Source: Planctomycetota bacterium (GTDB lineage Bacteria > Planctomycetota > SZUA-567 > H5-PLA8). From it: a DNA stretch of 55,444 bases. Positions 1-55,444 of the stretch are shown here, piece after piece (positions within the stretch are counted from its first letter, which is position 1; each line of letters starts with the position of its first letter). The notes beneath the pieces are model-generated. The model did not search any database. It had not been told where the DNA came from and saw only the letters and a program-made list of their open reading frames with translations. The stretch covers positions 1 to 55,444 of the forward strand of contig BTVV01000034.1 of NCBI GenBank assembly GCA_045863855.1, in the 5' to 3' direction. The translations under genes were made by a program, and so were the position numbers.

Positions 1-516
1 GAAACCTACCTGATAGCCCTTGGACCGCAGCAATCCGATCAACTCGGTGGAAGTCTGAAACGCGGAGGTCTTTATCAGCACCAGAAGATCATTTTGCTGC
101 GGAGGAAACGCAGCCAACTCCATAAGCAGCAGCCTGCGCCGATCGGATTCGCTCGCACTCGCAAGAACGCGCGGTGGCTTCCTGAGGTGCATGGCCTGTA
201 CGGCAATCCGCTCCGCCGCATATTCGATCAAGACAACTTGCTTCTTCCCGTCGTCTTGAACCATTCCAAGTATCACCTGCTCCGGAAGCGCTTCCCATTT
301 GCGCATCTCGGCTTCAAGCCGCTTGATTTTCTCCTGCACGGAAATCGCTACCTGTGATTTGGGCGCTTCCGTCCGATCCAACGTCTGCGCCGGCGATACG
401 AGTTGATCGATCAGGAGCAGCAGCACGAGAAATATCATCAGACCACTCAGGCCGGTGATCAGATCCTGGAAGGAGAAGAACGAAAAGGCCGTGGGCGTAC
501 GCCTCTGGCGTCCCAT
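1..516 (-). CDS. Single-TM partner of the MotA/ExbB-like protein (ExbD/MotB-like N-terminus), 3' end runs off the window
   Basis: Not in the ORF track. ATG at 516 overlaps the TGA of the upstream ORF (TGATG). Reads open to position 1 as MGRQRRTPTAFSFFSFQDLITGLSGLMIFLVLLLLIDQ..., with an Asp at the start of the TM helix as in ExbD/TolR/MotB. Confidence 0.7.
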   Translation of the reverse strand, partial: MGRQRRTPTAFSFFSFQDLITGLSGLMIFLVLLLLIDQLVSPAQTLDRTEAPKSQVAISVQEKIKRLEAEMRKWEALPEQVILGMVQDDGKKQVVLIEYAAERIAVQAMHLRKPPRVLASASESDRRRLLLMELAAFPPQQNDLLVLIKTSAFQTSTELIGLLRSKGYQVGF

Positions 517-1364
517 CAGTTCGCCGCCTCCCCACTCACCAGCTTGAGGCGTCCGATGATCCAGCGATGGCAATAATCGTCGCATTCGAGCAGGAATTCT
601 TCTTCCTGCTTGCGCATAAACGTCAGCATCATCTGCAAGATCAGTGTACAGACAAGACCTTCCAGAGTCGTATCGAAAGCGACCGCGAGGCCCGAAACGA
701 CGTCCTTAAGCGACTCACGCAACGGTTCCAACGAGGACATTTCCGCCAACGTCGACCCGAATGCCCCGATGGCAGCGGAAAGCCCAACCGCAGTGCCGAT
801 AAATCCCAATACCGGCATCGCCCACAACAGCCCTCGCAACACGCTGTACGAAGTATCGAGGATATTCTGATCCACATCGGACTGGGAACGGATTATGACT
901 TCGACATCCGAAACCCGACCCAAATTTTTTAAATTAGATAGCGCTCGAAGAATACGGCTGAACAGCACGAACCGCTCGGGATCCTCCACCTGCTTGTAAA
1001 GCAACTCCAAGATTTGGTCGACCGACGTGGGCGTAAGGACGTACTCGTAGTCCAGCGGCGTGACGCGCACCACCAACGCAGCCTTTTGCAATGCCAGCTT
1101 CTTTCGTTTCACCATCAATATGGCAAAACCCCAAAAGAAAAAGACGCCGATAAAGTACGGCAAAATGCCGCGCTCCAGCCAGATCATCGAAAGATACGAA
1201 TCGGGCCAGAGCTTCAATAAGCCGTAGCATGCCGCCGCCATGACCAGTCCCAGCAGCAGGGAGAACAAGGGATTCACGTTAGTGTGCTTGCCCGCGGGAA
1301 AGAGCAGTTTGCGTTCGATATCCTGGCGTTCCCAGGACAATGTGGACTTAGCCGGCGCGTTCAT
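516..1364 (-). CDS. MotA/TolQ/ExbB proton channel family protein
   Basis: C-terminal TM pair with 'MPVLGFIGTAVGL...GLAVAFDTTLEGL' signature, plus two N-terminal TM helices. Confidence 0.85.
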   Translation of the reverse strand: MNAPAKSTLSWERQDIERKLLFPAGKHTNVNPLFSLLLGLVMAAACYGLLKLWPDSYLSMIWLERGILPYFIGVFFFWGFAILMVKRKKLALQKAALVVRVTPLDYEYVLTPTSVDQILELLYKQVEDPERFVLFSRILRALSNLKNLGRVSDVEVIIRSQSDVDQNILDTSYSVLRGLLWAMPVLGFIGTAVGLSAAIGAFGSTLAEMSSLEPLRESLKDVVSGLAVAFDTTLEGLVCTLILQMMLTFMRKQEEEFLLECDDYCHRWIIGRLKLVSGEAAN

Positions 1365-3091
1365 CGTGCGGTTCCTGTATTGATCGGAAAAGGCTCGGGG
1401 ATCGACTGCTGCGGCTCCAAACTCAGATACTCCCCGAGAATAGACCGCGTTCGCTTACCGTCCATGGGCGAAAGCAGCGGCTGGCCGGGATGCACCCGAT
1501 CCGATTCCAGCCAGCGCACCGAACCCAGTTCGTCACGGACCGCGGCCACTCGAAAGACGAAGCCTTCGCCTCGATGTTCCACCGTCCAATACTCCGCATA
1601 CACGGCCGCGCCACCGATCGGCGTTGGATCCAGCGGCCCCTGCGGGGAAAGCTCGGCCACCGAACTTAGTACCAGCGGCCGGTGCAAACCCGCCACGCTC
1701 GCTTTGCGCGAAGCGGTCTTACCCGCGCAGGCTTCCAAAAGCTTCAACAACTCCGGCGTGCGGCGTTCGATCTCCGCCCGAATCGCGCTCAATTGCCGCG
1801 CGACTTCGGGATCGCCGGGTAACCAGAACGGCGTTTGCAGCGCGCACAACTTGATCAACGCATCGTGTGTCGCGCGCGGCGGCTCCAGCAAGTGGAACGA
1901 TTGCTCATCCAGATCCAGCAGTTCGGCCAGCAATATGGCGCGCACGTACGGATCCGCATCGGCCTGGTCCAGCACGCGCCGGATCATGCCGGGAATCCGC
2001 GCTTCCCATTCGGGATATTCGAGCTCCCGGTCCAGCGCTTGGATCAGATCCCGCGCCAGCGTCACGTGAGGCGGAACGCGCAGGGACACCTTCGCCCGGT
2101 CCGGAAAGAGTTGGAGCCCCATCTGCAGCGTTTTCGTCTGCAAGACTTGCAGACTCGCCGCTCCTGTCGCCGAGCGCTGGATGGCTTCGCCTTCGAGCGT
2201 GTAGTAAACGGTTCGCAGACCGCCGGGCGCTTCGACGACGGCTTCGCGCAGCCGGGTCATCAAATCGCCCTTGAGCTGCTCGGTCAATTGCTGGAGCACC
2301 GGCCCGCCTTTTCGGCGCAACAACGCACGCGCCACCTGCGGCCGTAATGCCTCCTCATAAGGTCCGACGCCGCCAAAGAAAAGCTCGTCCCCCGCCACCA
2401 TCTCGTGAAACGCACGGCAGGCCTCGCCTTCCCCATCGAACGGGCCGCCAGGCCGGCGTTCGTTGAACGCGGCCATACGCTTCCCGTATTCGATCGCTCG
2501 CGCGTAAGCCGGCACGCGTGCAAGCCAGCGTTCGACATTACGAACCTCCGCCATCGCCGCGAAGCGCGGCCGCAGTCCGATCAGCCCTTTTACATAGCCG
2601 TCTAGATCCGGCAAAAGCGTACGAACTCGAGGCCATTCCTCGCTCCACAACTGCCGGGTGGCCTCATCCGTCGGCACTACGGGCGTTTCGACCGCTGCGG
2701 GAATTTCTGGCTGCTTCGGGATCGCCGGCTTCGGCGCTGCGGGGTCGTCAGGCGATGCGATTGATGACTCGCGATTCTTATAAGCCAACTCGTAGTAAAT
2801 CGCGCCCGCGACGGTGGCCAAAATTGCGCAAACCGCGCCGGCGCCGCCAATGCGCAATGCCGTCCGCTTGCGCTGCTGGCGCCATTCGTAGTTGCGCAGA
2901 TACGCGCCCGCGCGCTCGCGCAATCCAGGCGGATACGTTGCGCCGAGCGTCTCGATATCGCGCATCTTCATTCGCACCGCGGGTGGATGCGCGCCTTCGT
3001 TCAGCATCGCTTCGAGGAATGCCAAGTCTCGGCGAATCTGGCCATGCGAGCCTGGAACAGGTTTTCGCACCTCGCTATTCGGTACATCCAT
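1361..3091 (-). CDS. Hypothetical membrane-anchored protein
   Basis: Long ORF with one TM segment followed by a Pro-rich linker. Its stop overlaps the motA-like start. ATG at 3091 (preceded by GGAGCGGGA) preferred over TTG at 3106. Confidence 0.7.
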   Translation of the reverse strand: MDVPNSEVRKPVPGSHGQIRRDLAFLEAMLNEGAHPPAVRMKMRDIETLGATYPPGLRERAGAYLRNYEWRQQRKRTALRIGGAGAVCAILATVAGAIYYELAYKNRESSIASPDDPAAPKPAIPKQPEIPAAVETPVVPTDEATRQLWSEEWPRVRTLLPDLDGYVKGLIGLRPRFAAMAEVRNVERWLARVPAYARAIEYGKRMAAFNERRPGGPFDGEGEACRAFHEMVAGDELFFGGVGPYEEALRPQVARALLRRKGGPVLQQLTEQLKGDLMTRLREAVVEAPGGLRTVYYTLEGEAIQRSATGAASLQVLQTKTLQMGLQLFPDRAKVSLRVPPHVTLARDLIQALDRELEYPEWEARIPGMIRRVLDQADADPYVRAILLAELLDLDEQSFHLLEPPRATHDALIKLCALQTPFWLPGDPEVARQLSAIRAEIERRTPELLKLLEACAGKTASRKASVAGLHRPLVLSSVAELSPQGPLDPTPIGGAAVYAEYWTVEHRGEGFVFRVAAVRDELGSVRWLESDRVHPGQPLLSPMDGKRTRSILGEYLSLEPQQSIPEPFPINTGTAR

Positions 3092-3546
3092 GGAGTCCCG
3101 CTCCAACCAATCTTATTCACTTCAGTACGCAGTACTTGGCATGGCGCAAATTGCCCACACCAGCCGGGTTACTACGCTCACCGTCACTAAGTAGATCTCG
3201 TCTCAATAATGCTTTTAGAAGCATAAAGATACAGGCATATTATACCATGCCTTGAAAATAGGGGCATGATACTCATGGCGTGATGTGGCACGACGAGTCT
3301 ATGGAAACCCGATGAAGATGCGTTCGAGATTTATCGCCGTCTGCATCGTCGTTAGGCGCGTCCAACGTTAGTAATGACCTTATTTAGCTTGAGATGTGCC
3401 GCAAATTAAAGCTTTCTACTGTCCTAGGCGCGTACTTTTATTGAACCAATAAATTGGAGTTTGCGTCTGCAGCGCACGGGGAAAAATCGCTTTTTGGACT
3501 TCAAGGGGTGACATCATTAATAATCTCTATAGCTGAGGTATAGGCC

Positions 3547-3990
3547 ATGAAATACCCCATCGCTGAACCGTACTGCGAGGCCAAGACCCACGGCCGGACC
3601 TATTGGTGCCTGTGCGACCTCGACCCGGGTTTTCAGCTTCGCAACGTCACCGATCCGGACAACCGCCCCGCCGCTCCCATCCTGAGTGCCTACGGCTAAG
3701 GTCATACCGGCGGTACGCTGCATGTCGTTACCTAAAAGGGCGCCATCGTCGGTGCCGTGCCCAGCGGCCAATACGACGGAGAAGGTCTGGATCATCCCTG
3801 TTGGCACGTCGACGGGATTCACGCTGCCTTCGATACCGATGGCTGGTCCGGGCGCGGCACGCCGTGCCTGCAAGGACCGTCTGCAATCCTTTATCTCGGA
3901 AAAGTCGCCGAGAAGCCCGGCGCTGATCCCTACCTCGTTACCCGATACCAGCTGCATCCGCGCAGTTCGGGGAGTTGGGCGGGCGTCTAA
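3547..3990 (+). pseudogene. Probable pseudogene with two in-frame TAA stops and a TolB/PD40-like repeat fragment
   Basis: GAGGT RBS, then ATG 3547. One frame with mostly G/C-ending codons, interrupted by TAA at 3697 and 3733, continuing into track ORF 3757..3990. 'DHPCWHVDGIHAAFDTD' resembles a PxWSPDGxxIAF repeat. Confidence 0.5.
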
Positions 3991-4116
3991 AACTGCCAGA
4001 GCCTCGCGCACGATTTGAAGCACGTATTCTTCAATTCCGACTGGACCTGCGTCATCGGTGCGCCGCAGTTGTTCGTGACGCGCGGCTTCACCTTCCCGGA
4101 AGTCTGAAGCGATCGT

Positions 4117-5739
4117 TCACTCGCCGCGAGCTGCGCACAGATCGTCCCAATTCAGTCCGAAACGCAGCAGATATTTGCGCAGCCGGTCGGCGTCGTTGGA
4201 CGTTTTACGCTGAGCGCGCGACCGTTCGAACAACCGCCTGCCGGCGTCCGAGAGCGATCGCGAGCGCCGGCAGACTTCGACTACGCGCTCCAGTTGCAGC
4301 CGGTCGAACAAGTCCAGTTCTTCGAGCCGCGTTGGCCCCATCAACGTCTCGAGCGCGCCATCGCCTCCGGCCTCCTGCGGATCGGCCTTCCACGCCGCGC
4401 GCAGGCGCTCGAGTTCTTCCTCGACCTCCTCGGGCGAGATGCGTCCGCCCGGCGCGAGCGTAGCCATCCGGTACACCGCACCGTTCAAATCGCGGAAGTT
4501 GCCCAGCCAAGCCGACTGCTCCGAGCGCGCGAAAGCGAGAAATCGTTCGCGCCCTTCGCGCGTGAACGAAACGTGCTGGCCCGACTGCCGAGCGTAGGCT
4601 TCCAGTTCGTAGTCCAGATTCGGAGCGATGTCTTCGCGGCGTTCGGCCAGTCCGGGCAACCGGAAGGTCCACAAATCGATGCGCGCAAGCAAGTCTTCTC
4701 GGAAACGGCCGGCGCCGACTGCGCGGTGCAAGTCGCGGTTCGTCCCGGCAATCAGCAGAAAATCGCTCCGCGCCTCACGGTCGGCGCCCACCGGCAGGAA
4801 TACCTTCTCCTCGATCGCGCGCAGCAGCATCGCCTGCTCGTCGGAACCCAGTTCCCCGATCTCGTCGAGGAATAGCACTCCCCCGTCGGCGGCGCGCAGA
4901 AGCCCCTCGCGGTCGCGTGTCGCGCCGGTGAACGCGCCTTTCTCGTGTCCGAAAAGCGCCGACATCGCCGCATCGCCGCGCAACGTCGCGCAGTTCACTT
5001 CGACGAAAGACCCGCGAACCAGGTTCCGGCTCTTGCGCAGTTCGTAGATCCGCCGCGCCAGGAGGGACTTGCCCGCGCCCGTCGGCCCGGTCAGCAACAG
5101 CGGTGCGCGGCTGGCAACCGCCACCTGTTCGATCCGCTCGATCAGCTTGTTGAAGCCCGCGTTGCGCGTCTCGATTCCAGACTTGAGGAACGACGCGCCC
5201 TCCTTCATCTCCTTGCGAAAGCGCGAAGCCAGACGGTCATACTTGGATAGATCCAGGTCGATGATCTTGTACGCGCCTGGTTCGCCCGAAGCCCGCTGCG
5301 CGGGCGGTTCGGTCTGCACCAGCCGCGCGGGAAAGTAATGCGTCTCGGTCAGCAGGAACAAACAAATCTGCGCGACATGCGTGCCCGTGGTGATGTGGAT
5401 CAGGTAATCCTCGCGGTCCGTATCGAATGCGTAGCCGCGCGCGAAATCGTGCAGCGCTCCGTACACTTCCTCGAAGTCCCACGGATCGCGGATCTGAAGC
5501 ACATGGCGGCGCACCTCGGTTTCGGGCGAGACCGTACGAATGTCGGCGTCGATCAGCTTGCCGAGGGCCTCGAAGCGCGGCTGCACGAGCAACTCGAAAC
5601 GCGAGACCAGCAAATCCTCGTGCTGGCACAACGCCACGCTGGGCCGCCAGCGTTCCCATCGCCCGGCGTTCCGTCCTTGATCCAGGGTCGGGCCCAGCAG
5701 GCCGATCAAGACGGTGGGCTTGGTCTTATCCTGCTTCAT
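4117..5739 (-). CDS. rtcR: RNA repair transcriptional activator RtcR (CARF + sigma54 AAA+)
   Basis: N-terminal 'RWERWRPSV...DPWDFEEVYGALHDF...HITTGTHVAQIC', Walker A GPTGAGKS, GAFTGA, FLDEIGEL, C-terminal 'NDADRLRKYL'. Confidence 0.97.
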   Translation of the reverse strand: MKQDKTKPTVLIGLLGPTLDQGRNAGRWERWRPSVALCQHEDLLVSRFELLVQPRFEALGKLIDADIRTVSPETEVRRHVLQIRDPWDFEEVYGALHDFARGYAFDTDREDYLIHITTGTHVAQICLFLLTETHYFPARLVQTEPPAQRASGEPGAYKIIDLDLSKYDRLASRFRKEMKEGASFLKSGIETRNAGFNKLIERIEQVAVASRAPLLLTGPTGAGKSLLARRIYELRKSRNLVRGSFVEVNCATLRGDAAMSALFGHEKGAFTGATRDREGLLRAADGGVLFLDEIGELGSDEQAMLLRAIEEKVFLPVGADREARSDFLLIAGTNRDLHRAVGAGRFREDLLARIDLWTFRLPGLAERREDIAPNLDYELEAYARQSGQHVSFTREGRERFLAFARSEQSAWLGNFRDLNGAVYRMATLAPGGRISPEEVEEELERLRAAWKADPQEAGGDGALETLMGPTRLEELDLFDRLQLERVVEVCRRSRSLSDAGRRLFERSRAQRKTSNDADRLRKYLLRFGLNWDDLCAARGE

Positions 5740-5747
5740 AGCTTATA

Positions 5748-5771
5748 ATCTATACTATTATTATAATAGAT
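5748..5771. promoter_or_regulatory. Candidate RtcR enhancer (inverted repeat ATCTAT-N12-ATAGAT)
   Basis: AT-rich inverted repeat next to the rtcR start and about 100 bp upstream of the -24 element. Confidence 0.45.
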
Positions 5772-5871
5772 AGTTCAAGTTCAAAACGTCCGCCCATACC
5801 CAATCCTCTCCCCTTACCGCAAACTCTTACGCAAATAGAAGTTACGGAGAATATCCAAAAAGCATCCAACC

Positions 5872-5887
5872 TGGCCTGCCGTATGCC
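5872..5887 (+). promoter_or_regulatory. Sigma54 (-24/-12) promoter of the rsr-Y RNA-rtcB-rtcA operon
   Basis: TGGCCTGCCGTATGC: GG at 5873-74, exactly 10 nt, GC at 5885-86. Lies next to a divergent enhancer-binding protein gene. Confidence 0.75.
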
Positions 5888-5933
5888 TTTCCGTGAACTC
5901 CGAGTACAGGCGCGGCGAACAGGAGCTAAACCC

Positions 5934-7490
5934 ATGGCCCACAAGAACCTCTTCCGCTCGATGCCGGGCAAGCTGATTCCGGCGGCCGATGTGCACAATG
6001 CGGAAGGCGCGAAGGCGTATGCGTACGAGCCGAAGCACAAGCTCGCGCAGGTGGCGGCGACGGGATGCTTTGGCGCGACGTATTACGCGTCGGCGGGCGC
6101 GCAGCTCGAGGCGATTCTGGAGCTGGCGAATCGCGTGGAGCCGCTGTTCGTGGCGCGGACGGCGATTTATGCACGCGAGCGCGGGCACATGAAGGATATG
6201 CCGGCGCTGCTGTGCGCGGTGCTGGCGGCGAAGGCGCCGGGCGTGCTGGCGGAGGTTTTCGAGCGCGTGATCGATAACGGAAAGATGCTGCGCACGTTCG
6301 TGCAGATGCTCCGCTCGGGTGTGACGGGGCGGAAATCGCTGGGCACGCTGCCGAAGCGGCTGGTTCTGCGCTGGCTGGCGAACCGGTCGGACGAGGCGAT
6401 TTTCAAGGCTTCGGTGGGCGCGAGCCCGTCGCTGGCGGATGTGGTGAAGATGGTGCACCCGAAGCCGGCGACGCCGGCGCGGGCGGCGCTGTACGGGTAC
6501 CTGCTGAACAAGGCGCACGACGCGGCGGCGCTGCCGGAGCTGGTGCGCGCGTACGAGGCCTTCAAGCGCGGCGAGTCGCGGGCGGTTCCGGCGGTGCCGT
6601 TCGAGCTGCTGACGGCGCTGGAGCTGGATACGCAGGCGTGGCAGGGGATCGCGCGGCACGCGGGCTGGCAGATGACGCGGATGAATCTGAACACGTTCCT
6701 GCGCCACGGGGTCTTCAAGGACCGGGAGCTGACGGAGCGGATCGCGCAGCGGCTGCGGGACCCGGACGAGATCCGGCGCGCGAAGGTGTTTCCGTACCAG
6801 CTCATGGTGGCTCACGCGCAGGCGCACTCGGACGTTCCGCACGCGGTGCGCATGGCGCTGCTGGATGCGATGGACCGGGCGCTGGCGAACGTGCCGGTTT
6901 TCGCGGGGCGGGTGGCGGTCTGCCCGGACGTCTCGGGTTCGATGTCGAGCGCGGTGACGGGAGCGCGGCCGGGGGCGACGAGCGTGGTCCGCTGCATCGA
7001 CGTGGCGGCGCTGATCGCGGCGGCGATCCTGCGGCAGAATCCGGCGGCGCGGGTGATCCCGTTCGAATCGGACGTGGTGAAGGTGAAACTCAACGCGCGG
7101 GACACGGTGCTGACGAACGCCGAGAAGCTGGCGAAGATCGGCGGCGGCGGGACGAACTGCAGCGCGCCGCTGAAGCTCCTGGCGCGCGAGCGCGCGGAGG
7201 CGGACCTGGTGATCTACGTTTCGGACAACCAGTCGTGGGTGGACGGGCACGCCGGCGGGCGCGGGACGGGGCTGATGGCCGAATGGGAGGCCTTCAAGCA
7301 GCGCAACCCGAAGGCGAAGCTCGTCTGCATCGACCTGCAGCCGTACGGGACGACGCAGGCCCAGGAGCGCGCGGACATCCTGAACGTGGGCGGGTTCTCG
7401 GACCACGTTTTCGAAGTGCTGGATGCCTTCCACCGGGACCGGTTCTCGGGCGCGCACTGGGTGGAGATCATCGAGCAAGTGACGTGGTAG
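5934..7490 (+). CDS. rsr: Ro60-related RNA-binding protein Rsr (TROVE + VWA)
   Basis: 'NAEGAKAY...LAQVAATGCF..TYY', 'MKDMPALL', 'RMNLNTFLRHG', 'VFPYQL', MIDAS 'DVSGSM', 'GGGTNCSAPL', 'SDNQSW'. AGGAG RBS precedes ATG 5934; the track start 5883 falls inside the promoter. Confidence 0.95.
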   Translation: MAHKNLFRSMPGKLIPAADVHNAEGAKAYAYEPKHKLAQVAATGCFGATYYASAGAQLEAILELANRVEPLFVARTAIYARERGHMKDMPALLCAVLAAKAPGVLAEVFERVIDNGKMLRTFVQMLRSGVTGRKSLGTLPKRLVLRWLANRSDEAIFKASVGASPSLADVVKMVHPKPATPARAALYGYLLNKAHDAAALPELVRAYEAFKRGESRAVPAVPFELLTALELDTQAWQGIARHAGWQMTRMNLNTFLRHGVFKDRELTERIAQRLRDPDEIRRAKVFPYQLMVAHAQAHSDVPHAVRMALLDAMDRALANVPVFAGRVAVCPDVSGSMSSAVTGARPGATSVVRCIDVAALIAAAILRQNPAARVIPFESDVVKVKLNARDTVLTNAEKLAKIGGGGTNCSAPLKLLARERAEADLVIYVSDNQSWVDGHAGGRGTGLMAEWEAFKQRNPKAKLVCIDLQPYGTTQAQERADILNVGGFSDHVFEVLDAFHRDRFSGAHWVEIIEQVTW

Positions 7491-7498
7491 CGAAGTAA

Positions 7499-7557
7499 GG
7501 GCGGAATGCCGCCGGGACTACATTTCGATGTCGCGTCTCGGCAACTCTTGTCCGCCC
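7499..7557 (+). ncRNA. Y RNA-like 1 (minimal, about 59 nt)
   Basis: GGGCGGA/TCCGCCC terminal stem, ATGCC/AACTCTTG internal loop, GCCGGGAC/GTCTCGGC upper stem, ACAT-TTCG-ATGT cap. Starts 9 nt after the rsr stop. Confidence 0.7.
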
Positions 7558-7588
7558 GCTTTCGAGAAAGGTGACGTTGTAAAGAGGA

Positions 7589-7703
7589 GTGACGAATGCC
7601 TGCGGGAGTACATGGCAAAAGGTGGCAACACCGACCGGGTTCATATCCCGGACCGGCGCCGGGCAACCGGCGCCGGGTTCTCTCGCAAACTCCTTGTCGT
7701 CAC
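7589..7703 (+). ncRNA. Y RNA-like 2 (T-arm plus long GNRA-capped helix, no D arm)
   Basis: GTGACGA/TCGTCAC stem containing GACGAATG (GNCGAAN0-1G Yrl motif), TGCGGGAG/CTCTCGCA stem, GGTG-GCAA-CACC hairpin, T-arm CCGGG-TTCATAT-CCCGG, 10-bp helix capped by GCAA. Confidence 0.78.
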
Positions 7704-7726
7704 GCGTAACGGAGTGCAGAGCGTAA

Positions 7727-7858
7727 GCGGCGAATGCCGGCGGAACTACATCATCCAAATGACGCGGTTGTGGGTTCGAATCCCATCGCGGGCCCCAAAC
7801 TGGACGGCCCGCGTAGCTCAACGGTAGAGTGCGATGTTTCGCCAACCCTAGTCGCCGT
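7727..7858 (+). ncRNA. yrlA: YrlA-type Y RNA with circularly permuted tRNA-like domain
   Basis: GCGGCGA/TCGCCGT stem with GGCGAATG motif, GGCGGAAC/GTTTCGCC stem, T-arm GTGGG-TTCGAAT-CCCAT (7770-7786), acceptor-like CGCGGGC/GCCCGCG, then TA + D-arm GCTC-AACGGTA-GAGT. Confidence 0.9.
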
Positions 7859-7882
7859 ACTTGGCATCGAAAGCGAGGCTTT

Positions 7883-8560
7883 ATGTTCGATCGAAAGCAG
7901 ATGAAAAAAGCGGTCGAAATACAGGGCCGCAGCTACGCGTTCTTGAAGTGGATGCAGAAAGGGCTACGCGTGCAATCACGACAAGGCGCCTGGTCGCACC
8001 TCGACCTGGATGTCGCGGATGCCGCGGCGGATTGGATTCGCCGCCACTTGACGGGGATCCCGGAGGACGCGCAACCGGCGTGGGATGACATTCCGGTCTT
8101 CGCGCGCTTCCTGAGTTCGTACTTGAAGACCTCCTATCGGATCGTCCGCGCACGGCTCTCACGCTGCGGTTGCTACTGCGACTGGTGCAGCTACATGGGC
8201 TCAGCGTTGCAACCGCGGCAGCCGGGAAAGAAAGCCGCGACCAGCGCCGAAGCACTCAAGCGCGGGTATGTACGGCTACTCGCGGAGGAACTGAAGCTTC
8301 CGTACCTGGAGAGCGACTTCGAGGCGATCCTGAGCGATGCGGCATTGTCGCCGCACATATCGTGGTGTGCATACGGGCAGGAAATGCTGCGCCGCATGCA
8401 TTTCTCGAGCCAAGGTGAAGGGGTACTGGTGCTCTGGCGCGAGATTGCGTGGAACGAGGAAGGCCGAGTACAAGATGGATTCAAGCTCGATGCACAGCGC
8501 TTCCTTTATGCGGAGGAAGCGGTAATAGAAGGCCTGAAGAAAGCGCTGCCGCTTAACTAA
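7883..8560 (+). CDS. Hypothetical protein with CGCYCDWC cysteine cluster
   Basis: GAGG RBS then ATG 7883; 225 aa; fills the gap between yrlA and rtcB. Confidence 0.75.
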   Translation: MFDRKQMKKAVEIQGRSYAFLKWMQKGLRVQSRQGAWSHLDLDVADAAADWIRRHLTGIPEDAQPAWDDIPVFARFLSSYLKTSYRIVRARLSRCGCYCDWCSYMGSALQPRQPGKKAATSAEALKRGYVRLLAEELKLPYLESDFEAILSDAALSPHISWCAYGQEMLRRMHFSSQGEGVLVLWREIAWNEEGRVQDGFKLDAQRFLYAEEAVIEGLKKALPLN

Positions 8561-8573
8561 TAAGGATACTGCC

Positions 8574-10082
8574 ATGCTGACGATCGATCCGAACCAGAAG
8601 CCGGTCATCCATCCCACCGGAGAAGCGACGGGGCTGCTGCCGGCGCGGGAGAGCGCGGGGAAGCCGATCACGGTGATCGGAACCGAGGCGATCCGCGACG
8701 GGTTCGACGCGACGTGCCTGCAGCAGGCGCTGAACGCGCGTTCGGCTCCGGGCGTAAGCGAGCTGGTGCTGAACCCGGACGCGCACGCCGGCTACGGCGC
8801 TCCGGTGGGCTGCGTGCTGGTTTCGCCGACGCACGTCTACCCCGGTCCGGTGGGTGTGGACATCAAGTGCAGCATGAGCCTCCTGCAGCTCGACGTGCCG
8901 GTGGATGCGGTGCGCGAGAAGCGCGTGCGCCGGGCGCTGATCGATGCGATCGTGGTCCGGACGCCGACGGGCGCGGGCCAGGGGCAGCGCGCGGCACCGA
9001 AGAGCCGCCCGGTGGACGAGGCGCTGGGGAAGCGTGCGAGCGTGGAAGGCGCGAGCGCGGCGGTCTGCGAAGCGCTGGGGATTCCGGCGCATTGGGCGGA
9101 GGCGTGCGAGGACGCGTTTCACCGCGGTCACGACGATACGAGCGCGGCGCTGGAAGCGCGCCTGGACGAACTGCTGGCTTCGGGACTCTTCCGCAACTTC
9201 GCGGACAAGATGCGCCAACTCGGCTCGTACGGCGGGGGCAACCATTTCGGGGAATGCGAGGCGGTCGAGGTGGGTACGGACGCGCGGGCGCAGGAAGCGG
9301 CGCGCGTCTTCGGTCTGAAGGACGGCTGCGCCGCGTTCCTCTCGCATTGCGGCTCGCGCGGGTTCGGCAACATTCTGGCGCAGGGGCAGTTCCGCGCGCT
9401 GCAGGGGCACTTCGGAACGTGGGACATCCCGCTGCCGGGCGGGGACCGCGAGCTGGTTTACGCGCCGCTGGGGACGCCGGAGGCCGACCGTTATCTGGAC
9501 GACATGGCGCTGGGCGCGAACTTCGCGACGGTGAACCACATGCTGATCAACGCGCTGGTGCTGGAGGCGTTTCAGGAGATCCTGCCGGGGACGAAGGGCG
9601 AGCTGGTGTATTTCATCAGCCACAACATCGCGCGGAAGGAAGTGGTGAACCAGCAGCCGAGCTGGGTGCACCGCAAGGGGGCGACGCGCGCCTTCCCGGC
9701 GGGGCACCACGCGCTGGCGGGGACGCGCTTCATGGCGACGGGGCATCCGATCCTGCTGCCGGGGAACCCGACGGCGGGGAGCGTGGTGATGGTGGCGGAG
9801 CCCGGCGCGGAGAAGAGCTGCTTCAGCGTGAACCACGGCGCGGGGCGCTGCATGGGGCGCAAGGCGGCGGAGCGCGCGCTGGACCAGGCGCAGATCGACC
9901 GCGAGTTCGAGGAGCTGGATATTATTTACAACGCGCGGCAGTACCCAAAGGACGAGGCGCCGGCGGCGTACAAGAATTTCGGGGAGGTGCTGCGCAGCGT
10001 GGAGGCGGCCGGGCTGGCGCGGCCCGTCGCGAAGCTGAAGGCGCGCTTCGTGATCAAGGATGCGGCGAAGGCGGACGATTGA
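8574..10082 (+). CDS. rtcB: RNA ligase RtcB family
   Basis: PDAHAGYG, VGVDIKC, GGGNHF, SHCGSRG, HN, HRKGAT, HGAGR and DEAPAAYK motifs; AAGGA RBS. Confidence 0.95.
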   Translation: MLTIDPNQKPVIHPTGEATGLLPARESAGKPITVIGTEAIRDGFDATCLQQALNARSAPGVSELVLNPDAHAGYGAPVGCVLVSPTHVYPGPVGVDIKCSMSLLQLDVPVDAVREKRVRRALIDAIVVRTPTGAGQGQRAAPKSRPVDEALGKRASVEGASAAVCEALGIPAHWAEACEDAFHRGHDDTSAALEARLDELLASGLFRNFADKMRQLGSYGGGNHFGECEAVEVGTDARAQEAARVFGLKDGCAAFLSHCGSRGFGNILAQGQFRALQGHFGTWDIPLPGGDRELVYAPLGTPEADRYLDDMALGANFATVNHMLINALVLEAFQEILPGTKGELVYFISHNIARKEVVNQQPSWVHRKGATRAFPAGHHALAGTRFMATGHPILLPGNPTAGSVVMVAEPGAEKSCFSVNHGAGRCMGRKAAERALDQAQIDREFEELDIIYNARQYPKDEAPAAYKNFGEVLRSVEAAGLARPVAKLKARFVIKDAAKADD

Positions 10083-10136
10083 TCCGCCATCGGGCGAGTT
10101 TCTTGCATCTTGGAGCGCGCTTCGCGTTGACTGTTT

Positions 10137-10180
10137 GGTTCACCTCCCCTACCCCTCCTTGCTTGGCAAGGAGGGGAAAC
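10137..10180. repeat. REP-like palindrome, copy A
   Basis: GGTTCACCTCCCCTACCCCTCCTTGCTTGGCAAGGAGGGGAAAC; near-identical to 12237-12276. Confidence 0.8.
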
Positions 10181-10234
10181 GTAAGGGCGAGGTTCACTAC
10201 TCAGGGAAGACCGCACTGGGAGTAAAACGAGCGG

Positions 10235-10843
10235 ATGGACGAGGACGACGACGAACTGGAGCCGCGGGAAGCGCTGCGGCGGCAGTTCGAACGCGAACTG
10301 GAGGCGAAACTCGCGCGGCGCGCTCGCGCGAGAAGCCACCGGCTCTTGCCCGACTTCTTCCTGGGCTGGGCCTCGGAAGAGACCTGGCACCTCTTCGTGG
10401 ACGGGCGTTACTACGGCTGCATCACGCTGATCCAGGCGCTGGCCGAAGGGCTGGCGAAATTCCTGGCGGAAAAGAACGGACTCCCGCGCGAATTGTACGC
10501 CGACGAGGGCTGGGTGAAGCCGCAGCGCCGGATCGATGCGCTGCACGCCGGCGGTCTGATTTCGGCGGCCGGCAAGGAGGCGTTCGAGCGGATCGCGGGG
10601 AACGACCGGAACGATTTTCATCACATGAACCGGCAGGTTCCGGCGGATCTGAAGCAGTTGGAAGCGCGCGCGGAAGAGTGTCTGCTGGCGCTGCATGCGA
10701 TCGAGAGCGAGGTGTTTGCGTACCGGATGGAGCCGAGCGGTCCGGTGATCCCGCTGCAGAAGCAGTATTGGCGGATCACCGCGAACGGGGATCTGCATGT
10801 GTTCATCAAGAATACGCCGGAGGATGCCGGAAAGAGCGGTTGA
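10235..10843 (+). CDS. HEPN superfamily (DUF4145-like) protein, putative RNase
   Basis: Predicted helical pattern 'E....F..G.Y......QALAE', 'RIDAL...GLI', and an Rx4H motif RNDFHH (10607-10624). Confidence 0.65.
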   Translation: MDEDDDELEPREALRRQFERELEAKLARRARARSHRLLPDFFLGWASEETWHLFVDGRYYGCITLIQALAEGLAKFLAEKNGLPRELYADEGWVKPQRRIDALHAGGLISAAGKEAFERIAGNDRNDFHHMNRQVPADLKQLEARAEECLLALHAIESEVFAYRMEPSGPVIPLQKQYWRITANGDLHVFIKNTPEDAGKSG

Positions 10844-10900
10844 AGCCGGTTTGCGCGAAGGCATGCCGCGATCGCGTGAGGTGCTCGCGCCGCCTTTCCT

Positions 10901-11007
10901 CGCACCCCTGCCGGGGTGCGCACGCGCTTAGAGAACGTGGTCCGGGGGTGACGCGCGCTCCAGAGCGCGCTTACCCCCGGCTCATTTCCTGTGCCGCTCC
11001 GCGGCAC
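10901..11007. repeat. Triple-hairpin palindromic intergenic element (REP/BIME-like)
   Basis: CGCACCCC-TGCC-GGGGTGCG; CCGGGGGT-GA-C-GCGCGCTC-CA-GAGCGCGC-TT-ACCCCCGG; GTGCCGC-TCC-GCGGCAC. Confidence 0.6.
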
Positions 11008-11099
11008 GGCAGGAGCACGACCAGGGAAAACGGCTCTGACAAGGACCCAGAATTTCGGCAAGCCCGGTTTGAAGCGGGGCGAACGGCGGATACCCATTC

Positions 11100-12116
11100 A
11101 TGATCCTCATCGACGGCGGGCAGGGCGAAGGCGGCGGGCAGGTGCTGCGCACGGCGTTGGCGCTGGCGCTCGTCACCGGCAAAGCCTTTCGCATCGATAA
11201 CATTCGGGCCAAGCGATCCAAACCGGGGCTGCTGCGCCAGCACCTGACGGCCGTGCAGGCGGCGACGGCCGTCGGCGGCGCGGAGACGCTGGGCGCGACG
11301 ATCGGTTCGAGCCGGCTCGACTTCACGCCCGGCGGGTTGAAGCCCGGCGCGTACCGCTTCGCCGTCGGGACCGCCGGCAGCGCCACGCTGGTGCTCCAGA
11401 CGATCCTCCCGCCGCTGCTGCTGGCCAAAGGCCCGAGCGAATTGGTGCTGGAAGGCGGGACGCATAACCCGTTCGCGCCGCCGTTCGATTTCCTCAGCCA
11501 AGCCTTCCTGCCGCTGCTGAAGCGCATGGGCGCGAAGGTCGAGGCGCGGCTGGAGCGGCACGGCTTTTATCCGGCCGGCGGCGGAAAATTCTCGGTGCGG
11601 ATCGAACCGACTCCGGACCTGCAGCCCCTGGAACTGCTCGAACGCGGCGCGATCGTGCGCCGGTCGGCGCGCGCGCTGCTGGCCAACCTGCCGGTGAGCA
11701 TCGCGCAGCGCGAACTGTCCATCGTGCAGGAGAAGCTGGGGCTGGCGGCGCACGAGATCGCGACCGAAACGATCGAACAGAACCCCGGGCCGGGGAACGT
11801 GCTGCTGGTGGAGCTCGAGAGCGAGCACGTGACGGAAGTCTTCACGGGCTTCGGCGAGAAAGGGCGCAAGGCCGAGGACGTGGCGCGCGCGGCCGTCGAT
11901 CACGCGCGGGCGTACCTGAGCGCGGGCGCGCCGGTGGGCCCGCACCTGGCCGACCAACTTCTGATTCCGCTGGCGCTGGCCGGACGCGGGCGGTTTCGGA
12001 CGTGCGAGCCGAGCGGGCACACGCGGACGAACCTGGACGTCATTCGGCGGTTTCTGGGCGCGGATATTCGGATCGAGGCGGAGACGGAGGGGAAGTGGGT
12101 GGTGGAGGTGAGGTAG
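11100..12116 (+). CDS. rtcA: RNA 3'-terminal phosphate cyclase
   Basis: IDGGQGEGGGQVLR, KPGLLRQHL, GTAGSATLVLQT, GGTHNPFAP, GFYPAGGG, HLADQL. Confidence 0.97.
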   Translation: MILIDGGQGEGGGQVLRTALALALVTGKAFRIDNIRAKRSKPGLLRQHLTAVQAATAVGGAETLGATIGSSRLDFTPGGLKPGAYRFAVGTAGSATLVLQTILPPLLLAKGPSELVLEGGTHNPFAPPFDFLSQAFLPLLKRMGAKVEARLERHGFYPAGGGKFSVRIEPTPDLQPLELLERGAIVRRSARALLANLPVSIAQRELSIVQEKLGLAAHEIATETIEQNPGPGNVLLVELESEHVTEVFTGFGEKGRKAEDVARAAVDHARAYLSAGAPVGPHLADQLLIPLALAGRGRFRTCEPSGHTRTNLDVIRRFLGADIRIEAETEGKWVVEVR

Positions 12117-12236
12117 GGTGAGCAGTAAACGATGAGCCGAAACGGCAGCTCACGAAGGCTGAAATGCGGTCAGCACGGGGGCTACACGCGCGCTTCGGCA
12201 TCCTTCATTAAGGAACGCGCTGTGCGCGGCACGTCG

Positions 12237-12276
12237 GGTTCACCACCCCTACCCCTCCTTGGCAAGGAGGGGAAAC
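12237..12276. repeat. REP-like palindrome, copy B
   Basis: GGTTCACCACCCCTACCCCTCCTTGGCAAGGAGGGGAAAC, between the convergent rtcA and ankyrin genes. Confidence 0.8.
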
Positions 12277-12280
12277 TTCC

Positions 12281-12330
12281 CGGCAACGGCTACGGCAACG
12301 GCAACGGCTGCGGCTACTGCAACGGCAACG
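12281..12330. repeat. Degenerate hexamer tandem repeat (CGGCAA), about 8 units
   Basis: CGGCAA CGGCTA CGGCAA CGGCAA CGGCTG CGGCTA CTGCAA CGGCAA directly after REP copy B. Confidence 0.8.
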
Positions 12331-12406
12331 ACTTCGGAACTTCTGCCATCGGAACGTTGGGCGAATGCGTGCGGACGGGGTTCTACGGCGCGCTTGATGA
12401 CCCCTC

Positions 12407-13843
12407 TCATCCTTTCATTTCTCTCGCGCGCTTGGCGCCGCGGGCTAGCAGCAGCTTGACCGACTCGGGCGCGGCTTGCTGTTCGGCCATATCGAGCGCG
12501 GTGCGGCCGTCGCCGGCGAGGGCGTTGGGATCGGCCCCGGCCTCCAGAAGCTTGCGCGCGTACGTTTCGCGTTTGAGCAGCACGGCGTGATGCAGCGGCG
12601 TCCCTTGGGGCAGGTTCCACTGGTCCAGGCGCGCGTTGGCGTTCGCGGGCGCTTCGCGTAGACGGGCGTCCACGAGTTCCGGGAAATCGAAGCAGACGGC
12701 GTCGTGGAGATCGACGGGGACGTTCGCGCGCAGCCAGGCCACCACATCGGCGCGCTTGCCGTGATCGGCCCAGGAGAGCGCCGTGGCGTTAAAGGGGTTG
12801 TCGCGGTTGTTCGGGTCGGCGCCTTTCGCGATCAGCCGCTTGACGATCTCCAGATCGCCTTCGATGGCGGCGCGGTGCAGCGCCGTTCCGTTATTGACGC
12901 CGGTCATGTCCCAATTGCCGTCCTTTTCCAGCAGGAATTGCACGGCCTCCTGTTTCCCGTTCACGTAGGCAAAGAGCAGCGCCAGCCCGACGGCGTCGCG
13001 CGCGGACATGCGCTTGCCGTCCCGCGTGGGGCGTTCCCGAAGCTTCCCGTTCCCGTCGAACTGCGCCTCCAACCAGGCCATGCGCCCCAGCGCCGCCGCG
13101 GCGAAGAGATCGGGCTTCACGCCGCGTTCGATCATCTTTTCCGCCGCGAGGGGCGCGTGATTGATCAGCGACGCGCGCAGCGCTTCGGGGCCGCTGACGT
13201 CGAGCTTGGCGCCGTACTCGAGCAGCACTTCGATCAGGGCGCCGGCCACGCCGCTGGCGCTGGCTTGCAGGCTGGTGGCCACGAGGCTCAGCGTATCGCC
13301 GCCGTTGGGGCCGCAGGTTTCGGCGCGCGCGTCGGCTCCGGACGCCAGCAGGAAGCGCGCGATCTCGACGATGTTCTTGGGCAACGGGCCGTGGTTGGGG
13401 TTGCCGGCCACGTGATGCAGCAGCGTCACGCCGCTGAAGTAGCCGTAGGGGGGATCGAGTTTGCCTCGCGCATGCACCAAGGCCGGGTCGGCGGCGACGA
13501 GGCGTTCGAGTTTTTCGAGATCGCCGGCGCAGACGGCCGCGGCGGCTTCTTCGAAGCGGGGATGCGGCTGAAGTCGTGCGACGCGCCGTTCCTGTTCGAC
13601 GCGGCGCTTGAGCCTGGCCCAATCCTTGTAGCCGTATTCGCGGGCGAGCGCGCGCTGCGCGTCGGCGGCCGAGACGGGGCGCTTCAGGACTTCGTCCGGC
13701 GCGAGCGCCGCGAATTTCGGAACCTGCGCGCGCAGGCGCGCGGCGGCGCCGAGGTCGCCCTCCGCATGCGCGCGGCGCAACTCCTTGGCTTGGCGCTTCA
13801 ACTGGTTGAGGTCGGGACGCGACGGCAGAGATCGAACAGGCAC
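12407..13843 (-). CDS. Ankyrin-repeat protein with N-terminal 'LPxRPDLxQLKxQAK' domain
   Basis: GTALHRAA...GADPN, GTPLHHAV and GRTALD repeats; AAGGAGG RBS before GTG. Confidence 0.9.
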   Translation of the reverse strand: MPVRSLPSRPDLNQLKRQAKELRRAHAEGDLGAAARLRAQVPKFAALAPDEVLKRPVSAADAQRALAREYGYKDWARLKRRVEQERRVARLQPHPRFEEAAAAVCAGDLEKLERLVAADPALVHARGKLDPPYGYFSGVTLLHHVAGNPNHGPLPKNIVEIARFLLASGADARAETCGPNGGDTLSLVATSLQASASGVAGALIEVLLEYGAKLDVSGPEALRASLINHAPLAAEKMIERGVKPDLFAAAALGRMAWLEAQFDGNGKLRERPTRDGKRMSARDAVGLALLFAYVNGKQEAVQFLLEKDGNWDMTGVNNGTALHRAAIEGDLEIVKRLIAKGADPNNRDNPFNATALSWADHGKRADVVAWLRANVPVDLHDAVCFDFPELVDARLREAPANANARLDQWNLPQGTPLHHAVLLKRETYARKLLEAGADPNALAGDGRTALDMAEQQAAPESVKLLLARGAKRAREMKG

Positions 13844-13968
13844 GTGAGCCTCCTTTCGCTAAGCCCGTGCGTCCGCGTGTCGGGCCGAAAGAAGGATCGT
13901 TCGGTTGTACGGCCACAAGCAGGCGAGACTCGGTCTCTTTCCGCGGACGGGAAGCGCCCTGCGCGCTT
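13844..13968 (-). ncRNA. Candidate structured cis-regulatory 5' leader of the ankyrin gene
   Basis: Minus strand: AAGCGC/GCGCTT hairpin, long-range CGTCCGCG/CGCGGACG helix, GAGAC-CGA-GTCTC hairpin, ending just before the RBS. Confidence 0.5.
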
Positions 13969-13975
13969 GGGAGGA

Positions 13976-14004
13976 ACTTTAGGTTCGAGAGGGCTTGCCG
14001 TCAA
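13976..14004 (-). promoter_or_regulatory. Sigma70-type promoter
   Basis: TTGACG-N17-TAAAGT on the minus strand; the -35 lies inside the palindrome GGCTTG-CCGT-CAAGCC (13992-14007). Confidence 0.65.
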
Positions 14005-14028
14005 GCCGCGGACGCGGCGAGCGATCCG

Positions 14029-16698
14029 CTACGGCACGCGCCCTTCGATGTACTTGAGCCTGCCGGATGCGGCGGGCGTGCGGCGCGTGAGGAGCGCGCC
14101 GTAGGCGATGGGTCCGGCGGAGACGCCGTCTATGACCAGCGTGAGCGGGACATCGACGATGCCCGCCAAGTCGCCGGGCGCGATGCCGAGCGCGGCTTCG
14201 AGGTCCACGTTCCAGAGCTTCAGCGTGAGGCGGCGCAAGCGCGTGTTGACGACAATGCGGCCGGTCAGCTTCGAGCCGTCGGGCAGGAGCGCTTTTATGC
14301 GCCCGCGCGCGTCGGTGGCCACCGGATCGGGGGCCAGGCTTCCGACGATGACGCTGAGCGGCTTTTCGGCGCTGCCGCCGGCGACGAGATCGGCGCCAAG
14401 ATCGACGGTGAAAGCGACCGCGTCTCCGGGCTGGCGGCGGGCGTTGGGCGAAGCCAGCGTGCCGACGATTTTGCGCACGACGAAGCCGTCGGCGGCGACG
14501 GCTCCGGGATCGACCGTCACGTCCAGCGCCTGCGTGGCGCTGGCGTTGTTCAAGGCTTGCGTGGCGCGGATGAACCCGGTGGCCGGATGCGCTTCGTAAA
14601 GCCAGCTTAAGCCGCGGTCGGCGGCGCGGAACTCGTAGCTTTGCGCGGTCCCGGTGCTTTGGGCGATGGGGCCGGTGTAGGACTGCCACGCGCCCGTGCC
14701 GATGCGGTATTCGATGGTTCCGACGCCGCTTCCGCCGGCTTCGTCGGCGGCTTCGGCGGTGACGCTTCCGGCGGTGCTGTAGGTACCGGGCACGCCCGGC
14801 ACCGGCGTGCCGCTAAATTTCACGCGCAGCGCGGGCGGGGTTTCGTCGAGTTCCCAATCGGCGTTGAAGAATCCGGCTTCGACCCAGGTTTCGGGGAGGT
14901 AGCGGTAGGTGCTGGTCACATTATCGATGCCCGTCGGCGCGCGCGCGGTGTCCCAGACGACGTAATCGGGATGGAGCCACGGCCACTGTTCCATATCTTT
15001 GAAGACTTCGAAGCGGTTCCAGTTCAATTCCGGAAGGCTGCTGTTGAAGCCTTTGCTGACCATGGTGAGCGTGCCGTTGGCATCGGGGTAGCAGAAGCAG
15101 TAGCGATGCGTGGCCGCTCCGTAGGTGCGCGTGCCGACGGTGATGCCGCCGCCTTCGAGGTCGGTGTGGAGCGTGAGGGGGCCGTACGTAGTGGCGATAA
15201 ACGCATGGCTGTCGGGATCGCCGAAGAGGATTTTGTTCTTGCCGGTCAGGTCGAGGAGCGCGGCGTCGGTGTCGCTGATGGGCAGGACTTCGCGCCCGTT
15301 GTTGCCGGACATGTACTCGCCGGTGGCGAACGGATAAGGCAAGACATACCAGTCGTCGGGTACCTGCCCGCCCACTCTGGGCCAGCGCAGGACGCACATC
15401 GCATTCCACTGGCCGCAGAAGAGCTGCGCGGCTTTGAGGTTCTCCGCGACGCGATCGGGATCGCCGCCGCCGGTGCCGTAGATGACGACGAACGGCCCGC
15501 GCGAGGTATCGGTGATCGGCCCTTCGAGGCCCTTTACCTTCTTGAACGAACCGAGCAGGGGGGCTCCGGCTTCGGTCCAGCCGTCGGGAAATCCGCCGCC
15601 GTCGCGCGTGGTTTCGAGCGTGAGGTTGCCGTCCCAGGTGCCGGTCCAGGCCACGTCACCGTTGACGAAGACCACGACTTCGCCGCCGGACGGCAAGAGG
15701 GCTTCGGGCGGGGCCAGCGTGAAGCGCTCGACGTTCTCGGCCTCCACATCGATGCGGTCGTCGCTGGAGGCGACCACGGCGCGGAGACGCGCTTGCTGTT
15801 CGCGCGCGCGAAAGTCGTCGATCGTGATCCAGTACGCGCCGTCGTGGCGCAGGCGCCAGGTGCGGTAAACGACGTCGGCGCGGTTGGGGTCCACGCGCTT
15901 GCCGTCGAAGAAAGGAAAGGTCGTGGTGAGCGGTTCGTCGTTATGCCCTCCGCCGTGCGAGACGACGGTCAGGTCGGGGTGATTCAGCGCCTGCCAGGCG
16001 TCGATCATGCGTTCGGCGTTGATCTTGGGGTTGGTGGTATCGCCGGTGCCGTAGTGGACGCGCCAAGCGGCGCCGAGGCCGTTTTCGACCTGCGGATACG
16101 CCGCGGAGTGGCCGAGCAGCGGCGCGCGGGTGGGATCGAGGTAAGCGGTGAGTTTCGGCGCGGTCTCTTGCTCGTACCAGTGCGGGTAGAACTCGAAGTA
16201 GTCGGTCCATCCGGCGCTGGCGCGGCAGGCGGCGAAGAGGTGCGGGAAGCGGCAGCCGAGGCGGTAGGTACCGTGGCCGCCCATGGAGAATCCGCAGAGG
16301 TAAATTTTCTCGGGGTGCGCGCCGAAGTCGTCGATCAGGCGCTGGCGCACGGTGAGGATATCGTCCTCGCCGACGTGGTCGTAGTTGATGCTGCCGCGGC
16401 CATCGGGAAAGCTGAGAATCCAGCCGAGGGTATTGGCGGCGGCGATTTCGGTCCCGTTGGCGACTCGCAGCCGCCCGCTCCAACCGTGCAAGTAAATGAC
16501 GGCCGGGAAGCGGGCTTCGCCGGTAGCTCCGGCCGACCAACCGGTGGGAAGGTAGACGCCGTAGGGCTGGAGCGTGTTATCGACGGGCGAGGTGTAGGTG
16601 TAGACCAGGTTGTCGCCGGCGGATTGGGCGTAGACCGGCCCGCAGGCGAACACGCATACTATAAGGAGGCGGCCGAGCCTGCTAAAAAAGGGACACAT
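14029..16698 (-). CDS. Secreted alpha/beta-hydrolase (esterase/peptidase S9-like) with C-terminal beta-rich domains
   Basis: Signal-peptide-like N-terminus, 'QPYGVYLP', LHG, nucleophile motif GFSMGG, GGGH. Confidence 0.8.
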
Positions 16699-16894
16699 AC
16701 CGGCTCCTGACGCGATTCGCCCCAAACCCTTAGCTTACCCGAAAATAGAGGCTACACCAAGCAGGATCGCGGGCCGGAAACTCCCGTTCCTTGACGCTCT
16801 TTGCGGGCACGGGGATACTGGCGGTCGCTTCCGTATGCGCTTTCTGGGTGAGAAACGCGCGCCACGCGACGCCGTGCGAAGGGGGATTGCATCG

Positions 16895-18901
<2,007 letters not shown>

Positions 18902-18928
18902 GCTTCGGCGTTGTAAAGACGGCCTCCT

Positions 18929-18967
18929 AAAAAAGCCGGGCGATCCACGCGGATCGCCCGGCTTTTT
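18929..18967. terminator. Bidirectional intrinsic terminator
   Basis: AAAAAAGCCGGGCGATCC-ACGC-GGATCGCCCGGCTTTTT between convergent genes. Confidence 0.9.
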
Positions 18968-18991
18968 CATTTCGAGTCCAACCGCGACCGC

Positions 18992-21900
18992 CTACGGAGG
19001 CGGCAGGACGCCCTTCCCGACGCCGTTGCCGGCCGACGGGCTGAAGCAGGTGTACTTCACGGGCACCAGCCCCGAACCGGCGGTGGCGTCGAACTGGAAC
19101 GCGACCGGAACGTTGAAGATCTGGCCGACGATGCGCTGATCGGTCAAGCCTTCGTCGGCGAAGTTGTCGTGGAAATCGCCCTTGCCGGTATTGAGCCTCA
19201 GTTCGATCTGATTGGTCCGCTTCAGGTACTTCGCCTTACACTGAGTGCCCGAGCGTCCGCGGGCGTCCAACGTGAAGTTGAAGGCGGCTCCGCCGATATC
19301 GAACGTCACGGCTATCCCGGCGAACGGATAGGGCGTCCGCGGGGGCGGGACGGCTCCGGGGTTGTCGAAGCGCACGACGAAGATGATCTGGTCCTTATTG
19401 GGGTAACGGAAGACGTTGCTGATGCGCAGGCTGCGCACATCCAGATTGCCAGCCGGCGTCGTGACCTGGAATTCGAAGGCGCCGATATCGGCCTGCCCGT
19501 CGCCGACGCGCGAGAAGCCCGTCCCGCGCTGATCGGTCCCCAATCCACCGGTGTTCGCCCCGGTGTTGTAGGCCGGGCTGGTGGCATCGATCGCGTGCGT
19601 GAAGGTCGGTCCGCCGTTGTCGGCCAGCGCGCCCAGGTACGCGTCCTGACCCACGATGTTCCCATTCGCGCCGTCGGTCGCGTTGTGCCCGTAACCGTTC
19701 TCGATCAGCGAATACGCGATGCTGGCGAAATACGCGAAGGCGTCGTAGCCGATGATACCGGCGAAGTTGTCGCCCACGAGGATGCTGCTGGCGTCGAGCC
19801 CGCCGCCGGTATGAAAGATGCCGCCGCCGTAGGCGAGCGCGTTGTTGTTCGCGAAGGTGCTGTTGAGCAGGTCCAGCGTGCCGTAGGCCCACAACCCGCC
19901 GCCGTCACTGCCTCCGTAGGAGCCGCTCGTGGCGCCGCCCCCCGGGAAGCCGCCCGCATACGCCAAGTTCCCGGAGATCGTGCTATTGCGAATGACCGGG
20001 TTAACGCCGCCCCCCAGGTAAATACCCGCGCCCCTTACGCTGCCGCCGTCGCCGCCGAAGGGGGAGGAGGAGGACGAATCGCCGCTCCCAGCGTTGCCGC
20101 CGTTAGCTCCGGTGAGCGCCAAATTGTTCGAGATCGTGCTGCGTTCGATCGTCACCGCGCCGCTGGTATTGATCCAGATTCCGCCGCCTTCGTTGGCGCC
20201 GGCGTCGCCGCCGTTGCCGCCAAAGCCGCTGTTGGAAGTGCTCGTGGTGGTCCCACCCGCGCCGCCCGTCCCGCCGTCCCCATTCGAGCCCAAGGAATTA
20301 CCCGAAACGGTCGTATCGCTAAGCGTCAGCGCGCCGTCGCCGCCAAAGTACAGCCCGCCGCCCTGGTTGTTGCCGCCGTTCCCGCCGTTCCCGCCGCTGA
20401 TATTGGAGCCGGAGCTGCTGCTTGTTCCCGTGCCCCCCGCGCCGCCTTGCCCGCCGTAACTGGCGTTGGCCGAGTTGAAGCTGATCGTGCAGTTATCAAT
20501 GCTGAGCACGCCGTTGCCGACCTGGAAGATCCCGCCGCCCTGCGCGGAACCGCCTCTGCCTCCGTTGCCGCCCGATCCACCAAAGCCCGTACTTGCTCCC
20601 CCGGTACCCGAACCGCCTCTGCCGCCCGGTCCGCCGCGTTCGCCAAAGGCTCCATTGGATTGGATGGTGGTGGTATTGATCGTGAGCGTATTGGAGCTGC
20701 TGGCCCAAAGCCCGCCGCCACGACCGAAACCGGCATCGTTGCCGCCGCCGCCGTCGCCCGCGTTGTTAGAACCGGTTCCGCCCGCTCCACCCGTGCCGCC
20801 GCGACCGCCCCGGGCGCTGTTGCTGGTTAGTTCGGAACCCGTGATCGTGACCGTGCCCGATCCAGCCCAGATCCCGCCGCCGTCCGCGTTGTTGCCTTCG
20901 CCGCCCGATCCTCCATCACCGCCGTCGGCACTGGTTCCGTTGGTCGCATCGCCTCCGATACCGCCCGTGCCGCCCCCACCGCCGGTCAGCGAATTTCCGT
21001 ACACGAGCAGGTCGGTCAGCGTGACCACCCGGTTACCCAACCCTTCACCCAGGTACAAACCGGCCGCCTTGGCCTCGCCGCCCCTGCCGCCGGAGCCGCC
21101 ATCGCCCCCGTCATCGTTTCCATTGTTATTCGAATTCCCGCCGTTCCCGCCCGCTCCGGCAAAACCGGCCGCGCCTTGTCCGAACTGGATAGCGGTGCTG
21201 AAAATCGAAACCGTGCCGGACCCGTTGTTGATCCAGAGCCCGCCGCCCTGCACGTCCCCGCCCGCGCCGCCGCCTCCGCCGTTTCCGCCGGTGCCGCTCA
21301 CTCCCGAAGCCTCACCGCCCCGCCCGCCGAGCCCGCCCGAACCGCCGTACACGCGGTTGGAAGTGAAATCGCTACCGTCAATGAGCACCGTGCCCGCGCC
21401 GTTGTCCACGAACAAGCCGCCACCTAAAGCGCTCCCGCCGTTCCCGCCCGCGCCGCCCGGCTGGCCGCTGCCGGTGGATTCGTCCCCGCCCGTCCGCCCA
21501 TCGCCGCCGCCGCCGCCGAACACGAAGTTCCCGTTCACGTTGGATTCGGTGATCGTCACCGTCCCGCTCGACGCGAAAATCCCGCCGCCGGCCGCGTTGC
21601 CGCCTTCCCCACCGAACCCGCCCACCGTGGAGGGCGCCGCCATCCCGTTCCCGCCGTCCCCGGCGATCGCGTTGCAGTACGCCAGCACGCTCCCGTTGAT
21701 GAACTGGAGGCTCGAACCGGCCGTGTAAATCCCGCCGCCCTGCGCGTCGGCGCCGTCTTCGCCGCCGGCTCCCGAACTCGTGGCATCCGCGCCGTCCGCG
21801 CCGAATGCCTGGCATTGTGTGATTTCCACGTTGTCCAGGATGACGCTGCCGCCTTCGGCCAGCAGCCCGCCGCCCAGCGCGGACGTGGCATCCGTCCCGT

Positions 21901-22348
21901 TGTCCCGCGCGATACCACCGTACAGCGTCAGGTTGCGCAGGATCAGCGTCCCGTTCCCGATCTTGTGCATGATCCGGTCGTTGTAGCCAAACGCGCTGAT
22001 CACCGTCACGCCCTGGCCCGCGCCGACGATCGTCAGCGTCCCGTTCGCATGCGTGATGTCCAGGTCGCCGCCGAAGCCGAGGTTCTCCAGCGCCCCGCCG
22101 TAGCTGAGCAGGTACGTACCGGCCGGCACATTGATCGTGTCCGTCGCGCCCCCCGCGTTCGCCGCGATGATCGCTTCGCGCAGCGAGAGATTCGCCGGCG
22201 GCAGGCCGTCCGTGGTCGTATCCACGTTGTACGTGGCGGCCTGCGCCTGCCCAAAGGCGCCGAGCCCAAAGAAGGCCACCACCAGCGGGGCTTTTTCCAT
22301 CAGGCGTTGCAAGCGGGAAGAAGGGGTGCGACGCGTGAACAGCGGCAT
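18992..22348 (-). CDS. Large Gly-rich secreted beta-helix protein (CSLREA-like N-terminus, choice-of-anchor-Q-like region)
   Basis: Signal peptide ending AQA, 'LSLREAIIAAN', repeated N...GGxGG...GGGI units, 'LADNGGPT...DQRG...DIGAFE'. ATG 22348 (GGAG upstream) preferred. Confidence 0.85.
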   Translation of the reverse strand: MPLFTRRTPSSRLQRLMEKAPLVVAFFGLGAFGQAQAATYNVDTTTDGLPPANLSLREAIIAANAGGATDTINVPAGTYLLSYGGALENLGFGGDLDITHANGTLTIVGAGQGVTVISAFGYNDRIMHKIGNGTLILRNLTLYGGIARDNGTDATSALGGGLLAEGGSVILDNVEITQCQAFGADGADATSSGAGGEDGADAQGGGIYTAGSSLQFINGSVLAYCNAIAGDGGNGMAAPSTVGGFGGEGGNAAGGGIFASSGTVTITESNVNGNFVFGGGGGDGRTGGDESTGSGQPGGAGGNGGSALGGGLFVDNGAGTVLIDGSDFTSNRVYGGSGGLGGRGGEASGVSGTGGNGGGGGAGGDVQGGGLWINNGSGTVSIFSTAIQFGQGAAGFAGAGGNGGNSNNNGNDDGGDGGSGGRGGEAKAAGLYLGEGLGNRVVTLTDLLVYGNSLTGGGGGTGGIGGDATNGTSADGGDGGSGGEGNNADGGGIWAGSGTVTITGSELTSNSARGGRGGTGGAGGTGSNNAGDGGGGNDAGFGRGGGLWASSSNTLTINTTTIQSNGAFGERGGPGGRGGSGTGGASTGFGGSGGNGGRGGSAQGGGIFQVGNGVLSIDNCTISFNSANASYGGQGGAGGTGTSSSSGSNISGGNGGNGGNNQGGGLYFGGDGALTLSDTTVSGNSLGSNGDGGTGGAGGTTTSTSNSGFGGNGGDAGANEGGGIWINTSGAVTIERSTISNNLALTGANGGNAGSGDSSSSSPFGGDGGSVRGAGIYLGGGVNPVIRNSTISGNLAYAGGFPGGGATSGSYGGSDGGGLWAYGTLDLLNSTFANNNALAYGGGIFHTGGGLDASSILVGDNFAGIIGYDAFAYFASIAYSLIENGYGHNATDGANGNIVGQDAYLGALADNGGPTFTHAIDATSPAYNTGANTGGLGTDQRGTGFSRVGDGQADIGAFEFQVTTPAGNLDVRSLRISNVFRYPNKDQIIFVVRFDNPGAVPPPRTPYPFAGIAVTFDIGGAAFNFTLDARGRSGTQCKAKYLKRTNQIELRLNTGKGDFHDNFADEGLTDQRIVGQIFNVPVAFQFDATAGSGLVPVKYTCFSPSAGNGVGKGVLPPP

Positions 22349-22673
22349 ACGGAAATCTCCAAGAGCCCCTGGTATCAGGAGGGTGAACCCATGAGAAAAT
22401 GAACGCATGATCCTAATCGGGAAGCGAATTCGCGCTAGGCGGAAGATGTTGAAAACAAACTGCACCTTTACATCTGGAATATCCGAGTTCATGCAAAGGC
22501 TTGAGCCGCTTGATCTGCCCCGGTGCACTGTCGTTTTAGAAAATCCGTAAAGATTGAGCGCGGGAATGCCTCGCCGACACGATGCTCGTAGCAGGCGCCA
22601 ATAGAAATGCGCCCTTCAGGATCTGGAAGTCGGCCTGCCTGGCGCATGAAACGCATTCGCGCCATGCCCGGAG

Positions 22674-22796
22674 ACAGACTTCGAGTCCGTAAGGGCGCTG
22701 AGATGTTGCACTGGACTTCGGATGATGCGGCGGAAGTGTGAAGACCGGTGAGGTCATCAGACTGCGGCGACGGCATAAATCGGAGGTCGAATACGC
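22674..22796 (+). ncRNA. Putative structured RNA, tandem copy 1
   Basis: 123 nt; differs from copy 2 by 7 substitutions and 1 indel. GTCC-GTAA-GGGC hairpin; GATGA/TCATC pairing. Confidence 0.55.
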
Positions 22797-22877
22797 ACGC
22801 TCAAATTTTAGTGCGCCCCGCTACGGCCGGACGTCGGTTTCCGCTCCAGCTTGGCGCGCGAACGCACCGGCCGGGAA

Positions 22878-22999
22878 ACAGACTTCGAGCCCGTAAGGGC
22901 GCTGAGGTGTTGCACTGGACTTCGGATTATGCGGCGGAGTGTGAAGACCGGTGAGGTAATCAGACTACGGCGACGGCATAGATCGGATGTCGAATACGC
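22878..22999 (+). ncRNA. Putative structured RNA, tandem copy 2
   Basis: 122 nt. GCCC-GTAA-GGGC hairpin; GATTA/TAATC pairing, compensatory relative to copy 1. Confidence 0.55.
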
Positions 23000-23054
23000 C
23001 AACCACGAGGGCAATGTACGCGACGGCTCGCTTTATTGCAACCGCGGATTGCAG

Positions 23055-24155
23055 TTAATTTGCGGGCGCACGTTTCCCGCGCCGCCAGACCGCCACGAGC
23101 CCCAATGCCAGCGCGAAGCCGAGCACGAACGGCCAGATGCGAGATTCCGGGGCGTCGTAATATTCGATGATAGGCGGGCGCTTAAACGCGCGCTGATCTT
23201 TCGAGGGCGCGAAGTACAAATCGGCGGGCGCGGGTGCGTAAGGCCAGCGGTCCGCAAATTCAGTCAGCCAAGCCTCTTGCGGTCCCGTCTGCACGGGCAG
23301 CTTGAGTTGCTCCAATAGCTCCTGGCGCTGCGCGGACGCCAGCGGACCCGACCAGACGGCTTCCCCGGTCCAAGGCTGTTCCCGCGTCAGTTCGCCGTCG
23401 TAGCGCGCTTCGGCGACAAAGAAAATGCGCAGCAGCCGCCCGTATTCGCCCAAGGCTTTTGCCGCCGCTTGAGAATCGGGCTCGCGGTACGGAAAGAGCG
23501 GCCGATCGGTCCGGAAACTCATCCGCAGGGCGGGCGCTTCCACCTTCATTTCGCCGGGCTCCCCCTTCTCCTTTACCACTTTCAGAGCAGTGATTTTCCA
23601 GCGCTGTTCGACGTACGGCTTCGCCCACGCTTCAACCTGGGGCGAGAAGGCAAACCCGTTCGATTCCAGCCACTCCATCAGGACGCGCGCGGTGTCGGCT
23701 TCCAGCACGCTAGCTTTGAAGCCGGCCACAAGTTTCTCTTCCAGCACGCGGACTTCCGGACCTTCGGCGGTCTTGGCAGCCCCTGGCCTCTGGTCGCGCT
23801 TCGATGGCCCGCAGCCCATGCCTTCGTTCGGCCGCGGTTTGCGTTGAATCTCCGGCGCCGTCCACTTCGCGAGCAGCGGAAAGGCACCGGCGCCCGACTC
23901 GTTCAAGTCGGGCTGCGACGGCGAGGGGATCAAGAAACCGAAGTCCGGGGTATCGGTCTTGAACGACGCTTTGCGAATGAAGTGCTCGGTCTTGTTCGCG
24001 GCGTCCCAGAGGATCACGAGGGTCTGATCGGCGTTGAGAACCTGCTGTCCCAAAGGAGGGGCGGGGCAACAGGCGGAGGTGGGCCGTTCGTGCCCCAGCG
24101 GCAGCGCAAAGGCGGCCGCCACGGCCAAGAACCATCCGAAGGCGCGTACGCTCAT
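23055..24155 (-). CDS. DUF2330-like exported protein with C-terminal TM anchor
   Basis: ATG 24155, signal peptide, 'ACCPAP...NADQT..ILWD...EHFIR.ASF...DFGFLIP.P', C-terminal TM plus basic tail. The track's upstream extension overlaps the next gene. Confidence 0.75.
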   Translation of the reverse strand: MSVRAFGWFLAVAAAFALPLGHERPTSACCPAPPLGQQVLNADQTLVILWDAANKTEHFIRKASFKTDTPDFGFLIPSPSQPDLNESGAGAFPLLAKWTAPEIQRKPRPNEGMGCGPSKRDQRPGAAKTAEGPEVRVLEEKLVAGFKASVLEADTARVLMEWLESNGFAFSPQVEAWAKPYVEQRWKITALKVVKEKGEPGEMKVEAPALRMSFRTDRPLFPYREPDSQAAAKALGEYGRLLRIFFVAEARYDGELTREQPWTGEAVWSGPLASAQRQELLEQLKLPVQTGPQEAWLTEFADRWPYAPAPADLYFAPSKDQRAFKRPPIIEYYDAPESRIWPFVLGFALALGLVAVWRRGKRAPAN

Positions 24156-24217
24156 GGGCGGACTCCTGTGCAATCCGTGCTTCCTACGCCTGAGAAGCGA
24201 AAAGGTTCGCCTTCGGT

Positions 24218-25270
24218 CTACCTCGCGATGCGGACTTCGCGGCCGGTTGCGGCGGATTTGTAAATCGCATCGAGGATGTACTGCATGCGCAGGCCGTCTT
24301 CGGCGTCGGCCAGCGGTCGCTTGCCGTGCAAAATCGCCTGGACGAGATCGGCTTGGGAACTCTGCCCTTCGAATCCTTTGGGGACGGGAATCTGTCCGCT
24401 GAGTTTCTGGCCGGCGCGGGTGGTGTGGAACTCGGCGACGAACTGGTATCCCCCGCCTTCGTTGCGGTGCACGAGCGAGCCGTCGGTGCCCAGCACGGTG
24501 GTGTTCATGCTTTCGGGGTCGTTCTGGTGGGCGCCCCAACTGATTTCGAAGAGCAGCGAAGCTCCGTTTTTGAAGCGGATGAAGCCGCCGGCGAGGTCCT
24601 CGCAATCGTACTGCGCTTTCAGGCGCTTGGCTTTTTCGCGCGCGAGGAGGTCGTGCGCCGCGGCGCTGACCGAGACCGGTTCGGGGTTGCCCATCAGCCA
24701 GAGCGCCAGGTCGATGCGGTGCACGCCGAGGTCAATGAGCGGCCCGCCTCCGCTGAGCTTCTTCTGTCCGAACCAGCTTCCGAACTTGGGGAACCCGTCG
24801 CGGCGCGTCCACTTGGTGACACCGTGGTAGGGCGTGCCGAGGAAACCGTCGTCGGCGAGCGCCTTGAGGCTCTGCGCGGCGGCGGTGAAGCGGTACGAGA
24901 GGTTGATGCCGAGGACGCGCTTGCGCTTGCGAGCTTCGTCGCGCATTTTGCGCGCCTGAGCGACGTTGAGCGCCATGGGCTTTTCGCTTTGGACGTGCGC
25001 GCCGGCCTTGAGGCAGTCGATCGTCACCGGCGCGTGGAGGAAGTTAGGCAGGGCGACGCTGACCAGATCGGGCCGCGCTTCTTTCAGCATGCGTTTGTAA
25101 TCGGTGTAGCACTTGGAGGCACCGATCGCCGGCGCCCATTCTTCGAGCCGTTTGGGGTCTAGGTCGGCGACGGCGACGAGTTCGGATTCGGACAGCGCGG
25201 CGTAGGTCTTGGCGTGATTCCGGCCCATACCCAATCCAACGACGGCGCAGCGCAACTTGGAACTCATCAT
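24218..25270 (-). CDS. Gfo/Idh/MocA family oxidoreductase
   Basis: VVGLG, EKPMA, GGGPLIDLGVHRID. Confidence 0.93.
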   Translation of the reverse strand: MMSSKLRCAVVGLGMGRNHAKTYAALSESELVAVADLDPKRLEEWAPAIGASKCYTDYKRMLKEARPDLVSVALPNFLHAPVTIDCLKAGAHVQSEKPMALNVAQARKMRDEARKRKRVLGINLSYRFTAAAQSLKALADDGFLGTPYHGVTKWTRRDGFPKFGSWFGQKKLSGGGPLIDLGVHRIDLALWLMGNPEPVSVSAAAHDLLAREKAKRLKAQYDCEDLAGGFIRFKNGASLLFEISWGAHQNDPESMNTTVLGTDGSLVHRNEGGGYQFVAEFHTTRAGQKLSGQIPVPKGFEGQSSQADLVQAILHGKRPLADAEDGLRMQYILDAIYKSAATGREVRIAR

Positions 25271-25442
25271 AAGGAGGCTCCCGGTGAAAGTCCTGCGATG
25301 AGGGTACGCGCTCCAGATATAGCGAAACGCGCGGAATTGAGAACCGCAGAATGCCGCGTACGCGGTACGTACGATCGCGCGCGATTTGCCGTCCGTCCGG
25401 ACGGCGCTCGCGCTACCATACGCCGGGCTGGGAAGGAACGTT

Positions 25443-26885
25443 ATGCGCGGTGGATGGGTTTCCTTGTTGGGTGTTACGCTGCTGTGTGCGGCGGGCGCGG
25501 CTTGGGCGGCAGGCGACGGTCCGACGACGGCACAGCAGGCGGAAACCTGGGGCGAGCAGCTTGGCGGGCTGGTGGCTCAGGCGGCCGGCGTATCCTTTAA
25601 GGAGGGAAAAGTCCCGACGGTGCGGCTGGCGACGGCAAAGGAGGCCGGGGCGCGGCTGGAGGCAGAGTTCGCGGCGTATCTTCCCGCCGCGTTGCAGGAG
25701 GAACTTCCGGAGCCGGAGGCGCTGGGCGGGCAGTTCCTGGCGCGCTATCTGTTTTCGCATCGCGGGATCGTGCTGGTTCCGGAGAACCTCGCGGCGCTGC
25801 CCGGCGCGAGCGGCCTGGATCCGCTGCAACGGGCAGGCATTTTGAAGCTGGTGCTGACGCAGGCGCTGACCCTGGCGCTCTTGGATCAACAGGCGCCGCT
25901 GGCTGCGGCGTATTACGCGCCCGGCGGAAGCGATGCGGCGCTGGCGCACCGGGCGATCTGGGAAGGCGTACAGCGCTTGGTTCAGGACGCGGTGGCCAAG
26001 GAATTGGGGCTCGACGAGCGCGTACGGGCGCTGGCGCGCTGGAACGGTTTCGCGATTCAAACTCCGGTGGCCGGGATGGGCGAGGACTTCTGGCGCGCGC
26101 AGCGAATCCGCATGGCGAGCGCCGACCGCTTGGGCGAAGCGGGCGCGCGCTTCGTGGCGGCGGTGCGCGAAGCGAAGGGCGCCGAGGGCTTGCTCGAGGC
26201 GCTGCGCAAGCCGCCGCGCTACACCAGTCAGATCCTGGTGCCGCGCGATTATATTTCCGGCTCGGCGGCGGTCCCAAAAGACGAACTGCTGCAGGCGACG
26301 CTGGCGGATGCGGTCGCCGATTACTTCCAGCCGCCGGAATGGGTCAACGAAAGCCACTCGGTGGGCGCGTTGTCGCTCGAACGCGCCGACGCGTGGGCGC
26401 GCTGGCAGGACGGCGGCGGGCCGCGGGCGGAGCTGACGCGCAGCTTCGATTACGATTATCTCTGCGGGCAGAGCCTGATCGGCAATAGGAATTCGAAGGA
26501 TGTGCCGGCTCAACGCGCGGCCTCGTTGCATGTCTTCCGTTCGCCCGAAGCGGCGGCGCGGTTTCTGCGCTTCCGGCAGACCGCGGTGCGGGAGGACTGG
26601 AACCGCTTGGCCGAGCAACGGTTCACGGTCGAGCGCCAAAGCGTGGTGGGCGGGAAGGATCTGATTTTCCCGAAGCCGCAGGCCGGCTGGCCGGATCAAG
26701 GCTTGGCGATGCTGCTCTCGTTTAATTCCGGCCCGCGCAGCAAGACGGCGCAGAGCAATCAGTACTTCTTCCTTAAGGGTATGTGGGTGCTGGATCTGGA
26801 CCTCGACGTCGAACCCGACGCGGAAGCGCTGGGCCGCGTGGTTCAAGCCTTCGTGAACGGGTATACGAAGCACGCAGGCGAATAG
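25443..26885 (+). CDS. Hypothetical secreted protein
   Basis: AAGGA RBS, ATG 25443, signal peptide ending AWA, long ORF. Confidence 0.7.
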   Translation: MRGGWVSLLGVTLLCAAGAAWAAGDGPTTAQQAETWGEQLGGLVAQAAGVSFKEGKVPTVRLATAKEAGARLEAEFAAYLPAALQEELPEPEALGGQFLARYLFSHRGIVLVPENLAALPGASGLDPLQRAGILKLVLTQALTLALLDQQAPLAAAYYAPGGSDAALAHRAIWEGVQRLVQDAVAKELGLDERVRALARWNGFAIQTPVAGMGEDFWRAQRIRMASADRLGEAGARFVAAVREAKGAEGLLEALRKPPRYTSQILVPRDYISGSAAVPKDELLQATLADAVADYFQPPEWVNESHSVGALSLERADAWARWQDGGGPRAELTRSFDYDYLCGQSLIGNRNSKDVPAQRAASLHVFRSPEAAARFLRFRQTAVREDWNRLAEQRFTVERQSVVGGKDLIFPKPQAGWPDQGLAMLLSFNSGPRSKTAQSNQYFFLKGMWVLDLDLDVEPDAEALGRVVQAFVNGYTKHAGE

Positions 26886-27281
26886 CCGGACTTGAAGCAC
26901 CATGAGAGGTCTACGTCGTATACCTATCTTATTAGCGACTCCAAGCCGCTCCGGCGCGTCAACTTAAGCAGACCTGGGCTGTATTGAACAATTCTACGAA
27001 GCGGATAACTCCAGATCTTGGGAGCATTTGAAAACAGGCGTAAGGCTATGGGATTCTGGAACTCAAATCGGCATCGCGCGAAAAAGTGGGCACTGGGTTC
27101 AACCGGTCGGCGTATATAGGGTATCGACAACACGGCAGCAGGGCGTCCAAGTTTTTGCCCTGTCTGACCTTGAGCATTATGCACATCGCGTCACGATGGT
27201 GGAGAGATAGCTCTCGCACCGTGCAAGGTGCGTGAGATCGAGTTTTGTTGTGTCCAACAAGCACGAGGCGGAGGCTGGGCG

Positions 27282-28460
27282 ATGCCGATCAGCAAGTGTG
27301 GGGAATGCGGGCGGACGTACAACATCAAGCCTGAGCAGTACGGGCGGGTGAAGTGCAAGTGCGGGGCGATCCTGAACGGCCCCACCGATGTCGAATCCGC
27401 GAGCGAAGACAGCCCCTTAAAGGATCAGGTGGACAAAGAGCTGAGCGACATGGAGGCGGTCAAGGCGTTGAAGGACGCCTACGACCGTCTGCGCGAGCAG
27501 ATCGGCCAGGTGATCGTCGGTCAAGAGAAGGTGGTCGAGGAACTCCTGATCGCGATTTTCGCACGCGGGCACTGTCTGCTGGAGGGCGTGCCGGGTTTGG
27601 CGAAGACGCTCTTGATCAGCACGCTGGCTCGGGCGCTGCATCTGTCGTTCAAGCGCATTCAGTTCACGCCGGACTTGATGCCTACGGACATCACGGGCAC
27701 GGAAGTGATTCAGGAGAACCGGAGCACCGGGGAGCGCGAGTTCCGCTTCATCAAGGGCCCGATCTTCGCGAACATCATCCTGGCGGACGAAATCAACCGT
27801 ACGCCGCCCAAGACGCAGGCGGCGCTGCTGGAAGCGATGCAGGAAAAGTCGGTCACGGTGGGCGGGACGAACTACAAGCTCGACGCGCCCTTCTTCGTGC
27901 TCGCGACGCAGAACCCGCTGGACCAGGAAGGCACGTACACGCTTCCCGAAGCGCAGTTGGACCGCTTCATCTTCAAGATCTTCGTCAACTATCCGAGCGA
28001 CGACGAAGAGATGGAGATCATGAAGCGCGTGACGACACCGCGGAAGGTGGACATCGAAGGCGTGCTGGACGGCCCGCAGATCCTGAAGCTTCAGGAAATC
28101 GTGCTGCGCGTACCGGTGGCGGACCACGTGTACCACTACGCGAAGAAGATCGTGCGCAGCACGCGCCCGGCCATGGGCGAAGCTCCGGACTTCATCAAGG
28201 AGTGGATCAGCTGGGGCGCCGGACCGCGCGCGAGCCTGAACCTGATCATGGCCGGGAAAGCCCGCGCGATCCTGAACGGGCAGTTCCACGTCTCGTGCGA
28301 GGATATCGCGGCGGTGGCTCCGTCGGTGATGCGCCACCGCATCGCGTGCAATTTCACGGCGCAGGCCGAAGGGATCACGACCGAGAAGGTGGTCGAGAAG
28401 CTGATCGAGACGATCCCGGTCAACGAAAAGCTGGACGCGCAGAGCGCGGCGGCGGACTGA
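27282..28460 (+). CDS. moxR: MoxR family AAA+ ATPase with N-terminal zinc-ribbon
   Basis: [40 protein letters not shown]-terminal CGEC...CKC; GGAGG RBS. Confidence 0.95.
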
Positions 28461-28502
28461 AGCCCGGCCATCCCGGCACCCTGACCGAAGGATCCACGAC
28501 GC

Positions 28503-29456
28503 ATGGGCAAGACTTCATCCGCGCCGGAGTCCGCCGCCAAACGGCCGGCTCTATCCAAGTACCTCGATCCGCGCGTGCTCAACCGCGTGGACAAGCTGGA
28601 GCTGAACGCGCGGCGCGTGGTCGAAGGGTTCATGGCCGGCGGGCACCGCAGCCCGTTCCACGGGTTTTCGGTCGAATTCGCGCAGCACCGCGAGTACGCG
28701 GCGGGGGACGATCCGCGCCACCTCGACTGGAAGCTCTTCGCCAAAGCCGGGCGCTACTTCGTCAAGCAGTACGAAGTCGAGACCAACTACGTCGCATACG
28801 TGCTCCACGACGCCAGCGAGTCGATGCTTTTCGGTTCGCCCCGCGCGGCCGCGAACAAACTCGATTACGCCAACCACCTTACCGCGGCGCTGTGCTACCT
28901 GATCGTGCGCCAGACCGATTCGGTGGGGGTGGGGATCTTCAACGAAGGCTTGGCGAGCTACATCGAGCCGAAGCAGTCGTTCATGCACATCCACCGCATC
29001 TGCCACGAACTCGAGAATACTCAGCCGCTCAAGAAGACCGATACGGGCGGGATCATGCACGAATTCGCCGAGCGCATCAAAAAGCGCGGGCTGGTGATCG
29101 TAATCAGCGATTTGCTGGACGATCCGGCGCACATCCTCGACGGCTTGAACCACCTGCATTTCGCGCGCCACGAGGTGCTCCTGTTCCACATCATGGACCC
29201 GTACGAATTGGAGTTTCCGTTCGACGGCCTGATCAAGTTCGAGGGCCTGGAAGGGTACGAGGATCTGCTCTGCCAGCCGCGGATGCTGCGCAAGAGCTAC
29301 CTCCAGGCGCTGAACGAGCACATCCTGGCGGTGCGCGGCGCGTGCGAACGCAACCGTGTGGACTACGTGATGATGAATACGGCGCACCCGCTGGAAGTGG
29401 GGTTGCAGAGTTTCCTGCAAAGCCGCGCGTTGCAGCGCGTCTCGCACCGGGGTTAA
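28503..29456 (+). CDS. DUF58 domain protein
   Basis: GHRSPFHGFSVEFAQHREY..GDD...DWK, YEVETN, DASESM, ISD. Confidence 0.93.
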   Translation: MGKTSSAPESAAKRPALSKYLDPRVLNRVDKLELNARRVVEGFMAGGHRSPFHGFSVEFAQHREYAAGDDPRHLDWKLFAKAGRYFVKQYEVETNYVAYVLHDASESMLFGSPRAAANKLDYANHLTAALCYLIVRQTDSVGVGIFNEGLASYIEPKQSFMHIHRICHELENTQPLKKTDTGGIMHEFAERIKKRGLVIVISDLLDDPAHILDGLNHLHFARHEVLLFHIMDPYELEFPFDGLIKFEGLEGYEDLLCQPRMLRKSYLQALNEHILAVRGACERNRVDYVMMNTAHPLEVGLQSFLQSRALQRVSHRG

Positions 29457-29497
29457 CGGCCGTACGCTTTTGGGAAACGAAGGCCCAAGGTTAAACG

Positions 29498-31714
29498 ATG
29501 GCGTTTCTGAATCCTTTCTTGATCGGTTTTCTGGCGCTGGGCAGCGTCCCGATCATCATTCACCTGCTGAACAAGCGGCGCTTCCGCCCGGTGCAGTGGG
29601 CGGCGATGGAATTCCTGCTCAAGGCGCTGAAGCAGAACAGCCGGCGCCTGCAGATTCGCGACCTGCTGCTGATGGCGATCCGCACGCTGGCGGTGCTACT
29701 GCTGGTGCTGGCGCTTGCGCGCCCGACGCTGGCCGGGCGGATCAACTTCCTCGGCGCGCGCAGCCAGACCGGCGCGGTGATCCTGATCGACAACTCGTTT
29801 TCGATGGGCTACCACAACGGGCGCGAGACGCGCTTCGACGTGGCCAAGCGCCTGGTCAAGACGATCCTGACGCAGCTCGACAAGGGCGCGTGGTGCGCCG
29901 TCTACGCCTTCAACGACGAAGTCCGCTCGCCCTTGGGCGACCCGTCCCAGAACCTCGGCTACATCGAACAGGAACTGGACCGTTACGTCTTCCTTTCCGA
30001 CGGCGGCACGAACCTCGAAAAGGGCCTTCAAAAAGCGAAGAAGCTCTTCGAGACGCATCCCGAGTACAAGGCCGCTGCGAAAGAGATTTACCTGATCACC
30101 GACATGCAGGCGCGCGCCTGGAACCCGAAAAACGTCTCCAGCGGCTTCGGCGGTCTGCTCCAGGGGCTGACCGAAGAATCGAGCATCTACCTCGTGGACG
30201 TAGGCGACAGCGCGGGCGAAAACTGTTCGCTTACCGAGGTGAAGCTCTCCGATTCGCTGGTGACGGTGGAGATGCCGGTGCAGTTGACGGTGACGGTCAA
30301 GAACTTCGGCAATGCGAGCGTGAGCGGCTTGCCGGTGGACTGCTTCGTCGACGCCTCGAAGGAAGACGAGCGTCCGATCGAACGACAGATGGTCAACATC
30401 GAGCCCGGCGAGGTGGCGACGGTCACGTTCGAGACGAAGTTCCAGACCGGCGGCGACCATAAGGTGGAGATCCGGCTGGGCGACGACCGGTTGAGCCCCG
30501 ACAACCGGCGCTTCTGCACGATCGAAGTGGTGGAAGAGACGAACGTGCTGCTGGTGGACGGCCGGGACATGAAGAACGACGACCCGCGCTCCAGCGAGAC
30601 CGGTTACCTGCAATACGCGCTGGCCCCGCGCGATCCCGAGCAGCCCGAATCGAAGACGGTGGTGGTCTGCGAACGGGTCCCGCATTACCGGCTGAGCGAA
30701 AAGAACCTCGCCAACTACCAGGCGCTGGTGCTCTGCAACGTCGAGAAGCTGAACGCGGCGCAGGTGCAGGTGATTCAGCGGCAGGTCTTCAGCGGGATGG
30801 GTCTGTTGATCTTCCTGGGCGATCAGACCGATCCGGCTTACTACATGCAGACGTTCGGGGAGAGCGCCGCGAAGCTGCTGCCGGCGGAGATCGGCGAGAC
30901 GTGGGGCACCGCGCCGGAATTGGGCCAGGAGCTTCCCCCGTCCAAGAGTCTGGCGAGCGACGCGACGCAGGTCAGCCACCCGATGATGGCGACCTTCAAC
31001 GAGCCCGAGGTCAAACCGCTGCTGGGGCTGGTGAAGATTTTCAAGGCCTTCGAACTGAAGCCGATCGCCGGCGACGACGTGCAGACGGTGGCGTTCCTGG
31101 AGGACGGCCGCCCGGCGATTCTGGAGCGCAAGGTGGGCACGGGGACGGTGCTGCTGGCCTCGTTCCCGCCGACGACGGCGTGGTCGAACCTGCCGACGCA
31201 GCCGGTCTTTCCGGTGATCTTCTTCCGCGCCTCGCAGCGCATGACGCTGGGCAACCGCCCCTCGAAGAACCTGCCCGCCGGTACGCCGATTCGCGGGTAC
31301 GTGAGCCTGGCCGACCAGAAATCGCGGTTGAAGATCGCCGCGCCGCTGCCGATGGGCGAGCGCGACACGACGCCCGAAGCGACCGGCGACGGGCGCGCGG
31401 CTTTCGACTTCGCGGACACCGACCGGGCCGGCTTCTACACGGTGACGCTGGACCGCGCCGGTTTCACGCCGCGCGTATACAGCCTGAACGCGAACGCCGA
31501 GGTCGAATCGGATCTGGCTTCGGTGAACGTGGAGAGCCTGAAGCAGACGTACCCGGGCTTCGAGTTCATCTGCATCGCGAAGAGCGACGACTTCAAGAAC
31601 AAGCTGATCAGCGAGAAGCACGGGACCGAAATCTGGCCATGGCTGATCGCGCTGGTTTTCATCCTGCTGGCGACGGAATCGGTATTGGCGCATCTGTGGG
31701 CGCCACGGGACTGA
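29498..31714 (+). CDS. BatA N-terminal + VWA domain membrane protein
   Basis: FLNP...PIIIHLL...WAAMEFL...LARP, MIDAS DNSFSM, ITDMQ, C-terminal ESDL and TM. Confidence 0.9.
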   Translation: MAFLNPFLIGFLALGSVPIIIHLLNKRRFRPVQWAAMEFLLKALKQNSRRLQIRDLLLMAIRTLAVLLLVLALARPTLAGRINFLGARSQTGAVILIDNSFSMGYHNGRETRFDVAKRLVKTILTQLDKGAWCAVYAFNDEVRSPLGDPSQNLGYIEQELDRYVFLSDGGTNLEKGLQKAKKLFETHPEYKAAAKEIYLITDMQARAWNPKNVSSGFGGLLQGLTEESSIYLVDVGDSAGENCSLTEVKLSDSLVTVEMPVQLTVTVKNFGNASVSGLPVDCFVDASKEDERPIERQMVNIEPGEVATVTFETKFQTGGDHKVEIRLGDDRLSPDNRRFCTIEVVEETNVLLVDGRDMKNDDPRSSETGYLQYALAPRDPEQPESKTVVVCERVPHYRLSEKNLANYQALVLCNVEKLNAAQVQVIQRQVFSGMGLLIFLGDQTDPAYYMQTFGESAAKLLPAEIGETWGTAPELGQELPPSKSLASDATQVSHPMMATFNEPEVKPLLGLVKIFKAFELKPIAGDDVQTVAFLEDGRPAILERKVGTGTVLLASFPPTTAWSNLPTQPVFPVIFFRASQRMTLGNRPSKNLPAGTPIRGYVSLADQKSRLKIAAPLPMGERDTTPEATGDGRAAFDFADTDRAGFYTVTLDRAGFTPRVYSLNANAEVESDLASVNVESLKQTYPGFEFICIAKSDDFKNKLISEKHGTEIWPWLIALVFILLATESVLAHLWAPRD

Positions 31715-31724
31715 CGAGCGACGC

Positions 31725-34202
31725 ATGACGGACGTGCTGGCTAAACTACTGGGCATCGACCGCCTCGAGGGCGGGAACATCGACCAATGGTCGATCCACT
31801 GGACCAACCTCGAGACGCCGTTCCAGATCCTGCTGTTCCTGCTCGCGGGCGGCGCGGCGGCCTACGCCGTCTGGTGGTTCTACCGCCGCGAGCCGGACTA
31901 CTGCCCGTCCAAGCGCAAAAAGTTGCTGGCCGCGCTGCGCACGGCGGGGGTGCTGCTGCTGCTGGTGATCCTGGCCGGTCCGGTGCTGGAGATCGTGAAG
32001 AGCGGCGTGGCCAAGAGCAAGGTGGTGATTCTGGCCGATACGTCCAAGTCGATGACGCGCGTGGACAAGTTCGGGACCGAGCCGAACAAGCTGGTGGCCG
32101 CGCGGACGCTGGGACTGGCGAAGCTGGGCGAGGAGCGCCTGCCGGCCTCTGCCGAGGAACCGCTGGCCAAGGCCACGCGCATGGACGTGATGCGCGGGCT
32201 TTTCGATAATACGGAGATCGGCCTGCTCAAGCAGCTCCAGGAAGAATACGACGTGGAGCTTTGGACATTCGCGCGCGCGGGCGACATGGTGCGGCTGGGC
32301 TCGGACGGGCAGCCGCTGGAACCCGGCGTGCTGGAAGGCATCGAGGCCGACGGGATGGTCTCGGAAGTGGGCGGCGCGCTGCGCGCGACCGTCAACCGGC
32401 TCAAAGGCCAGCCGCTCACCGGGATCGTGCTCGTCACCGACGGCGGGAACAACAAAGGCGAAGACCCGGTGCTGGTGGCGGCGGACATTCCGGTGCGCGT
32501 CTTCCCCATCGGCATCGGCGTGCCGGAAGCCAAAGACATCGCGGTCAGCAATTTGATGATGGAAAGCAAGGTTTTCATCGACGATCCGGCGCCGATTTAC
32601 GTGCGGCTCAAGCACAACGGATTCACCGGCGAGCAGTGCCAGATCGTGGTGACGATGGACGGCGAGGAACTGGCGCGGGTGCCGATCTCCCTGCGCGAGC
32701 AGGGCGAGCAGGCCGAGACGGTGCGCATCAAGCCGAAGAAGGCCGGGAAGTTCACCGTGCGCATCGAAGTGCCCACGATGGAAGGCGACAGCGAGCCGGC
32801 GAACAACGTGAAGGAAAAGGACATTGAAGTCATCGACGACAAGATCAAGGTGCTGGTGCTGGAGTCGGAGCCGCGCTGGGAATACCGCTTCTTCAAGTCG
32901 GCGCTGCTGCGCGATAAGCGGCTGGAAACGAAGATTCTGCTGCGCGTGCCCGACCTGGCCGAACTGGCACGGCCGGGGAGCCCGTACATCAAGACGTTCC
33001 CCAAGAAGGAAGAGCTGTTCCAGTTCGACTGCATTATTTTCGGCAACCTGCCCAACGACGGTTTCTGGACCGAAGCGGACCTGGAGCTGATCAAGCGCTT
33101 CGTGGTTGAGGAAGGCGGCGGGATCTGGTTCATCGCCGGCAAGAATAACCTTCCGGACAGCTACAAGGAATCGAAGCTGGAGCCGCTCTTCCCGGTCGAG
33201 TTCGAGCGCAACCCGGAGGTTTCGTCGGAAGGCGAACAGAACAATCCGATCCTCGAAGGTTTCCGCCTGCTGCTGACGCCGGAAGGCAAGACGCATCCGC
33301 TGATGCGCCTGGACCTGGGCGGCGAAGGCGGAGCGGATGTGCCCGGCGAGAAGTGGGACCTGATGCCGGAGGTGTACTGGCACCACAAGTCCACGCGGGC
33401 GAAGCTGAACGGGATTCCGCTGCTGGTGCACGGCGGCGAGGCCGATCAGCGCGCGGGCAGCCGCGATGGCCCCACACCGCTGCTGGTGACGGCGCAGAAC
33501 GGGCGCGGACGCGTGCTGTACAGCGCGATCGACGAATTCTGGCGCATGCGCTTCCCGCCGGAGCTGGGCCCCGGCGCGCTGGAGCGCTTTTACGGCCACG
33601 CGGTCCAGTACATCGGGCTGGCGCACTGCATCGGCGCGACGGCGCGCATCGAGCTGAACACCGACCAGGAAGAGTACGCCATAGGCGACATGGTCAAGGT
33701 CACCGCGCGCATCCTGAGCAAAGAGACGTACGATGCATCGACGGCGGACAAAGTTCCGGCGGTCTCGACGGATCTGGAAAACGAAGCGAACACGACTAAT
33801 TTCGAACTGACTCCGATCCCCGGGCAGCCCGGCAACTTCCAGGGCGCCCTGCCGGCCAAGGAGAAGGGTACCTTCCGCATCACGCTTCGCGACGAGGACG
33901 AGCAGGGCGCGTACAAGGATTACGCGGTGCGCATCCCGCAGATCGAGATGGACCAGCCGGACATGAAGAAGGAAGTGCTGGACAACGTGGCCAAGGCGTC
34001 GAAGCAGGGCCGCGACGACAAGGTGGCGCGGATGTACTTCCCCGACGAAGCGGGCGAACTGGTGAAGGAACTGCGCGAGTCGCAGCGCCGGCTGGAAGTG
34101 CGCATCGAGGATCCGTTGTGGGACGCGCCGCTGATGGCGCTGTTGTTCACGCTGCTGATGGGCGCGGAATGGTTCCTGCGCAAGCGCAGCGATCTGATGT
34201 AA
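31725..34202 (+). CDS. VWA + glutamine-amidotransferase-like membrane protein
   Basis: DTSKSM, VTDG, 'PRWEYRF', GGG..FIAG, GRGRV, C-terminal PLWD...EWFLRK. Confidence 0.85.
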   Translation: MTDVLAKLLGIDRLEGGNIDQWSIHWTNLETPFQILLFLLAGGAAAYAVWWFYRREPDYCPSKRKKLLAALRTAGVLLLLVILAGPVLEIVKSGVAKSKVVILADTSKSMTRVDKFGTEPNKLVAARTLGLAKLGEERLPASAEEPLAKATRMDVMRGLFDNTEIGLLKQLQEEYDVELWTFARAGDMVRLGSDGQPLEPGVLEGIEADGMVSEVGGALRATVNRLKGQPLTGIVLVTDGGNNKGEDPVLVAADIPVRVFPIGIGVPEAKDIAVSNLMMESKVFIDDPAPIYVRLKHNGFTGEQCQIVVTMDGEELARVPISLREQGEQAETVRIKPKKAGKFTVRIEVPTMEGDSEPANNVKEKDIEVIDDKIKVLVLESEPRWEYRFFKSALLRDKRLETKILLRVPDLAELARPGSPYIKTFPKKEELFQFDCIIFGNLPNDGFWTEADLELIKRFVVEEGGGIWFIAGKNNLPDSYKESKLEPLFPVEFERNPEVSSEGEQNNPILEGFRLLLTPEGKTHPLMRLDLGGEGGADVPGEKWDLMPEVYWHHKSTRAKLNGIPLLVHGGEADQRAGSRDGPTPLLVTAQNGRGRVLYSAIDEFWRMRFPPELGPGALERFYGHAVQYIGLAHCIGATARIELNTDQEEYAIGDMVKVTARILSKETYDASTADKVPAVSTDLENEANTTNFELTPIPGQPGNFQGALPAKEKGTFRITLRDEDEQGAYKDYAVRIPQIEMDQPDMKKEVLDNVAKASKQGRDDKVARMYFPDEAGELVKELRESQRRLEVRIEDPLWDAPLMALLFTLLMGAEWFLRKRSDLM

Positions 34203-34230
34203 GGCTTCCGGAGCGCCGCACGGGACGAAC

Positions 34231-35988
34231 ATGCTGAGCCTCACCGATCTGCAACGCCGGCTGGAAGTAGTGCGCCAGCGCGAACGGAACGTCGCGCTGG
34301 TGACGGGCGTTTCGCGCAGCGTCGCGGTGCTGCTGGGCGGGGTGTTGAGCTACCTGCTGCTGGACTGGCTCTTCGAGCCGCCGCTGTGGGCGCGCTGGCT
34401 GGCGGTGCTGGGCATCCTGGCCTACGTGGGCTATACGGTGCGGCGCTACTTGATTCTGGAACTGCGCAAGATTCACGACGACGACGAGATCGCGCTGCGG
34501 ATCGAAGCGCGCAATCCGGAGCTGCGCGGTCGGCTGATCTCGACGGTGCAGCTCGCGCGGGCGTCGAAGCGCGGCGAATACGCCGGCAGCGCCGAGCTGC
34601 TCGAGGCGCTCGAAAACGACACGCTCGAATCGGCCGCGCCGCTGGACTTCCTGAAGATCATCGACAAGGACCTGATGGTGAAGTTCTCCGCGGCGGCGGT
34701 GGCCATCGTGCTGATCAAGCTCGCCTGCCTGATCCAGTTCCCGGGCTACTTCGAGGCGATGGCCGAGCGGCTCGTCGATCCGGACAAGCAGTTCCCGACG
34801 AAGGTTCGGATCAAGGAGTTGCAGGCGCCGGCCAACGTGGCGCGGGGGGACTCGGTGGCCGTCCTGGTGCTGCTGGAGGAAACGAGCCAGGAGCCCACGG
34901 AGCCGGGGACGCTGGTCTTCCAGTCGATTTTGGACGGAACGGAGACGCCCGTGGAACTGGTGGCGCAAGGTCCGCGGCAGTACGCCGGCGCGCTGGCCAA
35001 GGCGCTGGACAACGTGCGCGTGATGGCCAAGCTCGGCGACGGCAAGAGCCAGTGGCGGGAAGTGAAAGTGATGGCGCGCCCCGAAGTCGCCGAGGGCACG
35101 GTGCGCTACCGTTTCCCCGCCTACACGAAGGAAGCCGATCCGCCGCCCGACCGCTTCGGCGGCCTCAGCGCGCTGCAAGGCAGCACCGCGGAGATCGAGA
35201 TCGTCTCCACCAAGCCGCTGGCGCAGGCGCAGATCAAGCGCATGGACGAGAAGGTGCTCGCGTTGGTGCAGACGGATACGGAAGGCAAAGCCTGGAAGCT
35301 GCCCGAACCCTTCGCGATCGACAAGAGCACCAGCTACTTCGTGGAACTGCTCGACCGGGACGGCCTGCGGAACAGCCAGCCGCCGGTGGTCTACCCGGTC
35401 AACGCGAAGCCCGATATGCCGCCGATGCTGAAGCTGCTCAAGCCCACGCGCGACCGCACCGTCACGCCGCGCACCAAACTGGACGTGGCCTTCGACCTGC
35501 GCGACGACTACGGCCTGCGCACCGTCTGGCTCGTGTACCAGCATCAGCGCGAAGGCGAGACCGAAGGCACCGGCACGACGAAGCGCTACGAACTGCCGCT
35601 GCCGGACAACCTGAAGGGCTCACGCTCGATCCCCAACCTCCCCTTCTCCTGGGACCTGGACGCGCTGGGGCTGAAGGTGGGCGACCAGATCGTCTTCTGG
35701 CTCGAAGCCGATGACGAATGCGCGGCGAACGACTTCCCTCCGGAAAAGCGCGTGGAACGCGAAGGCGCTCAAGAACCCGCGGTGCAGGAGGCCGAGTACC
35801 CGCACAGCGGGAACGTCAAACTCACGGTGATCAGCACGGATGAGAAAAACGCGGAACTGCATGCCGAGGTGGCGCGGATCCTGGAAGTCGTCCGCACGCT
35901 CAACGATCAGCAGTCGGGCATCAAGGAAGAGCTGATGAAGCTGATCGAAGCGCACCAGCGCGAGATCAAAGACACGCAAAAGCCATAA
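34231..35988 (+). CDS. DUF4175-like membrane protein
   Basis: N-terminal TMs, 'IE...PEL..RLIS.VQ', 'PAYT', 'D.PP', 'DDYGL'. Confidence 0.75.
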   Translation: MLSLTDLQRRLEVVRQRERNVALVTGVSRSVAVLLGGVLSYLLLDWLFEPPLWARWLAVLGILAYVGYTVRRYLILELRKIHDDDEIALRIEARNPELRGRLISTVQLARASKRGEYAGSAELLEALENDTLESAAPLDFLKIIDKDLMVKFSAAAVAIVLIKLACLIQFPGYFEAMAERLVDPDKQFPTKVRIKELQAPANVARGDSVAVLVLLEETSQEPTEPGTLVFQSILDGTETPVELVAQGPRQYAGALAKALDNVRVMAKLGDGKSQWREVKVMARPEVAEGTVRYRFPAYTKEADPPPDRFGGLSALQGSTAEIEIVSTKPLAQAQIKRMDEKVLALVQTDTEGKAWKLPEPFAIDKSTSYFVELLDRDGLRNSQPPVVYPVNAKPDMPPMLKLLKPTRDRTVTPRTKLDVAFDLRDDYGLRTVWLVYQHQREGETEGTGTTKRYELPLPDNLKGSRSIPNLPFSWDLDALGLKVGDQIVFWLEADDECAANDFPPEKRVEREGAQEPAVQEAEYPHSGNVKLTVISTDEKNAELHAEVARILEVVRTLNDQQSGIKEELMKLIEAHQREIKDTQKP

Positions 35989-36067
35989 ATCTTAAATTTG
36001 TTAACATAATTCGCATGCTTGCACAACGGGCGTGTGGTAGTGATTATGCATCGCGCACGCACGAACC

Positions 36068-36079
36068 TTGTCATGACAA
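36068..36079. promoter_or_regulatory. Perfect palindrome TTGTCATGACAA, candidate operator
   Basis: 12-bp palindrome about 90 nt upstream of the oxidoreductase start. Confidence 0.4.
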
Positions 36080-36171
36080 CTTAAGTACAAGCGTAGCTTG
36101 CGCGTACCGAGACGGCCCGTGCGCCGTCTCGCATAACGAACGGGGATCGTTTCACGGAGGCGTAGAAGAAC

Positions 36172-37173
36172 ATGGGCGGGCAGGACGGCAAGATCAAGGT
36201 GGGGTTCATCGGCTGCGGCGGCATCATGAACGGGCACGTTCAGCGCCTGAAGAACACGTCCGCGGAGATCGTGGCGTTGGCGGACACCTCGCCGGAATCG
36301 ATTCAGCGGCTGAAGAAGAACAATCCGCATTTGGCGGACGTTCCGGAGTTCGGCGACTGGAAGAAGATGCTGAAGGAAGCGAAGCTCGACGCGATCGAGA
36401 TCGGCAGCCCGCACACGGTTCACTACGAGCAGACGTGCGCATCGCTGGAGAAGGGTTTGCATGTCCTGACCGAAAAGCCGATGACGTGCACGAGCGCCCA
36501 CGCGCGGGATATCATCAAGCGCGCGAAGAAGGCCAAGAAGATCGTCGCGATCAGCTACCAGCGCCACTACCAGGGCACGTACCGCTACATGCGCGAGCTG
36601 GTGCAGAGCGGCGCGCTGGGCGAAGTGCAGTACGTGGCGGCCTTCCAGGCGCAGGAATGGCTCAAGGCCGTGCAAGGCACCTGGCGGCAGACTCAGGCGC
36701 TGGGCGGTGGCGGACAGATCAACGATTCGGGGTCGCACCTGCTCGACATGGTGATGTGGACCAGCGGGCTGGTGGCCGAAGAAGTGAGCTGCCGGCAGGA
36801 ATTCTTCGGCACCGAGGTGGACATCAACAGCGCGGTGAACGTGAAGTTCACGAACGGCGCGCTGGGCACGATCAGCATCATCGGCAACGCGCCGAGCTGG
36901 TGGGAAGACTTCACGATCTACGGCAGCAAGGGCGCGGTCTACAACCGCAACGGCAAGATCACCTGGCAGCAGGGGCACAAGGAGCCCGTGATCGAACTGG
37001 CCAAGGGCGTGGACTGGATGGATCCGGACTCCAACTTCATCGCGGCGATCAAGGGCGAGTGCGAAGTCGGCTGCCCGCCGGAGATCGGCCTGCGCGTGAT
37101 CGAACTGACCGAAGCCGCGTGGCGCAGCCACGAAGCCGCGGGCAAGGTGGTCAAGGTCGAACGCGCCGACTAA
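36172..37173 (+). CDS. Gfo/Idh/MocA family oxidoreductase
   Basis: GFIGCGG, EKPM, GGGQINDSGSHLLD. Confidence 0.93.
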   Translation: MGGQDGKIKVGFIGCGGIMNGHVQRLKNTSAEIVALADTSPESIQRLKKNNPHLADVPEFGDWKKMLKEAKLDAIEIGSPHTVHYEQTCASLEKGLHVLTEKPMTCTSAHARDIIKRAKKAKKIVAISYQRHYQGTYRYMRELVQSGALGEVQYVAAFQAQEWLKAVQGTWRQTQALGGGGQINDSGSHLLDMVMWTSGLVAEEVSCRQEFFGTEVDINSAVNVKFTNGALGTISIIGNAPSWWEDFTIYGSKGAVYNRNGKITWQQGHKEPVIELAKGVDWMDPDSNFIAAIKGECEVGCPPEIGLRVIELTEAAWRSHEAAGKVVKVERAD

Positions 37174-37206
37174 GCACGCATGCTTCTAGCCGTTCGTGGA
37201 GGCGGG

Positions 37207-37241
37207 ACGGAGGGCCGGCAACGGCCCTCCGTTTTTTTTTT
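37207..37241 (+). terminator. Intrinsic terminator
   Basis: ACGGAGGGCC-GGCAAC-GGCCCTCCGT followed by a long T run. Confidence 0.9.
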
Positions 37242-37277
37242 GCGTCCGGACGGCAGCGGCGGTTGCCGGCGCGGCGT

Positions 37278-39485
37278 TCAAGCGTCCGCCATGAACAAGC
37301 GCGCGCGCGTCGGATCCAATTCCACGGCTAAAGACCCGTTCGAGCCGGCGGCTTTGCCGCTCACGAGGTCCAGCCACGTTCCGCCGCCGGCTTGCAACGC
37401 GGTTTGTACGGTTTCGGCGCCGAAGTTCGCGACGAGCACGTAATCGCGGCCGTCCAGGCCGGTGATTCGAACAGCGCGCAGGCCGCCCGGAGCTTCGAGG
37501 CGCCGCGCTTGGCGGCGTTCCTGGAAAGTACGCGTGGCCGCGGCCGAGACCGACGAAAACAACACCACGCCCGTATCGAGCAGCGTGGCCGGCCCGTTCA
37601 CGGCTTCGCGCGTCCAGCGTCCGGGCCAGCAGAGCGCATCGGTGAGAATGCTGCCGCAGTAGCCGCCGATCCGCGCCCCCCGCCGCAGCAGGCTCCACGA
37701 AGCCGCGCCGTATACCCCCACCCCGCCCAGCACGTCGTCCACGTTGACCCATGGCGAAGCGAGGTCCAGCGGTTCCGGCGCGCCCAGGCGTCCCTCCAGC
37801 GTGCGCGCGCCGCCGGCCGCGTGGTACGTGCGCCGGCCCGCGTTGTAGAGATCGTTCGGGATCTCCCACTTCACGCCTTCCAGCGCCTCGATGTATACAC
37901 GCCGCTCGGCCAGCGTCGCGAACTCCAGCCGCAGCACCGTCCGGTCGTCGGGCAGTGCGGCGAAGACCAGGCGGTGGTCGATCCACCACTCGTCGGCCTT
38001 CCAGCCTTCGGCGACGGACTTGGGCTTCTTGTCGCTCATCTTCCCGCTGGTGACGAAGCCTCCGGGGAAGGTTTCGATGTGCTTGGCGTGGACATCGCCT
38101 TTCAGCTCGGTCTCGCCCATGAAGCGGATCGCGCCGGCGAGGTTGCGCTTCCATTCGGCGAGGCTGCCGTCCTGGGGCGGCAGGCACAAGCCCATCGGTC
38201 CTTCGCTGGAACGCCAGCAAAAGCTGGCCATGCGCGTGGGGCTGCGGTGAAAGACCGCGCCGTGCTCGGGTTCGGCCCAGCCGCCTTGCACGGTCGCTTC
38301 CAATTCGCGCGCGGGCTTGGCCGGCTCGACGGGAAAGCGTTCGGCCCATTGCCGCAGCATCGAAAGGACCGAAGCCTTGTCCGACTCGAGGCGCGTGTAA
38401 TACACCTCGCTGTCGCGGCGCAGGTGCGCGAGGCGCTTGGAGAGAAACGAGCCGTCCTCGTTGTGCTTCTGCTCGTGCGCGATCAGGTTCAACTGCCCCT
38501 TCAGCAGATCCCAGGCATGCGGATCGCGGAAGTAATCGGCCGCCCAATACAGCGTGGGAAGCAGGAAGTCCTGGCAGTAGGTGTAGCGGATGCGCGAATC
38601 GCCGCCGATGCGGATCAGCCGGCCGTCGTGGAAGACCAGCCGCCGGACCAGCGCCCACAGATCGCCGGCGTGGTGGTACAGCGACTCCGGCGGCGTCACG
38701 CCCCGCGCCTTGAAGGTGTAGTGCAGGATCGCGATGTTGCTGAGGCAGATGACCATGTAGCCGACGTTGAGATACGCATGGTGGTCGAGGCTGAAGTGCG
38801 GGAAGAAGTTCGCGCCGCGGTGCCAATCCTTGAGCGGCTTTCCGGCCACGATCGTCTCGTCGGCGGCATCGGCGGGCACGGAGATGCCGTTGAGGAGCCA
38901 CTCGTGGGCTTTCTCGCGCCAGCCGGCGGCGTGGGGTTCGTCGGGGTACATCAGGGCCGTGCGCAGGAGCAGCGCGCCGTTCCAGAGGTTCGATTCGGGC
39001 TTGTTCTTCCCGCTGTGTCCCCAGACATCGGCGACGACCGGATGCGTAAGCTGGAAATCGGCCTCGCTGGCCAGCATCGCGCGCAGGTTCGCACGGTCTT
39101 CGTCCGTCAAATGCGGTTCCAGCGCTTCGACGCCGTGCATCATGCGCTCGACGCCCAGCGCGGTGATCCAGCTATGCCCCCAGGTGTTCCCGTCGGGCCC
39201 GGATTTTCCTCCGGTACGGTGCTGGTCGAGGGTATGGCGCAAACCGGCCAAGGCGCGGGCAAGAACCGCCTCGCGCGAGCAGCCCGCGAGCGTAGCGTCG
39301 AAGCCCGGATCGGCCGCGGCGACGGCCAAGGCGGCGAGCACCTTCTGGTGGCTCTGCACACCCCAATGCTGATACCCCGTGCCCCAGCACGCGCGGCCGG
39401 GCCGTCCGGGCACGTCCCACCAGCAGGTCATGCCGAACGGAAGCCAGCGTTGTAAAAGCTCCAGCGAAAGCGCGGATGGCGTCAT
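37278..39485 (-). CDS. Hypothetical protein, 735 aa
   Basis: Long ORF with GC-rich codon use, GGAG upstream; no family recognised. Confidence 0.8.
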   Translation of the reverse strand: MTPSALSLELLQRWLPFGMTCWWDVPGRPGRACWGTGYQHWGVQSHQKVLAALAVAAADPGFDATLAGCSREAVLARALAGLRHTLDQHRTGGKSGPDGNTWGHSWITALGVERMMHGVEALEPHLTDEDRANLRAMLASEADFQLTHPVVADVWGHSGKNKPESNLWNGALLLRTALMYPDEPHAAGWREKAHEWLLNGISVPADAADETIVAGKPLKDWHRGANFFPHFSLDHHAYLNVGYMVICLSNIAILHYTFKARGVTPPESLYHHAGDLWALVRRLVFHDGRLIRIGGDSRIRYTYCQDFLLPTLYWAADYFRDPHAWDLLKGQLNLIAHEQKHNEDGSFLSKRLAHLRRDSEVYYTRLESDKASVLSMLRQWAERFPVEPAKPARELEATVQGGWAEPEHGAVFHRSPTRMASFCWRSSEGPMGLCLPPQDGSLAEWKRNLAGAIRFMGETELKGDVHAKHIETFPGGFVTSGKMSDKKPKSVAEGWKADEWWIDHRLVFAALPDDRTVLRLEFATLAERRVYIEALEGVKWEIPNDLYNAGRRTYHAAGGARTLEGRLGAPEPLDLASPWVNVDDVLGGVGVYGAASWSLLRRGARIGGYCGSILTDALCWPGRWTREAVNGPATLLDTGVVLFSSVSAAATRTFQERRQARRLEAPGGLRAVRITGLDGRDYVLVANFGAETVQTALQAGGGTWLDLVSGKAAGSNGSLAVELDPTRARLFMADA

Positions 39486-39685
39486 GTCGGGCTCCGAAGG
39501 GTGTCCCGTGTTTGTAGTCCGCGCCTTTCGTGGCGCAACGGCACTTCGCGTCCACGCGCCGCAATCGGCGCTTCCCCGGCGGCGCCGCGGGGATTAGCCT
39601 TTTGGCTTCAGGATACATGTATCGTTGGCAGATTCCGCGGCGCGCCGCAGGCGCGGCGCGGAAGAATCGTACAGGAGTGCATGCC

Positions 39686-40333
39686 ATGGCGAAGTTTCCG
39701 GTCAAGTCGGGCGAACTCTTTCTCTGCATCGGCGATTCGATCACCGACTGCGGCCGGCGCGGCGCGGACGCTCCGTACGGCACGGGCTACATGAGCCTCT
39801 TTCGCGAGCTGTGCATCGCACGGCACCCCGAACGCGAGATCCGCTGGATCAACCGCGGCATCGGCGGCAACACGGTGCTCGATCTTTTCAACCGCTGGGA
39901 AGACGACGTGATCCGCGAAGAGCCCGATTGGCTCTCGATCAAGATCGGCATCAACGACCTGCACCGCCACCTCTTTGCGGGGAACGATCCCGTCGACCCC
40001 CAAAAATTCCGCGAGCTGTACACGAAGATCCTCGAACGCACCGCCAAGAAAACCAAGGCCCGCATCGTGCTGATCGATCCGTTTTACCTCAGTACCGAGC
40101 GCAAGGGGCAGGGACGCCGCACCGAAGTACTGAAGCTGCTGCCCGAATACCTCGCGGTGGTGAAAGATATGGCCAAACAGTTCAAGACCGCCCACGTGCG
40201 GACGCAGAAGCTGTACGAGGAGCAGATGAAGTACCGGCCGCCGCAGGATTTCGCACCCGAGCCCGTCCATCCGTACCGGTTGGGCCACCTGATCATGGCC
40301 GAAGCGTTGTACAAGACCGTCGCGGACATGTAG
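39686..40333 (+). CDS. SGNH/GDSL hydrolase
   Basis: IGDSITD, NRGIGG, IGIND, VHP; AGGAG RBS before ATG 39686. Confidence 0.92.
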   Translation: MAKFPVKSGELFLCIGDSITDCGRRGADAPYGTGYMSLFRELCIARHPEREIRWINRGIGGNTVLDLFNRWEDDVIREEPDWLSIKIGINDLHRHLFAGNDPVDPQKFRELYTKILERTAKKTKARIVLIDPFYLSTERKGQGRRTEVLKLLPEYLAVVKDMAKQFKTAHVRTQKLYEEQMKYRPPQDFAPEPVHPYRLGHLIMAEALYKTVADM

Positions 40334-40336
40334 CGC

Positions 40337-41101
40337 ATGCTTCTATACGCCCTTTACGTCGTTCTCGGTCTGATCGCGCTGCCTTTCGTGCTGGGACCGG
40401 TCCTGATCAAGTTTTCGCAGCGGATGCCGGCGCAGCCGGAGTTTACGGCGCTCGATTCGGAACGCGAACTGCCGCCGGAAATCTACGCGCACTTCAAAGA
40501 TGCGCTCACCGCGCTGCAAGCGCTGGGCTTCGAGATGCACGGCTTCCTGACGCCCGTCAATCCGATGGCCGGCCAGACCCAGTATCTCGCGCTCTTCGCG
40601 CATCCCCAGAGCCGCGATCTGGCCATGGCCGCGGGCATCTTTCAGGTTCCCATCACGTCCGTCTCCCTGCGCACGCTTTACGTCGAGTTTATGACCCGGT
40701 TCGAGGGTTCGGAGTCCCTGTGTACGAACAACTCGAAGGATATTTTTCCGTTCCCGAAGGTGGAAGGCAAAAGCGTGGAGCAGTTCGCCATGACCCAAGA
40801 TCCCGGCGAGTTGTACGGCCTGCACCGCGCGCTGCTGCAAGAGCGCGCCTATCCGCCCGTTCGCGCGCTGCCCGAGCCCGGCGGCTATGCGCAACTGGTG
40901 ACCGACAGCATGATCGAAGGGTACGAGATGCAGATCGGAACCGGCTATCTGGCCAAGACGGACGACGGTTCCCATTACGTGCCCACCTGGAAGGGCGCGT
41001 GCCTGATGACCTGGCGCTTGTGCTGGCCGCTCAGCGCCTGGATTCGCGGCCGCCGGGATTCCCGCGCGGAGGCATTGCGCGCCAAGCTCGCCGCCCGATA
41101 A
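40337..41101 (+). CDS. Hypothetical membrane protein
   Basis: N-terminal TM; operonic spacing with both neighbours. Confidence 0.75.
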   Translation: MLLYALYVVLGLIALPFVLGPVLIKFSQRMPAQPEFTALDSERELPPEIYAHFKDALTALQALGFEMHGFLTPVNPMAGQTQYLALFAHPQSRDLAMAAGIFQVPITSVSLRTLYVEFMTRFEGSESLCTNNSKDIFPFPKVEGKSVEQFAMTQDPGELYGLHRALLQERAYPPVRALPEPGGYAQLVTDSMIEGYEMQIGTGYLAKTDDGSHYVPTWKGACLMTWRLCWPLSAWIRGRRDSRAEALRAKLAAR

Positions 41102-41111
41102 TCGGACGCGT

Positions 41112-42317
41112 ATGAACGCCCCGGTCGCCGTCGTAGTCGATACGTTCCCGCGCTGGAGCGAACGCTTCATCGCGCGGGAATTGCAGGAACTGCGCCGGCG
41201 CGGCGTGGAACTGGCCATCTTCGCGCTCGCGCGCGGCAAATTGCCCCCTGGCGACGACCCCGAATGGACCGGCCTGCTGGACCGCGTCCGCGTACTTCCG
41301 TCGATTCCCAGCCCGCGTACGTTGGCCGCCGCCTTGAAAGCCGTCCCCGCGCTGCGCACCAAGGCGGCGCGCGAACGTCTGGCGCTCGTCCAGAAAGCGC
41401 TGGGTCCGCGCGGCGTGCTGCGCTGCGCGCGCGCGCATGTACTGACCGGATTTCTCAAAGAGTGCGGCGCACGGCACGTGCACGCGCACTTCGCCAGCCT
41501 GCCCAGCACCATCGCCTGGATCGCGGCGCAGGAGTCGAACCTGCCGTGGAGCTTGAGCGTCCATGCGCGCGATTTGTTCGTCGAAGCGCAGCTCCTGGCC
41601 GAAAAAGCGCGCGATGCGCGGGCGATCTTCGCCTGCCACGAAGGGGCCTTCGCGCGCTTGAAGCTGCTGGGCGGATTGGGCAAGCGCGCGGTCCTGATGC
41701 CGCACGGACTGCCCTTGGAACGCTTCCCGCAACGCGCGGCACGGCCGCACGAACGCCGCGAGCCCGCTACGCTGCTGGCCGCCGGGCGCTTTGTGGGCAA
41801 GAAAGGCTTTCACGACCTGCTGGCGGCGCTCGCACTCCCCGCCTTGGCCAAACGCAAGCTGCGCCTGAGTCTTTTCGGCGACGGCCCCGAACGCGCCAAG
41901 CTCTTGAAGGAGGTCGAACACCGCGGGATAGCCGCCAAGGTGCTGCTCCATCCGCCCCAGTCCGGCACGCGCTTTGTCCAGGAACTGGCGGGGGCGGATT
42001 GCTTCGTCGCACCCTACCGGCCCCAAGCCGACGGCGACCGCGACGGCGTACCGAATATCGTCCTGGAAGCATTCGCGCTGGGCGTGCCGGTCGTCGGAAC
42101 CGACGTGGGCGGCCTGCCTGAAGTCTTGAATGCGCAGACCGGATTTCCGGCCACGGCGGGCGCGCCCGAATCCCTGGCTACGGCGATCGCGGCCTGCCTC
42201 GACGCGCCCGCGGAAGCCGCTCGGCGTTCGGCCGCCGCGCGCACCTTGATCGAAGCTCGTTACGACATCCGCAAGAACATCGAACCCCTTTACCACACGC
42301 TGAGCGCACCAAAATAA
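41112..42317 (+). CDS. Glycosyltransferase family 4 (WcaL-like)
   Basis: FPRWSERFI, HVHAHFA, GRFVGKKG, DGVPNIVLEA...G.PVV. Confidence 0.92.
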   Translation: MNAPVAVVVDTFPRWSERFIARELQELRRRGVELAIFALARGKLPPGDDPEWTGLLDRVRVLPSIPSPRTLAAALKAVPALRTKAARERLALVQKALGPRGVLRCARAHVLTGFLKECGARHVHAHFASLPSTIAWIAAQESNLPWSLSVHARDLFVEAQLLAEKARDARAIFACHEGAFARLKLLGGLGKRAVLMPHGLPLERFPQRAARPHERREPATLLAAGRFVGKKGFHDLLAALALPALAKRKLRLSLFGDGPERAKLLKEVEHRGIAAKVLLHPPQSGTRFVQELAGADCFVAPYRPQADGDRDGVPNIVLEAFALGVPVVGTDVGGLPEVLNAQTGFPATAGAPESLATAIAACLDAPAEAARRSAAARTLIEARYDIRKNIEPLYHTLSAPK

Positions 42318-42318
42318 A

Positions 42319-42344
42319 AACGGCGGCCGGTTAAGGCCGCCGTT
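42319..42344. terminator. Probable terminator between convergent genes
   Basis: AACGGCGGCC-GGTTAA-GGCCGCCGTT with an A run on the left (U-tail on the minus strand). Confidence 0.7.
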
Positions 42345-42370
42345 AGACGACTGCGTCCGTGCGGAGGTGG

Positions 42371-43717
42371 CTATCGACCGCGTCCGGTTTCCCAGAAGGC
42401 ATCGAAGAAGTTGAATCGTTCAAGCCGAGTGGAAGTCACGGCCTGGAAATCGAAGTCTGCAGGCGGCCCGATAATCGGCTCGAAATCCACGCGCACCACC
42501 ATGTTGTAGCCGAGGAAGCTGTCTCCGATCTGCGGCAGGCCCGTCCCTTCGACGCCGGTGGCTTCCAAATCCCACGTCCGGATATTGAGCTGGCCGGTGC
42601 TGAGGTTCAACGTGAACGAACGCACGCCCCCGCGTTCGCGTTCGGGCTGCGAAAGCGTGATCGTCCTGCCCAACGCGCCGCGGAAACGGTCGCCCGGAAT
42701 CGTATCCACGAATCCTCCGATCTGGATGCGCATCGTACCCGCAACCGGAATCGGTGTGGTGAAGGGCGTGAAGGGATCCGCGGTGACGTTGGGCCGCGCG
42801 ATGCGCGCACGGATCTGGAAATAGTGCCCGGTGCGCTCGGAGTTCTCCAGCGCCGTCGCTTGGTCCACCACAAAGTAGCCATCCCGAACTGCGCCCTTGC
42901 GCCCGCGCGGATTGAACGTTCCCGTACCGCTGCGGCCGGCTGTCGAAACATAGTTGTAGGCGAGCACGATCTGGTAGGTCTGCGAGCCCACCGCCAAGGT
43001 CAGCGTCACGTCGCCCAGCACGTTGGCGAAGGTACCGTCGGCCGCCGGCATGTACGAGGCATCGAAAATGCCCGACAAGTCCGCGCGCGAAATGCGCGCG
43101 ATGAACTGCTGTCTCTTGCGGTCCACGAAAAGGTACGCGGCGGGGCGCGCCAGATTTTTGTTGGCCGACTGGTTGAACTCGCCGTCGGAATTCAAAAAGC
43201 CGCCTGCGAGCGAGACGCCGTTGACCGCAAAATCGATCGGCAGATTCGTCAGGACTGGCGGCAAATCCACCGTCGCAATCACAGAGGTCAAATTAAACGT
43301 GTCGACCTGCGGCTTGGCATGGTTCAGCTTGAACGTACTCTTGGTAGCCGCCCAGCGAAAGTTGGTGCCGGCCGTCACGTCGCCCGCGCCTACGCCGGGA
43401 ATCAACGCCACCGCCAAGTACGTCTCCTCGGTGGAGCCGTCCCCAACGATCAGCGTCACGCCGTAGGTGCCGGCCACCTGATAAATATGGGAAGGATTCG
43501 CGAGCGTCGAAAAAGTGCCATCGCCGAAACTCCACAGCCACGTCGTCACCGTCCCGGCCGCGTTGCTGTTGAAGTCCACGTTTACCGGCGCATCGCCTGC
43601 CGCCTGAATGAAGGTGACTCCCGTGGAGAGTTGCGCCTGCGCCGAACCGGCCCATGCCAGCGCGATCCACAGCGCCGCCCAAACCGGACGCATCCCCTGT
43701 TGCCTGACTGACTTCAT
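42371..43717 (-). CDS. Secreted PKD-domain protein
   Basis: Signal peptide ending AQA; 'GDAPVNVDF...WSFGDG...NPSHIY...GTYGVTL'. Confidence 0.85.
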   Translation of the reverse strand: MKSVRQQGMRPVWAALWIALAWAGSAQAQLSTGVTFIQAAGDAPVNVDFNSNAAGTVTTWLWSFGDGTFSTLANPSHIYQVAGTYGVTLIVGDGSTEETYLAVALIPGVGAGDVTAGTNFRWAATKSTFKLNHAKPQVDTFNLTSVIATVDLPPVLTNLPIDFAVNGVSLAGGFLNSDGEFNQSANKNLARPAAYLFVDRKRQQFIARISRADLSGIFDASYMPAADGTFANVLGDVTLTLAVGSQTYQIVLAYNYVSTAGRSGTGTFNPRGRKGAVRDGYFVVDQATALENSERTGHYFQIRARIARPNVTADPFTPFTTPIPVAGTMRIQIGGFVDTIPGDRFRGALGRTITLSQPERERGGVRSFTLNLSTGQLNIRTWDLEATGVEGTGLPQIGDSFLGYNMVVRVDFEPIIGPPADFDFQAVTSTRLERFNFFDAFWETGRGR

Positions 43718-43951
43718 GAGCTTCCCCCGTCCAACCCGGCCGGATCGAACCCGGCCTGCCATGCCCCGCGCCGCCTGCGCCCCGCCCTAGACGGATCCAA
43801 CCTCCGGCGTACTAGAGTTTAGGCACAAGTGAACTACCTTACTCCAACCTCCGCGCCTGCCAAGGCGGCACTCAGCTTTTATCGGGAGGATCAGGCGCCG
43901 TAAGCACTTAAAGTAGAAGATGCCGCTGCACATCGTGCCCTTCGGGTCGGC

Positions 43952-46162
43952 TCAATTACTATCCGCCACGAGTTCCGAGGTCGACGATTTCACCCATCGT
44001 GCACGCAGGCTGAGCGGCAAGTTAAAGACCGCGTCAAAGATCAGGTGCTCCAGCAAAGCTCCGTTTTCGCCAAAAACCGGGATCCAGCCGACCAGATTCT
44101 TCGCCCAGCGCGCCGCCAGGAAGCGCGCGAGGCTCGGGAATCGCGTGGCCATTTGCAGGGGAAAGCCCAAGTAGCCGATGTAATGCCAGAACGAGACGAT
44201 GGCGGCGATCCGGTAATCGTGCACGTTCCGTTCTCGGATCATCAGCCAGACCACGTACAGGCCGCGCGCGAGCGACCCTGGCGTCACGGGCAAAAGCTGC
44301 AACGCCGCCAACACGCCTACGGCGATCGCCAGCGCTTCGTGCCACGTATCGCCATGCGCGACGGAGAAGTAAATCGCCAGCCCCAGCCGCAGCACCGTGG
44401 TGAACGGGCTCAGCGCCAGATGCACCGCCATGCATTTAAGGTACTTCTGGATGAACGGATCGCGGATGTGCCCCTCGATACGCGCTTCTTCGACCGGCGT
44501 GACCATCCCGTCGGCTTGGGCTTTGCGCAACCGTTCGAGGAGCCAGGCCTCGCGGAATTCGGCGCTGCGGTAGAAATAGATCGGAAACCCGATACCCGCG
44601 CGCAGCACCCCCATGGCGTATACGCGGTCGGTCACGAAGCGGTGCCACGCGCGCGGCCACCAGCCCACGGTGGCGCGTTCGAGGTTGAAGCGGATCGGCT
44701 GGCCGACTCGAGCGAGCGCTTTGGCGTCGTTGAGCCGCCCGTTGCGGTGCCAGCGCATCAGCGTCTCGATCCGCCACGCGCGCATCGCGCGCAAGAGGTA
44801 ACCGGGCCGCGTGACGATGCTCAGCGCATGCCGGCGATAGGTCGCGTGTCCGGCGAAACGCATGAGGAACGCGCCGAGAATAGGGAGCCACCATAAGAGG
44901 TAGTAAAGTCCGAAGACATGCGGCATCCGCCCGGCGCGAGCGCCGGTGACGCCGTCGATCAGACCCTTTCGCGACCATTGCGCGGCGATCCCGCTGCGTA
45001 CGTCGCGCAAAAACGGCAACGCCGCCAGCCGCCAGGGCCGGTTGAGCCCGTCGGGCTGCGCCGCGCGATAACGCGCTTCGCATCCTTTAAGCTCCGCGAT
45101 CGCCGGCCGCAGGTCCTCGAAAGCCGCGGCATGCGCCGCGACGAACGCGTCCAGCTTCGCCAAATCGCAGCCGTCGAACTGCGCCAATCGTCCGCGCGCA
45201 AGGCCCTTGAAGATCAGCTTCACGTCGCCGGGGCTCATCGGCATCCCGAAGAGCAGCGCCAGCCCCGGCCGCCAGTCGATCGCGCACAGTTCTTCAGCGC
45301 CGTCGCGGCGCTTCAGCACGTTCGGCTGGCTCTTCCAGGTGCTCCACTCGTACTGCCGCGCGAGTTCATGCGCACCGACCTCATGGAACAGGTCCGTCAG
45401 CCGCGCCATGAAGCGGCGCTTCTCGAGGTACTCCGGCGACGGCGCGTCCGGCGGAAGCGGATCGGCGCCGCGGAACGCCTTGCGCTCGAAGAGACGCGCG
45501 TCGCTCTCGAGCTTCCAGACGCGGCCGTCCACCCATTCGAGCAGTTCGCCGCTGCAGAGCAGTTCGGGATCGAAGAAGGTGGCGTGCACGTCGGCGACAT
45601 GGCGGTCCGAACCGAAGCGGACACTCGCCGCGCGGCGAATCAGCTTCTGCCATAGCGCGCCGGCACGCGCGGCGTCGGGATTCGACTGCAGGCCGAACGG
45701 CGCCTGGTAACCCAGTTTGTAAAGCAGATCGCGGAAATGCCCGGCGAACGAACCCGGCGGCCGCAGCAGCTTCACCGCGTACGAACGGCCCGGCACGAGG
45801 TTCTCGACCGGCGCGCCCTGCCAGGAAACGTCCAGCAGCCGCGCGCGGTACACCTGCCCCGCGAATCCTCCGCCCAAAAAGCGATCCAGTTCGATCCGCG
45901 CACGGCCCAGCGTCGCCGGCGCCACGCCTTGAATCGGAACTTCCAGGACGGTTCCGGGATCGTAGCGCGTGGCGCGGTAGGGTCGCAGCAGCCCGCACGC
46001 GTCGAACTCCTCGCGCAGCCGGCGGCGGACTTCCAGCCCCGCGTCATCCGGCTCGCCGCCGATGCGCGGACGCGGCGCGCGCGCGCGGCGGCTGGCCGAT
46101 GCCGCGGCGTGATCGGGCGCACTCACCACCGCCGCTCCTGGCGCTTCCCCGCTGCCGCTCAT
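43952..46162 (-). CDS. Hypothetical protein with kinase-like N-terminal motifs and C-terminal TMs
   Basis: LGGGFAGQVY, YAVK, LLEWVDG, QPNVL, AIDW. Confidence 0.7.
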   Translation of the reverse strand: MSGSGEAPGAAVVSAPDHAAASASRRARAPRPRIGGEPDDAGLEVRRRLREEFDACGLLRPYRATRYDPGTVLEVPIQGVAPATLGRARIELDRFLGGGFAGQVYRARLLDVSWQGAPVENLVPGRSYAVKLLRPPGSFAGHFRDLLYKLGYQAPFGLQSNPDAARAGALWQKLIRRAASVRFGSDRHVADVHATFFDPELLCSGELLEWVDGRVWKLESDARLFERKAFRGADPLPPDAPSPEYLEKRRFMARLTDLFHEVGAHELARQYEWSTWKSQPNVLKRRDGAEELCAIDWRPGLALLFGMPMSPGDVKLIFKGLARGRLAQFDGCDLAKLDAFVAAHAAAFEDLRPAIAELKGCEARYRAAQPDGLNRPWRLAALPFLRDVRSGIAAQWSRKGLIDGVTGARAGRMPHVFGLYYLLWWLPILGAFLMRFAGHATYRRHALSIVTRPGYLLRAMRAWRIETLMRWHRNGRLNDAKALARVGQPIRFNLERATVGWWPRAWHRFVTDRVYAMGVLRAGIGFPIYFYRSAEFREAWLLERLRKAQADGMVTPVEEARIEGHIRDPFIQKYLKCMAVHLALSPFTTVLRLGLAIYFSVAHGDTWHEALAIAVGVLAALQLLPVTPGSLARGLYVVWLMIRERNVHDYRIAAIVSFWHYIGYLGFPLQMATRFPSLARFLAARWAKNLVGWIPVFGENGALLEHLIFDAVFNLPLSLRARWVKSSTSELVADSN

Positions 46163-46371
46163 GCGTCTCCGCCGCTGCCTGAATTTACGAAGCCTTCCAT
46201 TTTCACCGCTCCGGCCTTTAACGCAACCGTGCGCCTTGTGAAGTTAAGTGACCTCACAAACCCCTGATGCGATCCGGGCCGAATTGGCTTCCTTTTGCTT
46301 TCCCCTTCATTCGGTCCCCACATGACGCGCGCATAGTCCCACGCGGCGGGGCGGATACGCGGCCGAGAGCG

Positions 46372-47439
46372 ATGGGACATCTCTTCTACAGCCTGGCGGG
46401 CGAAGGCCGGGGACACGCCGCGCGTGCGCGGACGCTGGTCGAACTGCTCCGCCCGCACCACCGGATCACGCTTTTCACGCCCGGCGACGCGCACGCGCTC
46501 CTTGCCCCGCTGTACGAAGGCACGGACGTAGAGATCGTTCCCGTGCCGGGGATGCACTTTTATTACAACCGGCGCAAGGAAGTGGATTTCACCAAAACCT
46601 TCCTCGGCGGCGCGCGCTTTCTCTGGAACCTCAAAATGCTCGTGCGCGACCTGCGCCGGCGCATCGAGGCGCAGCGCCCGGATCTGGCCATCGTAGACTT
46701 CGAGCCCTCCCTGCCGCGCGCGGCCAGCGCCTGCGGCGTACCCTTCGTCAGCGTCTCGCACCAGCATTTCCTGGTCTGCAGCGACCTCTCGGCGCTGCCC
46801 GGACACCTGCGCGCGCACGCGCGTTTCATGAGCTGGATCGTGAAAGGCTATTACTCCGGACAGCGCGAGACGATTGTCTCCTCGTTCTACTTCCCGCCGC
46901 TCAAGAACGGGAATATGGACTTCACGCAAGTGGGCGTCCTGCTGCGGCCGACGGTGCTGCGCGCAACGCCGGAGGACCGCGGCCACCTGCTCGTTTACTT
47001 ACGAAAACTCGGGAGCACGGGGGTGCTGGAGGCGCTGAAAGCCTGCGGCTTGCCGGTTCGCATCTACGGACTGGGCGCAGCGACCCCCGACGGGCCGCTG
47101 CGCTTCCTGCCCATCGACGACGTACGCTTCCTGGAAGATCTCGCCACCTGCCGTGCGCTGATCTCGACGGCCGGCAACCAGCTCGTCGGCGAGGCGCTGT
47201 ACCTCGGCAAGCCCGTCTTCGCGCTGCCCGAGCCCAAGAATTACGAGCAATACATCAACGCGCATTTCCTGAAAGCCAGCGGCGGCGGGGACTGGACGGG
47301 CTTTCACGACTTCGACGCGCAACGGCTGCGCGCGTTCCTCGACGGACTCGGCGCTTTTCGCGACCGCATCGACCGCCGGCGCTTGGATGGGAATCCCGCC
47401 ACGCTGGCCGCGATTCGCAAACATCTCGGCGATCCCTGA
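46372..47439 (+). CDS. Glycosyltransferase (MJ1255/VC2487-like, GT-B)
   Basis: GEGRGHA, DFEP, HQH, TAG..LVGEALYLGKP, YEQYINA. Confidence 0.88.
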   Translation: MGHLFYSLAGEGRGHAARARTLVELLRPHHRITLFTPGDAHALLAPLYEGTDVEIVPVPGMHFYYNRRKEVDFTKTFLGGARFLWNLKMLVRDLRRRIEAQRPDLAIVDFEPSLPRAASACGVPFVSVSHQHFLVCSDLSALPGHLRAHARFMSWIVKGYYSGQRETIVSSFYFPPLKNGNMDFTQVGVLLRPTVLRATPEDRGHLLVYLRKLGSTGVLEALKACGLPVRIYGLGAATPDGPLRFLPIDDVRFLEDLATCRALISTAGNQLVGEALYLGKPVFALPEPKNYEQYINAHFLKASGGGDWTGFHDFDAQRLRAFLDGLGAFRDRIDRRRLDGNPATLAAIRKHLGDP

Positions 47440-47459
47440 CGGCGCCGGCCCTACGGAGC

Positions 47460-48260
47460 CTACGCCTTCAAGCGGCCGACCATCCGCCGCACGCCCAGCG
47501 TCCCGAACGCTCCTGCCAGCCCCAGCACCACGAGCGGACACGCCCACGCCCACGGCACGCTCGAATGCGCGGGACCGCTGACGACAAGCCGGAACGTCTC
47601 GATCACGTGAAACATGGGCAGCGCATAGGCCACGTACTCCAGGCCGTAGGGCAAGTCCTGCACGGGGAACATCAGCCCCGAGAAAAGAATGAGCGGCGTC
47701 AACCCGATCGTAAAATAGAATTGGAAGTGATTGATGTTCTGCACGCAGGACGTGACGCAGAATCCAAGCCCGCCAAAGAGCAGCGAAGTGAAGAACCCTA
47801 TCGCCGGCACCAGCACCGCCCATGGCGTGTGAACTTTCCCGAAGACCGCCAGCACCAGGCAGACGATGGCCGAAAAGAGCAGCCCCTTGCTTCCGCACCA
47901 CAGCAACTCGCCCGCGAATATGTCCGCGCGCGTCAGCGGCGTGGCGAGCATCCCTTCGTACGCTTTCTGGTAGCGCAGCCGGATGAACGCGCCGTACGTG
48001 GATTCGAACGAAGCCGTGTACATGCAGGTCGAGCCCAGCACGCCCGCGGCCATGAACGAGGAATACTCGAGCCCGTTGAACTCCTGGTGGATGAACCGGC
48101 CCAGCCCCAGGCCGACGGCGACGAGCAAAAAGGTGGGCTCCAGCACCGCCGGCGTCGCGTTCGCGACGAACGTGTTGCTGTAGACGCGCCAGTGGCGGTA
48201 CCAGACGGCCAGCACGCGCACGATCCGCCCTGGCGCGCGGCGCACGGCGGCGTCACTCAT
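47460..48260 (-). CDS. ABC-2 transporter permease (NodJ-like)
   Basis: About six TMs; 'EP...L...G.GLG', 'LATPL', 'FSG.MFP'. Confidence 0.9.
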   Translation of the reverse strand: MSDAAVRRAPGRIVRVLAVWYRHWRVYSNTFVANATPAVLEPTFLLVAVGLGLGRFIHQEFNGLEYSSFMAAGVLGSTCMYTASFESTYGAFIRLRYQKAYEGMLATPLTRADIFAGELLWCGSKGLLFSAIVCLVLAVFGKVHTPWAVLVPAIGFFTSLLFGGLGFCVTSCVQNINHFQFYFTIGLTPLILFSGLMFPVQDLPYGLEYVAYALPMFHVIETFRLVVSGPAHSSVPWAWACPLVVLGLAGAFGTLGVRRMVGRLKA

Positions 48261-49182
48261 CCAGCGTCCTTCCCGTAAGCTTCAAGAACACATCCTCCAG
48301 CGAAGCCGGCCGGACCAGCGCGGTGCGAAACGCGCCCTTCGCGATCCAGCGCCGCAGCGTGTCCTCGACCGCGTGGAAAACGAACGCACGGTCGCCGTGC
48401 CGCTCGACCAGCGCTTCCTGCCCGAATTCCTCCAGCAGCGCCTCTTGCCCCTGCGCGTCGAACTCCAGCACCCAAGGCGGCAGGTGCGCGGCGATCAGCT
48501 TCTCGGGCGTGTCCTCGGCGATCAGCTTGCCTTTGAAGAGAATCCCGATCCGGTCGGCCAGTTGCGCGGCTTCTTCCATGTAGTGCGTCGTGAGCAGGAT
48601 GCTCATACCGCGCTGCTTGAGTTGCCTAAGCGTACCCCAGATCGCGTGGCGCACTTGCGGATCGAGCCCCGTTGTCGGCTCGTCGAGAATCAGCACTTCC
48701 GGATCGTTGATCAGCGCGCGGGCGATCATCAGCCGCCGGCGCATGCCTCCGCTGAGCGCCTGGACGGGGCCGCGCTCGCGCCCTTCCAGCGAGACGAATT
48801 TCAGGAGCCCCTGTACCTTCTCCCGAAACGCGGGGCCGCTCAGTCCGTAAAAGCGCCCGTAAATTTCCAGATTGCGGCCGACATCCAGGTCTTCGTCGAA
48901 GACGTCGCCTTGCATCACGACGCCCAGCCGCGCTTTCACTTCGCTCTGCTCGGTCCAGGGATCCAACCCCAGCACTTTCAGGTCGCCGCCGTCGCGCGGA
49001 AGCACCGCGGCGATCATCTTGGAAAGCGTCGTCTTGCCTGCACCGTTCGGGCCCAGCAGCGCGTAACAGACGCCGCGCGGGATCTCGAGATCCACCTCGT
49101 TGACCGCCGTCAACTCGCCGAATCGTTTGACGACGACGCGAGCGGAGACGGCCATGGTGGGTACGGACGACGGAGCATGCAC
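48253..49182 (-). CDS. ABC transporter ATP-binding protein (NodI-like)
   Basis: GPNGAGKT, LSGGM, LILDEPTTGLD, TTHYMEEA. The start may instead be ATG 49155. Confidence 0.93.
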   Translation of the reverse strand: MHAPSSVPTMAVSARVVVKRFGELTAVNEVDLEIPRGVCYALLGPNGAGKTTLSKMIAAVLPRDGGDLKVLGLDPWTEQSEVKARLGVVMQGDVFDEDLDVGRNLEIYGRFYGLSGPAFREKVQGLLKFVSLEGRERGPVQALSGGMRRRLMIARALINDPEVLILDEPTTGLDPQVRHAIWGTLRQLKQRGMSILLTTHYMEEAAQLADRIGILFKGKLIAEDTPEKLIAAHLPPWVLEFDAQGQEALLEEFGQEALVERHGDRAFVFHAVEDTLRRWIAKGAFRTALVRPASLEDVFLKLTGRTLDE

Positions 49183-49302
49183 CGCGAAGGATTCCCGAGA
49201 GCCGGGTACACGTTATCCCCCGCCCTATTCCCCGCAAGCACGCCGGGGTTGAGCGTGCGCAACCGCCTCGTCGCCGCAAAAAGCCCGGATAGACTACCGC
49301 CC

Positions 49303-50163
49303 ATGAACGCACCTTCGGGCTCGGTCCTCGTCACCGGCGCCTCCACGGGCATCGGCGAGGCCTGCACCGCGCTCCTTGCCGCCCAAGGCTACCGCGTCTA
49401 CGCCGGTGTCCGGAAGGACGCCGACGGCGCGCGCCTGCGCGCCGCGCACGGCGAGCGCATCGAGCCGCTGCGCCTGGACATCACCGACGCGGAGCATATC
49501 GCCGCCGCCGCGCGGACGCTGGCCGAACGTACCGGCGCGGACGGGCTGGACGCGCTCGTCAACAACGCCGGCGTCGCCTTCAGCGGGCCGCTCGAATACC
49601 TGCCGCTCGACGATCTGCGCAAGCAGTTCGAGATCAACGTCTTCGGGCACCACGCGGTCACGCAGGCCTGCCTGCCCCTGCTCCGCCTGGCCACCGGCCG
49701 CATCGTCAACATGAGCAGTATCTGCGGACGCCTTACCATGCCCTTCATCGGACCGTACGTGGCCAGCAAGTTCGCGCTGGAAGCACTGACCGATGCGCTG
49801 CGTATGGAACTGCGCCCGTGGAAGATCCGCGTGGTGCTGGTCGAGCCCGGGAGCATCCGCACACCGCTATGGGACAAGGCCGACCACGACAACCGGCGCT
49901 TCGCCGATGATCTGCCGGAGCAGGCGCGCGTACGCTATGGAACGGCCATCGAGCGTTTTCGGGACCGGGCCGTGAAGGTGGGCAGGCAGGGACTCACGCC
50001 CGAAGCCGTGGCGCGCGTCGTGCTGCGCGCGCTGAAGGCCAAGCGCCCGAAAGCGCGCTATCTGGTCGGGCGCGACGCGAAGCTCGGGGCGGCCTTGCTT
50101 CCGTTGGTCCCCGACGGGTGGAAGGATTACTTGACGCTCAGCCAGATCGGATTGCCGAAGTAA
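49303..50163 (+). CDS. Short-chain dehydrogenase/reductase
   Basis: VTGASTGIG, NNAG, YVASK; ATG 49303 lies within the longer track ORF. Confidence 0.93.
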   Translation: MNAPSGSVLVTGASTGIGEACTALLAAQGYRVYAGVRKDADGARLRAAHGERIEPLRLDITDAEHIAAAARTLAERTGADGLDALVNNAGVAFSGPLEYLPLDDLRKQFEINVFGHHAVTQACLPLLRLATGRIVNMSSICGRLTMPFIGPYVASKFALEALTDALRMELRPWKIRVVLVEPGSIRTPLWDKADHDNRRFADDLPEQARVRYGTAIERFRDRAVKVGRQGLTPEAVARVVLRALKAKRPKARYLVGRDAKLGAALLPLVPDGWKDYLTLSQIGLPK

Positions 50164-50253
50164 ATCTCTACTACGCACCAATGTGGAATTGTTTGATTCC
50201 ACTATCGCACAAACAAATACCGGATGCCGCCATGCGCATTTACCAAATAAGCA

Positions 50254-50868
50254 TCAATCCGTAATCGGCACGCGGTCTCCAGACGTGGAGAAATGCAGTA
50301 CTGTTCTGGAATGCCGAGCGAAAACCAGAGTTACCTGACGACAGAAGCCTTCAGCAGGTGGTGAAAACTCCCTCTCATCCAACTCTACCCTGCCTACTTC
50401 GAGTTTGAAGATATACGAAGAAACTGTTCGAGTTTGCGGCACCTTAGCACTAGACCAATCCGGAACTTGGCGCTGTCTCAATTGAATGAATTGGACCGTA
50501 GAGTCATAAACTTCAACCTCAAGTACCTGAAGATCCTGACGCATCGCATTTAGTGATCGGGTGACCTGGGATTTCATCGCCCAATAGTCCCGCACACCAA
50601 GAAAAGCGATAGCCGATCCCACCAATACAACTACACCTAGAACAACAATGATAGGCTCGATTTCAAGGCCCTGTGGGTGTGATTGAAACGATGCCTTCAG
50701 ATAGGCCGTAGGAATCAAAGTCAGTAGCAAACCGCACGCGATAAGCGTCCATCGCTTAAGGGCGTAGAGGGGAGATATCAACTTTTCTGCCTCGTTAAGA
50801 CGCGCAAGATAGATCCTGTTCAGAGCTTCATACTCTTTCGCAGACATCTTTTGAATAGTACATGCCAT
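50254..50868 (-). CDS. Low-GC hypothetical membrane protein
   Basis: 204-aa ORF with two TMs, visibly more AT-rich than its flanks. Confidence 0.65.
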   Translation of the reverse strand: MACTIQKMSAKEYEALNRIYLARLNEAEKLISPLYALKRWTLIACGLLLTLIPTAYLKASFQSHPQGLEIEPIIVVLGVVVLVGSAIAFLGVRDYWAMKSQVTRSLNAMRQDLQVLEVEVYDSTVQFIQLRQRQVPDWSSAKVPQTRTVSSYIFKLEVGRVELDEREFSPPAEGFCRQVTLVFARHSRTVLHFSTSGDRVPITD

Positions 50869-50988
50869 ACATTCCCCAAGGAGATGCAGCTCATGGGTAT
50901 CTTAATAATAGTAAAATGGGACGACACCCAGGCTTGAGTCCTCGGTCCAATCTTGCGTAGTGGATGGAGGCTTCAACGATCTAACGGT

Positions 50989-52299
50989 TTACGAAATGAG
51001 CGCCTTGATCGGCTCGCCCTCGTTGACCACCTTGATCGGGCGGCCGTCCTTGGAGAAGTTTTCCTTGCGGTAGTCCACGCCCATCAATTCGAACATCGTG
51101 GCGTGCAGATCGCCGGGGCGGACGGGCGCGTCCTTCACCGCGGCGCCGGCCTCGTCGCTGCTGCCGTGCACGTGCCCCTTCTTGATCCCGCCCCCGGCCA
51201 CGAAGGCCGACCAAACGCGCGGATAGTGATCGCGCCCGTCGCGGTTGTTGATCTGCGGCGTGCGCCCGAACTCGCCGGTGCAGAGGATCATGGTGCTGTC
51301 GAGTTTCCCGCTCGCGGCAAGGTCTTCGACGAGGTTGCCCAAGCCGGTATCGAGGCGGCGCGATAGGTTCGGCAGCGCGGTCTTGAACGCGTCGTTGTGC
51401 GTATCCCACCCGCCGAGGCTCACTTCGACGAAGCGCACGCCCGCTTCCACCAGCCGCCGCGCGATCAGGCAGCTCTTGGCGAACCCGTCGTTCCCGTAGC
51501 GCGCCACCACCGCCGGATTCTCGTTCTTAAGGTCGAAAGCCTTCACCGACTGGCTGTACATGAGTTGCACCGCGTCGTTGAAGTGCCCGCCGTAATCGAG
51601 CACCACCTGATGCCGCTCCTGCATCGCGAAGGGCGCATCGAGGCTGCGCAACAACTGCATGCGGTTGTTGTAGCGCCCCTGATTGACGCCATCCGGCACC
51701 TTCACGTTTCGCATCGGATTGTTCGGGTCGCCGATCATGAACGGCGCGGCCTTCGCGCCCAGGAAGCCCGCGCCCCAGGACGACCCGCCGATCGAGATGT
51801 ACGACGGCAGGTCGGCGTTCTTCTTGTCCATCTCGTGCGCGGCCAGCGACCCCAGGCTGGGATGCTTGATGCTCGCCAGCGGCTTGTAGCCCGTGTGCAT
51901 CTCGTACGTCGCGCGCTCGTGGCTGCCTTCCTTGCTCGTCAGGCTGCGCACCAGCGAACCGTGCTTCATGTTCCGGGCCAGAATCGGGAAGTGCTCGCTG
52001 ATCTGAACCCCGTCGGCGCTGGTGGCCAGGGGCTTGAACGGGCCGCCGTTGGCATGCCCGGGCTTGGGATCCCACGTATCGATGTGGCTGGGCCCGCCGC
52101 CCAGCCAGACCAGGATCACCGAATCGCAGCGCCCGCCGGCCGATCCGGCCAGCACGTCGGCGCGCAGCAGGTCCAGCAGACCCATGCCCATAAAAGAGAA
52201 CGCGCCAAGCTTCAGGAAGCTCCGGCGGCCGAAGCCGCTCTGTCCGTCGCAATCGACACAGCCGCGCTGCGTACCGGTGGCTTGCGGTTTCCGAATCAT
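50989..52299 (-). CDS. DUF1501 domain protein (Tat signal)
   Basis: GRRSFLK, GGPSHIDTWDPKP, ARRLVEAGVRFV, WDTH, GEFGRTP, GRDH. Confidence 0.93.
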   Translation of the reverse strand: MIRKPQATGTQRGCVDCDGQSGFGRRSFLKLGAFSFMGMGLLDLLRADVLAGSAGGRCDSVILVWLGGGPSHIDTWDPKPGHANGGPFKPLATSADGVQISEHFPILARNMKHGSLVRSLTSKEGSHERATYEMHTGYKPLASIKHPSLGSLAAHEMDKKNADLPSYISIGGSSWGAGFLGAKAAPFMIGDPNNPMRNVKVPDGVNQGRYNNRMQLLRSLDAPFAMQERHQVVLDYGGHFNDAVQLMYSQSVKAFDLKNENPAVVARYGNDGFAKSCLIARRLVEAGVRFVEVSLGGWDTHNDAFKTALPNLSRRLDTGLGNLVEDLAASGKLDSTMILCTGEFGRTPQINNRDGRDHYPRVWSAFVAGGGIKKGHVHGSSDEAGAAVKDAPVRPGDLHATMFELMGVDYRKENFSKDGRPIKVVNEGEPIKALIS

Positions 52300-52326
52300 G
52301 ATCGGGCTCCTCTGCGCTTGCGATCC

Positions 52327-54792
52327 CTATTTCACGAACATGAACTCACGCGTATTCATCAGCGACCAAAGCAAGTCTTCGACCTGCGGCTTCGCTCCGC
52401 CGCCCACGTATCCGCGCGCGACGCCCAGTTCCTGCGGCGTCGGGAAGCGCGAGAGCGTGCGCAGATACAGCAGATTGACGATATCGTTCCCGTTGAACTT
52501 GCCGCTCGAGAGATGCTCCAGCACCGCGCCGCCTTTGTCGGCCCGCGCGGCTTCGTTGATCGAACCGCCGTTAAAGAGTTCCAGCGCCTGCGAGATCGAA
52601 ACCTCGTTGTCGCGCTCCACCGTCATCTGCTCGCGGTCGGGCTGGTTGAACGTCTGCATGAACGAACCCGCGTACGCCGGCGTGCGCTGTTCGTACGCCC
52701 ATCCGCCCTGCCCGCGCGGCGGAATCTCGGCCACTTTCATCCCCGCCGGTGCCTGCAAGACCCGCGGCGCACCCTTCTGGCCGCTCGCCACCAGCACCGA
52801 ATCGTAAATCTGCTCCGCCGTCATCCGCCGTAGCACACGGTGCGAAAAGAAGGTCTCGTCCTTCTTGTTCGCCTTGTTCGGCAGGCTGCTGCGCTGGTAG
52901 GTATTGGAATTCAGGATGATCCGCAGCACGGCCTTGTTGTCGAACTTCGCCTTCACGAATTCGTCGGCCAGGAAATCGAGTACGCCGTCCACCGCGGGCG
53001 GATTCTTGCGCCGGAAGTCGTCCACCGGATGGACCACGCCGCGACCGAAAAGATGCGACCAGAGCCGGTTCGCCTGCACGACGGCGAACTGGCGGTCGGC
53101 GATCAGGAACCGCGCCAACGCTTCGCGCTGCGAACCCGAGCCTTCGTACTTCTTGGATTTATCCCACGGAAAGACCGCGCCGCTGCGCCCGCCGCCGATA
53201 TCCTGCGGCATGTGGTACTCGCCGCCGTCCTTCTCGTAGACCCAGTTCGCGCGGTAGCGTCCCAGCATCTGGCCCAGCCGTTCGGACTTGTCCTTGCCCA
53301 ACGCCTTTTCGACTTCGTCGAACATGCGCTTCACCAAGTCGCCGCCGGATAGCGGCCCCTGGTTGTAGGCCAGCGCGTTGGGATTGCGCGGCAGAGCGGC
53401 GGGAGCATTTTTGGCGGGAGCATCTTTGGCGGGGGCGGGCTTGGCCGGAACCTTCGCCGCCGCGGCCTTCTTGCGCGCTTCTTCCTCGGCCTTCTTTAAC
53501 TCGACGATCTTCTTCTCCGCTTCGTCGATGAACGGCTTCACCTTCGCCGCCACATCCTTATAGTAGTCGTCGTTCAGGCCCTCCTTGAGCCGGATGACGC
53601 TGGCCAGATCGTCGCGCACCACCTGCGTGCGCGCCGCGAAGAAGGCCATCAGCCCGTGGAAATCGGCTTGCTCCCACGTATCGAACGGGTGGTCGTGGCA
53701 CTGCGCGCACTGCATCCGCGTGCCCATAAAGACCGCGCTGACCGTGTTGATCGTCTCCGTCCGGTCGCGCCCGTCGCGCAGGAAGAAGTTCGCCGCGCCG
53801 TTAAAGTCCGCGCGCCCGGTGGCGGTCACCAGTTCGGCCACGAACTGGTCGTAGGGCATGTTCTTGGCGAGCGCGTCGTGGATCCAGCGCCGGTAGCTGG
53901 CCGGATAGGTGCCCTCTTCCTGCGGCGCCTCGGAGTGTTCGCGCAGCAGGTCCCCCCACAGCGCCGACCAATGCGCCGCGTAGCGTTCGTGACCCAGCAC
54001 CTTGTCCACCAGCTTCGCACGCTTGTCGCTCGACGGATCGCTCAAGAAGACCTGCACGTCCTCGGCGGACGGGATCACGCCCAGCACGTCCAGGTACACG
54101 CGCCGGACGAACTCGTCGTCCGTGCACCTCGGCGAAGGCGGCAGGTTCTCCGACTTCAAGCGGTCGAGCACGAACTGGTCGATCGGGTTCAGTACCGCGA
54201 AATCGGCCTGGGTCCAATATTGCTTGATCTCGGCTTCGGTCGGCGGCTTCTCGACGGGAATCGTGGGCACCATGGCCGCGAGCGTGGCCGAAGCCGCGGA
54301 ATTCGGCGCGCGCGCCGGAGCGGAACTCGTGACCGTGGCGTTCCCGCCGCCCGACGGCGGCGCGGCCGGCGCTTCCTTCAGCTTGGGCAGCAGCGGCACG
54401 CAATCGGCCTTGTAGACGGCCATATCCAGCTTGGCGACTTCCTCGAATTCCTTCTCGGCCAGCGCCGGCATGCCCTTATCCAGAGCGAACTTGCCCAACT
54501 CGAAGCGCGCCTTCGCGCTGGTCAAATCGGCCAGCCCCCGGCGCGCGATAAACAGCGCCTTGGCATCGAGGAAGGAAACCGGGATCGACTGCTTGCCTTT
54601 GGCGGTCTGCATGACGAGTTCCTTCTCGTCGAGCTTGACCACTTCGCCGCGAATCTTGCCGCCGGGAATCTCGATCGTGACCGCCTCGCCCGCCTGCGCG
54701 GCCCCGCACAAGCAAGCGATTCCCAACACCAGGAGGGGCATTCGAAGAAGGGGGAGCATACACGGCCTCCTTGGCAGCGCTTTCCGCTGCAC
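52327..54792 (-). CDS. DUF1549/DUF1553 domain protein
   Basis: NPIDQF, FVRRVYLD..G, CAQCHDHPFD, NRLW..LFGRG.V.PVDD, RRMTAEQ, EDLLWSLMNTREF. Confidence 0.93.
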   Translation of the reverse strand: MQRKALPRRPCMLPLLRMPLLVLGIACLCGAAQAGEAVTIEIPGGKIRGEVVKLDEKELVMQTAKGKQSIPVSFLDAKALFIARRGLADLTSAKARFELGKFALDKGMPALAEKEFEEVAKLDMAVYKADCVPLLPKLKEAPAAPPSGGGNATVTSSAPARAPNSAASATLAAMVPTIPVEKPPTEAEIKQYWTQADFAVLNPIDQFVLDRLKSENLPPSPRCTDDEFVRRVYLDVLGVIPSAEDVQVFLSDPSSDKRAKLVDKVLGHERYAAHWSALWGDLLREHSEAPQEEGTYPASYRRWIHDALAKNMPYDQFVAELVTATGRADFNGAANFFLRDGRDRTETINTVSAVFMGTRMQCAQCHDHPFDTWEQADFHGLMAFFAARTQVVRDDLASVIRLKEGLNDDYYKDVAAKVKPFIDEAEKKIVELKKAEEEARKKAAAAKVPAKPAPAKDAPAKNAPAALPRNPNALAYNQGPLSGGDLVKRMFDEVEKALGKDKSERLGQMLGRYRANWVYEKDGGEYHMPQDIGGGRSGAVFPWDKSKKYEGSGSQREALARFLIADRQFAVVQANRLWSHLFGRGVVHPVDDFRRKNPPAVDGVLDFLADEFVKAKFDNKAVLRIILNSNTYQRSSLPNKANKKDETFFSHRVLRRMTAEQIYDSVLVASGQKGAPRVLQAPAGMKVAEIPPRGQGGWAYEQRTPAYAGSFMQTFNQPDREQMTVERDNEVSISQALELFNGGSINEAARADKGGAVLEHLSSGKFNGNDIVNLLYLRTLSRFPTPQELGVARGYVGGGAKPQVEDLLWSLMNTREFMFVK

Positions 54793-55023
54793 GATGCGAC
54801 GGGCTTAAGTCCAAGCGGGCTCGGCTACTGGAGTGGACTTTCCCGCGAATAATTTAATGCCAAATTCTTGCGTCTCTTTCCTTTCAGAGCGTTCGTGATC
54901 GATGACTGGCCAGCATGCTACGTGATCCTCAACGAATCGCATGGGATCAGCGTTCAAGAATTGATTTTGAAATAATAGTTGCACCGGTGCGTGAGGAATT
55001 CGGACCGCTTGCACGCGTGCAAA

Positions 55024-55443
55024 TTAGCTGGCCGCGGGTGCTGGAGCTGGGAGGTATAGACTTCCTCTGCGGCGGAAATAGTGCAGCCAGAGTATGGAGA
55101 TCGCCACGAGGCTCAGGCCGATCCACTGCGCCATACTTAACGAGGGCGCCAGTTCCGGCCATGCCGCCGGTGTATCGCCACGCAAGGCCTCCTCGAAGAA
55201 GCGAGTGGCGCCGGCCATCAGCAACATCAGCCCAAGAATCTGGCCGTCGTACTTACGGCGCGGCCAGTAGGCATAAAGAAATGCCGCCGTGAGACCCGCG
55301 CAAAGGAACGCATAAATCTGCGTCGGATGACCCGGGAGGCTCCGCGCGGCCGAGGTCGAAATCCAGCCGTGGATCTCGTGGTCTGCCCATGCCGGACTCT
55401 CGGGACCAAAGACGATCCCCCACTCCACCGGGCAGCCGTAGCA
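55024..55443 (-). CDS. lgt: Prolipoprotein diacylglyceryl transferase, 3' part
   Basis: CYG...WGIVF, HPTQIY, RFFEE.LRGD, SMAQWI; 5' end lies outside the window. Confidence 0.85.
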   Translation of the reverse strand, partial: CYGCPVEWGIVFGPESPAWADHEIHGWISTSAARSLPGHPTQIYAFLCAGLTAAFLYAYWPRRKYDGQILGLMLLMAGATRFFEEALRGDTPAAWPELAPSLSMAQWIGLSLVAISILWLHYFRRRGSLYLPAPAPAAS

Positions 55444-55444
55444 G

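Follow-up and report, generated by a model that had tools for sequence, protein, structure and literature searches.

The window, a 55,444-nt stretch of DNA from an uncultured Planctomycetota lineage, carries the gene order rtcR, rsr, predicted Y RNAs, rtcB and rtcA, in which, by Pfam assignment, rtcR is divergent and all other members share one strand (Table 1). The three predicted Y RNA units are tightly packed, with gaps of 8, 31, 23 and 24 nt between rsr, unit 1, unit 2, unit 3 and the next open reading frame (ORF), respectively. They start 9-237 nt past the rsr stop codon on the same strand and all lie less than 4 kb from the Ro60 orthologue, a location that serves as a criterion for YrlA RNAs (Chen et al. 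2014).

Table 1. Coordinates of the predicted Y RNA units and of the surrounding features in the window
Feature	Position	Strand	Description
rtcR, sigma-54-dependent activator	4117..5739	-	Pfam RtcR 1.6e-82, Sigma54_activat 7.9e-49; divergent
Candidate sigma-54 -24/-12 element TGGCCTGCCGTATGC	5872..5886	+	GG and GC 12 nt apart
rsr, Ro60 orthologue	5934..7490	+	Pfam vWA_Ro60 9.1e-18, TROVE 1.4e-08
Predicted Y RNA, unit 1	7499..7557	+	59 nt; handle and UUCG-capped mini-hairpin, YrlB-like
Predicted Y RNA, unit 2	7589..7703	+	115 nt; handle, GCAA hairpin, T-arm-like hairpin and GCAA-capped 10-bp helix; no D-arm
Predicted Y RNA, unit 3	7727..7858	+	132 nt; handle and full permuted tRNA mimic, YrlA
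Orphan ORF between array and rtcB, 225 aa	7883..8560	+	no family
rtcB, RNA ligase	8574..10082	+	Pfam RtcB 7.2e-97
rtcA, RNA 3'-phosphate cyclase	11100..12116	+	Pfam RTC 7.9e-81, RTC_insert 2.8e-15

When compared with the PDB, the rsr product matched Rsr of D. radiodurans (2nvo, E 3.3e-21) and Ro60 (1yvp, E 4e-06). The rsr frame is open from position 5883; most homologues align from residue 18, and the ATG at 5934, which is preceded by AGGAG, is the likely start codon. The 225-aa ORF downstream of the array belongs to no Pfam or NCBIfam family, found nothing above 0.77 in the Atlas (its own model has a pLDDT of 0.36) and had no tblastn match in the related loci L001, L086, L093 or L091. In L001, rtcB begins 67 nt past unit 3, and the orphan ORF may lie outside the system. 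Further ORFs without a family are located between rtcB and rtcA (347 aa) and after rtcA (152 aa).

Sigma-54 promoters have a consensus with GG at -24 and GC at -12. In the rtcR-rsr intergenic region, TGGCCTGCCGTATGC shows the right GG/GC spacing with three mismatches to this consensus; it sits in a block that is identical in the window and in L001, and the DNA upstream of the block varies. A pattern search that allowed at most two mismatches returned 34 matches, when 61 were expected, and none in the gap between rtcR and rsr; TGGCCTGCCGTATGC escaped it because of its third mismatch. From its position and sequence, we consider TGGCCTGCCGTATGC a candidate sigma-54 promoter element of the rsr operon.

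The first-pass annotation had described a tandem array of three units of 59, 115 and 132 nt that share one scaffold, and we found the sequence to be exactly as described, with minimum free energy (MFE) folds that agree and that recovered the scaffold in all three units. The scaffold consists of an outer 7-bp stem (GGGCGGA/UCCGCCC in unit 1, GUGACGA/UCGUCAC in unit 2 and GCGGCGA/UCGCCGU in unit 3), followed by an AUGCC bulge, an upper 8-bp stem (GCCGGGAC/GUCUCGGC, UGCGGGAG/CUCUCGCA and GGCGGAAC/GUUUCGCC, respectively) and UACAU directly after it. On the 3' side, a bulge of 8-9 nt that ends in UUG or UAG separates the two stems (AACUCUUG in unit 1, AACUCCUUG in unit 2 and AACCCUAG in unit 3). 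Units 2 (GACGAAUG) and 3 (GGCGAAUG) carry the motif GNCGAAN0-1G, the presence of which near the 5' end is a further YrlA criterion (Chen et al. 2014); unit 1 reads GCGGAAUG, with the C of the motif replaced by G, the partner base changed and the pair kept.

What the scaffold carries differs from unit to unit, and the proposed growth of the payload, from a UUCG mini-hairpin over a T-arm plus helix to a full tRNA mimic, holds by both sequence and fold. In unit 1 the payload is an ACAU-UUCG-AUGU mini-hairpin. The payload of unit 2 comprises a 4-bp hairpin capped by GCAA, a hairpin that resembles a T-arm and has the loop UUCAUAU, and a 10-bp helix that is likewise GCAA-capped; a D-arm is absent. 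The T-like loop of this unit has U at the A58 position and may therefore not fold as a T-loop. Unit 3 has a T-arm (GGGUUCGAAUCCC), a closed stem of 8 bp and a D-arm (GCUCAACGGUAGAGU / UAGCUCAACGGUAGAG). A tRNA-like domain, with T-arm and D-arm around a closed stem, is thus present in unit 3, represented by the T-arm-like part only in unit 2 and absent from unit 1.

Folding energies were -27.9 kcal/mol for unit 1 (z -3.6; 1 of 200 shuffled sequences as good), -63.0 kcal/mol for unit 2 (z -6.1; 0 of 200) and -51.1 kcal/mol for unit 3, where a z of -1.2 with 20 of 200 shuffles as good means that energy alone is not exceptional. We rejected unit 3 as a tRNA gene, since ARAGORN reported no tRNA in the window. 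Likewise, three ORFs that cross the array, at 7528-7827 on the plus strand and at 7468-7845 and 7214-7666 on the minus strand, were rejected as genes and treated as mechanical because they have no Pfam family.

Infernal-type searches with YrlA and YrlB models, a check named in the first-pass annotation, placed unit 3 above the YrlA threshold and units 1 and 2 only below threshold. In particular, unit 3 matched Rfam YrlA (RF02553) with 70.4 bits (gathering score 69; E 3.4e-14) at 7727-7861 and over the full model, positions 1-114, and this was the sole Rfam match at gathering level in the whole window. Unit 1 had no match to the YrlA model and reached 28.3 bits against Rfam YrlB (RF02565; E 0.0013 in a 551-base search), where the gathering score is 97; it is hence YrlB-like in architecture and no member of RF02565. 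Unit 2 reached 26.6 bits against YrlA (E 0.0016; gathering score 69). Both sub-threshold matches span the full length of their models.

When we built a covariance model from four 59-nt hairpin units (R1), it retrieved unit 1 alone, also after the filters had been switched off; long payloads exceed the length that R1 can span, and it was therefore substituted by a second model, R2, which comprises 37 units of other phyla and none from the window or from its near-identical relative L001. Searching both strands of the window with R2 returned exactly the three units, with 53.2 bits (E 2.2e-12) for unit 1, 51.8 bits (E 5.5e-12) for unit 2 and 92.1 bits (E 6.8e-23) for unit 3, and the next match had an E value of 0.63. 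Across related loci, R2 produced 347 matches in 83 loci and recovered all payload classes. A scaffold descriptor likewise located these three units in the window and nothing else of the GAAUGC type; in 80 related loci it detected 216 units on the rsr strand versus one on the opposite strand, and five block-shuffled controls yielded 0-1 units.

We used the related loci to analyse covariation of the handle, i.e. the two stems and the bulges between them. For 25 short units aligned with MAFFT alone, RNAalifold found the outer 7-bp stem with compensatory changes in five of seven pairs; only the outer stem was countable here, as MAFFT aligned the ends of the units but left the upper stem unaligned on its 3' side. 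With 40 units, 12 of 15 pairs were compensatory, and we counted 141 doubly changed cells versus 36 +/- 6.6 after shuffling (0 of 500 shuffles as high) and 11-26 when the partner strand was slid. In 123 model-aligned units, doubly changed cells amounted to 399 versus 93 +/- 12 (0/500) and to 22-46 when slid, and 96.5% of 1819 cells were paired versus 74.0 +/- 0.6, a percentage that is inflated in both sets, since full pairing was the selection criterion for the 40 rows and the 123 rows had been fitted to the model. What carries the weight are the counts of compensatory changes and the controls with a slid partner strand. The related loci are kin and not independent samples. A comparison with L001, which is 97% identical, offered too few changes for such a test; one of them breaks a pair in the long helix of unit 2. 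The internal covariation that had been noted between the three stems, all of which keep their pairs, is thus joined by strong covariation in homologous loci across phyla.

Two sequence elements of the handle are nearly invariant. GAAUGC is fixed in 116 of the 123 units, and UACA follows directly after the upper stem in 117 of them and is also found within the Rfam YrlA and YrlB consensus. TACAT, proposed in the first-pass annotation as a possible extra recognition element, is conserved in all three units but is no peculiarity of this locus. According to the available part of a preprint that presents a crystal structure of YrlA (Wang et al. 2018), the UA of UACA is a conserved kink dinucleotide; what our alignment adds is that UACAU, judged from sequence, stays with the handle even where a unit lacks the tRNA-like fold. 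The G-UACA variant of the pair that closes the upper stem is tied only weakly to payload class (1/42 full, 5/29 hairpin and 9/52 partial units).

Taken together, the Rfam match of unit 3, the R2 matches of all three units, the position of rsr 8 nt upstream and the cross-phylum covariation support, as does every available test, the reading of the array as three putative Y RNAs that share one Ro-binding scaffold and differ in their payloads.

Arrays of at least three units were present in 25 of 34 related rsr loci and are the commonest state among the loci examined. Sorted by payload, the 123 units comprise 29 hairpin, 52 partial and 42 full units, grades that recur in several phyla. Within the same family, the order hairpin, D-less unit, full mimic recurs in two further genera: in G011, whose Rsr is 68% identical, rsr is followed by units of 67, 93, 131 and 133 nt and then rtcB, and in G005 by two hairpins, D-less units and a full mimic. 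Both have a D-less unit like unit 2 at the same place, such that D-less units stand second after rsr in three genera, the Rsr proteins of which are 54-68% identical over their aligned parts. The first unit after rsr was a hairpin in 18 of 30 loci according to R2, or in 20 if the matches in L006 and L016, which R2 merges and the descriptor splits, are counted separately. A strict rule that the hairpin always precedes the full mimic was rejected, as it applied to only 8 of 12 loci with both classes under the strict descriptor.

We considered whether only unit 3 works, units 1 and 2 being decaying YrlA duplicates that have lost the tRNA-like module and are kept by chance for now. Their sub-threshold Rfam scores and the degenerate T-like loop of unit 2 would fit such a history, as would the wide variation between loci in number and make-up of units, which duplication and loss would produce. 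Decay is improbable, however, given that the handles of both units are perfect (7/7 and 8/8 pairs) with stem sequences that differ and yet are compensated, that both are capped by UUCG or GCAA tetraloops, and that the fold signal of unit 2 is the strongest of the three. Moreover, a hairpin unit leads most arrays, as yrlB does in Salmonella, the D-less unit has kept its place across the three genera, and Rsr binds both hairpin and T-arm-only Y RNAs in those species where this has been assayed, as stated in the accessible portion of PMC4201824.

Contigs assembled from RNA libraries were inspected over 7000-8300, where 5-18% of sampled words were present in four runs that are RNA or possibly RNA. 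Contigs of runs X18 (7107-7257 and 7340-7490), X19 (7309-7502) and X20 (7000-7224) match parts of rsr, and run X17, which is probably DNA, covers 7680-7830. Matches at 7764-7829 are short T-arm or D-arm stretches that continue into foreign tRNA-like sequence. No contig of these RNA libraries covers a whole unit; such contigs cannot show absence, and the result is silent on expression in either direction.

That no RNA-library contig spans a whole unit would also suit structures that act in cis on the operon mRNA, serving between rsr and rtcB in its processing, stabilisation or attenuation, instead of being free Rsr-bound RNAs, and so would the tight packing inside the operon with no promoter-like or terminator-like site on the plus strand between 7490 and 7883. 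We regard an exclusively cis-acting array as very improbable: the conserved 5'-strand motif corresponds to the published Rsr-recognition region, unit 3 is YrlA by Rfam, and a role in the 3'-UTR leaves unexplained why units lie upstream or on both sides of rsr in some loci, e.g. L002, L024, L034 and L038. In addition, YrlA and YrlB of Salmonella, whose genes occupy the equivalent position, do accumulate as RNAs and associate with Rsr by binding (PMC4201824, accessible portion). The two roles are, moreover, compatible with each other.

From the sequences, the folds, the family match, the covariation, the gene context and the conserved arrangement, all of which are observed, we conclude that the 360-base stretch very probably encodes three different Y RNAs that would be co-transcribed with rsr within an RtcR-controlled rsr - Y RNA - rtcB - rtcA RNA-repair operon, excised from the polycistronic transcript and docked to Rsr by their handle. 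Transcription, processing, Rsr binding and partners are proposed by analogy with published work on other species. In each RNA, the 5' and 3' ends would close into one common handle, predicted to consist of a 7-bp outer stem with its top two pairs fixed as G-C and A-U, an asymmetric internal loop with AUGCN opposite about 8 nt ending in UUG, and an 8-bp upper stem with a fixed G.U wobble and A-U pair, followed by UACA; this handle would form the docking site for the Rsr ring. Unit 3 would provide a YrlA-type tRNA mimic, the module that sits in the Rsr-PNPase complexes of Deinococcus and Salmonella, unit 1 a YrlB-type capped hairpin, and unit 2 an intermediate that lacks the D-arm and combines a T-arm-like hairpin with helices capped by GNRA loops. 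One Rsr could in this way give rise to several ribonucleoproteins, one of which may tether a tRNA-recognising partner such as PNPase, and the other RNAs of the set may occupy Rsr or act as its gate, either in the absence of that partner or together with a different one. The same genome encodes a PNPase (TIGR03591, 932.9 bits); a genome search with PF03726, the PNPase helical domain, came back empty, which the match of the full-length model identifies as a failure of sensitivity.

The three RNAs may thereby serve different effectors. It is possible, but doubtful, that all three bind Rsr and that payload differences are neutral, the RNAs being redundant gates of the Rsr cavity with no separate effectors. 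YrlB-type RNAs have no known effector, sequence conservation is confined to the handle, and payload make-up and order differ between phyla, with Rhizobium arrays starting with the full mimic. Neutrality sits less well with the recurrence of three payload grades in several phyla, with the retention of the D-less type at position 2 in three genera, and with the sequence conservation of the D and T stems in full units, seen both here and in the available part of Wang et al. (2018, preprint). We tentatively raise the idea that hairpin-first arrays reflect not random duplication but a conserved division of labour, in which one handle with three payload grades would make a different Rsr particle each time. 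Equally speculative are the examples that we can name for these particles, namely a cavity-gating plug, an adaptor for another partner, and an adaptor for PNPase or a tRNA enzyme.

If a division of labour applied, the D-less class, found at position 2 in three planctomycete genera and recurring in Acidobacteriota and Verrucomicrobiota, would be a distinct Y RNA subfamily beyond detection by any published model. At gathering score, Rfam names one of the three RNAs and leaves some 230 bases between rsr and rtcB unaccounted for, and the region is crossed by callable mechanical ORFs of 99-150 aa; for annotation, a handle-centred model such as R2 picks up all payload classes. The role of Rsr and non-YrlA Y RNAs lay, by their own statement, outside the study of Hughes et al. 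2020 (PMC7790460), and ordered three-grade sets across phyla offer defined candidates for asking whether different Y RNAs bring Rsr different partners. The present locus is one more case of the pattern and leaves the picture unchanged.

YrlA (RF02553), a Y RNA with a tRNA-like domain, is known from Salmonella Typhimurium and M. smegmatis and has been predicted in more than 250 species (Chen et al. 2014). Unit 3 resembles it in the handle, in the order of T-arm, closed stem and D-arm, in the UA before the D-stem and in its position less than 4 kb from rsr on the same strand. The accessible version of Table S1 of Chen et al. 2014 gives planctomycete rsr loci with up to three YrlA-like RNAs each, and the source lineage of our window is absent among its Planctomycetes rows; units 1 and 2, unlike YrlA, would both have been missed by their search. 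Second, hairpin-type Y RNAs have been described as Salmonella YrlB (RF02565), M. smegmatis YrlB and D. radiodurans Yrn2, and for three species publications describe a pair of Y RNAs at the rsr locus, one of the tRNA-like and one of the hairpin type; our literature search for described arrays returned nothing further than the papers cited here. Unit 1 shares with Salmonella YrlB the GAAUGC...UACAU 5' strand of the YrlB consensus and the first place after rsr, as in rsr-yrlB-yrlA, but outside the handle its sequence is unrelated. BLASTN with YrlB found orthologues only in other S. enterica serovars, according to the available text of Chen et al. 2014. As a long, handle-closed hairpin with a UUCG loop, unit 1 fits the hairpin-type class as described for their Fig. 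S4, where the available description mentions a small pyrimidine-rich apical loop. Unit 2 is like M. smegmatis YrlB in that the T-arm-like hairpin is kept and the D-arm is absent.

The whole locus mirrors the Salmonella operon rsr-yrlBA-rtcBA, which RtcR and sigma-54 control (Hughes et al. 2020, PMC7790460), in that rtcR is divergent and precedes a same-strand series of rsr, Y RNAs, rtcB and rtcA; it differs in having three predicted Y RNAs instead of two, extra ORFs without a family and a sigma-54 promoter that is only a candidate. As far as the accessible part of PMC12135203 describes it, Ro60 of Thermus phage phiLo binds two adjacent Y RNA-like RNAs, Yrl1 and Yrl2, and PNPase, and both RNAs bind Ro60 as well as PNPase in vitro. 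With phiLo, our locus shares several Y RNA-like genes adjoining the Ro60 gene and a CGAA-type motif in a stem-bulge-stem; phiLo, in contrast, has two Y RNA-like genes, upstream of its Ro60 gene, and that part of the article describes no tRNA-like module. Multi-Y-RNA rsr loci are already published, and what is new here is one further instance of a known pattern: a well-supported but ordinary case of bacterial Y RNAs.

Eight nucleotides past the stop codon of the Ro60/Rsr gene (rsr), the plus strand at 7499-7858 contains three units of 59, 115 and 132 nt, in agreement with the first-pass annotation, and both the sequence and the minimum-energy folds confirmed its claim that these units share one scaffold and carry different payloads (the apical parts above the handle, which comprises outer stem, bulge, upper stem and UACA). 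The units are separated by spacers of 31 and 23 nt and follow a common plan, in which a 7-bp outer stem, an AUGCC bulge, an 8-bp upper stem and UACAU lead into the payload, followed by a 3' bulge of 8-9 nt and the outer stem again. This scaffold is present in the minimum-energy folds of all three units, with fold-energy z-scores of -3.6 (unit 1), -6.1 (unit 2) and -1.2, the last of which makes unit 3 unremarkable on energy alone. The payload of unit 1 is a UUCG-capped 4-bp hairpin, that of unit 2 combines a 4-bp GCAA-capped hairpin, a 5-bp hairpin with a T-loop-like UUCAUAU and a 10-bp GCAA-capped helix, and that of unit 3 has an 8-bp closed stem between a T-arm and a D-arm, both canonical. 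ARAGORN called no tRNA in the whole window.

Features of the rsr-rtc region and their window coordinates
Feature	Position	Strand	Details
rtcR	4117-5739	-	Pfam
AT-rich stretch	5740-5790		TTATAATCTATACTATTATTATAATAGATAG
Candidate sigma-54-like -24/-12 element	5872-5886		TGGCCTGCCGTATGC
rsr (Ro60/Rsr protein), open ORF	5883-7490	+	Pfam vWA_Ro60 and TROVE
Y RNA unit 1	7499-7557	+	59 nt; outer stem GGGCGGA/UCCGCCC; upper stem GCCGGGAC/GUCUCGGC; 3' bulge AACUCUUG
Y RNA unit 2	7589-7703	+	115 nt; outer stem GUGACGA/UCGUCAC; upper stem UGCGGGAG/CUCUCGCA; 3' bulge AACUCCUUG
Y RNA unit 3	7727-7858	+	132 nt; outer stem GCGGCGA/UCGCCGU; upper stem GGCGGAAC/GUUUCGCC; 3' bulge AACCCUAG
225-aa ORF	7883-8560
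rtcB	8574-10082	+	Pfam
347-aa ORF	10060-11103
rtcA	11100-12116	+	Pfam
152-aa ORF	12132-12590

A search with YrlA and Y RNA models, the check suggested by the first-pass annotation, placed unit 3 above the YrlA threshold and gave sub-threshold matches only for units 1 and 2. At gathering thresholds, the single Rfam match in the whole window was YrlA (RF02553) at 7727-7861, with 70.4 bits against a threshold of 69. When 7400-7950 was searched permissively in Rfam, the next best matches were of unit 1 to YrlB, at 28.3 bits (E 0.0013) where the gathering score is 97, and of unit 2 to YrlA, at 26.6 bits (E 0.0016); the remaining ten matches had E values of at least 1.7. We then used R2, a covariance model of the handle built from 37 units of other phyla, with the two handle helices as its sole structure; the window sequence and its 97%-identical relative, L001, were both left out of the training set to avoid circularity for units 1 and 2. 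Across the full window and both strands, R2 gave exactly three significant matches, to unit 3 (92.1 bits, E 6.8e-23), unit 1 (53.2 bits, E 2.2e-12) and unit 2 (51.8 bits, E 5.5e-12), with a fourth-best E of 0.63; these E-values are rough by the tool's own statement. The match ends were identical to the boundaries originally drawn for all three units. The observation and its reading as three Y RNAs are right.

Within the window, the outer five stem positions form five pairs with their own partner and two to four with those of the other units, such that each outer stem pairs fully with its own partner only, as the claim of internal covariation had it. RNAalifold recovered the 7-bp outer stem from a MAFFT-only alignment of 25 short units, with compensatory changes in five of seven pairs; the remaining two, the inner G-C and A-U, were invariant. 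In a set of 40 units including those of the window, 12 of 15 handle pairs showed compensatory change, and doubly changed cells numbered 141 versus 36 +/- 6.6 after shuffling (0/500) and 11-26 with the partner slid. The 100% pairing of these 40 rows carries no weight because they had been pre-selected for full pairing. Among 123 model-aligned matches, 96.5% of 1819 cells pair versus 74.0 +/- 0.6, and 399 cells are doubly changed versus 93 +/- 12 shuffled (0/500) and 22-46 when slid, although this alignment is biased towards the model structure, kin are non-independent and, as the tool warns, shuffles overstate significance. Homologous loci, in which absent covariation was to count against the reading, show strong compensatory counts in both sets.

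The first-pass annotation had further regarded the array as novel, a view that the related loci do not uphold. An Rsr protein search found 241 relatives, the best 80 loci of which were retained; identity is 97% for one of these, a Planctomycetota MAG, and at most 64% for the rest, which are scattered across many phyla. With a pairing descriptor (GAAUGC, outer stem 7/7, upper stem at least 7/8), these 80 loci yielded 216 units on the rsr strand versus one on the opposite strand, and five block shuffles gave 0-1. Eight loci had no descriptor unit, 13 had one, 18 two, 15 three, 12 four, ten five and four six. R2, which is more sensitive, returned 347 matches at E <=0.001 in 83 sources, all on the rsr strand among the 300 listed. 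In the fully examined set of 34 non-window sources (L001-L032 and two loci from same-family genomes), 31 carry at least one unit: at least three in 25, two in five and one in one; the contigs of the three unit-less sources finish at or close to the rsr end. Arrays of at least three units are thus the common state among these sources and not an expansion specific to the window. Some loci (L002, L024, L034, L038, and L007 at 2401-2505) carry handle-bearing units upstream or on both sides of rsr, up to ~2.5 kb away, so the array is not bound to the rsr-rtcB spacer. Of 16 other same-family genomes, four had an Rfam YrlA match, which makes the locus patchy; none of 41 scored genomes of same-class families f4-f7 had one. 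This patchiness, together with nearest extra-genus Rsr proteins in the 80-locus set of at most 64% identity across many phyla, suggests that the whole rsr/Y RNA cassette may have spread horizontally.

By crude rules that we set ourselves (up to 80 nt, hairpin; T-loop and D-arm motifs, full tRNA mimic; others, partial), the 123 units comprise 29 hairpins, 52 partial and 42 full mimics. A hairpin comes first after rsr in 18 of 30 loci (20 if two merged matches are split), a count that includes L091, whose minus-strand order was assigned by hand. Hairpin-first as a strict rule is ruled out, as Rhizobium arrays open with a full mimic. Two of four YrlA-positive same-family genomes, both of other genera, share the window's order. 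In G011 (Rsr 68% identical), rsr is followed by a 67 nt hairpin, a 93 nt D-less unit (T-arm-like payload without D-arm), full mimics of 131 and 133 nt and rtcB; in G005 (54% Rsr identity within the aligned part), by two hairpins, several D-less units and one full mimic. In both genomes, the second-position units have three features of unit 2, namely a T-arm-like hairpin, a helix capped by GNRA and an upper stem that ends in GGGAG-UACAU, and similar D-less units occur in L007 (acidobacterial) and L048 (verrucomicrobial).

Across the 123 units, GAAUGC is fixed in 116, the A-U pair of the upper stem is present in 120 of 121 scored cells, a G.U wobble occupies upper-stem position 5 in 105 of 120, and U-N-G-U-C is a fixed element of the handle's 3' side. 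The upper stem is closed at its top mostly by C-G; the G-C variant (GAG-UACA), seen in unit 2, occurs in 1/42 full mimics, 5/29 hairpins and 9/52 partial units. The TACAT singled out in the first-pass annotation is indeed conserved, yet it is family-wide and not particular to the window: in 117 of the 123 units, UACA comes immediately after the upper stem, and the Rfam consensus lines contain the element (YrlA 'CUAc', YrlB 'UUACAUc'). In the YrlA crystal structure (Wang et al. 2018 preprint), the stem is kinked by this element's conserved UA dinucleotide. What is new here is the retention of UACA in hairpin-only and D-less units, and hence UACA is part of the handle and not of the tRNA-like fold.

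Among solved structures, the window Rsr matches 2nvo, the Rsr of D. radiodurans, at E 3.3e-21 and 1yvp, the Ro60 of Xenopus, at E 4e-06. The candidate -24/-12 element lies in a block identical to that of L001, with variable DNA upstream, and overlaps the first ATG (5883), which makes the second (5934) the likely start. This ATG is preceded by AGGAG, and most Rsr homologues align only from residue 18 of the ORF, at ATG 5934; the annotated start is thus probably 51 nt too early. The rtcR-rsr gap starts with a partly palindromic stretch that is rich in A+T, unlike the G+C-rich remainder of the genome; largely kept in L001 and containing two sigma-70-like matches, this stretch may be the rtcR promoter or a binding site for RtcR. 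On the plus strand of 7490-7883, neither promoter-like nor terminator-like sites were found.

Between the array and rtcB, 24 nt past unit 3, sits the 225-aa ORF with a good GAGG ahead of its start. It matches no family in Pfam or NCBIfam, its predicted structure is weak, and it is missing from two same-family loci and from L001, where rtcB begins 67 nt past unit 3; it is a strain-specific insertion, if a gene at all. The 347-aa ORF between rtcB and rtcA, overlapping a few bases at both ends, and the 152-aa ORF following rtcA likewise have no Pfam or NCBIfam match. With 82% identity to its L001 counterpart across 240 residues, the former probably represents a genuine, as yet unnamed component of the rtc operon.

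For this organism, we infer that RtcR and sigma-54 would drive a single transcript from ahead of rsr through rtcA, from which the three Y RNAs would be excised. Each would dock through its handle on the outside of the Rsr ring, unit 3 would offer its tRNA-shaped module to a tRNA-recognising factor such as PNPase, and units 1 and 2 would make Rsr particles without this module. The gene for PNPase, the published effector of Rsr-Y RNA particles, lies elsewhere in the genome. RNA-library contigs cover parts of rsr and none of the units, and are uninformative on expression. Contigs from two metatranscriptome runs, X19 (7309-7502) and X18 (7340-7490), match the rsr 3' part at >=99% and break off where unit 1 begins or shortly ahead of it; given single low-depth contigs and possible DNA carry-over, this hints weakly at best at a processing site.

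The 355 YrlAs predicted by Chen et al. 2014 come from 254 bacteria and 22 phages and are all reported within 4 kb of rsr; their Table S1 gives Planctomycetes 1-3 YrlAs per locus, with three in Rhodopirellula baltica. The same paper describes a T-arm in M. smegmatis YrlB and states that non-YrlA RNAs 'eluded bioinformatic discovery' (PMC4201824). A 2025 paper reports a phage Ro60 that binds PNPase and two adjacent Y RNA-like RNAs (PMC12135203). Full-text literature searches returned no description of ordered arrays or of the D-less class as such, which may nonetheless be in print. The array is typical and well preserved, and it belongs to a known system. The unit 3 payload is the same permuted tRNA as in YrlA RNAs, the hairpin-first order of the 18 loci is that of Salmonella rsr-yrlB-yrlA, and the window has the same layout as the Salmonella rsr-yrlBA-rtcBA operon, which is controlled by RtcR (PMC7790460).

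Follow-up and report, generated by a model that had tools for sequence, protein, structure and literature searches.

Introduction

Rsr, the Ro60 orthologue, is the protein partner of Y RNAs. Permuted ssrA genes give rise to a two-piece tmRNA; their parts follow each other in the order T-arm, acceptor 3′ strand, CCA, loop and acceptor 5′ strand, and tRNA-processing enzymes open the loop and expose the CCA. Circularly permuted tRNA genes, known from Cyanidioschyzon and archaea (cited in bioRxiv 10.1101/312249), have the same order, as does the YrlA studied here. Permuted tRNAs and tmRNAs act in translation, whereas the RNA studied here has a Ro60-binding stem and neither an anticodon nor a tag-coding part.

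For RNase P cleavage that exposes a CCA end, YrlA of M. smegmatis is a direct published precedent. According to the passages on this RNA in PMC4201824 (Chen et al. 2014), it has a 7-bp stem and a 4-nt loop, and M1 RNA cleaves it in vitro; in vivo it occurs as halves of 65 and 82 nt and gains CA to give a CCA end (PMC4201824; bioRxiv 10.1101/312249). The RNA studied here shares the seven-base-pair acceptor stem. The M. smegmatis gene encodes only A73-C74 within its 4-nt loop, the CA being added after nibbling, whereas the present gene encodes the full C73-CCA, followed by an 8-nt linker, and G-1 pairs with C73. RtcR does not control the M. smegmatis locus.

In the same passages, cleavage and CCA tailing are treated as a peculiarity of M. 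smegmatis: most YrlAs are regarded as closed and as poor RNase P substrates (PMC4201824; bioRxiv 10.1101/312249), and the Y RNAs of Salmonella and Deinococcus are reported as not cut (PMC4201824). YrlA of Salmonella Typhimurium, for which parts of bioRxiv 10.1101/312249 describe a crystal structure, belongs like ours to RF02553, mimics the T- and D-arms, and lies in an operon of the rsr-yrlBA-rtcBA type with a divergent rtcR. It has a 6-bp stem whose short loop lacks CCA, and RNase P does not cut it, whereas the present stem has 7 bp (8 with the extra pair) and carries NCCA. The passages on CCA in PMC4201824 and bioRxiv 10.1101/312249 concern M. smegmatis, tRNAs and other mimics and make no mention of a CCA encoded in YrlA loops, and literature searches brought up no other paper that does. 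Supplementary file 3 of PMC4201824 nevertheless contains a seed alignment in which the CCA can be seen.

The locus and its genes

The window is the whole stretch of DNA analysed, 55,444 nucleotides from a Planctomycetota bacterium (contig BTVV01000034.1). The locus consists of rsr, three Y RNA modules, orfX, rtcB and rtcA, preceded by a divergent rtcR:

4117–5739, minus strand: rtcR, divergent from the operon (Pfam PF06956 RtcR, 1.6e-82; PF00158, 7.9e-49)
5883–7490, plus strand: rsr, Ro60 orthologue (Pfam vWA_Ro60, 9.1e-18; TROVE, 1.4e-08)
7494–7560, plus strand: YrlB-like Y RNA module with Ro-binding stem GGCGGAATGC... (RF02565, E 0.0047; 28.3 bits, short of the gathering score, 97)
7589–7706, plus strand: second, degenerate YrlA-like module (RF02553, E 0.0058; 26.6 bits, short of the gathering score)
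7727–7861, plus strand: YrlA Y RNA with Ro-binding stem and tRNA-like domain (Rfam RF02553 and fold)
7883–8560, plus strand: orfX, 225 aa, between yrlA and rtcB
8574–10082, plus strand: rtcB, RNA ligase (Pfam PF01139, 7.2e-97)
11100–12116, plus strand: rtcA, RNA 3′-phosphate cyclase (Pfam PF01137, 7.9e-81)

According to Pfam, the rtcR product contains a CARF-type RtcR domain and a sigma-54 AAA+ activator. The rsr gene is found directly upstream of YrlA on the same strand, and its NCBIfam Rsr score is 72 bits, under the cut-off of 900. The degenerate module has a Ro-binding stem and a T-arm-like hairpin and lacks a D-arm. Between rtcB and rtcA, the open reading frame at 10060–11103 was rejected as a gene, its translation being Arg/Ala-rich and of non-coding appearance; for this frame and three alternative frames the Pfam search returned only DUF6286, at a sub-cut-off E of 0.02. 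The sigma-54 promoter pattern TGGCAC-N5-TTGC, with up to two mismatches, has no match in the rtcR–rsr intergenic region (5740–5883), and over the whole window it matches 34 times, fewer than in shuffled sequence (mean 61).

Structure of the YrlA acceptor hairpin

The preliminary description of this DNA had recognised a YrlA whose tRNA-like domain carries a discriminator C and CCA inside a closed acceptor loop, and the window sequence agrees with it to the base for every hairpin element. The YrlA identity also holds: the RNA matches RF02553 over its full length (1–114) with 70.4 bits (E 3.4e-14), the gathering score being 69; an insertion of 14 nt within the acceptor loop accounts for the narrow margin. 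The Ro60-binding stem motif GNCGAAN0-1G (as given in the legend to Fig. 3 of PMC4201824) is present as GGCGAAUG at 7729–7736, and the RNA's 5′ and 3′ ends pair in the fold. In both the model alignment and the fold, a tRNA-like T-arm and D-arm flank an acceptor-like stem-loop, all on the plus strand:

7770–7786, plus strand: T-arm GUGGG UUCGAAU CCCAU (sequence, Rfam alignment, fold)
7787–7793, plus strand: acceptor 3′ strand CGCGGGC, tRNA positions 66–72 (sequence, RNAfold)
7794–7797, plus strand: C73 at the discriminator position (7794) and CCA at positions 74–76 (7795–7797; sequence)
7798–7805, plus strand: 8-nt linker AACUGGAC (AACTGGAC), in the position of 3′ trailer and 5′ leader
7806, plus strand: G-1, which pairs with C73 (sequence, RNAfold)
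7807–7813, plus strand: acceptor 5′ strand GCCCGCG, positions 1–7 (sequence, RNAfold)
7816–7830, plus strand: D-arm GCUC AACGGUA GAGU (Rfam alignment, fold), separated from the acceptor strand by TA

The acceptor stem has seven Watson–Crick pairs (7787–7793 with 7807–7813), to which C7794:G7806 adds an eighth; the discriminator C and CCA stand in the tRNA frame and the G-1:C73 pair lies in the closed loop, as had been noticed. RNAfold extends the 8 bp of 7787–7813 by the CCA:UGG pairing (3 bp with an AAC loop and an AC bulge; UGG at 7801–7803). This hairpin has an energy of -18.2 kcal/mol (z -3.7), none of 200 shuffles was as good, and it is recovered when the whole YrlA RNA is folded. ARAGORN finds no tRNA and no tmRNA in the window, and the GUG anticodon is absent, the YrlA having a Ro-binding stem in place of an anticodon arm.

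Among public sequencing runs, which consisted of assembled contigs, one contig that is probably DNA spans 7680–7830 unchanged. Apparent joints of 7829 to 7766 come from other organisms: they are genuine genes resembling tRNA-Thr(UGU), with D- and T-arms in common with the YrlA.

In-frame CCA in YrlA hairpins

We surveyed a genome, a metagenome and a viral collection with the exact motifs CGAATGC, GGTTCRA and TAGCTCA. Hairpins shorter than 18 nt and pattern matches with 0–5 of the 7 outer pairs were left out before counting. The latter amount to 81 stretches, mostly viral tandem tRNAs, of which 24 contain an in-frame CCA and 43 contain ARAGORN tRNA calls.

Among the matches listed, which include related and thus not independent sequences, CCA is found at tRNA positions 74–76 in 40 of 188 (21%) distinct perfect 7-bp YrlA hairpins and, when the merged collections are counted per distinct stem, in 32 of 138. 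Looking at each collection separately, the listed matches give 23/92 (genome), 13/75 (metagenome) and 4/24 (viral), against means of 2.4, 1.6 and 0.5 in shuffles of the hairpin interior; at other offsets CCA is seen in 6/486, 8/392 and 3/124 of them (1–2%). The perfect 7-bp stem is the commonest form among the exact-motif YrlAs listed, and an in-frame CCA is found in none of the 44 listed hairpins that form 6 of 7 pairs, so that the CCA is coupled to RNase P determinants. The YrlAs with in-frame CCA belong to at least five phyla and to viral contigs; cultured CCA-bearing hosts include Rhizobium, Mesorhizobium and Erythrobacter. The in-frame CCA is not a product of chance.

The 40 CCA-bearing YrlAs are real Y RNAs. 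ARAGORN makes no tRNA call on any of them, a perfect 7-nt closing Ro stem is present in 20 of the 23 genome-set members among the matches listed, and Rsr is encoded within 2 kb of the YrlA in 45 of 49 loci. Among hairpins with a common stem the CCA has been both gained and lost, and the most frequent non-CCA triplets in the matches listed are a single change away from CCA. One stem (CGGGUCC/GGGCCCG) carries five different CCA-bearing loops, in which NCCA is kept while the loops have fully diverged.

Concerning the surrounding positions, G1:C72 is present in 31/40 CCA-bearing and 88/148 other hairpins among the matches listed, and U at -1 in 18/40 and 30/148 (Fisher p 0.004). Position 73 of the 40 CCA-bearing YrlAs listed is A in 19, G in 13, U in 5 and C in 3, that is, a purine in 32. 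Pairing of N73 with N-1 is possible for 19/40 of the listed hairpins with CCA and for 68/134 of those without, where 37.5% is expected by chance. In the same matches C73 is accompanied by G-1 in 26 of 31 YrlAs and 23 of 28 distinct stems, far more often than G73 by C-1 (13/39), and about 10 of these 26 merely close tetraloops. The CCA:TGG pairing that had been proposed is predicted by RNAfold for the window RNA, but it is idiosyncratic, being possible in only one of the 40 CCA-bearing YrlAs listed.

A G:U pair at 3:70 is found in 46/188 hairpins among the matches listed, while per distinct stem it is found in 16/138, compared with 13 for position 1 and 15 for position 4. Inquilinus limosus DSM 16000 and Labrys okinawensis are cultured strains whose YrlA combines G3:U70, A73 and CCA. 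As a signal of Ala identity it was rejected, since it is strong per hairpin and not per distinct stem, and it is retained as a lead only.

Host tRNA genes and close relatives

Based on ARAGORN, 69 of 78 tRNA calls in the host have an encoded CCA end, and N-1 pairs with N73 in 52 of these 69; the YrlA loop therefore copies the end of a host pre-tRNA. The likeness to bacterial pre-tRNAs includes the 7-bp stem with G1:C72, N73, the encoded CCA and an N-1 complementary to N73; it differs in that leader and trailer are joined as one loop and the Ro-binding stem replaces the anticodon arm. The host RNase P RNA, at C264 173–614, is of type A (266.6 bits) and keeps the consensus CGGGU stretch.

The preliminary description had also read the extra pair as the identity feature of tRNA-His. 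The G-1:C73 pair and the CCA are indeed in the sequence, and the sole C73 tRNA of the host is tRNA-His, with an encoded G-1, so that the C73/G-1 combination is otherwise unique to it. The YrlA stem is, however, unrelated to that of tRNA-His, and acceptor stem and arms are unlike any host tRNA, the best matches being generic. Since C73 is rare among the CCA-bearing YrlAs listed, what is conserved is not His identity, and since N-1 and N73 pair in most host tRNA genes, the extra pair is generally pre-tRNA-like and not His-specific. For the window YrlA a His identity is thus possible but weak.

Conservation of CCA and G-1 in related yrlA genes, on which the earlier proposal had been made to turn, is mixed. 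The hairpin is identical in a genome of the same genus (G002), whereas the nearest genera besides it differ: C73-CCA with G-1 is absent from G011, G005 and G017, and CCA itself from G011, from G005 and from one of the two G017 copies. In the phylum sample, an in-frame CCA is found in 3 of 21 matching genomes, and of 28 distinct hairpins only the type shared by the window and G002 and that of G348 have it. The CCA thus recurs far above chance in the wider set of listed matches while being patchy among close kin, and its absence from the nearest other genera and from most phylum-sample hairpins indicates that it is not strictly required.

The orfX protein and RtcB

A neighbouring HEPN protein had been suggested as one agent of cleavage in the loop. 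The neighbour, orfX, shows no HEPN signature in Pfam, NCBIfam, residue conservation and fold searches. Pfam and NCBIfam searches with E allowed up to 1 and 0.1 gave no match. It has 46 homologues, and it occupies the same position in four PVC loci (the window included); in 40 homologues the invariant or nearly invariant residues include no R-x4-6-H, and a Cys-x-Cys-x2-Cys cluster is conserved. The AF2 model (pLDDT 90.3) was compared with the PDB (best Foldseek E 0.5, best VIA-align Z 4.2), with no HEPN among the matches listed; the Atlas search returned nothing, the best feature score being 0.77. By its sequence, orfX appears to be a conserved protein of unknown family.

The suggestion that RtcB re-seals the opened loop does not fit RNase P products. 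These have 5′-phosphate and 3′-OH ends, which RtcB is not known to join; its substrates are a 3′-phosphate or 2′,3′-cyclic phosphate end and a 5′-OH end. Only a different nuclease could make RtcB substrates. An encoded CCA also shows no link with rtcB adjacency (6/10 CCA-bearing loci vs 25/39 others).

Discussion

The recurrence of an in-frame CCA in about one fifth of similar Y RNAs suggests that they are opened like tRNA precursors. By analogy with the M. smegmatis RNA, we consider the chances somewhat better than even that the window YrlA is likewise cleavable by RNase P, here with the CCA already encoded. We infer that it is actually cut, and likewise the site of the cut and the role of the free end. 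The YrlA would be made from the rsr-rtcB-rtcA operon transcript and its terminal stem bound by Rsr. The acceptor hairpin would be a pre-tRNA acceptor end closed on itself, with the 8 nt as fused trailer and leader. The type-A RNase P would read the stack of T-arm and acceptor stem together with NCCA and cut the loop at or next to +1, although G-1:C73 may move the cut to -2/-1, by analogy with pre-tRNA-His. The linker would then be trimmed back to the CCA by 3′ exonucleases, which would leave a two-piece Y RNA whose parts are joined by the helices of acceptor and Ro-binding stem and whose tRNA-like CCA end is free. Before any cut, the CCA should according to the predicted fold pair with UGG in an 8+3-bp hairpin, and this could hinder RNase P.

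That the hairpin instead stays closed, in an intact Y RNA like Salmonella YrlA whose 8 bp and CCA:UGG pairing make a longer, stable acceptor stem-loop, is the alternative we take most seriously, while judging it unlikely; the NCCA would then be read, without cutting, by some factor able to dock on the 3′ ends of tRNAs, or be only weakly selected. The CCA is indeed paired in the stable minimum-energy structure, it is lost elsewhere while the stem stays the same, C73 is mostly accompanied by G-1 (in part as the closing pair of tetraloops), and most YrlAs are closed loops according to passages of bioRxiv 10.1101/312249. Pairing of N73 with N-1 exceeds chance and is not avoided in the CCA-bearing YrlAs listed, so a stable closed hairpin fits this as well. 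A closed loop nevertheless gives no reason for a CCA exactly at 74–76, leaves its restriction to perfect 7-bp stems unexplained, and could draw on CCA:UGG pairing in a single listed YrlA; in addition, the M. smegmatis RNA, with its tighter 4-nt loop, is still cut (passages of PMC4201824). The loop might also be a target or decoy of a metal-independent ribonuclease that acts on tRNA acceptor ends, a toxin or the orfX product, with the 2′,3′-cyclic phosphate and 5′-OH ends re-sealed by the co-encoded RtcB with the help of RtcA. The operon context does include rtcB, rtcA and rtcR, a conserved accessory gene, orfX, separates yrlA from rtcB, and competition of YrlA with tRNA-cleaving nucleases is an idea raised in a passage of PMC7790460. 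We hold this to be very improbable: orfX has no match to HEPN or another nuclease family, no conserved Rx4-6H and no fold match, and it is absent from G002 despite the identical hairpin there; rtcB adjacency is not enriched for CCA-bearing YrlAs, and the sequence indicates no cut site.

HisRS charges acceptor microhelices that bear G-1:C73 and does not need the anticodon; on pre-tRNA-His, G-1 is retained after RNase P cleavage. A cut between 7805 and 7806, which would keep G-1 (G7806) opposite C73 (C7794), and trimming to 7797, which would free the CCA (7795–7797), might thus allow recognition by HisRS and histidylation of the Y RNA. The presence of these elements in the closed loop, the single C73 tRNA of the host and the frequent company of C73 and G-1 point this way. 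Such charging is nonetheless improbable, as C73 is found in only 3 of the 40 CCA-bearing YrlAs listed, the N-1:N73 pair is generic in host pre-tRNAs, a 5′-C...G-3′ closing pair is also favoured by hairpin stability, the anticodon arm is absent, stem and arms are unlike those of host tRNAs, and C73-CCA is missing in other genera of the family. A broader version, hardly less speculative, is that YrlAs with perfect 7-bp stems are two-piece aminoacylatable tRNA mimics: opened by RNase P, with the CCA encoded or repaired, they would be bound or charged by a synthetase while bound to Ro60, through anticodon-free identity elements as in tmRNA. The elements would be G-1:C73 (His-like) here and G3:U70 with A73 (Ala-like) in many other YrlAs. 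Lastly, the NCCA could be a relic of a tRNA-like domain recently copied from tandem identical host tRNA genes, with CCA and spacer retained. Tandem tRNAs do mimic YrlA (tRNA matches overlap the YrlA matches in L006 and L014), many of the low-pair pattern matches contain tRNA calls, and host tRNA genes encode CCA. Neither half of the domain is close to any host tRNA, however, the YrlA core is homologous across phyla and yet has CCA on 32 different stems among the matches listed, and NCCA is kept on one stem while five loops diverge completely; a relic is therefore very hard to credit.

Opening by RNase P, the reading preferred here, predicts that RNase P opens a large subclass of Y RNAs, which would expose a tRNA-like 3′ end on the Ro60-bound RNA. 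Should this hold, the partners to seek would change to the CCA-adding enzyme, synthetases, EF-Tu, the ribosome and CCA-targeting toxins, and the Rsr/Y RNA module of RNA-repair operons would be linked to tRNA end metabolism.

The YrlA locus and its acceptor hairpin

The YrlA RNA belongs to a locus whose operon type is rsr–yrlBA–rtcBA, as known in Salmonella (PMC7790460, accessible sections). The features of the locus are the following:

4117–5739, minus strand: rtcR
5883–7490, plus strand: rsr, the gene of the Ro60 orthologue
7494–7560, plus strand: YrlB-like module with a Ro-binding stem (28.3 bits, below cut-off)
7589–7706, plus strand: degenerate YrlA-like module with a Ro-binding stem and a T-arm-like hairpin, without D-arm (26.6 bits)
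7727–7861, plus strand: full-length YrlA (RF02553; Rfam 70.4 bits, gathering score 69)
7883–8560, plus strand: orfX (225 aa)
8574–10082: rtcB
11100–12116: rtcA

Three tandem Y RNA candidates are found here (the YrlB-like module, the degenerate YrlA-like module and YrlA); the relatives G011 and G348 also have three Y RNA modules each. No sigma-54 consensus was found in the rtcR–rsr spacer. From rtcB to rtcA there is a gap of 1 kb (10083–11099) with long ORFs in several frames; none has a family match, and the translation of the longest is Arg/Ala-rich and of low complexity.

The Rfam score of YrlA is barely above the cut-off because 14 nt are inserted in its acceptor loop compared with the model. 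Based on the sequence, the hairpin and its neighbouring arms comprise:

7770–7786: T-arm
7787–7793: CGCGGGC, acceptor 3' strand
7794: C73
7795–7797: CCA
7798–7805: linker AACTGGAC
7806: G-1
7807–7813: GCCCGCG, acceptor 5' strand
7816–7830: D-arm, preceded by TA

This is exactly the anatomy given in the preliminary description. RNAfold predicts eight pairs, an AC bulge, CCA:UGG and an AAC loop (−18.2 kcal/mol, z −3.7; equally good folds in 0/200 shuffles), and the predicted whole-RNA fold contains the identical hairpin; the pairing of CCA with UGG proposed earlier is present in both. In the window, neither a tRNA nor a tmRNA is called by ARAGORN. The encoded, in-frame NCCA hairpin of this YrlA is a real feature.

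Survey of YrlA acceptor hairpins

A perfect 7-bp stem combined with an encoded NCCA in the tRNA frame recurs among YrlA RNAs. Three public collections were scanned with a pattern in which the Ro-binding motif, T-loop and D-arm were fixed and the acceptor hairpin was left free; the hairpin was read in the tRNA frame with the T-loop as anchor, and those of 18 nt or more in which all seven pairs are perfect were counted. The survey covers YrlAs with exact CGAATGC, GGTTCRA and TAGCTCA motifs, the actinobacterial types being left out.

CCA in YrlA acceptor hairpins: in-frame; at other interior offsets; in shuffled interiors (mean; highest count)
Genomes (among the matches listed): 23/92; 6/486; 2.4; 8
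Metagenomes (among the matches listed): 13/75; 8/392; 1.6; 7
Viral contigs: 4/24; 3/124; 0.5; 4

In the merged sets, among the matches listed, in-frame CCA is found in 40 of 188 distinct hairpins, and the result survives collapse to distinct stems (32/138); the sequences are related, so p-values are overstated. Also among the matches listed, hairpins with 6/7 pairs have no in-frame CCA (0/44). Matches with zero to five pairs were left out (81 stretches, 24 with in-frame CCA, among the matches listed); ARAGORN calls tRNAs in 43 of the 81, the stretches left out being for the most part tandem tRNAs on viral contigs, and no such call is found in the 40 retained cases. The closing Ro stem is a perfect 7 nt in 20 of the 23 CCA cases of the genome set, and of the 49 loci whose flanks are complete, 45 have Rsr no more than 2 kb away (both among the matches listed). 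Going by record titles of the matches listed, the carriers are mostly Alphaproteobacteria, with Acidobacteriota, Planctomycetota and Verrucomicrobiota as well as the window's own lineage.

Concerning single positions, among the matches listed, N73 of the 40 CCA-bearing hairpins is A in 19, G in 13, U in 5 and C in 3, and G1:C72 is found in 31/40 vs 88/148 other hairpins. At N-1 the bases are U 18, C 13, G 6 and A 3 with CCA, and G 47, C 46, U 30 and A 25 without it (U at −1, Fisher p = 0.004, overstated by the related sequences), again among the matches listed. Known determinants of bacterial RNase P substrates are a stem of 7 bp, G1:C72, position −1 occupied by a pyrimidine (U), and pairing of RCCA with GGU of L15. 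The commonest other triplets in the matches listed (CCU, ACA, UCA, CAA and GCA) are each one base from CCA. CCA is not strictly required, since the same stem is found both with and without it and N73:N-1 pairing is not avoided in CCA-bearing YrlAs (19/40; both among the matches listed).

CCA in the nearest relatives

Matches to the YrlA model at E ≤ 0.001 are found in 9 of 61 related genomes, three of them above the cut-off; two of the weaker matches (L006, L014) are tandem tRNA genes. The acceptor hairpins of the relatives are as follows:

G002, same genus: identical (six differences over the 135 nt of YrlA, none within 7766–7826)
G011, same family: copy 1 without in-frame CCA; copy 2 with C73 then CUG
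G005, same family: without CCA
G017, unpublished genome of the same order: loops AGCGAT and G-CCA-AT

In a phylum sample of 401 genomes, 21 match the YrlA pattern with 28 distinct hairpins, and only the window/G002 type and G348 (A-CCA) have in-frame CCA. Conservation of CCA and G-1, on which the earlier interpretation was to be judged, does not extend to the nearest other genera.

Host tRNA ends and RNase P

In the host genome, encoded CCA ends 69 of 78 ARAGORN tRNA calls, and 52 of the 69 have an N-1 able to pair with N73; U:A, C:G and A:U covary at N-1/N73. The YrlA loop therefore has the format of a host pre-tRNA end, and its extra pair follows a local rule, not a His peculiarity. By this complementarity most host pre-tRNAs could form an eighth acceptor pair, which RNase P would have to ignore, tRNA-His excepted. 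The host RNase P RNA is of type A (266.6 bits) and keeps the consensus CGGGU stretch.

No host tRNA is close to either half of the YrlA tRNA-like domain, which counters an origin as a recent copy. Contigs of four public runs join window 7766–7789 to 7811–7829 via a UGU anticodon arm, so tRNA-Thr(UGU) genes in other organisms have T- and D-arms near-identical to those of YrlA. Separately, host contig C1 (about 23667–28178, minus strand) has 26 tRNA genes in 4.5 kb, all with encoded CCA and many starting with an unusual base (A, C or U at +1); an array resembling it is found in G017 (L014), and the host array may be mobile or phage-derived.

His-like and Ala-like acceptor features

The eight-pair stem had been taken as a tRNA-His identity feature. 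The G-1:C73 pair is present, and C73 is found in the host in tRNA-His only, with G-1 encoded (contig C227, 2965–3041), but N-1:N73 pairing as such is generic among host tRNAs. Among the 188 hairpins of the matches listed, C73 occurs with G-1 in 26/31 (23/28 distinct stems); the corresponding counts are 27/90 for A73 with U-1 and 13/39 for G73 with C-1. About 10 of the 26 C73/G-1 hairpins in the matches listed merely close tetraloops (cGNRAg), where stability favours a 5'-C...G-3' closing pair, and about 11 have long A/U-rich loops. Among the latter is a Pyrinomonadaceae-type series in which one stem carries the loops C-CAA..., C-CCA... and C-CGA.... His-likeness is a lineage-specific possibility and is not a shared theme of CCA-bearing YrlAs.

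YrlA acceptor stems often resemble those of tRNA-Ala or tmRNA, for example GGGGCAG/CUGCUCC-A-CCA (survey loci L015–L361 and phylum-sample loci L363–L391). Among the matches listed, 46 of the 188 hairpins with seven perfect pairs have G3:U70, with A73 in 41/46 vs 49/142 others (Fisher p 4e-11, overstated by kinship), and G3:U70, A73 and CCA occur together in 11. Read by eye, six different stems of the phylum sample keep U70:G3 with A73 while positions 4–7 vary. Per distinct stem of the matches listed, G:U at 3:70 (16/138) is no commoner than at positions 1 or 4, so the positional excess is gone on collapse. The window YrlA has C3:G70.

The main texts of PMC4201824 and bioRxiv 10.1101/312249 lack 'alanine', 'alanyl', 'U70', 'wobble', 'AlaRS' and 'histid'; no mention of G3:U70 or Ala-like YrlA stems was found in these two sources or by literature search.

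orfX, RtcB and the fate of the hairpin

The protein between yrlA and rtcB had been called a HEPN protein, for which we find no support: orfX has no Pfam or NCBIfam match, its 40 aligned sequences have no conserved Rx4-6H, and its confident, all-helical AlphaFold model (pLDDT 90.3) matches no solved structure (Foldseek E ≥ 0.5, VIA-align Z ≤ 4.2). The aligned sequences keep C97-x-C99-x2-C102, H39, R171 and W185-R186; its 46 homologues are all unnamed. Counting the window, four PVC-group loci have orfX placed between yrlA and rtcB (the others in Phycisphaerales, Planctomycetia and Verrucomicrobiales); same-genus G002 is without orfX, rtcB directly following yrlA.

RtcB joins 3'-phosphate or cyclic phosphate ends to 5'-OH ends, and RNase P products differ. 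A cycle of nuclease cleavage and RtcB re-sealing is a minor and very improbable reading; against it, the survey matches listed show no enrichment of CCA-bearing YrlAs next to rtcB. Histidylation of the window YrlA, with its G-1:C73 end, is also a minor possibility and improbable. The main rival is that the hairpin stays stably closed, which we consider possible though rather doubtful. Neither Salmonella YrlA nor Deinococcus Yrn1 is cleaved (PMC4201824, Chen et al. 2014, accessible sections), and the accessible sections of Wang et al. 2018 (bioRxiv 10.1101/312249), where YrlAs are likened to circularly permuted tRNAs, predict that the acceptor stems of most serve poorly as substrates of RNase P.

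The RNase P cleavage proposed earlier has direct precedent in M. smegmatis YrlA, which M1 RNA cuts at the expected RNase P site, which in vivo consists of 65- and 82-nt halves, and whose 5' half ends in CCA through CA addition (PMC4201824, accessible sections). Encoded CCA in YrlA loops is not mentioned in the accessible sections of PMC4201824 and bioRxiv 10.1101/312249, where 'CCA' refers to M. smegmatis, tRNAs or other mimics, and literature search found no further paper on it; encoded N-CCA is visible, uncommented, in the seed-alignment rows of Stanieria, Calothrix and Rhizobium etli (supplementary file 3 of PMC4201824). We somewhat favour cleavage of the window YrlA by RNase P, as in the M. 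smegmatis case, followed by 3' trimming. The recurrent encoded NCCA of YrlAs, of which no discussion was found in the literature searched, would here become the free CCA end of a two-piece Y RNA.

What the first reader, a model, noticed from the sequence alone, without database searches (positions are those of the whole stretch)
22674..22999. Tandem 123/122-nt non-coding repeat with a compensatory mutation: candidate new structured RNA
Seen: two copies 204 nt apart, with 7 substitutions and a 1-nt indel (so not coding). Two substitutions are compensatory: GATGA/TCATC (22721-25/22754-58) versus GATTA/TAATC (22925-29/22957-61). Two more are compatible with G-U wobble on the + strand (GTCC/GCCC-GTAA-GGGC GNRA hairpin; ATGTTG/GTGTTG pairing with CGGCAT). 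TTCGA/TCGAA closes the ends. A competing helix, CACTGG-A-CTTC/GAAG-A-CCGGTG, is also possible, suggesting a switch. The folding polarity (+) is antisense to both flanking genes, and the pair lies upstream of the 1.1-kaa surface-protein gene. I recognise no known family.
Basis: partly seen in the sequence, partly recalled or inferred. Interest (0 to 1): 0.8.

Follow-up and report, generated by a model that had tools for sequence, protein, structure and literature searches.

The report
Tandem candidate small RNA, Planctomycetota
Two adjacent copies of a roughly 200-base non-coding unit, conserved between related uncultured Planctomycetota and present in RNA libraries, most likely encode a new, narrowly distributed structured small RNA of unknown role.

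Summary
The true unit is about 204 nt. It has exactly two copies in this genome, two orthologous copies in one congener, and one diverged copy at an unrelated locus in a second congener. It was not found in any other searched genome of the order, the class or a phylum sample, nor in the metagenome scans. Rfam gives no match.

The block 22607-23063 is 84-96% identical between the two close species. Third codon positions of the neighbouring gene are 75% identical and the adjacent spacer 65%, so the block is under constraint. No reading frame is preserved.

An 82-nt imperfect hairpin is significantly stable in all three lineages and is kept in the diverged copy through changes on both sides. Three of four metatranscriptome assemblies hold a roughly 230-nt contig across the junction of the two copies.

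Best reading: tandem genes for a new structured small RNA on the + strand. Strand, ends and function remain unshown. Interest is moderate.

The parts
22607..23063 (.). Whole conserved non-coding block: two tandem units plus a right-edge hairpin. Homology with the congener G002 ends at about 23050-23063.
   Evidence: G000 versus G002 identity is 84-96% in the sub-blocks, against 65% for 22450-22606 and 75% at third codon positions of the neighbouring gene.
22607..22665 (+). 5' extension of unit 1. It starts with (A/G)TGCGCCC and holds GGAAGTCGG. It is weakly alike to the spacer before copy 2.
   Evidence: 91.5% identical to G002. In the full-unit fold, GCGCCC pairs with GGGCGC at 22693-22698.
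22666..22796 (+).
   Evidence: Covariance model R1 scores 163.7 bits.
22685..22696 (+). Small hairpin GUCC-GUAA-GGGC (GNRA loop) of copy 1. The same hairpin in copy 2 is at 22889-22900.
   Evidence: In G001 the model aligns GAAC-GAAA-AUUC here.
22711..22792 (+). Long imperfect hairpin of copy 1. It is closed by GGACUUCGG / CGGAGGUCGAA, with tip ACCGGUGAGGU.
   Evidence: MFE -34.8 kcal/mol, z -4.06 on + and z -2.78 on -.
22797..22869 (+). Spacer, which is the 5' extension of unit 2. It is covered by the RNA-library contigs.
   Evidence: 87.7% identical to G002. Contigs 22705-22931, 22724-22938 and 22721-22957 cover it in 3 of 4 RNA libraries.
22870..22999 (+). It is the best-conserved part.
   Evidence: 96.2% identical to G002. 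R1 scores 163.1 bits.
22915..22995 (+). Long imperfect hairpin of copy 2.
   Evidence: MFE -27.8 kcal/mol, z -3.12 on + and z -2.73 on -.
23011..23039 (+). Bipartite hairpin GCAAUG..GCGA-CGGC-UCGC..UAUUGC at the right edge of the conserved block. It may be a 3' end structure but is not a canonical terminator.
   Evidence: It is predicted in G000 and G002 with a shifted inner stem after 3 substitutions. The whole-stretch z-scores are not significant, and the consensus terminator scan found 0 sites.
22410..22606 (.). Poorly conserved, less G+C-rich interval between the large gene and unit 1. It is presumed to be a divergent promoter region (inference).
   Evidence: 69% identical to G002. No sigma-70-type site passed the scan.
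18992..22300 (-). Neighbouring gene: a glycine-rich secreted repeat protein with a choice-of-anchor Q domain. The likely start is ATG 22300, before a signal-peptide-like MEKAPLVVAFFGLGAFGQAQA. The ORF is open up to 22528.
   Evidence: NF041518 matches at E 8.3e-18. The ortholog in G002 is 91% identical and the best G001 match is 42%.

Best explanation
The block 22607-23063 holds two tandemly duplicated genes, or one transcript with two modules, for a previously undescribed structured small RNA. Each unit is about 200 nt. It has a 5' domain in which GGGCGC can pair either locally, forming a GNRA-capped hairpin, or with GCGCCC at the start of the unit. This is followed by an 82-nt imperfect hairpin closed by GGACUUCGG/GGANGUCGAA and tipped by ACCGGU(G)AGG.

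The RNA is most likely read from the + strand. It would then diverge from the choice-of-anchor Q gene and stop before the convergent gene on the right. It would act in trans, by base-pairing or by binding a protein, rather than as a leader of a fixed downstream gene.

Shown: the repeat, its constraint, the lack of a reading frame, the stable hairpin kept across divergence, and its presence in RNA libraries. Inferred: the strand, the ends, independent transcription and any regulatory role.
For: (1) Constraint. The sub-blocks are 84-96% identical between G000 and G002, against 75% at third codon positions of the adjacent gene and 65% for 22450-22606.

(2) Non-coding. Indels of 1 nt sit at different columns in different copies. 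No Pfam family reached E<=0.001 for 5 of 5 overlapping ORFs.

(3) The long hairpin. z is -4.06, -3.12 and -3.09 on the + strand in copy 1, copy 2 and the G001 copy, each time lower than on the - strand (-2.78, -2.73, -1.95).

(4) Structure in the diverged copy. The G001 copy keeps the four blocks GACTTCGAG, TGGACTTCGG, ACCGGT and GTCGAA in the same order and spacing, while the hairpin interior is rewritten with pairing kept. On the model-fitted alignment, 95.3% of 193 cells pair. Eleven pairs have changes on both sides, against 3.0 +/- 1.4 in shuffles and 1-3 in slid controls. On a structure-blind MAFFT alignment the same architecture returns with 4 such pairs.

(5) Strand hints. There are 14 G.U cells against 6 A.C cells. 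The loops are GUAA/GAAA on +. One-sided changes among the four close copies keep pairing on + in 4 cases and break it in 4 (one a gap); 2 of those 4 would pair on -.

(6) RNA libraries. Three of four libraries, from four studies, hold a contig over the junction of the copies, at depth 24.9, 6.6 and 45.9. The neighbouring gene's contigs have depth 6.8, 15.2 and 11.1. Nothing was laid on the DUF2330 gene.

(7) No constant downstream gene on either strand. In G000 and G002 the right-hand neighbours are convergent genes. In G001 the copy sits between a desaturase gene and Hpt/response-regulator genes, and G001 has no ortholog of the large gene.
Against: Only five copies in three species of one genus are known. 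Four of them are close, so every double change comes from one sequence (G001).

That sequence was first found at E 0.3 genome-wide. This is the same score range as hits that lie in coding DNA (G006 in a GH71 gene; G004).

On the structure-blind alignment the RNAalifold covariation term is slightly unfavourable, at +1.72.

Folds of the whole copies are only z -1.4 to -2.0 on either strand.

The strand is not shown. Contigs carry no strand. The G.U excess is small and comes from a structure predicted on the + strand.

No promoter or canonical terminator passed the consensus scan.

The RNA contigs cover only 22705-22957, not the outer halves of the copies, and their ends are unexplained. DNA carry-over in the RNA libraries is unlikely but was not excluded by a control stretch.

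No target or partner is known.
Confidence: 0.5

Rival explanations
1. The element is read on the - strand. It would be a long structured leader, or an upstream regulatory RNA, of the choice-of-anchor Q gene in G000 and G002, and of the desaturase gene in G001. Transcription would start from a weak sigma-70-like site TTGCAA-17-TACATT at about 23044-23016.
For: The pair travels with the large gene. Homology with G002 covers the gene and the block and stops just right of the block. Both hexamers of the putative - strand promoter are identical in G002 while the spacer between them changes at 3 places (read by eye). The long hairpin is also more stable than shuffles on the - strand, at z -2.7 to -2.8. 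In G001 the copy is likewise upstream of a - strand gene.
Against: The downstream genes are unrelated in G000/G002 and G001. The interval 22450-22606 between the element and the gene is the least conserved part, at 65%. The promoter match is only 8 of 12 and failed the scan. G.U pairs on + become A.C mismatches on - (14 against 6). The z-scores are weaker on - in all three lineages.
Confidence: 0.2
2. The constraint acts on DNA. The block would be an extended upstream regulatory region of the large gene, with repeated protein-binding sites. The invariant words GACTTCG (twice per unit) and GANGTCG (twice per unit) would be operator half-sites. The RNA contigs would then be by-products.
For: GACTTCGAG, TGGACTTCGG and GGANGTCGAA are the only blocks invariant in all five copies, which goes beyond what a helix alone needs. 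The block sits upstream of a gene, and no promoter or terminator for a separate RNA was found.
Against: About 450 bp of continuous 84-96% identity is far more than binding sites need. In G001 the hairpin interior is rewritten but stays paired, and the stems contain G.U pairs and bulges, which fits RNA rather than duplex DNA. Contig depth in the RNA libraries exceeds that of the neighbouring gene in 2 of 3 libraries. G001 keeps the element without the large gene.
Confidence: 0.12
3. It is a decaying mobile or repetitive element (MITE- or REP-like), or a neutral tandem duplication with no function.
For: The G001 copy lies at an unrelated locus. A gene-sized indel (the DUF2330 gene, 23055-24605) lies directly beside the element in G000 but not in G002.
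Against: There are only 2, 2 and 1 copies per genome. No transposase or terminal repeats were seen, and no hits appeared in other genomes. Both paralogs are kept as orthologous pairs and are far better conserved than third codon positions.
Confidence: 0.05

Closest known systems
Tandemly duplicated bacterial small RNA genes such as PrrF1/PrrF2 of Pseudomonas, OmrA/OmrB of E. coli and AbcR1/AbcR2 of Agrobacterium (named from recall, not from a call)
   Same: Two adjacent paralogous non-coding units of 100-200 nt, in an intergenic region and on one strand. Both are kept in related species, and the conserved cores are flanked by more diverged parts.
   Different: There is no sequence or Rfam relation. 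No Rho-independent terminator, promoter or seed region could be identified. The RNA libraries bridge the spacer, so the two units may form one transcript. The phylum is Planctomycetota, for which my one literature search listed no sRNA study (listing only).
Candidate structured RNA motifs found by comparative genomics (Weinberg et al. 2010, PMC2864571, seen in a search listing only) as held in Rfam 15
   Same: An intergenic, conserved, hairpin-rich motif with no assigned function, defined by sequence and pairing conservation.
   Different: None of the 4227 Rfam models matches at E<=10 over 22300-23300. The only row is P31 at 17.3 bits against a 40-bit threshold, outside the repeat. The distribution is one genus, which is too narrow for a curated covariation claim.
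Riboswitch or attenuator leaders with competing helices
   Same: Each 3' strand has two possible 5' partners. GGGCGC can pair with GCGCCC or with G(U/C)CC. GANGUCGAA can pair with GACUUCGAG or with GGACUUCGG.
   Different: There is no constant downstream gene on either strand, no known aptamer and no terminator.

Membership tests
Any Rfam 15 family (including self-cleaving ribozymes, riboswitches, 6S, SRP, Y RNA) | A covariance-model match at or near the family's gathering score. | tested here: not met
   over 22300-23300, both strands, E<=10, the only row is P31 (17.3 bits against 40) at 23020-23075, outside the copies; the only match at gathering score in the window is YrlA at 7727-7861; nothing falls on the element in the G001 and G002 loci at E<=1.
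MITE / REP-type interspersed repeat | Many dispersed copies per genome. | tested here: not met
   Two copies in G000 (the other 9 rows are 14-26-nt matches at E>=4.8). With the models there are 2, 2 and 1 copies in G000, G002 and G001.
MITE / REP-type interspersed repeat | Terminal inverted repeats or target-site duplications at the unit ends. | tested here: inconclusive
   The repeat finder reports no inverted pair flanking the units. The only repeated edge motif is the direct AT-rich patch followed by (A/G)TGCGCC.
Cis-regulatory leader (riboswitch / attenuator) | The same or functionally related gene lies downstream on the element's strand in different genomes. | tested here: not met
   On the + strand the downstream genes are convergent in G000 and G002 and Hpt/response regulator in G001. 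On the - strand they are the choice-of-anchor Q protein in G000/G002 and a fatty-acid desaturase in G001.
Trans-acting small RNA gene | A discrete transcript with its own start and end. | tested here: inconclusive
   Contigs over 22705-22957 appear in 3 of 4 RNA libraries. Contigs show neither strand nor true ends, and no promoter or terminator passed the scan.
Trans-acting small RNA gene | A conserved accessible seed complementary to target mRNAs. | not tested
   Only a crude duplex calculation against the neighbouring gene's start region was run. It was no better than shuffles (85 and 96 of 200 shuffles did at least as well). No genome-wide target search was made.
Structured RNA supported by covariation | Base pairs kept through changes on both sides, above controls. 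| tested here: inconclusive
   Eleven such pairs against 3.0 +/- 1.4 in shuffles on a model-fitted alignment, and 4 on a MAFFT alignment with covariation term +1.72. All of them come from the single G001 sequence.
Protein-coding gene / small ORF | A reading frame preserved between copies and species, with family matches. | tested here: not met
   1-nt indels fall at columns 58 and 69 in different copies. No Pfam family reached E<=0.001 for 5 ORFs. For the 44-codon + ORF at 22607, my reading of the G000/G002 alignment gives about 3 silent changes, 7 replacement changes and a frameshift.

The most novel reading that the evidence does not exclude
Each unit may be a two-state RNA device. The invariant words come in competing sets: GCGCCC or G(U/C)CC against GGGCGC, and GACUUCGAG or GGACUUCGG against GGANGUCGAA and the upstream GGANGUCGG. 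The RNA could then toggle between a form with two long hairpins and a form with a GNRA hairpin plus end-closing helix, in response to a ligand, a protein or temperature. The tandem pair would give a cooperative or dosage-tuned response. That would make it a new class of free-standing sensory RNA in Planctomycetota, not tied to a downstream gene.
Probability: 0.1. Interest if true: 0.6.

Novelty: new member of a known kind. Interest (0 to 1): 0.38.

Why it matters
My one literature search listed no study of small RNAs in Planctomycetota (listing only; beyond that I rely on recall). The organisms that carry this element turn up in bioreactor, sludge, aquaculture, sediment and soil data sets (labels).

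The element is constrained and visible in RNA libraries, it lies next to a giant secreted surface-type protein gene, and it is kept as a duplicated pair. That gives a concrete handle for the first sRNA study in this lineage. It also gives a seed alignment that could grow into a family once more genomes of the genus exist.

If it turns out to be only a genus-specific sRNA, the gain is modest.

Tried and rejected
1. BLASTN with the 351-nt pair in 61 related genomes. Seven genomes matched at E<=0.01, but only G000 and G002 are real. The other 5 are 20-34-nt matches to the spacer.

2. Model R1 in the family, 17 genomes. The G004 hit (E 0.7) lies in what reads as coding sequence and was dropped.

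3. Model R2, which contains G001, so its 3e-17 score there is circular. It was run on the class (62 genomes), the order (20) and a phylum sample (151). The G006 hit (E 0.47) lies inside a GH71 gene. G064, G102 and G105 (E 0.23-0.46) align only in part, mostly to the small hairpin. G009, G012 and a third G000 site (E 1.3-1.9) were not examined.

4. Pattern scan of genome contigs. The model kept only the G002 and G001 loci. Rows L055 (E 0.044) and L035 (E 0.27) were not at the pattern site and were dropped.

5. Metagenome scans. The first found 0. The second found 8 loci, and the model scored none of the 8 pattern sites.

6. Promoter and terminator hunting by eye. A sigma-54-like TGGCGCATGAAACGCA at 22640-22655 has the right spacing before copy 1 in G000 and G002, but not before copy 2 or in G001, so it was rejected. 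AT-rich patches precede each unit but fit either strand. The scan found 0 promoter-like and 0 terminator-like sites. Folds of the right flank are not significant.

7. Circular or unit-length cleaved RNA. The contigs measure 227-238 nt, close to 204+30. This was rejected because the X13 contig matches the genome without any difference across both 22724 and 22928, which differ between the copies.

8. Contig ends as RNA ends. The two copies share no exact word longer than 20 nt, so repeat collapse does not explain the X13 ends. Strain variants might. No conclusion was drawn. The parts without cover (22470-22700 and right of 22957) are not used as evidence.

9. Duplex with the neighbouring gene's start region was no better than shuffles.

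10. A syntenic look at the desaturase loci of G000 and G002 found no copy there.

11. Earlier notes of this scan held nothing on this element.

Full report
**1. The observation**

The repeat finder reports two direct-repeat families. Together they make 22666-22796 and 22870-22999 alike at 93-94%, spaced 204/203 nt.

The repeat is larger than described. It begins at 22666. The 60-70 nt before each copy (22607-22665 and 22811-22869) also align weakly, sharing (A/G)TGCGCCC, GGA(A/C)GTCGG and CCGGRRACA. The duplicated unit is therefore about 204 nt.

**2. Copy number and distribution**

The assembly (6.9 Mb, 287 contigs, 94% complete) has only these two copies. The other 9 of 11 rows are 14-26-nt matches at E>=4.8.

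BLASTN in 61 related genomes gives one true relative, G002 of the same genus. It is 91% identical over all 351 nt and also has two copies.

A covariance model of the four copies (R1) then found a weak full-length hit in the third species of the genus, G001 (23.8 bits, E 0.3 genome-wide).

A model that includes G001 (R2) found nothing further that stands up. This covers the order (20 genomes), the class (62) and an even sample of the phylum (151):
- The G006 hit lies in a GH71 coding region.
- Three phylum hits at E 0.2-0.5 are partial.

The wider scans added nothing:
The model kept only the G002 and G001 loci.
- Two metagenome scans gave 0 and 8 loci, none confirmed.

The record titles of the two confirmed loci call them Planctomycetota MAGs.

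The family as known is therefore five copies in three species of one genus. I write 'not found in those searched', not 'absent'.

**3. Is the G001 copy a real relative?**

Its score alone is no better than chance hits in coding DNA, so it needs other support.
- It is intergenic.
- It shares GACTTCGAG, T(T)GGACTTCGG, ACCGGT and GTCGAA in the same order, with spacings within 1-2 nt.
- A three-block pattern with much wider gaps was matched by somewhat more than 118 stretches among 185,579 genomes. The odds that one of two congeners carries such a match by chance are low.
- Between the blocks it folds into a long hairpin with z -3.09.

I accept it as a relative, while noting that everything said about covariation rests on this one sequence.

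**4. Constraint**

Against G002, identity is as follows:

| Region | Identity |
|---|---|
| 5' extension of unit 1 | 91.5% |
| Core copy 1 | 87.8% |
| Spacer | 87.7% |
| Core copy 2 | 96.2% |
| Right flank to 23063 | 84.4% |
| Third codon positions of the adjacent gene | 75.1% |
| 22450-22606 | 65.2% |

Homology stops at about 23050-23063. The reason is that G000 has a DUF2330 gene (23055-24605) between the element and the GFO/IDH/MocA oxidoreductase gene, and G002 lacks it. A neutral leftover of a duplication is therefore excluded.

**5. Not coding**

- One-nucleotide indels fall at different columns in G000 copy 2 and G002 copy 1.
- No Pfam family reached E<=0.001 for five overlapping ORFs. 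The only row is a 12.4-bit match at E 0.18 against a 27-bit cut-off.
- For the 44-codon ORF that starts exactly where conservation starts, my reading of the alignment gives more replacement than silent changes, plus a frameshift.

**6. Structure**

Whole copies fold only modestly better than shuffles, with z -1.4 to -2.0 on either strand. The 3' 82 nt do much better:

| Copy | z on + | z on - |
|---|---|---|
| Copy 1 | -4.06 | -2.78 |
| Copy 2 | -3.12 | -2.73 |
| G001 | -3.09 | -1.95 |

RNAalifold on the four close copies gives a small 5' domain with a GUAA-capped hairpin and this long hairpin. Of the pairs that vary, four keep pairing through a one-sided change to or from G.U on the + strand. 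Four lose it, one of them through a gap; two of these four would be G.U on the - strand.

With G001 aligned by the model, 95.3% of 193 cells pair. Eleven pairs carry changes on both sides, six of them in the lower half of the long hairpin and two in the GNRA hairpin, where GUAA becomes GAAA. Shuffles give 3.0 +/- 1.4 and slid controls 1-3. That alignment is fitted to the structure. A MAFFT alignment gives the same architecture, but with only 4 such pairs and a slightly unfavourable covariation term.

The structure is therefore plausible and conserved in outline, but it is not statistically established.

**7.

- TTCGA/TCGAA is invariant in all five copies, so it says nothing either way.
- The GNRA hairpin is supported as above.
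In G002 copy 1, the neighbouring pair shows a deletion opposite an A-to-C change.
- In G001, 2 of 5 pairs of GATGA/TCATC stand, with 1 mismatch and 2 gaps. For ATGTTG/CGGCAT only 2 of 6 stand.
- Both helices are incompatible with the long hairpin that G001 does keep.

They may be an alternative conformer in the G000/G002 lineage. That remains a possibility and is not a finding.

**8. Competing pairings**

Folding a full 194-nt unit pairs GCGCCC at the start of the unit with GGGCGC, in place of the local GNRA hairpin. It also pairs the upstream GGA(A/C)GUC with the first GACUUCG. This happens in all four G000/G002 units. The consensus has 26 pairs, one of them with a double change between paralogs.

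The 3' GANGUCGAA can pair with either GACUUCG word. The most invariant words of the family are exactly these mutually competing strands. This is the basis of the 'novel case', and it remains untested.

**9. Expression**

Of 24 listed public runs, I laid four RNA libraries from four studies, all held as contigs. Three of the four hold a contig across the junction of the copies:

| Run | Span on the window | Identity | Depth |
|---|---|---|---|
| X13 | 22705-22931 | 100% | 24.9 |
| X17 | 22724-22938, plus 10 loose letters that match a G002-like copy 1 | 92% | 6.6 |
| X19 | 22721-22957, with the extra A of G002 copy 2 | 96% | 45.9 |

All four libraries hold contigs of the 5' part of the large gene. 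These end at 22406, 22468, 22369 and 22374, with depths 6.8, 2, 15.2 and 11.1.

The spacer is thus present in RNA together with parts of both copies. In 2 of 3 libraries it is at higher depth than the neighbouring gene.

Contigs give no strand and no reliable ends. The two copies share no exact word above 20 nt, so I cannot explain why the contigs stop where they do. Uncovered parts are not used as evidence. No silent control stretch outside this 2-kb piece was laid.

**10. Context and strand**

The left neighbour (- strand) is a glycine-rich secreted repeat protein with a choice-of-anchor Q domain. Its ortholog in G002 is 91% identical, and G001 has only 42% paralogs.

The right neighbours in G000 and G002 are convergent - strand genes. 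In G001 the copy lies between a desaturase gene (-) and Hpt/response-regulator genes (+).

No gene is constantly downstream on either strand. This argues for a free-standing RNA gene rather than a leader.

The + strand is favoured for these reasons:
- lower z-scores on +;
- 14 G.U against 6 A.C cells;
- the GNRA loops;
- a right-edge hairpin whose inner stem is re-formed after three substitutions.

None of this is decisive. I put + at roughly 2 to 1.

**11. Known families**

- Rfam 15 has no match at E<=10 over the region, and none at E<=1 in the two related loci.
- The window's only Rfam hit is an unrelated YrlA.
- A full-text search for small or structured RNAs in Planctomycetota listed nothing specific. 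I saw titles and abstract starts only.

I did not find this element in print, but that rests on this one search and on Rfam.

**12. Verdict**

This is a real, constrained, non-coding tandem element that appears in RNA libraries. It is best read as a new, genus-restricted structured small RNA in two tandem copies. Strand, ends, structure details and function are open. It is a new member of a known kind, of moderate interest.

Noticed in passing
window 5883-10082: A classical RNA-repair cluster: a Ro60/Rsr gene (5883-7490 +, with TROVE and Ro60 vWA domains), a Y-RNA-like YrlA (7727-7861 +, 70.4 bits against a 69-bit threshold) and RtcB ligase (8574-10082 +).
   Followed up: partly
window 23055-24605: The DUF2330 gene (- strand) lies between the element and the GFO/IDH/MocA oxidoreductase gene in this genome. 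It is missing at the same place in the congener G002, where the oxidoreductase gene follows the element directly. This is a gene-sized indel whose left edge coincides with the end of the conserved block.
   Followed up: partly
window 22677-22685, 22712-22721, 22782-22791 and 22625-22633 (the same words occur in copy 2 and in L062): The only blocks invariant in all five copies are two GACTTCG words and two GGANGTCG words per unit. They are mutually complementary, so each can pair with either partner. This could mean alternative RNA folds or repeated protein-binding sites.
   Followed up: partly
window 18992-22528 and G000:C48:35760-36677, G000:C6:115669-116586: The large choice-of-anchor Q protein has paralogs elsewhere in the genome (58% and 42% identity in the C-terminal 300 aa) and several in the congeners. 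The element was found next to only one of them.
   Followed up: no
L146:1108-1193 and L145:1501-1572 (other Planctomycetota genomes): Partial model hits share a CUUCGAG-NCC-G(N)AA-GGN-CG hairpin, very like the small 5' hairpin of the element, but without the long hairpin. This may be chance or a more widespread small motif.
   Followed up: no
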